A stretch of DNA of 63,967 nucleotides, filler included, from Blastocystis sp. subtype 4 (Eukaryota): assembly GCF_000743755.1 (NCBI RefSeq). It is 13 parts of 13 records of this genome, joined end to end, with 100 filler letters (N's around TTAATTAATTAA, not from the genome) between each part and the next. Parts side by side here need not be neighbours in the genome. Positions count along the whole stretch, not along the records: positions 56,643 to 60,699 come from NW_014569015.1; 12 more parts are not named here. One strand, written 5' to 3'. Positions 1 to 63,967 of this stretch are shown here, piece after piece. The position numbers and the translations under genes were made by a program. The number at the start of each line of letters is the position of its first letter. Position 1 is the stretch's first letter. The notes below the pieces were generated by a model. That model had not been told where the DNA came from, searched no databases, and saw nothing but the letters and a program-made list of their open reading frames with translations.

Positions 1-803
1 TTTCATATTCTCATTCTCTTTCAAATCATCTCTATTTCATTCATATGTTATCATATTCACTTCTATCATCAATACTCTTATCAATAGTGTTTCAAACAAC
101 TATCTTCATTCATTGAATAGAGAGATTCTCAAATATAACAATCAATATCAATTGAGATAATCATCATGAAATCAATTTGATGAGGATCTGAATGAGAGAA
201 AGAGTGATCAATGAGATAGACTTGACAATTGAGAATCAACAAATCGAACTATTCATCCTTATTGAATCCAACAACAGAATGATACTATTACAAACAATAG
301 GAGTAGTCTCATTTGTTCAAAACGTAGTTGGACATTGTTACTGGATGAATAGTACGGTTGATAGAGAGGCGATAATCGGCATCATAGTCAATCCTTCGTT
401 TATTCAATAGTCGTTAGAATTATCGAGTTTTATCAACTCTATTGAAGTATAATTTATAAGTGTGAGATATTCCAAGACGATGGGTGACTAGTAACAAGTT
501 CTAATAACCATAAACAATACCTATTATCAGACCTACGCCTATTGGAACCGTTATCATCCTATGTTTAGTTCATCCAATACCTCACAAAAGTGACGATGCT
601 GCTGCTTATCATTATCCTCCTGGAAATGAAGAGCCTCAGGCCTCTCATATCCAAACAAATCACCTTTCAATAATACTCCTTCCATCTACATTCAATCAGC
701 AGTCTCATTCTCAACTAATACACTCAAATCCATATCAGTCAATTCTTATTCTTTCAATATAATTATTGAAGAAAATACTGAATTGGTATTAGAGGTGGGA
801 AAA

Positions 804-842
804 GGAGAATGAAGTGGAAAGAGTACTTGAAAGAGAGTGTAT
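804..842 (+). repeat. Dispersed repeat fragment, identical to 24012-24050
   Basis: GGAGAATGAAGTGGAAAGAGTACTTGAAAGAGAGTGTAT occurs in both contigs, in purine-rich degenerate DNA. Confidence 0.85.
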
Positions 843-1132
843 TGAATAATAATAAGAATTGTATGTTGAATTTGAATGTTGATAAAGAAGAAATGAGAGG
901 AGTATGTAAGAGAGGAGAAGAAGTGATAGAAGTGAAAGAGAATGAGAATGAAGTGGAATTGATGATAGTGAATGTATGAATCATTCAGCGTCTTCGGTAC
1001 TATCCATAGGGCAACACAATGCTTTCAACAATACTAATACAGAAGAATCTTAAGTAGTAGGTTGTTTCTACCTATTCTCCATACAGTTCTATCCACGAAT
1101 GAACTATGTAAATTTGTAAACAAATATCTAAA

Positions 1133-2193
1133 TTAGTGTACATATTCCCCATCCCACAAATCCTTCCAATCCAAAGGACTTGGAAGCAAGAAAGATCGGC
1201 GAGCATATCGGCATCCCTTATCTAATTGTCGGATTTGCAACATTTCCTCAGGAGACAAAGTAAAATCAAATACATCAAAGTTCTCATCGATACGACTTGG
1301 CGTCACAGACTTTGGAATGCACACAGTACCACGTTGGATAGCCCAACGAATCATAATCTGGGCACATGATTTGTTGTGATTCTTTGCAATCTCCTTAATC
1401 ACTGGATCATCCATAGGGGACATATCCGTAATAGAACGAGTTGATACTGCTCCTCCTAAAGGATAGAATGCCATCAAATAGATTCCATTCTGGTCACAAA
1501 CATCCTTCACTTCCCACTGCTGAAGATATGGATGCAACTCCACTTGGTTGACGGCAGGCTTGATTGTTGCAAACTCCAACAAGTCCTTAATACGTTTTCC
1601 AGAAAAATTGGACACACCAATAGATCTGACTTTTCCCTACAAATAAGTCCTTCCCGAAAAAACCGACTTGTCTACAAACATCTTCCATACCACTCCACAA
1701 CTCTTTCATATTCTCCACTTTGTAACCAAGACGGTACTTTGGATCATCAGCAGGAAGATTATCATAGTCAAAGAAATAACCTTCTCTTCTTTTCTTATCC
1801 TGTTCAGGCGTCAAATTAAAGAATACACTCTGATGAATCAACAGAAGATCGATTGTATCCAATTGCAATTCTTCGAGCATTACATCCACAGCGTGCTTTA
1901 CATCCTCCTTATGCCAGTCATACAACCAAACCTTTGTACAGATGAAAAGATCGCTTCGTTTCACAATTCCTTCACGAATACACTTCTGAATGGCTTCTCC
2001 AACTTCTTTATGATTCTTATATGCAACAGCAGTATCAATGAGACGGTATCCATCTTTAATAGCTCTTTCGACTGCAAGTGCACACGAATTGTTCTGAGAA
2101 AGGTACGTTCTAGTAATAAGGTCAATCTCCTGTACATTACCCAAGTCCCAGAATGGGCATCTTAATACCATTATTGAGGATCACAGAGTTCAT
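1133..2193 (-). CDS. Aldo-keto reductase (2 short introns)
   Basis: MNSVILNNGIKMPILGLG, GYRLIDTAVAY, FICTKVW, GKVRSIGVSNF, NQVELHPY, IRWAIQRG..IPKS motifs. Confidence 0.95.
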
Positions 2194-2471
2194 TCTTCAC
2201 AATCAAATAATAAATGAGTTGGCTATTTCTGCTTTTCCATGTTTGAATGAAACGCCCAATCCTTGTGTCAAAGAATAAAACGAGCCGTCTTTGCTATAGA
2301 TCATGTCTGTATGGTGTATTTTTTGTAAGGTGGAACTTTGAAAATGAATGCTACCTTTGGAAACAATTGGTAGCATGGTGGGTTGTTCTTTAGTACTCTC
2401 TCTTCAAATTGTTTTCTTACTTATTCCAATCGGTGGAAACATTATTTGACTCTAACAAAGATCGCACAGCA

Positions 2472-4196
2472 TTACTGGGATGAATCTACTAGTTTTACCA
2501 TTTCAGCTTCATTCGCTTCCATCTCTTCATTGCTAGGTCTCACCATTATCCTGCTATACCAATCTGAAAGCAACTTCATTGAAGAAGCTCCTCGACGCAA
2601 AATTGGCACTTCACTTGAATCTTCTAGTTCTAAACTGTCTCCTTCATCTGTTGATTCCGGTTCCTGCAACAACGTGCGCTTGAAATCCATAAACTTAGAA
2701 AGAGGACAGGATAACACAATATGCTGCATTACAGAGATCCAAATCATACATAACGACAATCGCATCATTAGCATAACCTGATTATTCTCAAGAAGTTCAC
2801 CTTCAGCCCGTGCTGTTAAGGTAAATGATACAGACCCACGATAGACAAGGAAAAGAACAAACACCTAAACATGAAATACGCAGCATGCAGCAACATGATT
2901 GTGATTAAGAAGAGTACGATGAGGTTCGAGCCATTTCACAAAGGTATCCATCACACCTGTAACCGCAGCGTACCGACATAAATATACAACAATCACAAAA
3001 AGAAGCAAGGCACGTTTGTTAATATCAAAAGGATGAATGTTGAAGGAAATCATGCCTAAAACAAGGAATGAGCACATCTCGGAAAGAAAACCCAGAAAGC
3101 GAATCATCTTCAGTACAAAAGAACGAGTATATAAAGGTAACTAGAATGATAGTTCAAAAGGATATGTATCAGGATTTAAATTATATTGTGTATAGGAAGA
3201 CATCATAAATCCACACACACGAATGGCTATAGAACTCGAAACATGAAGTCCCTCAGCAAGCATATAAGCCATAATAGGAACTGAAAAGAAGAGAGCAACT
3301 TGAAGGATACCGACTCCCTTTCCATCAAAATAGAGTGTACGAAACAGCAACGTAGCTACAGATCCTATTCCTATTCCTATTCCAAAAGACATCACTAAAA
3401 ACGAGAGAAAGTAATTGATTCCTTCGATGATATGGATACCGTCAACAACCGTAATCTGAAGTTCGATAACCGTTCGAAACATTAAAATAGAAATAACTTC
3501 AGAAATAATCGTCTCACCTTCTAAAATGGCAAGGATGCGAGGACTACAACCAAATGACCTAAGAAGAGGAATCATGAATGCTGAATCCGATGCAGCCATT
3601 GAAGAAGCAAACGCCAGAGTGTTCCAAAATGTAAATGGACGCAAACCAAACACAGAAGGAAGATTGGAAAACAGAAATGTAAAAAGAAAGATGAATAGCA
3701 ATGACACAAAAACAGAGAGGACAGTAATTGACTTTACATTCCGTAGGAACACTGGGGCATTAAGCGAAAACCTAAAATTCACATCTTGGTCACCACAACA
3801 ATACCCTGATTGAAACATTTGTAAAGGTAGAAAGCAAAGATTCAAAAGAGACGTATACATCGAATGATCCTCCTCCATTGTTCGATGATACTTGGAAGAT
3901 AATTTAAAAACAATGAATTTCTGTAAAAAGTAACCGGCAGCAAGATACACAGCAACAGAAGGAAACCAAGAAACTCTCTTTTCAATCACTATTCTACGAT
4001 ATTAAGATCCAAATATTAGCATCAACGAAAGGATAAGACACAAGATGACGGCAATGAGCGCATAAGCAAGAAAAAACGAGTCTTTTTCATCTTCTTGCAT
4101 ATGCTCGGTGACATTTTGAACGATGCTCCGAATGACACTGTCATTCACCACCACCGTCGAATTCATGAAACAAACACTATCATTTTGTAATTTCAT
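2472..4196 (-). CDS. Na+/H+ exchanger (CPA1/NHX-like), spliced; 3' end approximate
   Basis: Multi-TM protein with FLPLQMFQSGY, FASSMAASD, ILEGETIISE, YMLAEGLHVSS and RGSVSFTL motifs. Confidence 0.85.
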
Positions 4197-4270
4197 TCTT
4201 TCCGTTTTCTGCGTTTGGCTTCGGTGATATGTTGATTTTGATATTGGATAGTATCAGTATCTTTGATTCC

Positions 4271-4370
4271 NNNNNNNNNNNNNNNNNNNNNNNNNNNNNN
4301 NNNNNNNNNNNNNNTTAATTAATTAANNNNNNNNNNNNNNNNNNNNNNNNNNNNNNNNNNNNNNNNNNNN
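4271..4370. other. Artificial contig-joining linker (N44-TTAATTAATTAA-N44). The same 100-bp linker is at 8625-8724, 13111-13210, 19725-19824, 24051-24150, 28358-28457, 32658-32757, 36943-37042, 41766-41865, 49298-49397, 56543-56642 and 60700-60799
   Basis: Identical six-frame-stop palindrome flanked by N runs; genes are truncated at these points. Confidence 0.98.
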
Positions 4371-4396
4371 AATGTAATGAGAGAGTAAATGTGTAG

Positions 4397-4468
4397 TTCT
4401 ACACTCTTGTACAGGTTGTTGATGTTCCTCACTTCCATGGACTTCAGACCAAGACCGTTGAGGAATAA
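4397..4468 (+). CDS. RPL31: 60S ribosomal protein L31, last exon only
   Basis: After a TGTAG acceptor: FYTLVQVVDVPHFHGLQTKTVEE*, resembling the eL31 C-terminus. Confidence 0.7.
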   Translation, partial: FYTLVQVVDVPHFHGLQTKTVEE

Positions 4469-4526
4469 AACCAATGAGTCGTATTTTGGAGAGGATACTA
4501 GTCTGTTTGATTCACACAAACAGTAC

Positions 4527-5121
4527 ATTTTGTAAAAGAAGTGATTGTTGGTTTTTCAATTTTGATGTAGTCATCACACTTCATTTTTAATGTATGTGTT
4601 CTCAAGCCCTAATAGATCACACCATGATTCTTCTCTTACGCAATTAAAGTATATTATATCACCTTGCTCTTGTAGAGATACGTCCATAAAGGTAGGAATA
4701 GGACTCTCTCCAAGAACACTTCCAAATGGCGGAACTGCTCCTGAAAGACATCCCGTAATAGTCGGTACTTCTTCCAATGGTACAAATTCCACACGACCAA
4801 CAACCTTCTTGACAAGTTTCCAATCAATCTGCTTGCTTGCACTCATCACAAGAAGCCATATCCCCTTCTTTCCTTTTACTAGAATAGCCTTGGCCCCACT
4901 TTCCAAAGGCGAATTACGGATTTCTGCAGCCTTATGATGACATCAGCACTAAACCATTACCTCAGCAGAAGTCTTTGCAGGCCTATGGACCATTTCTTCA
5001 TAAGCAACGTTGTTATCTTTCAACAGTTTAATTACTTTGTTATAGGTTTCAGGTGTTTCAACTACTCTAGCTTATCAATTACGACATATCCAAACTCTTC
5101 TTGAGGATCACTTTCACTCAT
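4527..5121 (-). CDS. YbaK/ProX-type aminoacyl-tRNA editing domain protein; stop apparently completed by polyadenylation
   Basis: SGAKAILVK, GCLSGAVPPFG, spliced FNCGLRTHTLKMKCDDY; ends K-T(AA) 4 nt before TGTTTGTG. Confidence 0.88.
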
Positions 5122-6011
5122 GATGATGGACAAAAATAAAAATACCAATACTCATAACACTATATACTTTTCCAAAAACAAACAGACAATAGTTAACAAT
5201 CTTGTTAATACATCCGTTCAAATAGACCAATTATTTGTGTACCAATAATATACTACATAAAGACCTCATCTTTCAATCCATTCGACCTAAACGACCATGC
5301 ATCGTTCTGTACTGGACTCTTTGCTTTAGATATCAATTCGACACATACATTAGAGGTAGGACAACTGAAATCAGTATCAGAATCAGTCCAAATGACCAAG
5401 CAGTGATACTCACTTCTCCTTTTGCAATACCTATTACTTCGCTCTTTAGATTGAACAAACTAAAAATATTCGTACACTGTCTACCATTCCTAGTATGCTT
5501 AATCAACAAATGACTCTTTTACTACTCGTTCAATTCCACTTTTTGATTTCAGATAACTGAAGCATAATATTCAATAAACAATTACTTGAATCAACGTCAT
5601 GTATCACAACAAACAGCACAAGGTTAGATTTGTTTACTCTACTAGCAATCATTATCTTCATTCAATAGATTTCCTTCCTTGATCTGTAGAAAAGGTATGA
5701 GTGACTTTTAACTCCATGAAAATCTTAATCTCACATTAGCTCCCCAAATAGCAGAATCACAAGTCATTTACTAAACTGATTCCAATTCACTCACATCTTT
5801 TCAAGATGATAATATAGAATTCTTCTATTTAGACTCATTTTAAAACTATTCTCCAAATTCATTCATTCTTTCGACATCCTCTTGTTCTCCGTTGATTCAC
5901 TCGCATTCCATTATTCAATGTAGTTCACAGAAGTAGAATGTACCACTACCCCCATCTATGAAAGAGAAGAGTTCATTCAAATTGTTTTTGTCAGTTTTCG
6001 AGTCACTGAGA

Positions 6012-6548
6012 ATGGCTGACGGTCCTATTCTCTTCGAGGAGATTTTTGAAGTTAGAAGCGTGAATCCTGATGGAAAGGCATTCGAAAAGGGTTGAGAGAA
6101 TGGTAATTCGATTGATCTGTAGTTACTCGATTTGCTGCAACTTCGATGACGTACAACATGGAAATGCTGATCGATATCAACACGGATATATATCCTTTGA
6201 AGGGAAACGACAAGTTCACACTTGCTTTGGCAAGTACTTTATACAGAGACAATCGTCCTGATCCAGGTGTCTATACAGACTATTCAAAAGAGGTAATCGA
6301 TAGTGTAGAACGATTAGGGTATAGAATACGTTAATGGATGACTATGAATATTGTATGTATGGAAAGGTATTCAAGTATCAATACAAAGATAATGGAAAGA
6401 TGTTGGGTGTAGAGGTTGGTTTTAAGGTTGTAGTTTGATCTATATCTCGTATGGTGGATTGCTGATGAGTCTAGAAGGAGAAATGAAGCACATTGAGAAG
6501 GTGAAGTATGGTGATCGTGTGTATTGTCTGATTCGAACAATCAAATAA
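6012..6548 (+). CDS. RPB8: RNA polymerases I/II/III shared subunit RPABC3 (spliced)
   Basis: ILFEEIFEV..VNPDGKAFEK, LIDINTDIYPL, MDDYEYCMYGKVFKY, SYGGLLMSLEG. Confidence 0.95.
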
Positions 6549-6549
6549 A

Positions 6550-7973
6550 GTATCGTATCTTTATCTTGCTTCTTTGTTCTATTCACCGTTTGGTTTTCTT
6601 TCGTTTTGACTACACATCAGTCTTTCCATTCTCACTTACGTCATTTTTATTTTCATGAGTTGTCCATCGCTTCACAGGTGTATCAGGAATCGGTAGGAGA
6701 CCATGATCAGCTTCACATTTCTATTCTCATATTCTCTTCAACTCACCTACTATCGCCATTAAAAGAACCACAATCTTCTGTTTTAACAAAAACAGTTTCA
6801 TTCGAGTCTCATAAGAGAGGTTTTGAAGATTGGCCAACTTCAGCTCCTCCACGATATGTCGATATTCCTCTCGCAAATCTCGACCCATCTCAAATTCTGC
6901 TTTCTATTCTTACAACCATTCCTTTCTCTTACATGACACTGACTTGCTAGAAATACTCCTGATCGAGGTAATGGAACACTCTTGAATTCTTCCTCTCATT
7001 TTTCATCTTATCTCCTACTCATCACATTTGATATCGTTTGTTTCATCACTTCTGGAGATATCCGAGGTCCATAAGAACGACGACTATCTGGCTATACATC
7101 ATACCTTCAACACATTCATACAGAACCAATCAATGTTAACTTCTCCTGAATTGTCTTGAGTCGTTGTTGCATCTGTTTCTCTTCCACTTGACTCAGTCCA
7201 GGAGATCGAAACAGGATATCCAGTTGTCGTCTTCGCACAATACTACTCTCAACATCGTATCTATTCGTTACCATCTCACTCCTTCTCTACCGATATCGCA
7301 AATACTCCTCTTCTTCTTCACTTAACTTTTGACCCAAATTACGACGACGATCTAAGATGGTGTTTGTGATCTCGAGAAACACCATTTGACAATCTTCCAA
7401 AGAAAACTGCTTGGCTGAAAATCGATCCATAATCACTGGCCAACGCAAATCATATCTAGACTCAACTCAATCCAACAATCACACTCTCTACACAGACGGA
7501 ATAACTCATCCGAATGTTCTCGAGTCCAATTGGAAGGAGTATCAAAGAGACAATCATCAAACTCTTCAGCTACACTTCATATCAAACCCCATAAATACGT
7601 GTATATGTTATCACATTGATTTTAATATTGAATCGAGCAAATGGATAGTCAGGATATTCCACAGTACTTCGAACCCAATGTCGGAATGATACACCATCTG
7701 TTCGAGCCGAACTTTTGAATTCCTTATAGGACCATCTCTGAGCTGGTTCTTTCGATATCACAATCTCTGAAGAATCAACAGAAACAACAAAACCACACTC
7801 TTCTTCTCTTCAAACACAAAATCTGGAGGTGGATTACTTTCACTCACCAAATCACGCAAATATCGAGGAAGAGTAGCATAAGGATCCTTCTTTGTCTCTT
7901 TCTTTGATTTCTTTGTTTCCTTTGGAATTTCCTCACTCTTGTCAATTCCAAGGATATCAACAATATCGGACAT
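6550..7973 (-). CDS. DMAP1/SWC4(Eaf2)-like SANT-domain chromatin protein (spliced; 3' end approximate)
   Basis: MSDIVDILGI start, WSYKEFKSSARTDGVSFRHW..DYPFARFN, WTREHSDELFRLC. Confidence 0.75.
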
Positions 7974-8049
7974 CCCTTCTTGACAATGAGAAAACTGACT
8001 CAATTCATTATTTCATTCCTATTTGACGCAAAGTGTAGAATTGGATTTC

Positions 8050-8624
8050 ATGAGTTCCACAGACACTGTAGGAAGAGAAGAAATGTTGTTCAATGTGAAG
8101 AGTCTCAAACGATCTCAGCCAGCATCTTCAGATCAGGAATCATCAAATTCAACAGAAAAGAAAACAAAGATAACAAAAGCAAATGATTTGAAAACAGTGA
8201 TGGAACGAGTGAACGTATTTCTGGTTTCAATAGATTCGAATGATGATGTATAGGGTGATGATAAGAAATTCAAAAAGGCATGTCCTATCTATCAAAAGAT
8301 CCTCCAAGAACGTAGCATGGATCCATCCTTGAGTGATGAGGATCGTGAATTATTGTTTTCAGGCATTCGAAGAGTTATTTTGTCTGTGGAAGTGTTGTTC
8401 TGTTCTTCAAATTGGGAATCACTCTCTTCTCTCTTCACCTATCTTGTATCAAATCCATCTCTCTGGACTTCCTTTCAGATGGTATGTGTTTGAGTGTGTC
8501 CTGAAGAGTAGAGTTGGTTGAAACGTTGGAAGGATCTACTGATGATAGTGAAGACAATCGATAGTGATGACTCGTTTCAAATAGCTACACTTCACAGAAC
8601 CCTTGATTCGTTGATTGTGTTATG
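8050..8624 (+). CDS. Hypothetical protein, truncated by contig end
   Basis: ORF segments joined by ~30-nt GT-AG introns; divergent from the SWC4-like gene. Confidence 0.45.
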
Positions 8625-9012
8625 NNNNNNNNNNNNNNNNNNNNNNNNNNNNNNNNNNNNNNNNNNNNTTAATTAATTAANNNNNNNNNNNNNNNNNNNN
8701 NNNNNNNNNNNNNNNNNNNNNNNNGTTTCGATGATTATCTATCAATGCTTGAATCCAAATTGAGACTATCAACACCACTTGTATCTATTGATCAACGATC
8801 TGACAAATATGTTCAATTCAACTCTTCACAATACATCAAGTTTGTTCGTGATCAATCCAATCTCAATAGTTGGTTCAATGATATCAATCAGCACTTTGAA
8901 ACATATGATGGTAAAACAATGTTGTCTGGTACTTCAAGATGTTATACAAAGTGGATTTGGATATATCAGGAGTAATGAATCCTAGGAAATTGATTGTTTC
9001 CCAACCAACATT

Positions 9013-10165
9013 TCATGCTGGACGAATAAAGGATGAATGACATCGACAAAGAGCAGATCCAAAGGCTCCATATGAACTGCCCATTGTGAATACAATAGAT
9101 TTGGATCGTGACAAGACAATCAAATCATATATTGCTCCTTCCATATTCTCAAGTGAATTACTACCAGAGAAGAAAGAAGAAGAATGACCTCTTTTCATGG
9201 AACTCATATGAGTAACAACACAACTGGTATTGAGATGAGTTGATATATAGTCAATTGCAGGATTCGAATCACTTGAAAGATAAATGGAACAATTTGGATG
9301 AGGTTTAGCATAGTCTTCTATCAGATGAATAATCATTGGAAACTGAGATTCTTGAAGAAAGACCTTCTTCTCATTGCTATTAGCCGCTTTCCCTCCCATT
9401 CTGAATTGAAAGGCATATTGTTGATCACGAATACTAATCGGGAATTCTTGATTCGCTTTACATACAATTCTCATTCGAGGTCTGAAAATCAATCGAGAAA
9501 AGGAGTAATAGAAACGATCAATATCTCTCGAACTGTTCACATAGCCTTTTGAAACAAGCAAATTGATTCCATCTGGTTTCTTTAGTTTTGCTATTGAATC
9601 TATTTGACTTGTAATCACTAGAGTCTCATTTAGATGACTCTTCATTTTTGTCACACTCCATGACATGTATTCAAACTGGGACACCTCACGAATAGTGGTT
9701 GGAAGATCTATTCATTTCATTGTACTATCACAAAACATGAATTCCATTCTTCTTGAAAATGCCTCTTTTAGATTGTTGTTTTTGACTATTCAATGAAACC
9801 TATTCAAAGGAAGCACTTCGTAAACCAAAGTTCAATACTTCAGATAGAACAACCATTCCTCGAATTCCCTGAAGATAATTGGCTAAACCACAGAAAGGAT
9901 TGAAAGTGAGATAGACAATAGGTTTGTCCATTCTCCTCTGAAAAGCAAGATACTCTTCAAATCGAGAATCTGTATCTATGATCAACAATCATCAACAATC
10001 AATACAATCATCGAAGATTTGACACTCTTTTCGAGAAACCTATTGATCTCATTCTACAACATTCAATACCAGATTATCCTTTGACAAAGCTGTTAATCCC
10101 ATTTTCATTGTCTTGGAAGAGAGAATAGTAAAGAACAGAACAACAAGAATAACAACTAATGACAT
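9013..10165 (-). CDS. Fucosyltransferase-like GT-B enzyme (GT23/NodZ/GT37-like); start approximate
   Basis: N-terminal TM anchor, GLANYLQG, AFQFRMGG, IYLSSDS, DLIVLSRSKSIVFTMGSSYG. Confidence 0.7.
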
Positions 10166-10328
10166 AGAATAATTGGATAATGAGGACAATAATCCTAATT
10201 CTCTTTCTTCTTCAATCCCTCTTCCTGAAATCTCAACATAGTATGAATTGAATAACTGATAACATCAAGCTNNNNNNNNNNNNNNNNNNNNNNNNNNNNN
10301 NNNNNNGCTCTTTCATCACTCTTTGTGA

Positions 10329-11355
10329 ATGCTCCTGTCAATAGTATCGATTCTATTGTTCATTGAATCCACAGAGTATGATTACGATAATATCATCTAT
10401 CCTGTTCCATTCAACAATCTTGTTCAGAATCGATCTCTTCGATATAAAGACTTTGATATCCCAAGACAAGAGTTTCCTTCATTTGTCAGATATGGTAAGA
10501 TACAACCAGCTCTGAATCGAGAGACAGAGTTTGTAGTAGTCACTGGAGCTTCAGATAATCATGCTCTTTCACTTATTAGCTTTCTGTATTCAACTCTTCT
10601 AGCATGTCCTCAATCTCCTCTCGTTATTGTTGATTATGGATTAAGTAGCAAATCATTGACTGGTTTGTGGGGAAATGTGAGTCAGATTTACTCCATCCGA
10701 CAACAACTAGGTAGTTTTGCTCCAATCTATTATCGCAAATTCAACTTTGACAATTTCCCCAAATGGTTTCAATTGAATACACCTTCTAGAGGAGGTTATG
10801 CTTGGAAGGTTGTGTCAATCTATGATGTTCTAACAGAATTCAAGGGTCTTGTAGTGTGGTCTGATGCTGGAAATGTCTTTAACAATCTTGGAGTGGAAAT
10901 CCAAAGAACCAGAAGAAATGGATTCTTCTCTGGTCAAGCAGGTCATAGTGTTGGAGTTCTAACACACGATAGTACTTATCAATTCATTGAAGAAATGGGA
11001 TGGAAAACCAATGTTCGCTCGATCAAAGATAAACGAAGCTGTAATGGAGCAAATCTCTTCTTTGATTATTGGAATAATACTGTAATGACTAATGTGGTAT
11101 ATCCATATGTGAAATGTTCATATACGAAAAGATGTATTGATCCAAATGGAAGTAATCGAAGAAATCATAGACAAGATCAATCAATCATATCCATCTTTGT
11201 TCATCTATTTGGTGTTGAGCAAGCTTGTAGTGTTCAATATGGTACAACAACTCAATTCCATCGGGATTATGAGTTCTATGGAATAGGATATGGAACTAAC
11301 AATAAACTCATTCAGATGTTAAGTGAGAAGTATAATATAACTGTGAATATCTTCT
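10329..11355 (+). CDS. DUF1647-like putative glycan-modifying membrane-anchored protein; stop apparently completed by polyadenylation
   Basis: VVTGASDNH, GGYAWK, VWSDAG, CSYTKRCIDPNGSNRRNHRQDQS; ends F-T(AA) 4 nt before TGTTTGTT. Confidence 0.75.
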
Positions 11356-11437
11356 ATCATGTTTGTTTATTAGATTCAGTTGAATGTTCAACACAAATAC
11401 ATAAGAAAGCATTNNNNNNNNNNNNNNNNNNNNNNNN

Positions 11438-12357
11438 TTCTCATTTCTATCTTTCTTCTTGTTTCAACTGTTGAGAATCATGAAAACTGGATCAATGTAT
11501 CACGAATGGGAATGAAAGAACATATCGCTTTTCCTGTTGAAGTGAAGCGAGGTCTTCGATTGAGAAGTGGAAAGAAATACCTTATAACAGTAGCGATTAC
11601 TGATGATTCTCCTCATCTGAGAGAGAAGGTGAAGACAACAATTGATATGCTTTCACTTTATCAGAAGTACTATCGAATCAAACCTGTCATCTTTTCACAA
11701 AGTGATGCTGTTTTGGATTATGCTACTCACAAGAAAGTGACTGTGATTTCNGAAACGATATCGATCTCTTCTCTATGGATATATGAACAGTGATATTCTG
11801 ATGGATCCTTTGATCTTCTCTGCTATTGATCAAATGGATATGCTTCACAAGAAAACGAACATTCCAGTATTCTAATGAGGATGATTTGTGAATAGATTCT
11901 ATTTGCTTCCAGAGTCTATGAAGTGCCTCTTCAGAACATTTCTCTCTCCTTTACAAATATCAAATCTTTTCAGAAATCCTATCATCGAATTCCTGTCACA
12001 ATTCCTCGTATCGTAGGAAGTGCTGTTTGGAATGAATTGTGGAATCAAGAATAGGATATNTTCCTCTATACAAGTGATGCTAAGTTCAATACAATTCCTG
12101 AAGCAGTGATAGGAAGGATGGCTATTGATAACATCGCTATTGCTCATGCAAAGAACAATCGAATGATTGTTGTAGATATCACAAATACAGGGAAACATAT
12201 TCATCAAGGAGTGGATCGATTCTCACGATTCAAACGAGAAGAGAAGGATATGAAATACAACATTCAGTTCTATAAGCGATACAAGTATTACACTAGTGTC
12301 ATGAGTAATGCTGACTTCATCTTCAACAACAAGACTGGTTTGATTGAACTCAAATGA
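11438..12357 (+). CDS. Putative glycosyltransferase-like protein (interrupted by Ns and an intron)
   Basis: Hydrophobic anchor, YMNSDILMD (DxD-like) and VIGRMAIDN motifs. Confidence 0.45.
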
Positions 12358-12413
12358 TATCTGTAACAAAACAACATGTATAGTGAATGAATCCTTGTTG
12401 TATCAAACAATGA

Positions 12414-13110
12414 TTATCCATTGATCACATCATCGAATGTTTTCACAGATTGACGGAATTGACGATAAGGAGGTTTCTTGGAAGATAATCGAGTTGCAGA
12501 ATGAGGAGGATTCATCTCTTTGATTAGAATGGATAGAATGGATTGTTCATATCGATGATTGAATCGATTCACTCCTTCAGGTCGAATACATTTCTTTGTG
12601 AAAGCACATTGATAGTATTTCATCAACACTTCATTCACAATTGTTTCATTCTTCATATTCACAATCACATAGGCTGATAGACAATTCGTTTCATTCACTT
12701 TCACTCTCTTCACAATCTCATTCTCTTCCAAGAATTCAATTGTTGTTGGATGAACCCATCGACCAATAGAATCAAGAGAAAGGAGAATAGATTCCTTCAT
12801 TCATTCCATATTCTCGATCCTTACTGAAAGATGGAGGTAATACAACACCAGTATCCAACCATACAACCATTCCATTCCATTCAAATGAAGCATCTACATA
12901 TCCAATAACTTTCCAACTGTATCCTCCTTTTGTTGCACATTCTGATAATGAGATCCATGTTGGAGCATTCTGAAATGAGAATCTTCTATAGTACACTATT
13001 ATGTTGGAATAATTCTTGTGAATCTGAGAAATGAATTGTGAGAAATCAATCAGATTGGTTTCAGAGAATCCATAATCGATGATTGTGATAGCATCAAATG
13101 AAACACTATT
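12414..13110 (-). CDS. Second DUF1647-like protein (5'-truncated; frame break near 12780)
   Basis: GGYSWKVIGY, VVWLDTG, CAFTKKCIRPEGVNRFNHRYEQS; paralogous to 10329-11355. Confidence 0.7.
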
Positions 13111-13210
13111 NNNNNNNNNNNNNNNNNNNNNNNNNNNNNNNNNNNNNNNNNNNNTTAATTAATTAANNNNNNNNNNNNNNNNNNNNNNNNNNNNNNNNNN
13201 NNNNNNNNNN

Positions 13211-15388
13211 GAGTGAACGATTATTAGCCATGTATGGTCATTGTGTAGAACTCCATGAAGAAGACGATTTCCTTTGCTTTCTCTCCTTCTTCAAGTATCA
13301 ACAGATTGAGACTGTGAGTCCAGTAAGTGATAAGAGAGGAGTGATGATGACCAGCAATTTATGTCAGTACTTCTCTCCAGTAGTCAAGAACTCCTATCAA
13401 ACCATCTGGCTCTGTTCATGCAACTCATCTATCAGTGGGATATTGGAGCTCAGATCTTGGAAGTGGCCTTACAACAGATCGAGAGCTTTTTAAAGGATCC
13501 TTCAATCCTTGATAGTGATGAGAATTGTGTGAATGTGGAAATGAAACGTCGTAAGATCGAGACAAAGAAGAAGAAGCGAAAGACGAAGAAAGAGAGAACA
13601 GAGGAAGAAACTACACAAATACAAATCTCGTTATCTCAGAGTCTTGCTGTTCTTCAGGCTGTTGTTAATGACTCGATCAGTCAGAATGATGTCTACTCAC
13701 CTGAAGTTCTTATTCACATTCAATCCATTCTTGCTCCTACACTTTCTGTTCTACAGAGCTATGTCTTTCCCGCAGAGCTGGTTCATTCATCTAATCCTTC
13801 AAATACACTCCAAATCTTCTATTCTCTCGTTTCTCTTCTTCTGAAGATCGAAACACATCAGGCAGTTTCCACTCTATTGAAATCAGACAAACAAATTGTC
13901 ACTGGAATTAGTGATGAGAACACACAACAGAATGCTTTGATTGGAGCTGTTCCTTCTTCATTGAAGGAGTTACGTTTGATTCTCTCCAATCAGATTCTCA
14001 CAATCAATCGTTTAGGTAGGAATAGGGAACATGAATGAGAAAGAGGTAACTATCAGTTATCATTACTTCATTTGTTGCTGAGTTATGCTTCTAAGTGTGC
14101 CAGTCTGTTGCTCCTTGACTCAGATGTGAGTTCTGAACACTTCTTTGAGTCATAGTTCACAGAGAGTTGTTTCTCTCTGTTACGAAGTGTAGCCACTAGT
14201 CTATTCTCAAGTGATCTTCAAGAGATCCAAGCACGAATCATTGAGCATCGTGTGATGCAAGAGGAAGAATCCTCCTTACAGACAATGCAACAGTTTATGG
14301 TTCATCGAATTCTTCCACTAGCAGGGAAATGGCTTCAAGCAATTCGTACTGTGAGTGTATCTCTATCAGTCTGGGAGAGTGAGATGCTATTGCTTCGATT
14401 GTTACAGAATATTCTGACTGTATTCCCATTGGAAGCTGTCATGGCTATGGAGAATGAATTGGTTCCTCTGTTATGTGCCTATCCCCGAGTACTTCAAGAG
14501 GTGATTGAGAGTGAGATTCGAGAATTACGCTCCAGTATATCAGAATCACATGAAGATTTGCCTAGTGTGATGAGTAAGAATGAATCTCAGAGATCAGAAG
14601 TAGCAATGAAACGATTGTACGTGAGACGATGTGATATGAAACATGATACTCTGCTTCTTCACATATTGTTAACAAATGTTTCTATTCTGAATATTGTGAA
14701 CTTCTTATTGAAATCATGATTCTAGGTTTGTGAGAATCTATCAAGTCGTTTGCGACATTGCGGATCTATACTCGATCTGTTGTGTGTATTGTCAGTCCTG
14801 CTCCTGTGTATCGAAGTACGAGAGCATCACCATTTACGAGTTCCAAAGAGCTGTTATGGGTTCTTAGATGAGTTCCTGAAGGAATGTAGTGATGAGATGA
14901 GAGAATGAGAGATAGACCAAGAGAAATACAAGGAAACATTGTCAGCAGGAGAAGAAGATGAAGCGAGAAAGACGGTTCAATTCATTGTAGATGTGACAAA
15001 CGAGATTCAGAGGAAAGCAAAGCAGATTGGCCAAGAGATTGGAAAGAAGAGGAAGGTTGGAAAGAAGGGGAAGAAGAATACTCAAAAACGACGTGTACCT
15101 GAGAAACTGGATGTGATTGAAGAAGAGGAAGAAGTGGAAGGCAAGGAGAATGAGGAGGAAATGAAAGAAGAGAAGCAAGAATCGAACAATCTCCCTCAAT
15201 CTGTTCCTGAGGAACCTTCAGAGATTCAGTTGGATCAACCACCGGAGTTGGAAAAGTGGAGGAACCTGAGATCCTGGAAATCCCTGAGAAACCTTCAGAT
15301 ATATCCAATCCTCAACCTGAAGAACCGTTGAAGATATCTGAAGATCAAAAAGACTCAGACTCAGATTCCTTCTTTGACGAACCTGAGT
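13211..15388 (+). CDS. Large hypothetical helical protein with charged C-terminus (5'-truncated, spliced; end approximate)
   Basis: Consecutive long + strand ORFs separated by short GT-AG introns; TGTTTGTT follows near 15395. Confidence 0.55.
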
Positions 15389-15467
15389 ATTTGGTTGTTT
15401 GTTAACTGAACAATCACACTCAAATCCAATGAAGGAAGATAGTCCAATACAAGAGGACTTGGGAGAA

Positions 15468-15813
15468 ATGACAATTCGAATCAATAGTATCGTAATTCAA
15501 GTGAAATATAACACATAGAGTAACAAAAAGAGAAGAACAACTGATACAGTAGATGGACAACTGTGGGATATTGGAAATGGGATACAGAAAATGAAGATTG
15601 TCCCATCTGTTTGATGCCAATGGATGGTTGTTGTAGTGCTTGTTCTCTTCCTGGTGATAGTTGTCCTCCAGGTTGGTTCTAGTGTGTAGAAATCATTTTG
15701 TAGTGACTGGAATCTGTGGTCATAGTTGTCATGCTCATTGTATGTCCAAATGGTTACAAACTCAAGAAACATGTCCCAAATGTAGAGCCAAATGGAGTGA
15801 AAAGGTTGTATAA
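15468..15813 (+). CDS. APC11: Anaphase-promoting complex RING-H2 subunit 11
   Basis: Spliced WTTVGYWKWDTENEDCPICLMPMDGCCSACSLPGDSCPP-VTGICGHSCHAHCMSKWL..CPKCRAKW. Confidence 0.88.
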
Positions 15814-15870
15814 TAGAAATGTGTGTTCCAATCAACAAACAACAAGGAAGCGTAGTTCGCACCCAACCAA

Positions 15871-16385
15871 TTACAGACGCTTACCACGACGACCGTGAGG
15901 CTTACGAGTAGAATCAGTAGGAATAGGAGTCACATCCTCAATTCTACCAATCTTCATTCCAGCACGAGCCAGAGCACGAAGAGCAGCTTGAGCACCAGGA
16001 CCAGGAGAAGTGGTTCCGTTACCTCCAGTAGCTCTCAGCTTAATGTGCATAGCAGTGATGCCCAACTCCTTGCAACGAGCAGCAACATCCTGAGCAGCAA
16101 GCATAGCAGCATAAGGAGAAGACTCATCACGATCAGCCTTCACCTTCATTCCTCCAGTCACACGCACAATAGTCTCACGACCAGACAGATCAGTTACGTG
16201 AATAAAGGTGTCATTGAAAGAAGCATAGATGTGAGTCATCACAAACACCTCCTCTCCCTCACGAACATTCTGAGGACCAAGTTTCACAACTTCCTTTTCT
16301 TGTCTTTCCTTTCTAGGGGCCTACACACCATTAGCTCCTTCTTACAACAACCACTTCATTCACTCAATCAACATCCACATACCAT
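15871..16385 (-). CDS. RPS14: 40S ribosomal protein S14 (uS11)
   Basis: [53 protein letters not shown] followed by an intron. Confidence 0.98.
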
Positions 16386-17036
16386 TGTAATAAGTTAAGT
16401 TTGGGGAGTAATTAAACTGCCGTGAACTACTTTGTGACAAAAGGAAAGGTTGAATGAATCCATATTCAAAACAATCATGCTAGCAGCAAATTAATACAGA
16501 ATGATTCAATTCCTATAGAATTCTTATGTTATTCACGAATCAATCGAATTGATATGATCTTGAATCATCTCATTTCATTCAAAGAGATAAATAAAGGGTA
16601 TTTGAAACCATTCATAACAATCGTATCATTGAAGGATGAAAGAAAGACGAGAAAGAGAGTGATTATCATTTTCTGTAATAGAAATAGTTATTCAATGTAT
16701 TTGTAATCGATTTAAACCTAGAAAAGGAAGATTCACAACAAGTCACAATCTATCAACTAAAACAAGTCAATCATATTATCATTCATTTCTAGTATATTTC
16801 ATACATTCTTATCATCCTTCTTTCACTAGATTCATGATCATATCACCAAACTCATCTAATATCTCATTTATGACTCGTATATCATTCGAATTCACAGAAT
16901 TCTCTTTTCAAACTCACATTCAACAATTCACAGAAATTGGTAGAAATTCTGGAGTAGTCTTAAAACGATCAGTTCTCTTGAACGCTTAGTCGGAGTTTCT
17001 TTCTTTTAGTCCCTTTTTGTTTGAATTGACTAAGCA

Positions 17037-19724
17037 ATGGGTTATCAAGATTATAGTCCTCGTCCGACTGCTCCTCAAGTATTCCCTTCTCAAAACCATT
17101 TAGTTCTTAGACATACCCAAATACTCCTTCTAGAATTCCGGGATCTGTTCCACCGAAGGATAATGAACATTTGAAAGTGAAGGGTGAGTGAGTTTGTTAA
17201 TGCAAAGGAACTGATTCGTCCTCACATTGATTCGTACAACTTTATGCTCGATAAAGGTCTTGCATTGGCTGTTCATGATCTTCCACCAATGGAAGTGAGT
17301 AGTGTGGTTCAAATGGTAATATCAAGGTGTCAGCAGGTGAGAACGGTCCTACACTCCGTTTCTGGATTCAAGATGTAAAGATTGGATATCCCATTAAGGA
17401 AGATGACTCAATGGATACACGTTTGTTGCCTCATGAATGCCGAGAGCGTGGGATCTCCTATACAGCTCCAATGACAGCTTATTTGGCTCATCAAGTGAAT
17501 GATGGTGAGGTGGTCGTAACAGAACGTCGTTTGGGTCAACTTCCAATCATGGTTGGATCAAATCGATGTCATCTAAGTCGAATGACACCAGAAGAGCGTG
17601 TTCGTTGTGGTGAAGAGGTTTATGAGTTGGGTGGATATTTCATCTGCAATGGTTTGGAGCGTCTGATTCGTTTCCTTCAAGTACCACGTCGTCATGTCAT
17701 TATGGCAATTGATCGTTCTTCCTTCCAGAAACGAGGTCCTGCCTACACAACATTGGGTTGTCAACTCAAATGTGTGCGAGAGGATCAATCCTCAGTAACA
17801 CTGACTCTTCATTATCTCCGTGATGGTCGTTGTAACTTGCGTTGGTCAATCAAGAAGCAAGAGTTTCTGGTACCTGTGGTATTGATCTTGAAGGCTCTGA
17901 AGAATGCTTCAGATCGTGAGATCTATGAACAGTTGGTGCGTGGTGATCACAACAATACCTTCCTAAGTGATCGATTAGAGATACTGTTGAAGGAAAGCAA
18001 GGCGACACATTTGTAAGAGTGAGGAAGGAGTATGAGAATCTAGAGCCACACGAGAAGAGTGTTTGGCTTATTTGGGAGCTCGCTTTCGAATCATGTTAGA
18101 CATCCCTGATCGTTTGAGTGACGTGGAAGCAGGAAAGGTGTTGTTAGATCGATACATTCTTGTGCATCTCAAGACAAATGAAGAGAAGTTCGTCTTATTG
18201 ATTGAGATGATCAGTAAACTATATCGTTTAGCCAACGATGAGATTGCTCCCGATAACCCAGACAGTCTCATGTCTCATGTACCATATCGAGGATTCTCAT
18301 CATTTGTAGGAGATTCTGTTAGGTGGACATTTTATGACATTCTTCTTAAAAGAGAAGCTTCTTGAGTATTTGTTAGGTATTCGTGGTTCAATCCTACGTG
18401 ATCTTCGTCAAGATCCCAGTAAAGTGGATCTGTTTGATACGAACTATCTGAAGAAGGCGATGGATAGACAAGCTGATATTGGTAAGAAAGTGTACTACTT
18501 CCTGGCCACTGGCAATGTCATCAGTTCAACTGGTCTGGATCTTATGCAAGTCGCTGGTTATACGATTGTAGCAGAGAAATTGAATCACTGGCGTTATTTG
18601 TCACATTTCCGCTCTGTTCATCGAGGTCAGTTCTTCACCGAAATGAAGACAACAGCACCTCGTAAGTTATTACCAGAATCGTGGGGATTCCTCTGTTGTG
18701 TACACACACCAGATGGTGCTCCTTGTGGTCTGTTGAATCATCTTTGTGCTGGTGCTAAGATCACAACAGATGCAGTATCTGCTCCTCAGTTACGATCCGT
18801 TTGTCTGAGTCTAGGTATGGTGCCTGTGATGGCCAGCAATGGATCAGTTCCTATTGTCTATAGTACACAGTATCTCCCTGTCTTCTTCAATGGTTGTCTC
18901 ATTGGTCGTATCTCCACAGATCAAGCTACTTCCTTTTGTGATCAACTTCGTGTTCTCAAATTGACTACGCTTCAAATCCCTTCATGCATGGAAATCGTGT
19001 TCATTCATCCTGAAGCTCAAGCAGGAGGTCCCTGTCCAGCAATCTATCTGAGTACGGATGCAGCTCGACTCCAACGAGAAGTCCGTCATTTGGGAACAGG
19101 GAAGATTGAGTCAATTGGAGCGATGGAACAAGTGTATTTAGAGATTGCGTGTGTGGAAGAAGACATTCGGAAAGGTGAATCAACTCACATTGAATGTTCT
19201 CCAGCAAATATGTTATCACTCATTGCTTCATTAACTCCTTTCTCAGATTTCAATCAATCTCCACGTAATATGTACCAATGTCAAGTATTCATGATTCTCA
19301 ATCTCTTAGAATTAGATGGGTAAACAGACGATGGGAACTCCTGGTCTTTCATGGGTTCATCGAACAGATAACAAATCATATCGACTTCAGACCCCACAAG
19401 CTCCCATTGTTCACAATCAGTTATATCGTGATTATGAGTTCGATACGTATCCTCAAGGCATGAATAGTGTGGTGGCTGTGATTAGTTACACTGGGTAAGG
19501 GGAGATCATGAAGAATCACAGATAGATATGATTTGGAGGATGCCATGATCCTTAACAAGTCATCCTTCGAACGAGGATTCGCTCATGCAAGTGTGTATAA
19601 GACTGAATGTGTGGAATTGGTTGATGAACGAAACAAGGCTACTCGTAGTCGAATCTTCCATCGACCTGCTAAAGAAGAAATTGCAACAAAAGTAAGTGAT
19701 GAGAGAACGAATGATTGGAAGGAT
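17037..19724 (+). CDS. RPA2: RNA polymerase I second-largest subunit (3'-truncated)
   Basis: [79 protein letters not shown]. Confidence 0.96.
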
Positions 19725-20474
19725 NNNNNNNNNNNNNNNNNNNNNNNNNNNNNNNNNNNNNNNNNNNNTTAATTAATTAANNNNNNNNNNNNNNNNNNNN
19801 NNNNNNNNNNNNNNNNNNNNNNNNACTGAGTGAATTGATTAGAATCAAACCATTTGTCTTGTTTGAAGCATCACTCACTCTCACCTCACATTCCTCTTCA
19901 CCTGATACTCTTGTGAACATAATACTGATGGAATTGGATCCACATATTATTGAGTCTCTTGGAGAATCACCAATTGTCCTTGCATTGATTGCAACTGCCA
20001 ACACCAAACATAATAGTAACTTGCTTTCAGAATATGGTAGCATTTGGAGAAAAAACTACTTGTTGGAGCTAATGAATTCATAATTCACCTCTATGATATA
20101 GATCAGAGCACCATTATTACTAAACATTTCGTAAATCCAACTTACTTAAGACAAGAATATTGACTTTCAGCTCTAATGGATGTTAGTGAGTGCGCAATAG
20201 GTTCAAAACAAAGGAAATAAGATAACCATCTTTCATAAAGAGTGTTCCGTGTCATCATATTGATTTATACTGATTTCCAGTCATATAAGGTGTAAGGCCT
20301 GCTGGTAATGGTGAAAACGAATCTAAACCATCTATAGGTTTTGCTTCTTTTTGCATTAACTAGCAACACAGGTCACTGCTTAAACAGTGATTAACTAAAG
20401 CAGTAATCGCATTCACATAAGTATTGATATAACATGTCACTAGTTCTTCCAAAACGAAGATTGAAGAGAATAAC

Positions 20475-20807
20475 TCATACCATCGCTGAACAGTTCTTAC
20501 AAAAGTACAAGAATACTTTCAAAGTGTGTTTCTGTTCTAAATGGTATAGAAAAGATTTGCATCTCAACAATCTCTGCTGGTGTAATGGACACAACTGAGT
20601 ATGATTTAGAAGATATGACCTAGAATCATCATATATGCTAACAGATATCTGCTGTTCTTTGTTGATAACCTTAGCAAACTCAGTTACAAACAACCATTCA
20701 AACTGATAGAAGTGATTAAGATGTGGGATAAAGAAGATAAGGATGTTTGAAATCCATAATAATTCACTTTGGTAGGACAGGACAGTTGTTAACAAGGTGT
20801 CTAACAA
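20475..20807 (-). CDS. Small intronless Cys/His-containing ORF next to the viral-type helicase
   Basis: Open frame with CPLH..C..CKNC; no recognisable family. Confidence 0.3.
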   Translation of the reverse strand: MLDTLLTTVLSYQSELLWISNILIFFIPHLNHFYQFEWLFVTEFAKVINKEQQISVSIYDDSRSYLLNHTQLCPLHQQRLLRCKSFLYHLEQKHTLKVFLYFCKNCSAMV

Positions 20808-20999
20808 CTACAAATAATGGAGCGTAACTCAAAGTGAAATAATCAAGTAATCAAAGGTTATTCTCCGTGCTTAAACTGCTTGAATCAATCTGTCCAATTA
20901 TCATTCTTCTGGATATCATCAGACTCACAGTAGTCAACTCTCTCATCTTCAGGAATTCGGTACTTCCCTCTATCAGTACATTCACATTCGATAGATCAG

Positions 21000-22576
21000 T
21001 TATCTTCTCTCCGTGATCTTCTTGAACAAGGAGTTCGCAAACAATCCAATCATATCTTTAACAATCTTTTGGGATGATAGTTTAATACCATCATCTCCCA
21101 AGTGCATTTTCAATATCTCTACAATCTCTGAAGGAGTATATCGTTCAAAGAGTCTCTCATGATAGATCACATCAACAGTTGGAGGCAGATTAGTTCCCTG
21201 CATACTCATTTGGAAGGCGTCATGATGTCCTTGATAGTCGAATGATGGATCATACCATTCACAAGCCTTATAATCGCAACTTGAATAGAATGCTGGATCT
21301 TTACTCCACTTCTGCATCAACCATTTTGCATTTGAATTCTTCAGAGGAACATTAATCAAATTGTAGAATACTCCTCTTCTCTCATCAGTCTCCCATTCAA
21401 GTGGTATTTCCTGTGTTGAATTGCCAAAGAAGAACACAGTCCTCTTATTTGTCACAGTTCCTTTCAGACCATATTTGTGATTCACAACAACCTTACTAGC
21501 AGTCACCAATTCCTTTATCTTATTCACAGTATCAATTGATCTTTCATGATATTCATTCACCATTACAACACTTTTGTCTGCATCTTCATTGAAAATGCCA
21601 ACAAGTCCTTCAATTGTTGTTTTGGTTATTTCACTATGATCATACCATCTTGAGATAATGTCAAACAACACATCCTTTCCAAATCCTTGAATAGATACAA
21701 TACAAGGACACAACTCAATAAGAGTTCCTGCTTTTACAGCAAGAATACCAATGATGTTCTTCAATGGTTGAATCCACTTCATACACTGTTCTTGTGAATA
21801 CGAACTATCAGGATCCAATACGACTTCTAATCCAAATGTGTTCACAAACTCTTCAAAATCCTTTTCCAATCTCTTCTTTATACTCTCTTTTCATGATATC
21901 AGGTCGAATACCAAAGAAGAGATTGTAGTACTTATCACCACTTGGTTCAGTATACAACCACTTCCTTGGTATTCGACCTGATATCATCCTTTCTAGAAGC
22001 GAATTGAATGCTCTTGAACAGATACTCACAACTGGCATGAGCCAGTATTCCCTTGAATTCCTATGGTGAATAGATGTTCTCATTACAATCTTGGCAATAT
22101 CAATATCATAGACACAATATCGATTCAGATATTCAATCTGTCTATCAGTTCGATCTCCTTGTTTGAGACTTTGTAATATACTGATTTTGATAATCAAATA
22201 ATGATATGTGAGATGGACTGAGTTGTAAACAGATACAATGACTATTTCATGATTCTAGTAGATAAAACGGTTAATGAATCCACCAAGTATGTTTCATAAT
22301 GATGATTTGTTGCTGAACCTGTGATCAGATGAGTGGATATGAGTTATCATTCAATAATCCAGAAATGAATCTGATGAAGAACGAATTTGGAGAAAAACAA
22401 AGATATGTTGAGCCAGAACACATTGTAAGTGTTTGTACAAGAGAATGAGTATAATATTGATTGTTCTCAATAAGACTATCCGTTGTATAACATGTATTAA
22501 CAATGAGATATCCTTTCATTATCTTTCTTATCATATCCTGTTCATGTTTCTTACAAGCTTCATTCATTATCATCAA
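21000..22576 (-). pseudogene. Degenerate superfamily-3 (D5/NrS-1/DUF5906-type) primase-helicase of DNA-virus or mobile-element type
   Basis: YYNLFFG, Walker A IQGFGKD, GIFN, Walker B VVMVNE, VNHKYG, motif C FFFGNS, DERR; intronless; frameshift near 21860 and in-frame stop near 22257. Confidence 0.75.
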
Positions 22577-22714
22577 TCAACAGGAGAAGATAAAAGACAG
22601 AAGACAACTGAAGAAGGAAGTGTTCTTCATTCATGAGTGATGATTGAATGCTGTTAATGTATTCGTGCTGAAATGTGTTTTGAATGTGATGCTTTATATC
22701 ATGAATGGATTGTA

Positions 22715-23313
22715 TTAGAACATAGAACTGTTAATCAAAGTAGTCTCTATATAACTATCAATAATCAAGAATCTTTCATTTCGCTTCAACAACCTGTAAA
22801 TGCCATATCCTACAGCTCCACCAACTGCAACTGGAGCAGTAACAGCAGCAGCTAATAGGCCGGTTCCTACACCAGATGTCCATGCAGCACTCATAGCAGA
22901 ACCAACAATTCCAGAACCGAAACCAAACAAAGCAGCTGCAGCACTTGTTGCACCTATTGCACTAGTAGGCATTCCAACTCCAACACCAGCAGCTACTCCA
23001 GCAGCCTTCTTAGAGAAAAAGGAAACTCTTCTTTCACTCGTATTCCATTCTTATACTCTCCTTGACAACCCACAGAACCATTCTTATCATACTCAGAGAA
23101 AGGCCCATCCAAAACATCATCCTTCAATGTACATTCCAAGATATGACCATTATAATAATAACAAGCACATTGTCCATTCAACTTATCATTTTGATAAGTC
23201 AAAATGCAAACAGGCTTATCTTTATCCATGGACTTCATTTCAGCCTTTCCCTCTTTCTTTCCATCAACACATGCTACAGTAAGGTAATAGAATTCGTCAT
23301 TCTTCTTATACAT
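22715..23313 (-). pseudogene. MORN-variant repeat protein with Gly/Ala-rich hydrophobic C-terminus (frameshift near 23015)
   Basis: YQNDKLNGQCACYYYNG, KDDVLDGPFSEYDKNG, GEYKNG repeats, then AAGVAAGVGVG..GGAVGYGIYRLLKR in the next frame. Confidence 0.55.
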
Positions 23314-24235
23314 ATCTCCTTTCTTATCAGAAACAATGTATTCAAATCCATGAAGCGGATGATCTGGATTGAGTCAAGGATCTGAGCTCATAATGCTGAA
23401 CAATGTATTAATATTAGTATTGAATGATTTCATTACATACTGAACTCCTTATCAAATTATCTCGTATTTCGGGTATTCCAGTAATTGAGTCATATTATTG
23501 CAATTCCAGAAATCAGAGAATCATATCCAAGTGCAATTCAATCCAATTTGGCTCTCCAATACTCTTACAGATAAATGGAATGCCACAAACAATTGAATTG
23601 TTTTGCTACTTCACAATAAGAGATATAACACAGAATTGTTATTTGTTGATGTGATTTCAATGAGTAGAATTATCATGAGGCATTTACCATTACTATTGAT
23701 TACCAAGGAATGACGAATATTCTGAAAATGGCCAACACCAGACACTTGGCCAAACCACTTTGATCATCATCCCATTAACATAGTTTGTAATCAGAATCAA
23801 GTAGTAATAGTATGGGATCATCATGAACTTGATAAGAATAGTGAATGATTAGGTAATGGGAGATTGATTAATTGATTCCCGTGAATCAGTTAAAGGTAAC
23901 AGTGAATGGAAATACAGTTATATTCATATCGAATAAGATTAATGAGTGATAATAAGAGAGTCAAAGTAGATAATGTTGAATCAATATCAAAGAAGATGAA
24001 TGGAGTAGAATGGAGAATGAAGTGGAAAGAGTACTTGAAAGAGAGTGTATNNNNNNNNNNNNNNNNNNNNNNNNNNNNNNNNNNNNNNNNNNNNTTAATT
24101 AATTAANNNNNNNNNNNNNNNNNNNNNNNNNNNNNNNNNNNNNNNNNNNNCCGTCGAACTCGTATCACTATCTTCAGTGTCAGACATGCTGTTCAAATCT
24201 GAGTTTGAAACTTAGCGAAGATTGGATCTTTGGAA

Positions 24236-24524
24236 ATGCCTAAGGTTCCAAAACAACATATCAAGAAGGCATTTGCGAAAGATCATCGGAATCTCAAGTT
24301 GACGGATGGCGCTGTTACTGCAGTATCCGAAGGAATTCAAAGAATAACCAATAGATCTACTTGGATTATTTGCTATTTTTGAAGCGTTTAAGTCAACGAG
24401 CGGAAGAATTGGCCATAATGAACAGAGAAAAGACTATTGGCTCAGATCATTTTCGTGAGGCTTCCGAAGTAGGTAACAACGCATTTATATTATGTAGTTG
24501 GTTTTGAAGGAATTCACAGCTTGA
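24236..24524 (+). CDS. Histone-fold protein, CENP-W-like (2 introns; absent from the ORF track)
   Basis: Spliced MPKVPKQHIKKAFAKDHRNLKLTDGAVTAIYLDYLLFLKRLSQRAEELAIMNREKTIGSDHFREASELVLKEFTA*. Confidence 0.7.
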
Positions 24525-24605
24525 AATAAGATTGTACTATACTTTTGACTACTATGTGTTTTAATGAAACGTTATTTCAACAAACAGTAATGGTAGGTTC
24601 ATATG

Positions 24606-26292
24606 TCAAATAGGAGCATATTTACCAGAAAAGTATTGGCTAGCTAAGTCCTGTGGACAAATTGGCTGCTTGAAGTCTTTAGCTTGTTGCTTCAAGCGCT
24701 TCAGAACGTCGTAATATAAATCGTTATTGATAATAGTACTGGCTCTTCGGAAAGATTTATTATATTCCAAAGCCCAGTGTGAGCTACAAATTACTTTCAC
24801 CAACCACACCTTACGGCTTGTGTGGTGCATCAAACCCAAATCCACCATTAACAGAATAGAAATAATATCCTATTGATCATATCAAGTCTAGATTAAAACC
24901 CTTATTCCTTAATTCATGGATGTATTGGACCCTATTAAATCCATAGTTTACAAATCGTTTATCATATATAGGCGAACTGTTTGTCCTCCGAATCATAGTA
25001 TATGGTTCCATTCCGTCATAAGGAATACATTTCCACTTCTCTAACGGTTTTTGTGCTTGATACCAAGACTGAGAGACTGTTTTCTAATCATTACTAGTCA
25101 ATAGTATCCCTACATAAGTTTGAAGATGTGCATTCATCACTTGACAATCATTTTGTCTCATACACTTTTCCAACTCCTTCTTTGTACCTGGAAGCCTCTG
25201 CCGCAATTTACCAAAGCACAGATCCGAAGAACAGTTAGAACGTAACCGTTTTGTATACTGAAAAGCAGATATGACATATGCAATCTTATTGTTTTTCTCT
25301 TCTGTGAAGTTGAGACTTCTGAGTTCTTTGTAAAGCTCAACTATATGTTAAGGAACCATATGATGATCACATGATGGAATGAAGTCAATATCTGCAGTTA
25401 CCATATGTGTAGTTTGAATCGATTCAATTGACAAATCCCGGAGATAGTTGATGGGATACAATCGATCTGCTAACTCAATACAAGAAATCTTGAGAGACCC
25501 CTTCAATGGACAGAATACAATGATCTTACTCTCATGTATCTATAGATACAATTATCTTTTGGGGCAACAGCTTGTCGATCATCCACAACATAAAGAATAA
25601 CTGTAAGTTGAGGATAAACAACCTGATTTAAAAAAAGGTTCACTTGATCGAGTTCCGACCACAGAGAGTACAGAGCAAGAGAAATTGGTCTATTTTTCAG
25701 ACACTTTATATACAAATACCCTTTCCATCGATCCATGATCAGTTGTAATCGGTCAATTCTGCGAATCCTAGAAATCAAGGAAAAAGAGATTGACTACGAT
25801 GTATGAATACAATATGTGACATCATAGTTATCCCCACTAATAATCTCCTGGGACTGATAGTCTGAGAAATTACCCGATTTTGAATCCCACAACATCAAAT
25901 AATGTTGTTGACAATAATCAAGATAATGAGGATTTAAAGGACATTTCACAAACCAATTTGGATGATGCTCCAATTCTAACTGAACACTCACAACACGCAC
26001 AAAATCTGGAGTAACTGTAAAATTAATAGAATTATACCGACTGATCTCAAAGCCTTCATGTGACACAACAGAATTACAAAGCACTATCTGTAGGTCGGTT
26101 GACAGGACATGCTTGCCGAATCACTGTAATTATGCTTGCTGCCGCAATGATAACACTAAATGTGATGGTAACCGTTTTGTACTACCCCATACATAGGGTG
26201 ATTCTGAGGCATGATAACATCAAAGAATATTATCAATGAACAATAAATGAACGTAAATTAGACACAACCTCCAATTGTAAAAATAGGGTCAT
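24606..26292 (-). CDS. GT49 (LARGE/B4GAT1-like) glycosyltransferase, multi-intron
   Basis: DVTYCIHTS, RWKG..PISLALY, YPINYLRDLSIESIQTTHMVTADIDFIP, EPY motif, N-terminal TM. Confidence 0.8.
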
Positions 26293-26525
26293 TGTTTACT
26301 CAACACATTATTGTGTTTTTAAGTCAATTCTGTTGTTACAAATAAAGTTAAGCTACATAGACTATTCTCATTGAAAAACAGAGAATAAAACATGTTGTCG
26401 TCGGACAGGCAGCTAGTGTATTGTGTATTGGTCTTCAGACGATTTGTGCATATCACAAAACGATAGGACTAATTTGTTAACTTAACTATTTCTTGTTACT
26501 GAGTTTGGGTTCAGTTTATTATTGA

Positions 26526-28277
26526 ATGAGCGTTGCTGATGCAATAGGAATTGATCTGGGTACCAGTAATACTGTATCAGCTATTGTAAAGAACGGACGT
26601 GTTGAAGTGATCGCAAATGAACTTGGAGATCGTGTCACTCCCTCTTATGTTGCATTCCCACCTAAGAAGAATCCTCCATTGATTGTGGGAAAACTTGCCA
26701 GAAATCGGTTAAAGACCAGACCAGAAGGAGTCATCCATGATTGCAAACGATTGATGGGTGTAAAGTACTCTGATTGTGTGGTACAGCAAATGAAAAAGAC
26801 GATGACATTTGACATTGTTGATGTCAATGATGAACCAATGATTTCGGTGACTCAGTCGGGTCAGAGCCAATTGCTCTGCCCAGAAAATATCGGAGCCTAT
26901 ATCCTGAGTAATGTTCAGAGCTATTCAAGTCGGTTTGCAGGAAAACAAATAAAGAATGCAGTAGTAACAGTTCCAGCATACTTCAACCAGATTCAGATCC
27001 AGAAGACAAAAGATGCTTGTCGTATTGCAGGGCTTAACCCTATTGGTGTGATTACAGAGCCTGTAGCTGCTGTATATGCGTATGCAGAGTGTAGTCTCTT
27101 TAATGATGATAATGAACATACTGTCCTTATTTATGATCTTGGAGGTGGCACATTTGATGCAACAATTATGAAGATTAAGGGAAGTGAATATACACAAATT
27201 GGAATTGATGGTGATAAGACTCTTGGTGGAAGTACAATTGACGCTATTCTCATGCAATGGATGATTGAGCAATACGAAGCGAGTTGTGGAACCACGTTCG
27301 ATCGAAAGTATTACGGCAAATTACGGTTTCAGTGTGAAGCTGCAAAGATTGATTTGCGTCAGAGAGACGAATCGGAGATTGAGATCGATGATGACTCCTT
27401 AACAATCACTATAGCAAATCTGAATTCCCTGATTCGACCAATTATTGCTCATTCCATTGAGATCTGTGATCGGTTGATCACGAGTTGTAAGATCCAAATT
27501 GGGGATATTGACGATATTGTTCTCGTAGGTGGTTCGTCTCGATTGCGACTTGTCCACAGTATGCTAACCGATCATTATCATCGAGTTTTGAAAGAGTCCA
27601 TTAATCCTGATGAATGTGTTGCTTATGGAGCTGCTAAATATGCTTACTTCTTAAACAGAAATGAGAGTATTCCCGTGGTGATGAAGAACATTATCGTCAG
27701 TAGTACCTGTCCTTCGGATATTGGCGTAGACATTAACGGAAGGATGTTTGCGGTGATCCCACGCAATGCTTCTCTCCCATGTCGTTATGGAATGAAGTGT
27801 TGTAACGAAAGAGACTATTGCAAAAGAATCAATGTGAACGTATATCAAGGAAATGCTGCTGAGAATATCAACAATGTGAGGTTGAGAACAATCTCGATTA
27901 AGAACTTCACGCCTCAACCTCGTGGAAAGAATGTTTTTACCATTTTATTCAATATGGACAAGACAGGAGTTTTGAATATTAGTATTCGTGATGAATCTAC
28001 GGGAATTGTCTCAAGGTATCGCAATATTCAAGCAAACCTTTCAGAAGAGGAGATTACAGCGAAACGAACCGATCTTGAGAGTCTGGAGCGGGAGACTGAA
28101 TCATACATGCTGTTGCAGAAACGGATAAACGAGGTTCAAACCAAAATGTACGATAAGTTGTTACATGCAACGAATGAATCGGTTGAAGCAACCCTACGAC
28201 AACTGATCAATGAAGTAGCAACTGTAGTTGATCCCCAGCAATTGAGTATTATTGAAGCACGTGTAAATTCACTTTGA
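26526..28277 (+). CDS. Divergent intronless Hsp70-family ATPase
   Basis: GIDLGTSN, TPSYVAF, AVVTVPAYFN, IYDLGGGTFD, VLVGGSSR, NPDECVAYGAA; no EEVD or KDEL. Confidence 0.92.
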   Translation: MSVADAIGIDLGTSNTVSAIVKNGRVEVIANELGDRVTPSYVAFPPKKNPPLIVGKLARNRLKTRPEGVIHDCKRLMGVKYSDCVVQQMKKTMTFDIVDVNDEPMISVTQSGQSQLLCPENIGAYILSNVQSYSSRFAGKQIKNAVVTVPAYFNQIQIQKTKDACRIAGLNPIGVITEPVAAVYAYAECSLFNDDNEHTVLIYDLGGGTFDATIMKIKGSEYTQIGIDGDKTLGGSTIDAILMQWMIEQYEASCGTTFDRKYYGKLRFQCEAAKIDLRQRDESEIEIDDDSLTITIANLNSLIRPIIAHSIEICDRLITSCKIQIGDIDDIVLVGGSSRLRLVHSMLTDHYHRVLKESINPDECVAYGAAKYAYFLNRNESIPVVMKNIIVSSTCPSDIGVDINGRMFAVIPRNASLPCRYGMKCCNERDYCKRINVNVYQGNAAENINNVRLRTISIKNFTPQPRGKNVFTILFNMDKTGVLNISIRDESTGIVSRYRNIQANLSEEEITAKRTDLESLERETESYMLLQKRINEVQTKMYDKLLHATNESVEATLRQLINEVATVVDPQQLSIIEARVNSL

Positions 28278-28705
28278 TGTGTTTGTTGACAATCTGATCA
28301 TTGCGACAATTGTCTTGATTCTGGGAATTGGGTTGACCCCATTCTGAAGGTCCATTTNNNNNNNNNNNNNNNNNNNNNNNNNNNNNNNNNNNNNNNNNNN
28401 NTTAATTAATTAANNNNNNNNNNNNNNNNNNNNNNNNNNNNNNNNNNNNNNNNNNNNTTTTGGATCATTATCAGGCATGTCGGAAGGCGGCAGATAGCAA
28501 TATTTATACTCTACGCTTCTTGAGTGAGACGATGGAGAAGGAATGATGTCATTTATCGATTTGATGTGTTTGTTGTACCATAGGTAGTAATCACTGTCTT
28601 TGATAATCAAAGGATTACTGCTCATACCAATGTAGTTTCTCCAGTTTTGTTCTTGATTTGTTGAATATCGTAGGGATTAGTCGTTGAACAACTTAGAAAT
28701 AGGCT

Positions 28706-29778
28706 ATGTTTGCTGCTGCTGCAAAGACTGCTGTCAAGGTACGTTTTGGGTAGAGATGCTTGATATGTAGGCTACTCGCTCCTTCGGAACTGCTGCTCCT
28801 AGAATTCTCATCACTGGAGCTTGTGGACAGATCGGTACTGAGTTCGTTACTCGTTTGTGTGGTTCTGTGAGTTAATGACTAGTCCTCCGTAAGAAGTACG
28901 GTGTTGAGAACGTCATTGCCTCGGATCTGCGTTTCCCTAACAGAGAGTTCCAGACTTCGGGACCTTCTGCTTTCCTCGATGTAACTGACAAGAGCAACAT
29001 CACTCGTCTGGTTGCTGAGAACGGAATTACCTGGATTATTCACCTTGGTGCTCTTCTGTCTGCGATTGGTGAGAAGATGCCCCAGAAGGCTCTTGAGGTG
29101 AATGTTCACGGAAGCGAGAACATCATCGATGTGGCTCGTCAGTACAAGTGCCGTCTGTACATTCCTTCTACTATTGGTGCTTTCGGTCCCTCAACTCCTA
29201 AGGAGATGACTCCTGATGAGACTATCATGAGACCCACCACAATGTACGGAGTGTCGAAGGTGCATCTGGAGTTGCTGGGAGAGTATTACCATCGTACTGC
29301 TGGACTCGATTTCCGTAGCTGCAGATATCCTGGAATCATCTCCAACAAGGCTCTGCCTGGCGGTGGTACCACAGATTATGCTATTGATATCTTCTATGAG
29401 GCTATCAAGCATCACCACTACACTTGCTTCTTGAGCGCCAATACTCCTCTGCCCATGATGTACATGCCCGATTGTCTGCGTGGAACTCTGGAGCTCATCG
29501 AGGCTGATCGCAGCAAGCTGACTCAGTGTGTGTACAACATCGCTGCTGTGACCTTCACTCCTGCTCAGATTGCCGAGAACATCAAGAAGTACATGCCTGA
29601 CTTCACCATCGACTACAAGCCTGATAGCAGACAGGCCATTGCCGACTCTTGGCCTTACTCTCTCGATGATAGCCATGCTCGTAGAGATTGGGGCTGGAAG
29701 GAGGAGTACGATATGGATGCTATGACTCGCGATATGTTGACGGAGATTGAGAAGAAGCTGAAGAACGCCAAGAACTAA
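28706..29778 (+). CDS. TDH: L-threonine 3-dehydrogenase (SDR type, N-terminal targeting-like peptide)
   Basis: ILITGACGQIG, PSTIGAFG, RPTTMYGVSK, PGGGTTDYA, QAIADSWP. Confidence 0.93.
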
Positions 29779-29877
29779 GAAACGTTTCACGTTAACTTCT
29801 TTTTCTATTTGTTGTTTTTATACACCATTTAATGAGTGTCCCTAAGGAATTTAGGGATAAAACTCTTTGGATTGTGA

Positions 29878-31269
29878 ATGATCATTGGTTCTATCTGGTT
29901 GCATATCAAATTACTTCATTATGATATAGGGTGAGGGGGCAGCCCATCTAGTACTTCAGTATCGAGGAACAGAGGATTCTCTTCAGGGGCATGTGTTACG
30001 AGTTCCTAAGGTTGTTCATGGATATAGTATGGTGATTCATAGACAAACCTAAGTAATTTGTCTCCAGAACAGACGATGTTGGATAGGCGAATGATTCAAA
30101 TGTTGGGATCTGGATCTGTGTATGTTCCGAAATGTTATCAAATAGAAATGTCGTAAAAATGGATTCTGATGATCTGTAGTGAGAATCCAGAAGAGCTATT
30201 GAAGATTCAGACTCTCAGAAAGGTTTAAATTATTCCAGTTAACCTAATGGTATAGTCAAAATCCTGGAATCATTTAGATACTGCTCTCACTCGGTTCAAG
30301 TCATTCCTTATGGAAGATGCATCGTATATTCCTTCTTTATTGGACTCAATAACCTATTCGTTTGAACTAAAACCCAAGTGGGGAGACTTACCGAAGTAGG
30401 ATATGGTGAGATCGAAATCACATAGAAACCCCCTGAGTAAAGCCGAAAAGGTGATGTGTCGTCATTGCATTCAACAATATCAGAAGTTACGAATGGGCAA
30501 GGTAAAGGAAATCTCTCAGTTTTGCCCCATTCAATTGTTTGGAGATTCTAAAAGCCAACTCACAGCATTGATGGCTCTGTTCCAGACACCTCAGAACAAT
30601 TTCGTATTTCGAGTGAATGGAGAACATGTAATGGATTAACCACTCTTGGTGACTAGAGGAATATAAACGAAATGAGAGAACTTCCATTTCCGTGGGATAA
30701 AGCAGTGATCTTGGAGGAACTAACGGATTTGTGTGATGCAGAAATGGCTGCTGAGTTTATGCATTCAACACTATCACACACAGAACAGTCGATCCTTCTC
30801 TTGGTGTTACAGGCATTACAACATAGTCATATCTTGGATTTGCTGAAGCACATTCAAGTGAAAGAAGATTAGGATTATAATGAATAGAATGTGAGTGATA
30901 TGAACGATAGAATGGCAATGGATGCATACAACTCCCTTAAGAATAATCCATCATCCGTTAGGATTCGTGAAGCATTGAATGAATATGTTATAAGTCGTGG
31001 TGCTCGTGACTGCTCACTCCTGATCACTGCCAGAGAAGTACCCAAAGGGACAGCAGCTTGTTTACCATCCTGTTTTACTGTCGAATGGATATCCTTTTGA
31101 GTGATTATCAGTAGGTCTTAACACTACGGTGAGATATGCTTTATGATTCGCATAGGAATTGTGGATTATGAAGCAAAACAAATTGATAAGATCCCGCTGT
31201 GGTATGAACAGCAAACTGAAATCCTGAAATGCTTTGAAGAAGATCATGGAATGATCAAGAAGTGTATTT
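29878..31269 (+). CDS. IPK1: Inositol-pentakisphosphate 2-kinase (multi-intron; end approximate)
   Basis: WFYL-GEGAAHLV, FELKPKWG, CRHCIQQ, FCPIQLF, LFQTPQNNF, ARDCSLLIT, IVDYEAK. Confidence 0.85.
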
Positions 31270-31297
31270 CAATTGTTTCATACAAACAGAATCATAA

Positions 31298-32311
31298 CAA
31301 TAAGGAAGATATAATAACAGATTCACTATGTGATAAACTACTGAGATTCTTCACATCAGTCACACATTTCTTCCACAAAAAGGATTCACCTGACATACAG
31401 CGAAATGCCTTCAATATTTCACAAATACGAAAAACTGCTGCATCTGAAAGTGGTGAATATACCTCAATCAGAGAGAATTCCCCTTCTACATCCTTGGCTC
31501 CTAATAATCTACAATGAAATCATACTTTCAAATATACATTCGATAAAGTGACAGAAATGTATCTTGGTATTTGATCATGAATGGTAAATACCGAAATTGA
31601 AGTGAAAGAGTTGCTATGATATAGGTAGTATAATTATCGGTCATTCCCTTGATTGGTGATGGAACTAGAAATCAACTGATCCAACTAGAATGACCCTCGA
31701 TTCGATTTGTATTCAGAATTCTCTGATACTGTTCCAAATTGTCACTAGTGAGATTATGAGGTTGTCCATTGGATGTAACTTCATGATATATCTACACGTC
31801 AGACACTTTCCAGAAAACAACAGATGAAAACAAAATGGAAGGTTCTTGACTCTTCTTGATAGTCACAAGAGATTCAATATAAACGATCTTCTGTAAACAA
31901 ATCTCCAGAGCTAGAGATGAATATTCCAGCATCACAGATACATAATAGAGTGTGAGATTGAGAGTAAGAACGCATATAAGAATATAGTACATACGACGAC
32001 AGTGATACAACAAAACTCATGATATCATTGCTTCGGCTTCCAAGACAATAGTAAAGAGAAGAGCACACAGCCTGTAATTCCTATGACTCAATCCAAGAAA
32101 ATGAACCAACGACACTATCTTCCTTAGAATTCATTATTGTGTTAATCATATATGTCCTTAAAGATTCGTTCTTCGATATATCAACGATATCAGAATCCGA
32201 GAAGCGATTCAGATTGGACAAGAAGGACTTTCCATCATTTTCCACTTCTTGGATTTTTGTTTGCACTGGAACACTAAATTCTTCCTTGATACTCTCAATA
32301 GAACGTGCCAT
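31298..32311 (-). CDS. Hypothetical protein (spliced; end approximate)
   Basis: ORF pieces linked by short introns; 3' motif TGTTTGTA near 31281. Confidence 0.4.
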
Positions 32312-32554
32312 TTGATAGAATCTGAGATATAGGGATTGAAGGTATGATTATTCATTATCACTGGTCATTATCTTATTCAACGATCTGCTTAAATACACAC
32401 TATTCAGGGAAACAGTTACAATAGAAAAGTTATCCAACCTATTTAAAGTCGATCTGAGTATCTTTAGCCGAATCGAATCCATTGAAATCTACAAATGACA
32501 ACCCCAGAAGAAGAATATGAAGAGAGAATCCGTCGCAATAGCATTGAGTGCATG

Positions 32555-32657
32555 ATGGCACGCGATCGTGTAGCGATTGTGGGAAGTGGAAACTGGTACA
32601 ATTCATGTAATTGGGATCACGAATAGGGCGTCTGCCTTGTCAATTATTCTTGGAAAG
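32555..32657 (+). CDS. NAD-dependent glycerol-3-phosphate dehydrogenase, 5' fragment
   Basis: MARDRVAIVGSGNW-(intron)-ASALSIILGK Rossmann start. Confidence 0.7.
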
Positions 32658-32903
32658 NNNNNNNNNNNNNNNNNNNNNNNNNNNNNNNNNNNNNNNNNNN
32701 NTTAATTAATTAANNNNNNNNNNNNNNNNNNNNNNNNNNNNNNNNNNNNNNNNNNNNGAACATGCAGGAGTTTACACAACTCTAATCACAAAGCAGTTGT
32801 CAAGAATTGTCCTTAATAACTGATCTCTTTGATTATCATATCAATGGAATCACTGAACATGCATGAAACCATTCATTCATAAAACCTCAAACTCAAGAAC
32901 GAA

Positions 32904-34062
32904 ATGGTATTGGATGGGAGAAATTGGATAATGGATGTAGGCTGCTCGCCCTGTTGTTTCTGTTTATTCCGTTGAGAACGCCGATGCTGTAAGCAGCACC
33001 GTTGCCCTTCCTGCTGTGTTCACTGCTCCTATCCGTACGGATATTGTTCAGTTCGTTCACACCAAGTGAGTTTTGTGTGTGTTTGTGTAACTGTGTAGTA
33101 TGGCTAAGAACGATCGTCAGCCCTACGCTGTATTCAAGCGTGCTGGTCATCAGCACTCTGCTATCTCGTGGGGAACTGGAAGAGCTGTGGCTCGTGTTCC
33201 TCGTGTGTCTGGAGGTGGTACTGCTCGTTCTGGTCAGGGAGCCTTCGCTAACATGTGTCGCAAGGGTCGTATGTTCGCTCCTACGAAGATCTGGAGAAAG
33301 TGGCACCGTAGAATCAATACCAACCAGAAGAGATATGCTGTGATGTCTGCTCTGGCTGCTACTGCGGTTCCTGCTCTGGTGATGGCTCGTGGTCATCGTA
33401 TTGATGAGGTGCGTGAGATTCCTTTCGTTGTGAGCGACGAGATTTGCAATATGAAGAAGACGAAGGAGGCTATTGCTTTCATGAAGAAGGCTGGTTGCTA
33501 TGAGGATGTGGAGAAGGTGGCTGAGAGCAAGAAGATTCGTTGTGGAAAGGGAAAGATGCGAAATCGCCGTTACACAACTCGTCTGGGACCTATGATTGTG
33601 TATGCTGATGGTGAGGAGACGATTACCTTTGGTTTCCGTAACCTCCCTGGTGTTGAGCTGTGCAATGTGAATCGTCTGAATCTGCTCCGTCTGGCTCCTG
33701 GTGGTCATGTGGGTCGTTTCATGATCTGGACGAAGGCTGCTTTTGAGAAGGTGGATTCTCTGTACACTCTTCCTCACAATGTCCTCTCCAGTGCTGATAT
33801 CAACCGTGTGATCAACTCGGCTGAAATCCAGGCTGTTGTGCGTCCTGCTAAGAAGATTGTGGCTTCCAAGAAGGCCAATCCTCTGCGCAACAAGGCTGTT
33901 ATGGATGAGTTGAATCCTTATGCTGCGATTGCTCGTGCTGCTGAGCAGAAGGCTATTGCTGAGAACATCAAGAACAAGGCTGCCAATCAGGAGAAGAAGC
34001 GTGCTCTGAAGGCCAAGTTCGCTGAGCAGAAGGCTGCTTACTATGAGAGCATGATGCAATAA
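32904..34062 (+). CDS. RPL4: 60S ribosomal protein L4 (uL4)
   Basis: [57 protein letters not shown]. Confidence 0.98.
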
Positions 34063-34174
34063 GCTGAACAATTGAGTGAGGTTCATTCTGTTTGTAAGGA
34101 TCAACAAACACATAGCTAAGATTCATATCACTACAAACTACGATCCCCAGAAATCCCAGGAAAACACAAATAGA

Positions 34175-35431
34175 AACACGTTAATGTTTACACACTTTCA
34201 GAATATGTGTATTATTCTTTGTTCGTTTCACCAACCGTTGCATATAGTAGTAATTCGTCATATAATTTCCAGATTGAGTATTAGTAACATGTGATTTCTG
34301 AAATCGAGATCTAGACCTCAAATAAATATTTCTTTCCTACGGCAAGTGAGGTAAATCAAATGCAAACACCTTTCCTGCCAAAATAAATCGATATTCTTCT
34401 CTTCGTAATGTTTCCACATATGAAATCTTGTTAAAACCATAATTGATGAAAGCTTCATTAAAAAGGGCAATAGAATCATTTCGAGCCACTAAGAGATATC
34501 TATGTCTTAGAAATCATGAGAATACTACGGTTCCTGTAAGTCATTTTTCCAACATGCATAATCATAGTAATCCAAATAATTTCCTCTTCTTTTATCATCA
34601 ATCCATTTCTGAGGAACATAGAGCTTATATTTAAGAGATATATCAATCCATACATGTGTAAACAACCCTTTCTTCATTGGTGAGCATTTCGATATCTTCA
34701 CACATTCTAGCAAATCGCTCATTGAGAAGGGAATTCGATTCAACACAGATGCTACTTGCTCCTGGAGTGTTCCATTAGTGATTGTCCATCCCGTATGGAA
34801 AAATGCAGGAATGATCACAGCAGTTCGAGTTGACTGTTTGATCTCTTCAGGAAGAGTAAGGAGTGTCTGATAGGAACCCTCTAGGATTAGATAAGGAGAT
34901 CCACTACTTACGACTCATCCACATGTCCATATCCAGAACAATGAAGTGACTGGTTCGAACATTTCGAATTCCAATATTCCGGAGAATATTAATTGGATAG
35001 TTATCATAAAAGAATGCTCCTTTTTCGGCAACATATGTCAGAATTCGAATCCGTGGATTGCAGAGAATGGAGTGCGACGAATCTCTTAGAAATTCATCCA
35101 AATTGGATTGCTGTTCTTCTAATAGATGGATTACAAACACAATAGGACTACATGATAAACACGACAATTCACTTACCCATCCCAACGACTGGCAAAAATA
35201 GGAAGGATAAAGAGGCGATTGAAGCTTCCAACCGTTACAACAGTGATATCAAAGGTTGATGTGTTGGGAGTTTCAGCTACAAGTTAGAGTACATAGAATT
35301 GGGTACAAAAAGATTTGCTGATTATGTGATGAGTTTCACATGTATCATACAGATACAACGACATACCTCGTTCTCGTGGAGGGATTTTTTCTTTTTTGGA
35401 TGGTGCCTTTGTTATTTCTTGCACTTGCATA
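34175..35431 (-). CDS. GT49 (LARGE-like) glycosyltransferase (spliced; ends approximate)
   Basis: YPINILRNIGIRNVRTSHFIVLDMDMW, AVIIPAF, QEPYLLV, FINYGFNK. Confidence 0.8.
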
Positions 35432-35699
35432 ATAGAATCCTACAGTTTAGAATCCTATAGAAATAACAACAGCAGGAATGGAACGTCCTGACATCTTTTC
35501 TATTAATTCCTCAAGAGAAATATGTCTGTGCTTACCCCCTTCAAATTCACTTCGATGTTTTGGAGTAGAAGCTACATATTACAAACTACAATCAAGCAAA
35601 CTTGAAAACGACTGTAATGCAACTTGTCTATTCTTAGAACTCTCATCAACTATGTCACGAATACTAAAATGACAATCCTTTTCAGGACTCTATAATTGA

Positions 35700-36623
35700 C
35701 TCGATTCTTCAGTGTCCAACGACGAAATTCCCTTTCATAAATACACCAACAGGATAAATAATGACTCTATTATCAAACAACGTAAACAAAGCTACATCAC
35801 AAGTATATACAAAAGGGGAATCAATACATTCATTCTAAATGTAAATAATTCCCTTGTAAAGCTGAATAGATGCCTTTCGATTGCCGAATATGTGGTGAAA
35901 GAAATCTCTTCGATTTTTGTAACACGATAGAATGACATAGAAAACACTATAAATAGAAAAAGAAAAATACAGATATCATCACTGAAGAATTGAAACAGGA
36001 CCAGAACGGATATTCGCATCAAAGGGATCACAAAGATTACTTATGGAAAGATCAGTGAGTGTCAAATCCAAATCCAGCTCAAAAGTTAATAACTCATTTT
36101 TTGGCGATGGATTCGATATAGATTCAGAACTCACTTTATTTTGTAGATCTATTTGTCATAAGTTCACTACCAAGGGAACTATCATTATGTTGGTATTGGA
36201 TCACCCATCGACACACATGAGAAGGGATTGGCACCTCTCTTGATATCTGATAAAGTGTACCCTGTGGGTTGAGTCCAATTATCGTCCATACGATTTCATC
36301 CTCTAATTCTACAAACAGATTGACGTCCCACTCATCAAGAACAAGGTCTTTTATAATATTTCTAGAATTTACCAGTGACGACCAATACAAACAATTGTTT
36401 AAAACAGAGAATCGCCTGGTGGACGACATCATTAACAGTAACCATTTGTCTATTGACAGCAAACACATAATCTGTTTCAGTTCCATTCAATGAAACAAAG
36501 GTTACTCGATAACACTCCATGAAGAGAGAATTATGATAGTGGTTGATCTCATATTGCAAAAGAACTATGTATATCGCTTCAAGACTCCATCAGAAGGGTT
36601 TAAGTCAATAATGATGGTAACAT
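35700..36623 (-). CDS. Hypothetical protein (spliced; boundaries approximate)
   Basis: Several minus-strand ORF segments; no recognisable motif. Confidence 0.3.
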
Positions 36624-37042
36624 GGTTTCTGTCACTTCTATCACAATGATGGTTCAGAAAGCCACTCAGGTCATGTATGGACCTATCCAAAACGAAAGCA
36701 ACCATTCCTCTCCTTCTCTTCCTTCAAAACTGTTTCTATTCATTGAATTCAATCATTATCTATGGGAAGAAGCACTTTGAAACAGTAACACCAAAGAAAT
36801 CATCCAGAGAAAAAAGTACCAACCAAGGGACCACAATTGAACCAGGGAGAAATGCCCAGATTTCCGTATTACCTTCTCTTATTTAACCACCCATTTTGGT
36901 AGTTCTGTCCCATTTCAACCCACGGGGATTCCAGGAACTTTCNNNNNNNNNNNNNNNNNNNNNNNNNNNNNNNNNNNNNNNNNNNNTTAATTAATTAANN
37001 NNNNNNNNNNNNNNNNNNNNNNNNNNNNNNNNNNNNNNNNNN

Positions 37043-38215
37043 ACCTCATCAACAGATATGATTGATTTTGATTTGAAATTGAAGACTATTCCAGCAGAAA
37101 CTCTTCTACGTAGTTTAAAGGGTATTGCTAATGATCAACCTTTACAAACAAATTCAGCATATGCTGCTAAGAATGCATTCGAACGTCAATACATATGGTG
37201 GGAAAGTATTGCAGTTCCTGTGAATCTGACATATTTGTTTACTAATGGAGATCAGAGTTGGATCAATCAGATATCCTTCTATGGAACATCTAATTCTGTT
37301 CCTTTTCATGATTCAAGGATTAGTGACAGTACCTGATAAGAATGGAAGTTATGTGATTGTTCAAGCAGATGATTTGGTACATGTTCAAGATGATACATTC
37401 TTATATATGCAAGATCTCTACAAAGTAGATTTCACTCCATCTCGTGCATATGATGGTTTCCGTTTCTTATTCTATAAGGGCTACAACAATAGTAAAACCA
37501 TCAGGTTGGAGAAAATCTACTTCTATGTTCGTTCAAATCGAATGTGTAAAGGAAGTTGGGGAAAGAAGATTCGTGTTGGAGACAGTCAAATTGAGAAGTG
37601 TTCTTTCAAGTATATTGGATACCGTGTTAAACATTGTACATTGGATGTTGAAAGGAAACCCATTTGGGAAACAGATGATTCAATGTGTATCAATCGATAT
37701 GCTCCTAAAGGCATTTCATATGTTGATACTGTATTCACTGTTACTAATCTTCCTTACAGATCTTATGATTCTCTATTTGAGAAGATCAATGCAGTGGTTA
37801 CATCAAATCTGACTGTATGGAATGATGATATCAGTTATCCTATTATGAAGTATCAGAATATCTATGATTGTTCAAGAGAAGTAATGATGCAGAAGAATTG
37901 GGTGATTATGTTGAAATGAAGCTCATTCCAATTCTTCCTCATTTGGGAATTGAAGCTGCTGATAAGATGGACAAGAGCCATGTTCGTCCATTCACAGTTG
38001 AATTTGATTTGAAAGCGACTTATCGTTCTCCTTTCCCTTGGAGTATAGTGTGTTGGATTGCGATTGGTGTTGTCCTTAACATTATGTTACTGGTGTTGGC
38101 TGTATTCTGTGGAAGACTTTCTGTCCGTTCTAATTTGGCTTCTGGAAAGATTCCATCTGTAAAGCGTCTGAAGAAATCTAAGACTGTGAAACAAGAAGAG
38201 GAGCGTCTTTTGTAG
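37043..38215 (+). pseudogene. 3' part of a type-I membrane surface protein (variant copy 1), frameshifted near 37303 and near 37865
   Basis: Near-identical to 41199-41765; lacks GTAGA relative to copy 2; C-terminal TM WSIVCWIAIGVVLNIMLLVLAVFC plus basic tail. Confidence 0.75.
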
Positions 38216-38319
38216 ATATGATTTTGCAGTTCTATTGAAATATGTGTTCATAATCATTTATCAAAGTAATCTATCTAGAAGTGTTTGTGAAAATGACCTA
38301 CACATCTGTCAAATAAACA

Positions 38320-39793
38320 CAGAACATTAAGCCAAAATCCTTTTGGGTATATCGTTCCAAATGATACTGTTGTGATAGAGAGAAGAGTGCTCGACACTTC
38401 AATTCACTATTTATCAAACTGGATTACAAGAACAACCATTCTTCTGGAATATAGAGTTCATTGTACACACAGATCAAGTTTGAAAGAACAGAAGAATCAA
38501 AACAGTTTACAGGATCACGAAGAATGAGAGATTCCAATGTATTCACAGCTTGAGTCAAATCATTACTATGATAGTAACATGCAGAAGCATTCAGAGAAGC
38601 AGCACAGATCAACTCAGGAATCCTATTCTCAATTCCTACTCGAATACTTACATGGAAGAATTTATAGTCCGTTCAAAGTGTTCTAAGGCACTTTTCATTT
38701 CTCCCTTCATTGAATCCAGAACTCCATCAATCAGATGCACAACAGGAAAATCATCATTTGAATCACTAAATCGTTTCTTCATCTCTTCTAATCGCTTTGA
38801 ATCTCCTTCCGATCCAAAGATACAAATTGCTAACAAATAGAGAGAACAATACTCAGATGACTGTCTATTCATCCACTCATTCAAGAGACAACAGAGAGAA
38901 TCATAGTCATCTACTTCTTATTCTTATCAATCATTATCACATTCCTTGAGAAGAATCGTACAAATATCCTTCTGAATCCGGAATATCAAATGTGTATCTA
39001 TCAATGATCCGGATCCCAATTCTTCGAGGAGAGTGTAGAGTTGCGTGAGAGGAACCTTGCCTTCTGAAATTGAAATCTCACAGTTTAGGATTGAAAGTAA
39101 CATGGAAAACTCGGTGTCTTTGTCATTCACAGGTGTTGAAACCTCTCCTGGTAACGAATCCACTTCACTAGCTGGAGAGTCGGTAGGAACTGCAAGAGCC
39201 TTTTCAACTACAACTCGAGCCTCTTGAAAACGCTGTAACTTGAATAGAGCATCAGCAACAATTGCCTTACAATCATACACCAACTAATGATATACACTCT
39301 GATGGATAAAGAACTTCTTGTTACTCGTTTCCAGAGACAGAGAAATGGGATAGAAATGATCCACAATAGATCGTATCATTTGATGTTCATACAATGAGTC
39401 AATATCTTCCAAATTCACTTCTTCAGGAAGCACTTCACATCTTCCAACGAAATCCTTCAAGGCATTATCGTCAGTTGATTTGTAAAGTTCAGTTGACTCT
39501 ACAAATGATGACAACAACAAGACAACACAAACCCTTTGATAATGCAACCGGCTTTCGTGTAAATGGATTCACTACTGGTGGAGGCATTCGGATTACATTT
39601 GCTAAACGATCTAAAGCGGTTATACTCCCTTCTAACACCGACTCTTCAAAAATGGATTTTCAGGAAGAATATTGTTTATACGATCTATGAGTGATGATAC
39701 CTCGTAAAAGGGACTTGCTACTCCTTGTGTGGTTGATGAATCAACATCTTTCTCACTAACCGATTCATGAATTATTTCTGATAATTGACTCAT
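38320..39793 (-). CDS. TPR protein, TRAPPC12-like (spliced; end approximate)
   Basis: TPR-like helices and C-terminal AVNTLESLILRDP..SSVLSNLICVYNEL. Confidence 0.55.
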
Positions 39794-40113
39794 GAATCGT
39801 ATCGCTCAATGATCAAATCTTGAAAAAATAGCTAATAATACAGAACCGCGGTTTCTCGCTATTCACGTTTCTTTTGTATACTAGATGGAAATGATTGTTG
39901 CGATCTCACTATTGGTTCTTAACAGTCCATTTTGTGCTTAGGAGACACCCTATTTGTTGTTTTGAAGCTCATCTCAGATCGACTCATCTGAGACTGTGAA
40001 ATGAATTTTAGTACATCACTGAAGTGATTTGAACAAAGAACTTCATCTTCAGAATAGAATGTAAGATTCCCGCGAACCTGTGTTTACTGGTTCCGCCACA
40101 TAATCTTCTTTCT

Positions 40114-41765
40114 ATGATGTTCCATCACTTTGTGTTGGCTTTGCTATGTACAGATTAGTCTCTGTGAATGATGTTGTAGTTTGTTCCTTTGTGGTGAATA
40201 CTGAAGCAGTCGTTGAAGGTAACATATGTGGGTGTGATAGATCCTTAGTTCCTGACAATGAGTCAATTACCGTCACTGACTATCAGGGTCAAGTGACTAC
40301 TCAACTTCACTTCATTGCTAGAGACAATAATGCAGTTTACCACGTGTTAAGTACTGTAACGAATGGAACCTGGAGTATCAATCCAGCTCTTCCTGAAGGT
40401 CTGGTCTTTGATACAAATACCCTAACGATTCACCGGGACGATATTACTCAGAATTGGGGACGACAAATGTCAAAGGGAGTACACACTTTCACAATGAGAG
40501 CATCGAATGAGAAAGGCAGTTCTGAGGTTGTGTTGAACATCCATATTAATCAATGTCCTTCTCAGCTTTCTTATCTTCATATCAGTCGTCCTAATGGAAA
40601 TTCAGACTATCTATATCTCTATGATATCAATCAGAATCTTGTATTCAATTCTTATATGGATGGCGAATTTGACCAAACCCTTTGCTTAGATCCTGGAAGA
40701 TACTATGTCAATGTAACAAGAGGTGAAGATTCAGGAGAATATGAAATGTACTTTCTCGATGAATATGATGATGTTAATGATATGATGATATGGAATGTGA
40801 AGGGAGATTCTCAAGTACAAATGATTACTTTGGGTGATGATATTCCTTTTGGAAGTAGTCTCAAGTATTTGATAAGTGATAATCCTGATAAGAATTGGAA
40901 TATGAAGAAGTATCGTGATAAGAATTGGAAAGAAGGAAAAACAGACAATTGGGGATCATTCTCTCATTCTGCTGTGTATTTCCGAAAACAATTCTCTGTC
41001 AATGATATCTCTCAAGTATCTATTGTTCATGTAACAATCAAAGGTCATGATCAAGTGACTGTATTCTTGAATGGTATTCAGATATCATATGTTGATATGT
41101 CTTCTCGAAATCTGACTTCAATTCGAACAACAGTTCCTTCAGATATGATATCAAAAGGAACAAATGTGATATGTGTATGTTTGACACGAAGCTCATCAAC
41201 CTCATCAACAGATATGATTGATTTTGATTTGAAATTGAAGACTATTCCAGCAGAAACTCTTCTACGTAGTTTAAAGGGTATTGCTAATGATCAACCTGTA
41301 CAACCAAGAGATGCCTATGCTGCTAAGAATGCATTTGGAGGACAATACTATTGGAAGAGTATTGCAGTTCCTGTGAATCTGACATATTATGGAGATCAGA
41401 GTTGGATCAATCAGATATCCTTCTATGGAACATCTAATTCTGTTCCTGTAGATTTCATGATTCAAGGATTAGTGACAGTACCTGATAGTGACGGGAACTA
41501 TGTGATTGTTCAAGCAGATGATTTGGTACATGTTCAAGATGATACATTCTTATATATGCAAGATCTCTACAAAGTAGATTTCATTCCATCTCGTGCATAT
41601 GATGGTTTCCGTTTCTTATTCTATAAGGGTTACAACGATCAAGCCATAATCATACAAAGAATCCAGTTCTATGTTCGTTCAAATCGAATGTGTAAAGGAA
41701 GTTGGGGAAAGAAGATTCGTGTTGGAGACAGTCAAATTGAGAAGTGTTCTTTCAAGTATATTGGA
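40114..41765 (+). CDS. Secreted/surface protein with Ig-like and galactose-binding-like beta domains (variant copy 2, 3'-truncated)
   Basis: Signal peptide MMFHHFVLALL.., WSINPALPEGLVFDTNT (putative Ig repeat), VYFRKQF..VFLNG..KGTNVICV (carbohydrate-binding jelly-roll-like). Confidence 0.75.
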
Positions 41766-41865
41766 NNNNNNNNNNNNNNNNNNNNNNNNNNNNNNNNNNN
41801 NNNNNNNNNTTAATTAATTAANNNNNNNNNNNNNNNNNNNNNNNNNNNNNNNNNNNNNNNNNNNN

Positions 41866-43036
41866 ATAGCACGATCATCATCCAAACGCATTGCCAGATC
41901 CTCCTCGCCATGAACCAACTCCACTTCCATCATCTCCTCACTCACTTGAACTGCATGATTGAACACCAGCTCCACACGACCATTCTGAGGTACAGTAGTG
42001 TTGGATGCAATCTCATTCACTACTCGCAAGGGTGACTCCACATCAAACACCACTGGCATCTTAAATGTGTACTCATTCCCAGCACGATCCACGAATATCA
42101 CTTCAGCATCTCCCTACACTCAAGACCCATCTTCAGTCCTACCGAACCCTCTACGACCACTTCAAAAGTATTCACAAAGCCTTCCTTGACGGTAGCTGAG
42201 ACCACCACACCACTGAATGAAACCACAGTAGCAGGTTCATTCAGAGTCAGTACCAACGTCTTGGTATTCTCCTCCTCTAGCATGGAGTACAGATACTGTG
42301 TGTTTACCAAGTAAGGAGCTTCATCATCGTAGATACAGCCATTCAACACACCACTGCGGAGACGCAAACCACGTTCAGATTGCAACTCACGACGAAGAAT
42401 TACTTACTGCAAATGAAGCCTTTTCAGATGCAGGCGAGACAGTGAAACGATATGTAGTCGCATCCACCTTCTCGATTTCGCCTTTCAGAGAACCATTCTT
42501 GATCAACACATCTTCTAGTTTCAGATCCACTGCTTCTGCAGCTGAAGTCTCAGAAAGAGGGACAGAAGCATAGAACTGAAGAGTCACTTCCACATCTCCC
42601 ACTTGACTATAGAAGGAAGGTGTCAACACAGCTGATAGACTTTCACGTGTATTTGAAGCAGGGAAAGTAGCAGACTCTCCATAGGGAATTGTCACAGTCT
42701 TATCCCAAGCAGCTGTTGTGTAAGAAACTGAACAATCACCTTCTGTCCTCAAACACTGAACAAACAAATCCAAATCTGGCTTATTTGGAAGATCGATATT
42801 TCTAAACTCTCCTTCCACATTTATTTTCTCAGTAGTCGTACAGTTTGTGCTAATCGTTCAAAGGAGTTCAAACACACTTACCAAGACCCTCCCTGACAGT
42901 CTAAAAACCAGAAATTCACAGGACCTGACTCTACCTTCACATCCACTACACACTGAACGAAACGAACTCAAACCCCACCTGCGTTTGACAACACCAAAAC
43001 CAGTCCAATCAATACAACAGATATCAGATTCTTCAT
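41866..43036 (-). pseudogene. Signal-peptide surface protein with bacterial-Ig-like repeats; two frame breaks; 3'-truncated
   Basis: MKNLISVVLIGLVLV start; YDDEAP..LVLTLNEP, FVDRAGN, DVESPLRV..VELVFNHAV; frame changes near 42410 and 42110. Confidence 0.55.
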
Positions 43037-43210
43037 TTTCACGACTCCTTGATTGATTGTTAATGAGAATTGGATAGAACAAGAATTGGTATCAAATCGA
43101 TATAAAGGGTCCTTATTAATCTGTAATATATAGAGAAAATGGGTATGGGTCATTGTTTTGTATTTAGGTGATCAAATAGAATTCATTTCTCTTGTCTTCC
43201 TTGAATTCGA

Positions 43211-45119
43211 ATGCAGGGAGTTGAGTACAAGCGTCTTCCTCCAAAGCGAGTTCCAACAACTCGTAGTTCGAATACTCCGGAGAGTATAGATGATTACGTG
43301 ATTTGATGAAATAGACTTGTATTGGAGGGCATTTCGGAATATTTCTGAAGTGAAACTTGTTTCTTGTAGTTGCCTGTTGATAAGGAGATAGAGTGGACCT
43401 GTGAATCATATCTGTTTTTCTCCAATATCCCCTTACCATTACGTTGTATCTTCAGGAACAAAGAATGAGTTGTTTGTATGAGTGATGTGTAGTGTAATTC
43501 TGTATTCTGGAGAAAGTCGTCAGAAGATTAAGAGTTTCTCTCGATTCCTTGATATTGCTTATTCTGGTATTGTCTTTTGTGGTTGGTTGAGTTAATAGGT
43601 AATTTTCGAGGAGATGGAAAGTTGTTAACAGCTGGAGACGAAAAGGGAAATATCAAAGTGTTTGATGTGGAGACAAAGACGATGTTGCGTCAGAATCAAC
43701 CACATTCCTCGTATTTGTGAATGATAATGATGACTCTCAGAGCTGTTCATTGTGTTGATTTCCATTCTGCAACCCAGCTGGTTTCAGGAAGTGATGATAA
43801 GACTCTCTGTTTGTATGATATTCCCACAAATATGGTTGTAAATACGTACCAGGGTCATACTGTGAGAATGTGTGGATTGAGTAATAACTAGGATTATGTG
43901 CGTTCAATTAGTGTGGGATGTGAAGGAGTGAATGGCGATGTGATTGTGAGTGGCAGTTTTGATCACTGTGTGAAATTGTGGGATCTGCGTATTGATCGTA
44001 TGAATGTGAGATATGAGTGATGTCTAGCGGACCGAGCCTGCGTGATGACTCTTTCAACACCTCATCCTGTATCTTCTGTTCTCCAACTCAGTTCTTCAGT
44101 TGTCTTGGCAGCTAGTGACAACAGTATCATTGTATTTGATGTATTGGGTACTGGAAAGTGAGATTGAGTGGAAGGATTAATCATAGACAATTGGAGCGTC
44201 TGGTGTTTCATCAGAAGGCAGTAACATGTCTCTATCACTACTCCTGTCCTGCATATGATAAGTCTCGGATTCTCTCGTCCTTGATGGTGCTGTTCGTGTG
44301 ATTGATCCTCTCACTTACACGGTACTTCACAACTTCAAGTTCCCTGATCCTGTTCTCTCTGTGGCTGTGTCTGTAGGCATTTTCTTGCTCTTTCATCTGT
44401 AGCCTGGGAATGTGATGGCTGTAGGTACTTCAAGTGGCATTCTCTCCACACGTGTGCGCAATGAGGTGGTGTTACGATTGATTTGTGATGAATAGAACAC
44501 TACAGAAGAGGAAGAACAGCCCACCATTCTCCCTGGAGCCTTCTTTGCTCGTGCTCCAGCAGTAGAGAAGCGTGTTCGACCTGAGATTGAAGCGAAGAAG
44601 GTGGAAGTGGCTGCTGAGAAGCGGAAGAAACTCACAAAATGGGACCAGTATATGCGTAAGTTCGAGTATGTAAAGGCACTTGATGCCGTGTTGTCTGTAA
44701 GTGTGAGTGATAAGAGTGATAACTAGTCCCGGAGTGTGAGAGATATTATTGCACTGATTGAGGAGTTACATGCTCGAAGTGACTTGCCAATTGCTATCAA
44801 AGGACGGTGAGACTGAGGAACATGAATCATGGATAGATCAGATAAAGAGTTAGAACCTTTGATTTCGTTTGTGACATTCTATATATCAGATCCATTGTAT
44901 ACCAACACACTGGTAACAGTTGCCACACTCATTTTGGGTTGGGGTGTTGGAATGGGTTGATGGATAGATTTGTATGCAGACCAAGTGGGAAAGAGTTCAT
45001 TGATTGACTCCCAATTGCTAAAGTTGAAACAGTGTTTGGATACGGAGATTGAGATGCAACAGAATGTATTTTCAGTGATGGGTATGTTGGATTCGATAGT
45101 AGCGAATTCTGAGAATTGA
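43211..45119 (+). CDS. UTP15: U3 snoRNA-associated WD40 protein UTP15 (many introns)
   Basis: FRGDGKLLTAGDEKGNIKVFD, GHT-DYVRS, SGSFDHCVKLWD, FHQKAVTCL, WDQYMRKFEYVKALD, EELHARS, GMLD. Confidence 0.88.
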
Positions 45120-45199
45120 ATAGTCCTTTTATGTTGTTGTGTTTGTTGAGAAAGAGTTGAAAGGATGTTAATATGGAGATGTGTGAAAGAAGAAACAGA

Positions 45200-45271
45200 G
45201 GTCCCATGGTGTAATGGTTAGCACTCAGGACTCTGAATCCTGCAATCCGAGTTCAAATCTCGGTGGGACCT
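45200..45271 (+). tRNA. tRNA-Gln(CTG)
   Basis: GGTCCCA/TGGGACC acceptor stem, CAGGA-CT-CTG-AA-TCCTG anticodon arm, GTTCAAATC T-loop, T-rich terminator downstream. Confidence 0.97.
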
Positions 45272-45314
45272 TTCTTTTCTCCATTCACGATTGTCCTTTT
45301 CTCAAAACTGAAAG

Positions 45315-45677
45315 ATGCAAGCAGTGAAGAAGATCATTAGTGTTGAGTTTGAGGTTTTTGGAAAGGTTCAAGGTCAATTTTGACTGCACAAGTCATAAGT
45401 AGGCGTATATTTTCGAAAATATACGCAGCTCCAAGCAACAAATCTTAATCTCGTTGGATGGTGCATGAATACTACAAAGGGCACAGTAACTGGCATGTTT
45501 GTCTGTTGACTCGTATTCCATTCTAGAATGCAAGGACCACGTGATAGAATTGATGAGATGAAAATTTGGTTGCAAAAAACGGGTTCACCAGCTTCCAGAA
45601 TCGATCAAGCGGTGTTTTCCAATGAAAGAGACATTGAGGAATATGAGTTCTCAGATTTCTCTGTTCATCGTGAATGA
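45315..45677 (+). CDS. Acylphosphatase (2 introns)
   Basis: VEFEVFGKVQG-VYFRKYTQ, LVGWCMNTTKGTVTG, WLQKTGSPASRID. Confidence 0.92.
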
Positions 45678-45699
45678 TTTATTTGTTCCAACAAATCAT

Positions 45700-46805
45700 T
45701 TAGTCAATGTTCTCTCCATCCCACACATCCTCCCAGGTCTGAGGAGAAGGAAGGAAGATGTATCCAGTGCAATAACGATGTCTCTTGTCCATCGAACGGA
45801 TCTCCTTCATTTCCTCCTCAGTCAACTCAAAGTCGAAGATCTTCGAATTGGCCTCGATACGACCAGGATTCGTGGACTTAGGAATGCAAATAGTGCCTCT
45901 CTGAATAGCCCAACGAATCATAATCTGAGGACTAGTCTTTCCATGAGCCTCGGCGATCTTCAAAAGAATAGGATCTTTCATCAGAGGAACTGTATCCTTA
46001 GAGTTCACATTACCAGCTCCTCCCAAAGGATAGTAAGCAGTAACAGCAATACCGTGCTTCTTGCAACAGTCAAGAAGCTCCCACTGCTGAAGATGAGGAT
46101 GGAGCTCAACCTGCAATACAGCAGGTTTAATAGTACAGAAGGAGAGGACCTCTTCAATCTTCTTGCTAGAAAAGTTCGAAATACCAATAGAATGAACCAA
46201 TCCCTAAACATCACTCTCTTCAACCAAAACTACTCTCTTCACGAACTCCTCCATCTTGGCCCAAGTGAGCTTCATATTCTCAATATTGTATCCAAGACGA
46301 TAGTCAGCAGAATCAGGTACAAAACCAGTGTAGTTGAAGAAATAACCTTCATTTCTCTTCTTATCCTCATCGGCAGGGAGGTTAAAGAATGTAGGCCAAT
46401 GAATTAAATACAGATCAATGTAGTCGAGCTGAAGATCCTTGAGACACTGCTGAATGGCCTTTTCCATGTCTTCTGGCTTCCAATCACAGACCCAAAGCTT
46501 CGTGGTCACAAAGAGCTCTTCTCTTTTGATCACTCCCTCGTCGAGACACTTCTTAATACCAGCACCGACGGCAGCTTGGTTTCCGTGATATGTTAAGAAA
46601 TCGAATTAATCTTTACAACAAAGGATATATAAAGAGAGGCAGTATCGATCATTCTATATCCAGATCTGAGTGCATGTTCGACTGCAGCTTGACACTCCTC
46701 GTTAACGGAGTTGTACGTGCTATGAATGAACTCTCAATAATCCTGTTACCCCAGTCCAAAGATAGGCATTTTGTATCCAGAATTCAAAGTAAGCGTAGTA
46801 TCCAT
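45700..46805 (-). CDS. Aldo-keto reductase, paralogue of 1133-2193
   Basis: LNSGYKMPIFGLG, GYRMIDTA, LFVTTKLW, IDLYLIHWP, IGISNF, QVELHP, IPKS. Confidence 0.95.
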
Positions 46806-46909
46806 ATTGTTCACAGAAAGAATTAATGACATGATATGGAGAGTTTCTCCATTGGGATCCCCAAGATTAATCCAAATAAAGGGATTCATCACCAAAACTG
46901 GAAAAACGA

Positions 46910-47707
46910 ATGGCCACTGAGTCTGAATTTGAAGCCGTTGTGTCTGAAGCTGATATAGAAGCTGGAGTGCTTCCTATGTCTGGAAACATTGCTACACCTG
47001 CTCCAGCTACAAGTGACAAAACACAATCGATTTCTTCTGGTTTCAATCTTCTCAACTTTTCTGGACTACAGCAAGTATGCGTTTTTTTCATCTCTGAGTT
47101 TAGTACTTCGATATCACCACAGATGACATCATTAATCGTCTGCAGGCGTCGTTATTCCTATGGAAGCAAGAAAATGCACTTTCCATCATTGAAAAGAAAC
47201 CTGACTTGTAATTCTCTTTGTTGGGTATGATATAGATATGTACCAGTGTGGGGAAGCATTCTAGTTGCTACATTACTGCGTATTGGGTATGATGGTCGCA
47301 ATACATATGATTTCTTTTTTGATTTCTACTGGCATGATCTCCTGTTTTTGGCATTCATTTCTGCATCCCTCTGGGTCATTTCAGTGTATCTAGGCGATTC
47401 TATTAGCTTGTTTTCGTGCATCTCTTTTTCTTCGTATGTTACCCTCGGATCAAATCTTGTTTTTGTCCTTCTGAAATTCATTTTCAATATTGGAAAGAAG
47501 AACTTATTCCACATTTATTGTGTATTATCTTTAGCTCTCATTGGTGGCATGTGTTACTTCTCTCTCTACGAAAGACTTGCAGTTACTCTTCTCTCTTATG
47601 TTGATTTATAGGACCTAAAAGGTACCATAGGAAAATGTTGTTGTGTTGCCTATGCTCTGATTGCCTATATCTTCCTCCTCATTCAACCTTCTTGGTATCT
47701 GAAATAA
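46910..47707 (+). CDS. Yip1-domain Golgi membrane protein (YIPF1/2-like)
   Basis: YFDITTDDIINRLQASL..KPDLY-VPVW followed by several TM helices. Confidence 0.7.
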
Positions 47708-47780
47708 ATATTATCACTCTAACTGACTTGTGATTATTTCTATGTTTGTTAGGAGGATCGGTTATTCATCAAACAAGCCA

Positions 47781-48486
47781 TCAATTGAATGAGATCGTAT
47801 GTGATGCCGAGACCCGTCGGTCATGTGATGAAGAAACTGAGATAGTAATATAAACTCGATCTGACTCCTTTGTCAGACAATCTGTACTCATATCGCGAAT
47901 ATCTCTCTTACAGAGAGGACATAATGGGTGAGTTCTAGAGGAATGAGAAAGATAATCAAACCTCACAGTATCCATTCTTCGATGCAGGATCGGTGAAAGA
48001 CATGTTCGCATGCATTCAATTTCTACATTGGAGAACAGAAAATCTGGATACAACAAGATCTGAACTATCTGCAAAGGTCTCAAGACACACAGCACATGAA
48101 TCATCAAGAGAAACTCCTTCCATGGATCGAATCTACTCGTGATTTGTGATTGATACAGTTACATCATTCTTTCCTATCTGCGTGTAGTAATTGCGAAGAG
48201 TATCCACTGTCACTTCACCCGAATAGATAGTGGTGGATCTAGAACCCCATCTACACTCTAACATATCTAAGAAAGAATACGGATTACGACCCGTCCGATG
48301 ATACTGAAAACAAGCATCTACTCCAAATATCACTAATCGAATAGTTAGTCCAAGTGCTATTGCAGAGAGAATTCCTAGTTAATATCCTTTTGATTTCGTT
48401 ACCTAGTAAAGTCATTACCACAATGGTAATCATTGTATCAAACAAGAAAAACAAAACCCAGTAATTGTGAATTCATGGAAACCATT
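47781..48486 (-). CDS. Hypothetical membrane-anchored protein (boundaries approximate)
   Basis: Hydrophobic N-terminus and spliced ORF segments. Confidence 0.3.
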
Positions 48487-49685
48487 ATCACTCCGGGATA
48501 ATCATCTTCTGGACAGCATGGAGTACCTTCAATACAGCTTTCTTACACCAATGACACTCGTGTAGATCAACAAGAGATGTCGTGTTGTCGATGTCGTGTC
48601 AATAGGTGTTAGTTCATTTATTCTTTAATAGATTTGTTATCTAATGAAAGCGTACTCTCTTATATTGGTGTTTGTTCTCTTGGCGATAGGTCTCTCTTGG
48701 CAGAACAAGTTTGTTCCTCCAGGAGGGGTATTTCCAATTCCTGTTAACGATTATGTGATTATGGTAACCATTTTGCTTCATCCTCAAAGATAGTATGCTG
48801 ATTCTGTGCGAAAGGAAGTGGAGAATTACATGGGTAAGCAACTGGAAATGTACACTCCAGAGTCTGCACTTGGTCAAGTTGTATGATACAGATTTGGTTG
48901 TGAACAGTAGGTTAATGGGATGATGTTGTATGTGAAAATGAGAATTGGACAGAATGAAGCTATTTTCCTTAAAATGTTGATCATTTTGTGGTGCTTTATT
49001 CTTAGTTTAAATCGATTAAATACAATCAACCTTGTCTCCATGAGGACGAATATAACAGCAAGTGAACCTCTGACATATTTCTTTTGTGTTTGTTAACAAA
49101 GAATTCAGAATCGGAACACATCCTTCAAGCGATCTTCCATACCCAGATTCTCAATGGACACTGTTGATTTTCTATTCTCTGTAGGTAAGAAAGGACCTAC
49201 AGGTAACTGAGGTCCAGGTGCTGGTTCAGAAGTGGTATCTATTCCAGTGATTGATCTACATTTCATCATATTCGTTCATATCTACTTATAGAATCGTNNN
49301 NNNNNNNNNNNNNNNNNNNNNNNNNNNNNNNNNNNNNNNNNTTAATTAATTAANNNNNNNNNNNNNNNNNNNNNNNNNNNNNNNNNNNNNNNNNNNNATT
49401 TCAACAACTAGACCAGTTATGATCCTTTTGATCATGCAATAGAATAGAAAAGAGGTACTATGAATCGATAGGATGTCAGGGGATCCCATTATTCTCAGTT
49501 CATCTCAGTAATATCCTCAGAAGCTGTTCATTCACCGATGGATCCTATTGTAATCTGAAAGTCGATAATCTTCTGATTCCCAAAACACTCCCAATTCTAT
49601 CACCAAAATACCTTCTTCTTTTGTCATTGGATGGATTGTGTCAATTCTACAGGATTTGTTGAATCTATTGTTTGGACTTGGAAAC

Positions 49686-52627
49686 ATGAGTGACCAGACT
49701 GAAGATTTCACACTTGTGTTGGATCCTGTTGTTGATGAAGCCCTTCAGAGTGTATCCACTGTTATTCTATCTTCAGAACCATAGATCTATCAGTCTACAG
49801 ATCCACTAGATGCTCCGGATTTTGATCCTGTTGTCTTTATCAATGAACAAGTAGGTTTCATGCTAGCATTAGATTGTAACAGTTGTAGTTTCCAGATGAA
49901 GAAGCTATGACTCGTTTGAATAGTTACTCTGAGGAATTGGCAGAACAAATCCAAGGTCTGGAAGATCAGATTCTTCAGACAGTATTAGATTTATGAGTTT
50001 GAATGAAGTTTAGGTACGAGAACAATCACAAGTCGGTCGGTCAGCAGAAGCAGATATTAATGAAGCTAAACAGACGATTAGCGATCTATTTGGTCGAATT
50101 GTTGAAATCAAAGAGAAGGCAGTTCATTCGGAGGAATTGGTTCAAGTCATCTGCAAGTGAGAGATTGATGTGGAAATGATAGAAAGGAATATTTCGAAAC
50201 TGGATACGGCAAAACGAAATCTGACAGAGAGTCTGAATGCCTTAGCACGTCTTCAAATGTGTTTTCTTGTTATCTGTTGTTATCAATTAGGTTCATTTCA
50301 TCTCTGGATGCAGCAGAAGCCTTGAAAGACACACGTCAGTACATCAAGGCAGCTCGGAGTATGGGAGCAGTAATGCAGTTAAGCAGATATTTCGACAAAT
50401 ACAAGGATATTGAGACAGTTTGGATGGATTTGTTTCTTGATTGTAGATTGGTGTTCTCATGCAACGTGTTCAGATCCTTCGAGATGCTTTCTGCACTTCA
50501 ATCTTTGGTGACTTTGAGCAGGTGGAGGATTTGGTCTATACATTCGATGGAAGCTCTTCGTCGCCCATCACAGAGGATATGTTGGACACACTGGAGAATG
50601 AGGAGAATGGTTTCGATGATCAGTTGGTAACACGCAGTCGTCTTCAAGCGGCATGTTTCGTAAGAGTGATATGAGAGAGTGAGAGAGAGGTGATTGAGGC
50701 TATGGGTGTGGAGACGCGTAATCGACTCATCACAGCCTTCTGCATCAATCAACTAAAGAATTACGAACAGCTCTTCCGTCCTGAGTCAGCAGGAGAGAGT
50801 TTGGAGCAGATGGAGCGTCGTTTCCATTGGTTCTGGAAGACACTTGCTGAGTAGATGTGATAAGAAGAGATGAATCATAGTTATGAGGCGAAGTATCAAT
50901 GTCTCTTCCCCTACAATTGGCATGTTGATGCTCATCTCCTCCAGCTCTTCTGTGATCGAACCAAGGAACATGTTCAGACAGTATTATCTCGATATGAAAC
51001 ACCTGAGATGGTGGATGTGCCTGTATTGGTATCTGCGTTACGTACTACTATGCAATTTGAACGAGTGAGAGAGAGAAAAGGGAGTGATATTGTAGGAGTT
51101 GGTATTGAAGATGGATCTGGGCAAGAATAATGTACCACCTGAGAACTTCCCTTATGAACTGGATGAAGAAGGTCAGATTGTGGATAGTGAAAGTCCCGCG
51201 GGAATTCGTTTGCGATATGAACGATTGCGTAAACGAGTTATTGTGAGGGATTCGAATAATTGATAGGAAGAACGTGAAGCACTGAAGGCAGCAGAGAAAG
51301 AGCGTATTGAAGCAGAAGGAAAAGAATATGTGAATTCATTGGTATGAGAAGAAGGAGGAATGAAGTGTAGGATGAATTGCCTTCCTTCCTTGGATATATT
51401 TCTGGTATCTTTGATCCTTATCTGAGTGCTTTTGTTACAAGTGAAAAGACCAACTTCACCAAACTACTGGAACGTGTGATTAAGGGTGATGAATTGGCTC
51501 GTGGTGGTGATTTACCTGTATTACAAGGAGCAGTGAAACTGTTCCAATATCTGAAGGAGACTCTATCTCGTTGTGCTACTATGAGCACAGGTCAGACATT
51601 GGTAGCAATGAGTGTGTAGGTGATGGAAGTGATCATGAGAGATAGAGAAGTGAAGACAACCTTATTGACCTTCCAACAGGCTTTAGAGGATCGATTGCCT
51701 CGAATGAAGAATCGTGATAGTTTCGGTGATGAGTGTGTGAAGTTCAAGAAGACAACAGATCGTGACTCTGTGTGTTATTGGTAGGAATGGGATGGATCTG
51801 TGATCATCAGTATCAATACAGCTGCTTATATTGCAGAGTTGGTTCCTCAGTTGGAGTCAATGACACGGGAATTGGCTGATGCTGCAGTGAGAGAGAGTAT
51901 TGATCTGCAGAGCGAGTTGGTGGATAAGTGTTACGATACTGTGAGTCTGGGTATCAAGACATTAGTGAGTGGCGAGTATGGGAAAGTGGAGAATCTGCTG
52001 TTCACAATGACATCAATCAATTGGAGTACCTTCCAGGATATTGGAGATCAGTCGAGTAGGATTGAGTGATGAGCATGAAGACTAGAATATGTGAGTGATA
52101 TCTCTACAGTGTTGTGTGAAGAGTTCCCCAGTATTCGGAATCTCCTTTCTCGTATCTATTATCGGAACTTCTGTGATCGATTGGCTATGATGTTCTTACC
52201 TCGATTCCTTGATACAGTGACTCGTTGCAAGCGAGTGAACGAGATGGCAGCCCAACAACTGCTCCTTGATCTACATTCATTGAAGAATCTATTCCTGAAG
52301 TTACCAACAATAAATCAGAATGAGACGGATGAGTTCAAATATGTGATTCCTCCAACGTAGATATGAATGAGAGTTGTGATGAATAGATACTTCAAGTTTG
52401 TCACAAGGGCTGTGGAAAAGGCTGATATGATGTTGAAGCTTCTGGGTACTCCTGTGACCTATTTGGCTGCTTCATTCCACGATATGTGAGTGAGAAAGAG
52501 AGGATTAATTGATAGCATGCCTGAAGGAACAGAAGAGGATTTAGTGACAATTCTAACAGTAAAAGGAGCAACCAAACAAGAGAAGACAGAGTGTATAGAT
52601 GAGTTTAGAGAGAAAAGTGAAATCTGA
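49686..52627 (+). CDS. VPS53: GARP complex subunit Vps53 (many introns)
   Basis: DPLDAPDFDPVVFINEQ-FP, SKLDTAKRNLTESL, MERRFHWF, ISGIFDPYL, INTAAY, IGDQS, AAQQLLLDLHSLK. Confidence 0.93.
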
Positions 52628-52711
52628 TGCTTGCTGATGGTTTGAGTGTTTGTTTGGATACTACAAGATGGAACATGGTTAAGAAACAACTTATAAGTCC
52701 TCATCCTCACT

Positions 52712-53942
52712 CACTTCTTCCACATTACTCTTCTCTACAGGCTTTGTATGTCTATTACAACATATCCACCAATTATTCTTACTGAAGATCCTCAAGTTCC
52801 TCCTTCTTTTCCTCAATCTGCTTATTATACACTTCTTGGAGCATTCCTAATTTCGTTTCTTTCTGTTTCTTCCATTCTTCTAGCGATTCTCGTTCAACCT
52901 CTTCCTCACGATTCGTCAGCATAATTTCAATAGCTCGCACACGATCAACCAACGAATTCAACCTTGTTCTATTTTTCATTCTTCTCATTCACATGTACTG
53001 ATAACTTCCTATCATAGATACATGATCATACGAGATTTCCTCCTTCAGACTCTGCCACAAATCATCTTCCGTTTTCATGATACCAACCAATTCACTCATG
53101 CTACTATCTACTCTCTCCACAGCATCTGCAAGCGATTTAGATACTCGGGAATTGATCTCATTTTGCAGTGAAACATCATTATCAATCAGAGTGCCACCAA
53201 TATCAGCCTTCACTGGACCCTGCTTAGAGGGTGATTTAGCATCGGTCTTAATTCCTGCTGTACTCAGCTCGTTCAATAGCTTCTTCGATGACTTCAGCAA
53301 TGAACTAAATATGTTCTCATTGTCTCCATCCTTGCGTTGAAGAAACGTTTTTTCCTTTTCATCCTCATCATATGAGTATTCTGAATATTCGTCATCTTCA
53401 ACATCCTTCTGGACTTCTGAAGTGGCTGGTTTTACATCAGTTATAGGAAGATCCACTTTTGGAACCTATTCTAACAGAAAATTAATTATGAAACCTGAAT
53501 TTCCGTTCTAGGATCAATTCCATATTTCTTCTGCATCTTTGCAAACAAAACATCGAAATCGTCTTCATACTTCTTGATTAATGATGGAACATCTATTTAT
53601 GAGTTATTTGAGCACTATTTCAACCTGAAAGCTTTTCTGGGTTGTGAATCTTATAGTATTCCATCAGAATATAGGTATTCTCCATCATTTCACCTGTAAA
53701 TGATAGAAAGCAAGCTGGTAATACGATCCTTAGGAGATAAAGCGTCAACTCCATACTTCTTCAGTATGTTGTTGTACATTTCCAGCTCTCTGCCTTCATA
53801 TTTCGTCAAAAGAGTGGAAATAGATCCAAGCTACAATAAGAAACATAGAATTGCAAGATACCTTAGAAGGATGGTACTTGGAGTAGAATACCGTCAAACG
53901 CGCAATGTGATCTTTATTCTTCCAGTTTTCCTTTCCAGCATT
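52712..53942 (-). CDS. Hypothetical coiled-coil protein (spliced; boundaries approximate)
   Basis: Minus-strand ORFs 52779-53456 with acidic and coiled-coil composition. Confidence 0.4.
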
Positions 53943-54227
53943 CCAAAATAGCCTTTGTAACTTACTAAGCACTACTAACGTACTTAAAATTGTTGAAAGG
54001 ATTATCTAAGTCCAAATCTTCTTTTCGAATACTCATAGGACGTGACAAATGTGTTTCCAAAGAAGAATGCGAAACCGCGGTTTCTATACCGTTTTCAAAA
54101 ACACTTCCAATGTATTAGAATAGATAATATCTATCAAGTGCATCACATACAAAAGTCATCCAATAAGTCATTGATACGAATAACAAACAACAAATACCAT
54201 TTGCACCCTCACAAACACACAAACTTC

Positions 54228-54906
54228 TTACTTCAGAGGAATGAACTTCGAAGAGTGAGTAGCACCAATACCAGGACGGTTATGTTTCACAGGACTGTAC
54301 GAAAGAGAGAACTCACCCAAATAGTGACCAACCATCTCAGCCTTGATTTCAACATTGTTGAAATTACGACCATTGTAAACACCAACAATACATCCAATCA
54401 TTTCAGGAACAATGATCATGTTACGAAGATGAGTCTTCACAGCTTCAGGACGCTCATTCTCAGAAGCAGCAGCCTTCTATTCATCAATTCATATTCATCA
54501 ATTCATACAGACTTTTGAAGACGCTTCAAAAGAGCCATAGGCTTTCTCTTCAAACCACGACGGAAACGACGACGAGCTCCAGCCTTTATAATCAATTATC
54601 AAACAATATATAGTACTCCAACCAACTCCATCAGATCCTTAGGAGACAAATCAAGTAACTTATCCAAATCAACTCCACGATAAGTGAACTTCTTGAAAGT
54701 TCTCTTCTTCTTCTGTTCAGCAGCCAAAGTAACACTACTATTCTATATACAATTACTATACATATTCATTCAATCATATATTCATTCAAATCATTCAGTC
54801 TTATATCACAATCAAATACAACCTTCTTTACAACTACTACAAATACAACCATTATAAATGGTTTCAAATCAATCATTTCATCAATTATACTTACCTCTTC
54901 AGACAT
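54228..54906 (-). CDS. RPS15: 40S ribosomal protein S15 (uS19)
   Basis: [62 protein letters not shown]. Confidence 0.98.
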
Positions 54907-55249
54907 GAATGCGAATGGTAAAGAAATGGTGTAGAATTGTCATCGATGAATTCTATTCTCCCCTATTCATTTCATTTTATATTTCTTTTAGGCTTATTCA
55001 TTTTTACCCCTTTATTGATTGTTTTGTTTGTTTTCTTATTATTTGTATTCATTCGAATCATTTCCTTTTTTTTATTCTATTTACATATCATTGTATATTC
55101 ATTTCAATTGATTTGATCATTCGTCTATCGTTAGTAGTATCCTTCCACTATTGATACTGTGGACATATTACAATTCAAGTTGAACAAGAAAGTATGCTTC
55201 TTCATAACGATACTGATAGAGGTAGCTAGCACTTTACAACAAACATAAA

Positions 55250-56114
55250 ATGGTAAATAAGAGTAAAATCTATCAACTTCCAAAATACTTGATTTTGGAT
55301 GCAGAATAACATGACGTAAACATTCACTTTGATTCTTACATCCCAGTCGTGCAACCCAAAACCTGGAATAATCCACACAAGGTACTTGTAATAATTGCAT
55401 TCCCTTCCCTGTATTAACATCTTCATGATGCGTTAAATAATTCACATGTCGCATTGCTATCATCAGGCGCGGTAGCAAATGATATGAAATGACGTATCCA
55501 CCACCAGAAGCATAATATGATAATACAGTGTTACCCACAACAGCAGCAGGAACATAGTTCTTTCTTCTATGATTCTTTGTATTGAAGATTTCATCATGGT
55601 GGCAATCACCCATATAAACATCATCCTTTGACACATCATAAGGAGAAAGAAGCTGTAAAAGAAGCGGATAATTAATGACACAATCACTATCAGTCTTCAA
55701 TACATAATCTATTGGCAAATTGGCCAATTGTAACCACTGAAAAGCATACAATACAGAGAGTGTAATATTGTGATATGAGTCAACATGGTCAAACTGAAGA
55801 ATATCACCATAATCATCATTTTCCTGACCTACGAAAGAAGTACATTCAGGATTATTTCCCAACGAAAATATCGTAAATGCATTGTAACGCAGATAATAAG
55901 ATTGTGTCCTGGATCGTACAATCTGTCGAGTAGAAAAATCACAAGCAGAACTAAGAACTATAGTTAAAACTCGAACTCGATGAGGAAAACTGAGTCGCGG
56001 CTTCTGAAGGATGGAATAGGGTCTTCCTAAGAAAATCTGTTGATAGCTCTCCACTGAAACATTCTGGTAATCGAATGGCCTTCCATAGCGAATAAACATC
56101 TCCACCTCCTCCAT
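55250..56114 (-). CDS. GT31 beta-1,3-galactosyltransferase-like; N-terminal anchor probably extends to ~56464; stop apparently completed by polyadenylation
   Basis: ENDDYGDILQFDHVDSYHNITL, YVLKTDSD, YASGGGYVIS, HEDVNTG. Confidence 0.88.
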
Positions 56115-56507
56115 AGCATGATCCCGTACTTCAAAATTCGAGGGTACATACTCTCGTAGTTGTTGCAGCCTTGAGAGACTAAAACTAACTTTCGAACACT
56201 AGAACTACTTAGTTGGAGTAAGATTTTGTATTTGGCTTGCACCAGGTAAAGACCTAATATAGATATCCACAGAATGAGTCAGTGGACTGTCAAGAAAATA
56301 CAGAATCGCTAGACATAGGTAGTAAAAGTAGACTCCTAGAAAGAGTATCACCATTCGAAAACGCAAAGATTAGGATGTTCTGAAGTACTAAAGGCACAAA
56401 GAGTCCAATTACAATATGTGCAATAAGCATATTGTTGTACCCAAATAGTCCCTATTTTTGCCATCGATTAGGTGACTTTGGATTTCTCAGAATACAGACT
56501 TTCATCC

Positions 56508-56542
56508 ATGGGTCGTGTTATTAGAGGTTCGTATTGGTGATA
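56508..56542 (+). CDS. RPL8: Probable first exon of 60S ribosomal protein L8 (uL2)
   Basis: ATG GGT CGT GTT ATT AGA (MGRVIR) followed by a GT donor at the contig end. Confidence 0.55.
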
Positions 56543-56890
56543 NNNNNNNNNNNNNNNNNNNNNNNNNNNNNNNNNNNNNNNNNNNNTTAATTAATTAANN
56601 NNNNNNNNNNNNNNNNNNNNNNNNNNNNNNNNNNNNNNNNNNCAAAATCTTCTTCTATTCCAATTATTCTGTGCGTATTGTTTATCATATACAAGATGAT
56701 ACAGAACCTAGTGAGTTCCATGATTTGTTTGTAGATAATGGGGCATGTTTAAATGCAATCTATGTTCGACCCTATCAACGAACAGCTACGAATTGTTTAC
56801 ATTCAACAATAGGTTGAGCTAGTTGTATAACAAGTCAATCTGATAGTTGGTAGAGAATTAAGGAATTACTTGTAATAATAAAGAATAAGG

Positions 56891-57283
56891 ATGAGTTACA
56901 TATTCTCTTCCAATGGGAACAATTACACATTTCGCAAACTTGATAGTATGTTAATCAATATGCCTGAGAGTCAACATGTTCTTGTTCGTCAAACTATCAA
57001 CAATATCCCTACATATTCTTGGACTGATGCAGCCATTATTGTGAAGGTGAATCAAGCTTTGATCTTTGAATATACTCCTGCTGTTACAGAAAGTCTTGAA
57101 CACAAGTTTCATTATTCATTGGCTAAAGGCAATTATCTTGTTACTACAACAGTCACATGTTATACAAATGATGATCTATTCAATGATTGTAATTCTATTG
57201 AAAATGTACTTGATAAGGGTTATTATATCAAAGTGAATTTGGCTGATCAAATTGAATACTCCTGTTATCGATTCACTCAATAA
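56891..57283 (+). CDS. Orphan 130-aa beta-rich protein of the viral element
   Basis: Clean intronless ATG-TAA ORF. Confidence 0.6.
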   Translation: MSYIFSSNGNNYTFRKLDSMLINMPESQHVLVRQTINNIPTYSWTDAAIIVKVNQALIFEYTPAVTESLEHKFHYSLAKGNYLVTTTVTCYTNDDLFNDCNSIENVLDKGYYIKVNLADQIEYSCYRFTQ

Positions 57284-57492
57284 TCTACTTACCAATACAC
57301 AACAAACTGTGATTGATAATCAGGAAGAACAAACAACGATATCTGTTGAAACAAATCTACAAGATGTTGTTATGTTGAAAGGAGTTAAGTCTATTTGTGT
57401 CGTTTTCGAGCAGTAACCTTTCTGACTCCTAGTAACTGGTAATCCTTTAGGTTTTGTTTGTGAACGAGTCACTGGTTTATGTGTTTTAGCAG

Positions 57493-58412
57493 CTACTTTC
57501 CTGCTTTCAGGAGTTCTTTCACTTTGTTTCGTGTTTGGATAATTGACTTTGTTACAGGGATACATTTGCTCTTTAACAATTCCCAATGATAGTACTTTCT
57601 TCTACAAACACTATCATTCTCACTATTCTTCACTTCATACATTATTGGTTTCACACTATCATCAATACCTACTACTTCATACAATGTTCTTGACCATTTG
57701 AATGTTAATGACTTCTTTTGTAATACAGATGGTTTTGAAACAACTCGAACATACTCACCAATACCAAATTGGGGTGTTCTATCTTTCATACTCATTCTAT
57801 CAGAATCAGGTTCAGCATCTTCCATATACACATAATTCTCTTTCCATATTTGATTCGGTGTATATCCAGTATCATTATTCTTATGTTCATTATGTTTCTT
57901 AACAGCATTATCAATATAGTCTGCCCAAATACCATTACTTCTGTTAAATGGTACCATAATCGACTCTTTGATAGTGCGTATTACTCGTTCTGCAAATACT
58001 GATTTGTTCTCAGAAACCATATGATACATTTTGATGTTGTATTTGTTGAGTATTTGTGTACGAAATATGTCATTCACAAATTCACTACCTCGATCACAAT
58101 TGATACAATCTGGAGCACCATATGTCTTGATGATATCATTCATTTTGGCAGCTACTTCTTTACCTGTTTTTGTCTTAAGTAATCGTGTCATTAGATATCT
58201 AGAATATCCATCAATACATACAAGAACATATTTGTAACCATGATTCTTGTTGAAGTTGCCCCATTCTTTATCAAATTATCTTGTATCCATCGTTCTTGTT
58301 TACTACTAAAGTCCATCAGATCAATGTAATAGATATGTCTCTTACAACTGTTCATGTACCTGGTTAATCCTTGTGGCTTTGCTCTTGTTTTGAGTTCTTT
58401 CAATTCATTCAT
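57493..58412 (-). CDS. Polinton-type retroviral-like (rve) DDE integrase; frameshift near 58268
   Basis: YYIDLMDF / NHGYKYVLVCIDGYSRYL..LKTKTGKEV / INCDRGSEF / FAERVIRTIKE / GYTP / FGIGEYVRV..KWS..YEV..YYHWELLK. Confidence 0.9.
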
Positions 58413-58494
58413 GTTTACCTTTGATAAAAGAAATGATTAAGGTAATTTCTACTTTGGTAGAGAACTATGTTTTCGTTTTACTCTGTAACAGTAA

Positions 58495-58707
58495 ATGAAT
58501 GAATCTAGTATTTGGAAAAGACTATGGAAATGGATGAAAGGATTATTCAAACAGAAGAATCACAAATTGGTAGTGAATACGAAATGCAAAGATACCTGTT
58601 GTTGTCATTCATCTTGTCTATTAGTGTATAATGAGAAGAATGAATCTACAGATGATAGTGGATCTGATATTGAGGTGAGTCCAACTGGTATAATCAAAGT
58701 GAAATAG
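58495..58707 (+). CDS. Small orphan protein with amphipathic Trp/Lys N-terminus and Cys cluster
   Basis: IWKRLWKWMKGLF..CKDTCCCHSSC; fills the gap between the integrase and the fibre-like gene. Confidence 0.5.
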   Translation: MNESSIWKRLWKWMKGLFKQKNHKLVVNTKCKDTCCCHSSCLLVYNEKNESTDDSGSDIEVSPTGIIKVK

Positions 58708-58715
58708 GTTTAACC

Positions 58716-59825
58716 TCATAGTTCTACCAATCTTACTACCAATCTCTTTATCTTATGACTAATCGTTGTTGCTCCAGTTCGTTGAATTCCTAATGTGAAT
58801 GTTTCACCATTAGCAGTGAATATTCCATTTCCTGTGATATGAATGAATGGAAGAGGATTTGCAATCACATTTGATTCAATGATATACTCTGGATTTGATC
58901 CATTTGAAGTGTAGTATACACCAATCAAAGGCTCATTTCCACTCGTAAATCCATCCAATACTGCTTCATAATCAGAACATCTTAAGTCTATATCAACTGT
59001 CATCAAGTATTGTTTTCCCATTTCAATTGTCAAATCATCCGATGTTATCATGTTATCATCGGATTTACCACCAAGAGTACAACTAACAAGTGTATCATTC
59101 TTTCCAGTTGTATAATGAATTGATTTGAATGTCTTACTACCATTACCAGATGTAGCTACTAAAGCAGGACCACTAGTACCAATACTCAACAAGTAATTAC
59201 CTTCAGTTGATGGTAAACTCAATCCTTTTGCATCACCTCCATACAACATAACGATTTGATTCTTGTTTGAGTCTAAACCCCAACAATGTTTCATAATGTT
59301 CTTAGCATTCATTGATACCCAATTGTATCCATTTGAATCTTTCTGCATATACCAAGAACCAGCTGATGGGAGTTTCATTGAAGAAACAGATGTTCCATTC
59401 CAAAGAGGAAATGATGGTTGTGCTGCTATTCCTTCAATATTCAATAGATCAGCGAATATGGTGGCAGGAGTGAGTTTTGTGAATGTTTTAGTGTTTGTTT
59501 GTACATTAAGTATGTAAATACCTGATGATGAAGGGATATCAAGAGCAGCAAATGTAGTGGGTGATGTGAAATATGGAATTGTACCTGATGTAGCAACAGA
59601 TAATGTACCTCCTCCTGTTTGAAAGTAAGTATTGGTAAGAGATTGTAGTGCAGCTGGTTGTTGTGCAAGAGTTATAGCACCATTTTGATAGGATATAACA
59701 TAATTACCTTCAGTAGTAGGCATAGGTGCAGTAGTGAATTGAGAGTTATTGTAGTATTGAAGACCAGGTGTTAATTCCTTCTTCTTGAATACACCATTTT
59801 GGAGACATACAAGTTTCTGTGACAT
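58716..59825 (-). CDS. Fibre/spike-like structural protein (369 aa from MSQKLVC) with four imperfect repeats and a beta-rich C-terminal domain
   Basis: PTTEGNYVIS, PSSSGIYILN, PSAGSWYMQK, PSTEGNYLLS about 50 aa apart (first gap ~63); T/S/G/N-rich; no signal peptide or TM. Confidence 0.55.
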   Translation of the reverse strand: MSQKLVCLQNGVFKKKELTPGLQYYNNSQFTTAPMPTTEGNYVISYQNGAITLAQQPAALQSLTNTYFQTGGGTLSVATSGTIPYFTSPTTFAALDIPSSSGIYILNVQTNTKTFTKLTPATIFADLLNIEGIAAQPSFPLWNGTSVSSMKLPSAGSWYMQKDSNGYNWVSMNAKNIMKHCWGLDSNKNQIVMLYGGDAKGLSLPSTEGNYLLSIGTSGPALVATSGNGSKTFKSIHYTTGKNDTLVSCTLGGKSDDNMITSDDLTIEMGKQYLMTVDIDLRCSDYEAVLDGFTSGNEPLIGVYYTSNGSNPEYIIESNVIANPLPFIHITGNGIFTANGETFTLGIQRTGATTISHKIKRLVVRLVEL

Positions 59826-59921
59826 TTTCTTACTAAGTAAGAAAAGAAAAGTCACGTAGCAATTGGTTGAATCTGGTTTTATGAATAACAATGATTCTGC
59901 TTTTTTTATCCTATTAGTAAA

Positions 59922-60699
59922 ATGACTACGATTCCTCCTACACATAACTATGAATCTCAAGTTGTGTTCTCAAATCAACAGAACAACATCAAATCAAATG
60001 ATGTTATTAATTGGACAATAGCTCCTTCAGGTGATGATACTTATTTTGATCTGTACAAGTCAAGAATGACATTCAAAGTGAAGATGACAGGTCTAACAAG
60101 TACTAGTAGTGATAAAACTATCTATGTTCCTGTTAAGAAGAATATGGCAGGAATTGTGAACAATACGAAAGTGACATATACATATTGGGATGGTGATAGT
60201 CTTGCATCATTACCACTATCTGCAGATAATGAAAACATTGGACAAATCCGTTCTTTGTTAAATACAATTACTGATAATAAGCACAATAATGTTGTAAATG
60301 AGGGTCTTAAAGAACTATCATACATTGCTTATGATGATGTTAGTAGTACAAATGCTGCTACACTTGGTCGTCCTTATGATGGTAAACTCTTCTATAATGT
60401 GTTGAAGTTTGTTCAGAAGTCAGGATCCACTGTTGCTTATTCAACTATCAATGTCAACTTNTCAGATATCTTTGAAGGATGTTCACAGGAACGATTCATC
60501 AATCTAACACAAATGGATGCTCAGATCATTCCTACCAATGATGATGCATATTTCTACATTAGTAATGGTAAGATCAAGACAATGTCATCTCCTACTACAG
60601 ATCCTGTAGATACTACATTTGGAGGTGTATTCTTTGATAGTTGTATTCTGTGGTATCATAGTTACAAGACTGCAAATGAAGATGCATTTGATCCTGAAG
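59922..60699 (+). CDS. Putative double-jelly-roll major capsid protein (3'-truncated)
   Basis: VINWTIAPSGDDTYFDLYKSRMTFKVKM resembles the Polinton capsid N-terminal pattern (I.F.I....Y.DL..S.L..K.KI); also INVNxSDIFEGC. Confidence 0.65.
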
Positions 60700-60799
60700 N
60701 NNNNNNNNNNNNNNNNNNNNNNNNNNNNNNNNNNNNNNNNNNNTTAATTAATTAANNNNNNNNNNNNNNNNNNNNNNNNNNNNNNNNNNNNNNNNNNNN

Positions 60800-60898
60800 T
60801 AGAAAAATGAAATGGATCAAGAATCGATTCTTATACCCATATTCATACCATAATAATACAATATTTAGGGTCCATCAATCCATTCAATTGGTTACTCC
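60800..60898 (+). repeat. 99-bp terminal direct repeat, identical to 63869-63967
   Basis: TAGAAAAATGAAATGG...GGTTACTCC at both ends of the contig. Confidence 0.97.
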
Positions 60899-60933
60899 GA
60901 TTCCCTTTTCGTTCATTCACATTCATTGTCAAT

Positions 60934-61530
60934 ATGCTCTCTAGGCATTCATTTCATTCATATTCATTCATTATTAGATTTGCTTCGAAGACTATTCTCT
61001 CTGCTCGCGCTGTAGCCACTCGTTCTTTCGCTACCTATTTCTCTAAGGACCACGAATGGATTGAGGTATTGAATTGATTATTGAGATGATAATATGATAG
61101 TATACTGCTGGAAAGCCTGCTGTTGTTGGAATCACTGACTATGCTCAACACTCTCTTGGTGATATTGTTTACATTGAACTTCCTGAGGTTGGAAGCACCA
61201 TCAAGGCTGGGTATTGATTCTTTCTATTTCTGAATCTAGAGATTCCTTCTCTTCTGTTGAATCTGTGAAGGCTGCTTCAGATGCTTTCTGTCCTGCTACT
61301 GGAAAGGTCCTTGAAGTGAACACTGTATTTGTCTTTGTTAGTTTTGAATATAGGCTCTTTCTGAGACTCCTTCTATTGTGAACGAATCTCCTATGGAGAA
61401 GGGATGGTTCATGAAGTTGGAGGTAGTTTCTTATTTATTTGATGAGTTTTAGCTTTCAAATCCTGATGAGCTGAAGAGTTTGATGGATAAGGCTTCTTAT
61501 GATAAGTTCTGCAAAGAAGCTGAACACTAA
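60934..61530 (+). CDS. GCSH: Glycine cleavage system H protein with N-terminal targeting-like peptide (multi-intron)
   Basis: [39 protein letters not shown] (lipoyl-Lys), [14 protein letters not shown]. Confidence 0.96.
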
Positions 61531-61566
61531 GTCGATTTGATTTGATGTGTTTGTTACAAACAGTGT

Positions 61567-62901
61567 AAGATAGTTGATTAAGCTCTCTCTCTGTTAGTTG
61601 TTGGAAGTGTTGATCCATTCTAAGATTGCTTTCCACACTATCATAATCTGCCCAGTACATAGTAATGTACTTTAAAAGGAAAGGATTATTGTAAGCCTCA
61701 ATAATCTTCCTCACACTTTCATTATCTCGCCTATTAGCCTCATTACGTTCTTTGTCCTGATTCTCTTCCGATAGTTGATTAGACTGTTGCACCTGCTTTC
61801 TTCTTTCTTGTGAAAGAGTTTTCAGGCACTTCCATTTACACATTTCGTATTGTTCAATGATAATGTCCCCTCGAAGAAAGCTGAGGTAACTCAAGGCAAA
61901 TAACAAATCGAGATACTACTTATAAAACGAATGATCATGTAATACCTCCGATAAACCACGAATGAAATGAAGGGTGTGACATCGAGGATAGTAACGCAAG
62001 ATTGTCACTAGACATCAACTCGTTTAGTTATAGACTACTCGCTAAATTGTTCGGATCCTGCTTTGCGAAACAATAGTCCTCTGATGTCATTAAGAAACAG
62101 CGATCCATTGGAAGCTTTTGCGCTATAATGGGAACAGAAGTTAGATCCTACCTGGACAACCCTTCACGAGATTTAATAGTCCAAACATCAGTCCAAATAC
62201 CCAACTCAATATGCAGTAAATGATCTTTGTCCACTTCATCTTTTCCCAAGGAGATGGTAAAAATAGAGAGCAAGCAACAGTATCAATTGTATATGCTATA
62301 CAGCCGTATAGGGCCAATTTCGTTGTAAGCTACCAAATCATCGTAGTTCGATGGAGTTACCTTTCCGTGGTACTCCGGGAAAGAGAGAATATCATAAATA
62401 CTCGTAGTAAAGAAGTAGACGTTACTATGAGTTGTGAGGATAAAAACAAGCTATTAATCAACTGCAAAAAGGAATACGTACTAACTGACATAGATCGAAA
62501 AACCCTCGATAAAAGATATTGGGAATGACAAATTGTGCATAGGACCAACTAGTAAAAAGAAAGAATACAGAAAAGATAAGCCATGGGATGATGATAATAG
62601 CTGTACTTGTGACGAAGATGACTTGGTTCACACCTTCCCGACCCACTTCTGAAATGTACGGGAAGCTACATCCTCCTTGGAATCTGGAAAAGTAATCACA
62701 ATCAAGAAATCAGCACTCATTAAACACGGCACTCAAAATGTTCATAAGAATACCTGGAAGCATCAAACCATAGAGAGCAAAATAGCCACCATTCAGCTGA
62801 CAAAAGTAGAACCCCCGCAACAAGAGTTTCTTCAACCGCGTACAAACACTATCCCCCTCATTCATTTCCACCTTCTTCAGAACAATGTCAGCTGGATCCA
62901 T
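61567..62901 (-). CDS. Hypothetical multi-pass membrane protein (spliced; start approximate); stop apparently completed by polyadenylation
   Basis: Several hydrophobic exons; ends ELNQLS-T(AA) 4 nt before TGTTTGTA. Confidence 0.5.
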
Positions 62902-62957
62902 GAAATAAGGAAGTTTCAAGGATTACTCTGGTTGAACAAACACACGAAAATACAAGT

Positions 62958-63842
<885 letters not shown>

Positions 63843-63967
63843 CCTTACACTATATTATAGAATATGACTAGAAAAATGAAATGGATCAAGAATCGATTCT
63901 TATACCCATATTCATACCATAATAATACAATATTTAGGGTCCATCAATCCATTCAATTGGTTACTCC

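Follow-up and report, generated by a model that had tools for sequence, protein, structure and literature searches.

Probable internal fragment of the Blastocystis MELD virus, with a broken integrase gene, in a genome assembly of Blastocystis sp. subtype 4

A single contig of 4,057 bp from Blastocystis sp. subtype 4 (positions 56643 to 60699, GC 0.336, N-linker spacers on either side) is, with a probability of roughly 0.88, an internal 4-kb piece of the approximately 24-kb Blastocystis MELD virus, an element occurring in multiple copies in Blastocystis chromosomes, and likely stems from a provirus whose integrase is dead. It lies within the window, i.e., the whole stretch of 63,967 nucleotides that was analyzed, filler included. 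The initial annotation had taken the contig for a portion of a Polinton-like DNA virus of Blastocystis that integrates and encodes a capsid, and this reading is borne out by the capsid fold, the linkage of viral genes, and the co-occurrence with the host. Of the outcomes that the annotation itself had named as refuting it, none occurred. Its suggestion that the lineage might be undescribed has to be withdrawn. The window contig is 97.9% identical to locus L004, whose 227-aa penton-like protein is, letter for letter, the GenBank TPA protein DAC81484.1 of "Blastocystis MELD virus," the one protein through which the comparison with the deposited virus was made. In BFVD, the best match to the capsid (72% identity, TM 0.93) is filed as "MELD virus sp." (A0A8S5L5M3), which belongs to the same family and to a different lineage. 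The virus is already named and deposited and is not a new discovery: Starrett 2021 names "Blastocystis MELD virus" in section 3.4 of PMC8502044, the covered passages of which treat it in a few sentences with one figure and place it under MELD. Nothing was shown to differ in kind between that virus and the element described here, the window copy being a fragment whose integrase is broken. Multicopy integration in chromosomes, a structure model of the capsid, and cis-motifs are absent from the passages of PMC8502044 that were covered.

The ORF at 59922 to 60699 (plus strand) comprises the first 259 of 425 codons of a major capsid gene because the contig ends there; it is undamaged up to the contig end, with a single N at 60461, and its product is 99.6% identical to KAK8793536.1 of Blastocystis BT1. 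By sequence comparison, PDB, Pfam, PHROGs, and NCBIfam gave a name to neither the capsid nor the fiber, polymerase, ATPase, or penton of the element. According to the AlphaFold2 model (pLDDT 84.8, alignment of 51 sequences), the ORF encodes a double-jelly-roll major capsid protein, the fold that had been proposed for it. The best match to the model in the PDB by Foldseek was the Sputnik capsid (E value of 1.6e-12), and VIA-align ranked a viral capsid or scaffold protein at every position from 1 to 16, with a Z score of 20.7 for a PBCV-1 capsid chain (rmsd 4.1, 315 residues aligned) and 17.0 for the mavirus capsid (rmsd 4.8, 350 aligned).

On the minus strand, 57394 to 58412 carries a DDE integrase gene, with a Polinton-type core that matches Pfam rve (PF00665; E value of 3.8e-11, 43.6 bits against a cutoff of 32.6) and an SH3-like tail. 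The protein lacks a chromodomain and has an insert of 20 aa, specific to the clade, that follows the first catalytic Asp. While the rve domain and layout described in the initial annotation hold, the gene is frameshifted, which had been overlooked: the frame is split after 58257 and changes again after 57526 and near 57414, so that the first catalytic Asp lies on the 58412-to-58191 piece and the other two catalytic residues lie on the 58272-to-57493 piece. An intact copy is 339 aa long with catalytic residues D32, D108, and E143. A 38-nt intron of the Blastocystis type near the break at 58257 was considered and rejected because intact copies continue through it as a single ORF of 339 aa and its translation is conserved throughout the clade. 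Since rve is common to all of these groups, and weak matches to foamy virus integrase and IS481 were found, an origin of the integrase from a Ginger or LTR element, or of the contig as a contaminant from another gut organism, was also weighed. Both are very improbable. The integrase lies within the capsid-bearing element, sharing a block with the capsid gene and with the polymerase nearby, even in lineages that are only 55 to 65% identical, and the named near-identical homologues belong to Blastocystis BT1 (ST4); subtype 1 has a homologue at 67%.

The gene next to that of the capsid (58716 to 59825, minus strand) is intact and encodes a 369-aa predicted fiber or spike, with repeated beta hairpins and, at the C terminus, a head made of a single beta-sandwich. 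Its model has a pLDDT of 54, and the head resembles TNF/C1q-like, BclA, phage fiber, and PRD1 P5 heads with Z scores of 6 to 7.7, which tentatively suggests a fiber; the ORF as annotated stands, its identity less firmly. An identical copy of the protein is found on 940 contigs, the longest of 2,054,810 bp. Fiber and capsid genes diverge, as had been noted, from a 96-bp spacer (59826 to 59921), a candidate bidirectional promoter in which a TAGTAA motif lies close to the start on either strand. The spacer measures 111 bp in L004 and 42 bp in L023 and L024.

The rest of the contig holds three further conserved hypothetical viral genes. The contig starts within the first (56643 to 56817, plus strand), the 3′ end of a 188-aa gene whose product is 98% identical to residues 132 to 188 of the L004 protein and 50 to 59% identical in other lineages. 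It is followed by an alternative intergenic allele (56818 to 56870) that, according to comparison across loci and runs, is a natural polymorphism of the element: it is unlike five loci yet identical to the corresponding stretch of short contigs from runs X1 and X5. The second gene (56891 to 57413, plus strand; 182 aa, homologues 48 to 55% identical in other lineages) is broken by an in-frame 6-nt deletion after 56969 and a 5-nt frameshift after 57251, which ends the ORF at 57283 and leaves 130 of 182 aa. The third (58495 to 58707, plus strand) is an intact 70-aa ORF, 100% identical to that of L004 and 61 to 63% identical in other lineages. Stop-free stretches of at least 150 aa cover 0.68 of the contig versus 0.00 to 0.54 in the 12 other contigs of the window, in which the viral genes are absent, and related loci read as plain ORFs, so that no intron is needed in the viral genes. 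The picture of a contig packed with intronless ORFs is thus accurate except that the integrase gene and the ORF at 56891 are broken.

Near-identical loci supply core genes that the contig itself lacks. Among 29 loci, 8 match it at 97.8% identity or more, 3 of them on contigs of 22,984 to 24,736 bp, and human gut contigs of 23 to 25 kb that are 97.9% identical to it also carry polymerase, ATPase-like, and penton-like genes. By its sequence, a protein-primed B-family DNA polymerase is encoded in these linked loci rather than in the window. The L004 gene is a 1,602-codon ORF scoring 0.95 and 0.94 in the ESM Atlas to clusters with PF03175 in 19 to 45% of members, and it contains exonuclease and polymerase motifs that we take to be of the protein-primed B-family type; a Pfam scan of the polymerase gave no PF03175 and no OTU match. 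A 445-aa P-loop protein of L004, about 70% conserved and without a profile match, has Walker A/B-like, arginine-finger-like, and Gln motifs, possibly those of an A32/FtsK-type packaging ATPase. The penton-like protein scores 0.97 in the Atlas to viral clusters, one of which has Sputnik V18/19 in 26% of members. No protease, including the adenain type, was recognized in 20,537 of 23,995 bp of the element, no terminal inverted repeat or target-site duplication was seen in the inner stretches of long loci that were covered, and the IMG/VR viral contig collection searched yielded no relative. The family comprises at least eight lineages at 80% capsid identity; in one locus, L013 (capsid 74% identical), no integrase or fiber homologue was found in 16,967 of 17,457 bp. 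Gene content and known Polinton biology together suggest a cycle for the intact element. The protein-primed polymerase would replicate a linear genome, which the DDE integrase would insert into host DNA and the ATPase would load into icosahedral capsids of double-jelly-roll protein and pentons; the fiber would attach to the next host cell.

For the integrase, capsid, polymerase, ATPase, and penton-like protein of L004, Blastocystis BT1 has homologues at 97 to 100% identity, and these sit in about eight accession neighborhoods on contigs of 622,523 to 2,054,810 bp, with a capsid (WA171_002671) and an integrase (WA171_002673) only two locus tags apart. All are annotated just as "hypothetical protein." The presence of near-identical genes at about eight neighborhoods therefore indicates that the element is probably integrated in multiple copies in host chromosomes, and the window copy, whose contig is internal and without a host junction, was presumably integrated as well. 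The other window contigs bear the host signature, with TGTTTGTT occurring 22 times versus 4.3 expected and host introns of 29 to 35 nt, and a neighboring host contig was found in all four virus-holding runs examined, at a depth of 2 to 7 versus 9 to 19 for the virus. This co-occurrence and the DNA on BT1 contigs place the element in Blastocystis and not in another organism. The viral depth was about 2.5- to 3.5-fold that of the host in 4/4 runs, although contig depth is no copy number. This excess, the many metagenome contigs that end at 22 to 25 kb, and the lack of a junction in the window would also fit if the sample contained free virions or episomal viral DNA and the contig came from these. 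We consider that origin improbable: multicopy integration as in BT1 accounts for both depth and contig size, and a dead integrase beside a broken neighboring gene suits a resident provirus better.

With its integrase gene broken and its capsid and predicted fiber genes intact, the window copy is likely a disabled provirus. Private to it are about seven small deletions and a single substitution, all outside the fiber and capsid genes, whereas the differences among five loci amount to 14 substitutions and no indels. The deletions were found in none of six loci, four runs, and 375 stored proteins, and the truncated window products were absent from a collection of 15 billion proteins. Seen nowhere else, the deletions may therefore be technical, the same virus having been assembled from a collapsed multicopy repeat while the strain's real copies are intact. 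This account has a substantial but lesser claim on the data. It fits the four BT1 integrases listed, all full length (339 to 342 aa), the excess of deletions over substitutions (about seven to one), an odd spectrum for neutral decay, and the N at 60461 in a contig that combines two known alleles. However, only one deletion falls in a homopolymer, the others (sizes 1 to 6 nt) being in ordinary sequence, and the host contig shows no indel across 4,577 covered bases. In addition, the events spare the 55% of the span taken up by the 70-aa, fiber, and capsid genes (post hoc P of about 0.004, seven events), which random error would not favor and which thus counts against an artifact. On balance, we lean toward a decaying provirus with deletions of biological origin. 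Microhomology-mediated repair as their cause was unsupported, since most junctions, inspected by eye, are without microhomology. For a templated origin of two replaced blocks, L004 offered no matching stretch of at least 12 nt; both are natural alleles.

Polintons and adintoviruses are defined by pPolB and an rve integrase (PMC8502044, in the passages covered). The animal members resemble the Blastocystis element in that the nearest Atlas clusters of its polymerase are mostly arthropod PF03175 proteins and its integrase aligns at 24 to 32% with relatives that bear a chromodomain. They differ from it in host, which here is a protist, in the integrase without chromodomain and with the 20-aa insert, and in the Pfam matches to OTU and PF03175 and the protease, none of which was recognized in the Blastocystis element. 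It also falls outside the proposed Adintoviridae, as its named homologues are from Blastocystis only and the adintovirus capsid match is 12% identical. Mavirus-type virophages carry pPolB and an rve integrase. Mavirus and the endogenous virophages of Cafeteria share with the element a stramenopile host, a double-jelly-roll capsid, and multicopy integration, whereas the capsids are 7 to 11% identical and no virophage protease was recognized in the Blastocystis element. Assignment to Maveriviricetes goes by virophage-type capsid, ATPase, and protease, according to the study group's profiles (PMC9952930, in the part covered).

Although named and deposited, the virus is little studied, and it sits unannotated at about eight sites in a Blastocystis strain that is in culture and has been sequenced with long reads. 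Individual alleles turn up again on hundreds to at least 1,000 gut contigs. Given the BT1 sites, the recurring alleles, and the diversity of lineages, the ST4 strain BT1 is a ready test system for asking whether a Polinton-like virus produces particles, whether it needs a helper, and how it is silenced by a gut protist. In Blastocystis genomes, the genes of the virus are prone to being miscounted as belonging to the host or as lateral transfers, and, with no relative found in the IMG/VR collection searched, they are prone to being overlooked in gut virome surveys.

The genes of the family lack the host 3′ signal but have motifs of their own, and the family may depend on a helper virus. The host signal TGTTTGTT, borne by about 96% of host genes (PMC4159000, in the part covered), was exact at none of 47 viral gene ends. 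T[TC]ACTTTG lies 12 to 39 nt after the stop at 17 of these ends in four lineages (0.2 in shuffles) and is a candidate viral 3′-end signal; in the window it occupies 58695 to 58702 (minus strand), 13 nt after the fiber stop. That this motif is an altered form of the host signal was considered and rejected. With two mismatches allowed, TGTTTGTT occurred at 13/47 viral ends versus 12.1 in shuffles. These intronless genes with their own start and 3′ motifs, the virophage capsid as nearest solved fold by Foldseek, and a precedent in the covered part of PMC10945749 would all suit a provirophage that integrates by itself, relies on a giant DNA virus of Blastocystis to be transcribed and to form particles, and may protect its host as mavirus does in Cafeteria. 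This is unlikely. A helper virus was not identified, and the known gut giant viruses, egoviruses, are without gene flux with Blastocystis as far as the covered part of bioRxiv 2024.03.23.586382 goes. The low capsid identity to virophages, 9 to 11%, and the higher placing of NCLDV capsids by VIA-align speak against it as well, and factors encoded by the element, or ordinary ones of the host, may recognize the motifs. Less likely still is a bolder version, in which Blastocystis, the most common eukaryote in the human gut, would carry a varied and still-mobile family of provirophages in many copies. The signals of the family would then hint at a giant helper virus yet to be discovered, and the host would disable copies by a deletion-only process that removes the integration module and spares capsid and fiber. 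At the 5′ side, TAA or TAAA directly precedes 20 of 38 viral starts (2.1 in shuffles), and the resulting TAAATG resembles the poxvirus late promoter.

The viral contig (56643-60699; 4,057 bp, GC content of 0.336), one of the 13 small contigs that N-linkers join in the window, was analyzed by six-frame translation. At its left is the end of a gene for 188 aa, followed by a gene for 182 aa (cut in the window copy), an integrase gene (minus strand), ORFs of 70 aa and, on the minus strand, 369 aa, and then, past a 96-bp spacer, a capsid gene of 425 codons, of which the first 259 are present. The integrase matched Pfam rve above the cut-off (E = 3.8e-11), and none of the other seven translated pieces had a Pfam match reaching it. 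In its intact 339-aa form, the integrase contains D32, D108, and E143 (the Glu stands 35 residues past the second Asp); it has an SH3-like tail and lacks a chromodomain. A search with the first 179 capsid residues retained 75 relatives among 844 candidates (54 to 99% identical, mostly 415 to 455 aa), none of which carries a name. The capsid model built from a 51-sequence alignment (pLDDT 84.8, pTM 0.85) had as its top Foldseek match the Sputnik capsid (E = 1.6e-12), followed by PRD1, mavirus, and iridovirus capsids. According to VIA-align, ranks 1 to 16 were all viral capsid or scaffold proteins, including a PBCV-1 capsid chain (Z = 20.7, rmsd 4.1, 315 aligned), faustovirus (Z = 19.1), and mavirus (Z = 17.0), whereas the following row scored only Z = 6.1. 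The capsid-like ORF of the initial annotation is thus well supported as a predicted double jelly roll.

The best BFVD match of the capsid was "MELD virus sp." A0A8S5L5M3 (72% identity, TM 0.93). Moreover, a 227-aa protein of L004, an intact near-identical metagenomic copy, is letter-for-letter identical to DAC81484.1, "hypothetical protein [Blastocystis MELD virus]". Judged by this identity, the viral contig is a copy of the deposited Blastocystis MELD virus, and the lineage that had been thought possibly undescribed was already named; the name comes from Starrett et al. 2021 (PMC8502044, section 3.4), and "Blastocystis MELD virus 3996" appears in a tree of preprint 10.1101/2022.05.25.493380. 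Membership in the adintoviruses was rejected; criteria for virophages (Maveriviricetes) are found in PMC9952930. A literature search, with subscription papers and bioRxiv supplements outside its reach, returned no paper on these integrated copies. The word "integrase" occurs 0 times in the genome paper of the cultured strain BT1, and Maverick or Polinton is absent from nine supplements; the main text of PMC13215967 makes no mention, and Blastocystis genomes were among those screened by Bellas 2023 (PMC10120064). As the virus is known, the added value lies in its unreported multi-copy integration, family breadth, own cis-signals, and deletion pattern.

Scanning metagenomes for the viral contig yielded 29 loci, eight of them at ≥97.8% identity, including three on long contigs (22,984, 23,995, and 24,736 bp). 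The 20,537 bp read from L004 comprise a 1,602-codon ORF, the window's block in intact form, and further ORFs of 868, 326, 445, 95, 227, 114, and at least 708 aa. The 1,602-codon ORF contains motifs of a B-family polymerase; the Pfam scan did not detect a polymerase family in it, and its Atlas scores were 0.95 and 0.94 to clusters with PF03175 in 19 to 45% of members. The 445-aa protein has P-loop motifs (~70% conservation) and no profile match, and the 227-aa protein scored 0.97 in Atlas to viral clusters, of which one includes the Sputnik minor capsid family. Linked polymerase, ATPase-like, and penton-like genes were found in L004; no protease was recognised within its 20,537 bp, and none of 17 element proteins sought was encoded on the other window contigs. 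Neither a terminal repeat nor a target-site duplication was seen in the internal stretches read. The viral module is real, and its kind had been rightly read; by analogy, the element would behave as an integrating virus of the Polinton or mavirus type. A basic 326-aa protein (L004:14042-15022) has seven GG[AS] motifs, which resemble protease sites in core proteins of adenovirus- and poxvirus-like viruses. A protein of at least 780 aa (L004:18195-20537, minus strand) has a C terminus like the 227-aa penton-like protein (27% over 100 aa) and may be a penton into which a large spike domain is inserted. Compared with L004, the polymerase and ATPase genes of L023 and L024, from other lineages, differ in place and orientation, with the integrase-fibre-capsid block constant.

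The 369-aa ORF, annotated initially as fibre-like, had 11 relatives among 2,386 candidates and was modeled poorly from 10 aligned sequences (pLDDT 54.4). The model nonetheless shows a series of beta-hairpin repeats and, at the C terminus, a beta-sandwich, the latter with middling scores (Z = 6.2 to 7.7) to TNF/C1q-type domains, BclA, the STIV turret, a cyanophage tail-fibre domain, and PRD1 P5. Across the same loci, it is more variable than the capsid (28 to 31% versus 75 to 77% identity), as expected of a receptor-binding part; the ORF likely encodes a fibre. Between the integrase and capsid genes of L011 and L014, homologues of the window's fibre and 70-aa ORF are missing and other ORFs occupy ~3 kb, which suggests a swapped fibre module. 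In L023 (9202-9243) and L024 (7153-7194), the fibre-capsid spacer is just 42 bp and almost symmetric, and each strand carries the start motif.

Sequence signals were counted in four lineages (L004, L013, L023, and L024) using hand-picked ORF lists and shuffle controls. TAA or TAAA lies immediately 5′ of 20 of 38 viral starts, against 2.1 in shuffles. A second motif, T[TC]ACTTTG, is found 12 to 39 nt past 17 of 47 stops (0.2 in shuffles) and, where genes converge, on both sides; in the window, it occurs at 58695-58702 on the minus strand. The host motif TGTTTGTT, the signal after ~96% of Blastocystis poly(A) sites (PMC4159000), followed none of the 47 viral gene ends, with near-matches at chance level. 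On the host contigs of the window, it occurs 22 times versus 4.3 expected (maximum of 9 in 20 resamplings); by this motif, and by the introns of 29 to 35 nt in a host gene to the right of the viral contig (60800-61560), these contigs look Blastocystis-like. That gene has TGTTTGTT at 61548 and, by eye, resembles glycine cleavage H protein. The polymerase gave a weak 2C_adapt match under the cut-off (E = 0.0013), and two further proteins have similar motifs; the sites lie in a 153-aa ORF (L004:1021-1482), twice in the polymerase N terminus (1583-1800), and in the ATPase (15433-16770). These signals are leads only. A virophage-like dependence on a helper virus is possible, though not the favored reading; it has a precedent in Cafeteria (PMC10945749) and would suit viral genes that carry their own start and 3′ motifs and leave TGTTTGTT unused, although gut egoviruses are described as showing no gene flux with Blastocystis (10.1101/2024.03.23.586382).

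Over 56880-60366, the window copy differs from five loci by 7 private deletions, 2 insertions, and 7 substitutions, all of the latter within one block, whereas comparing the five loci with one another gave 14 substitutions and no indels. Part of this is natural variation by sequence comparison: block 57414-57432 is part of an already known integrase allele of 342 aa (the leftover 2-nt frame change being deduced from lengths), the 12-nt and 1-nt spacer differences seem common to sequencing run X2, the latter also to L003, and the 56818-56870 allele recurs in runs X1 and X5. The private remainder consists of one substitution at 56742 and about seven deletions, of 6 nt (after 56969), 5 nt (after 57251), 2 nt (near 57414), 1 nt (after 57526), 1 nt (after 58257), 3 nt (after 58359), and 4 nt (after 59854). 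Since the break after 58257 leaves the first catalytic Asp on a different piece from the remaining two catalytic residues, this integrase would be dead. We favor a decaying copy, with a probability of about 60%. That the breaks are an artefact is a lesser yet serious possibility, as they recur in no other locus, run, or protein compared; against it, none of the private changes falls in the 55% of the span taken up by the 70-aa, fibre, and capsid genes (post hoc p ~0.004), and a host contig had 0 indels over 4,577 covered bases of 7,145, so the assembly is not generally error-prone.

BT1 belongs to ST4 (PMC10690189), and its proteins match the integrase, capsid, polymerase, ATPase, and penton-like protein of L004 at 96.8 to 100% identity. 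Counting one accession neighbourhood as one site, these proteins, all annotated as hypothetical, occupy at least eight, on listed contigs of 622,523 to 2,054,810 bp; on the longest, the locus tags of capsid and integrase differ by two. The fibre protein of the window was found on 940 contigs, and the L004 ATPase and penton-like proteins each on at least 1,000. Four runs (mouse gut, rat gut, and two coded organisms) contain the viral contig together with pieces of the neighbouring host contig, at depths of 9 to 19 and 2 to 7, respectively; this excess is not a copy number and fits multi-copy integration. A subtype 1 integrase on record is 67% identical, and the 72 full-length capsid relatives fall into 8 groups when clustered at 80% identity and into 20 at 85%. 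Loci from different capsid groups range in GC from 0.32 to 0.49, and among the 29 loci GC follows capsid lineage (0.32, 0.40, 0.41-0.43, 0.44, 0.46-0.47, and 0.485), differences that may reflect different Blastocystis subtypes as hosts. L013 (1-16967 of 17,457 bp) encodes a 74% identical capsid, a polymerase, and an ATPase and has a 35-bp tandem array at its end; these 16,967 bp yielded no homologue of the integrase, 188-aa, 182-aa, or 70-aa genes or of the window's fibre, and L013 is possibly an integrase-less lineage. Run X15, labelled seawater metagenome, contains 0.86 of the viral contig's words, and RNA runs X16 to X20 contain 0.06 to 0.32.
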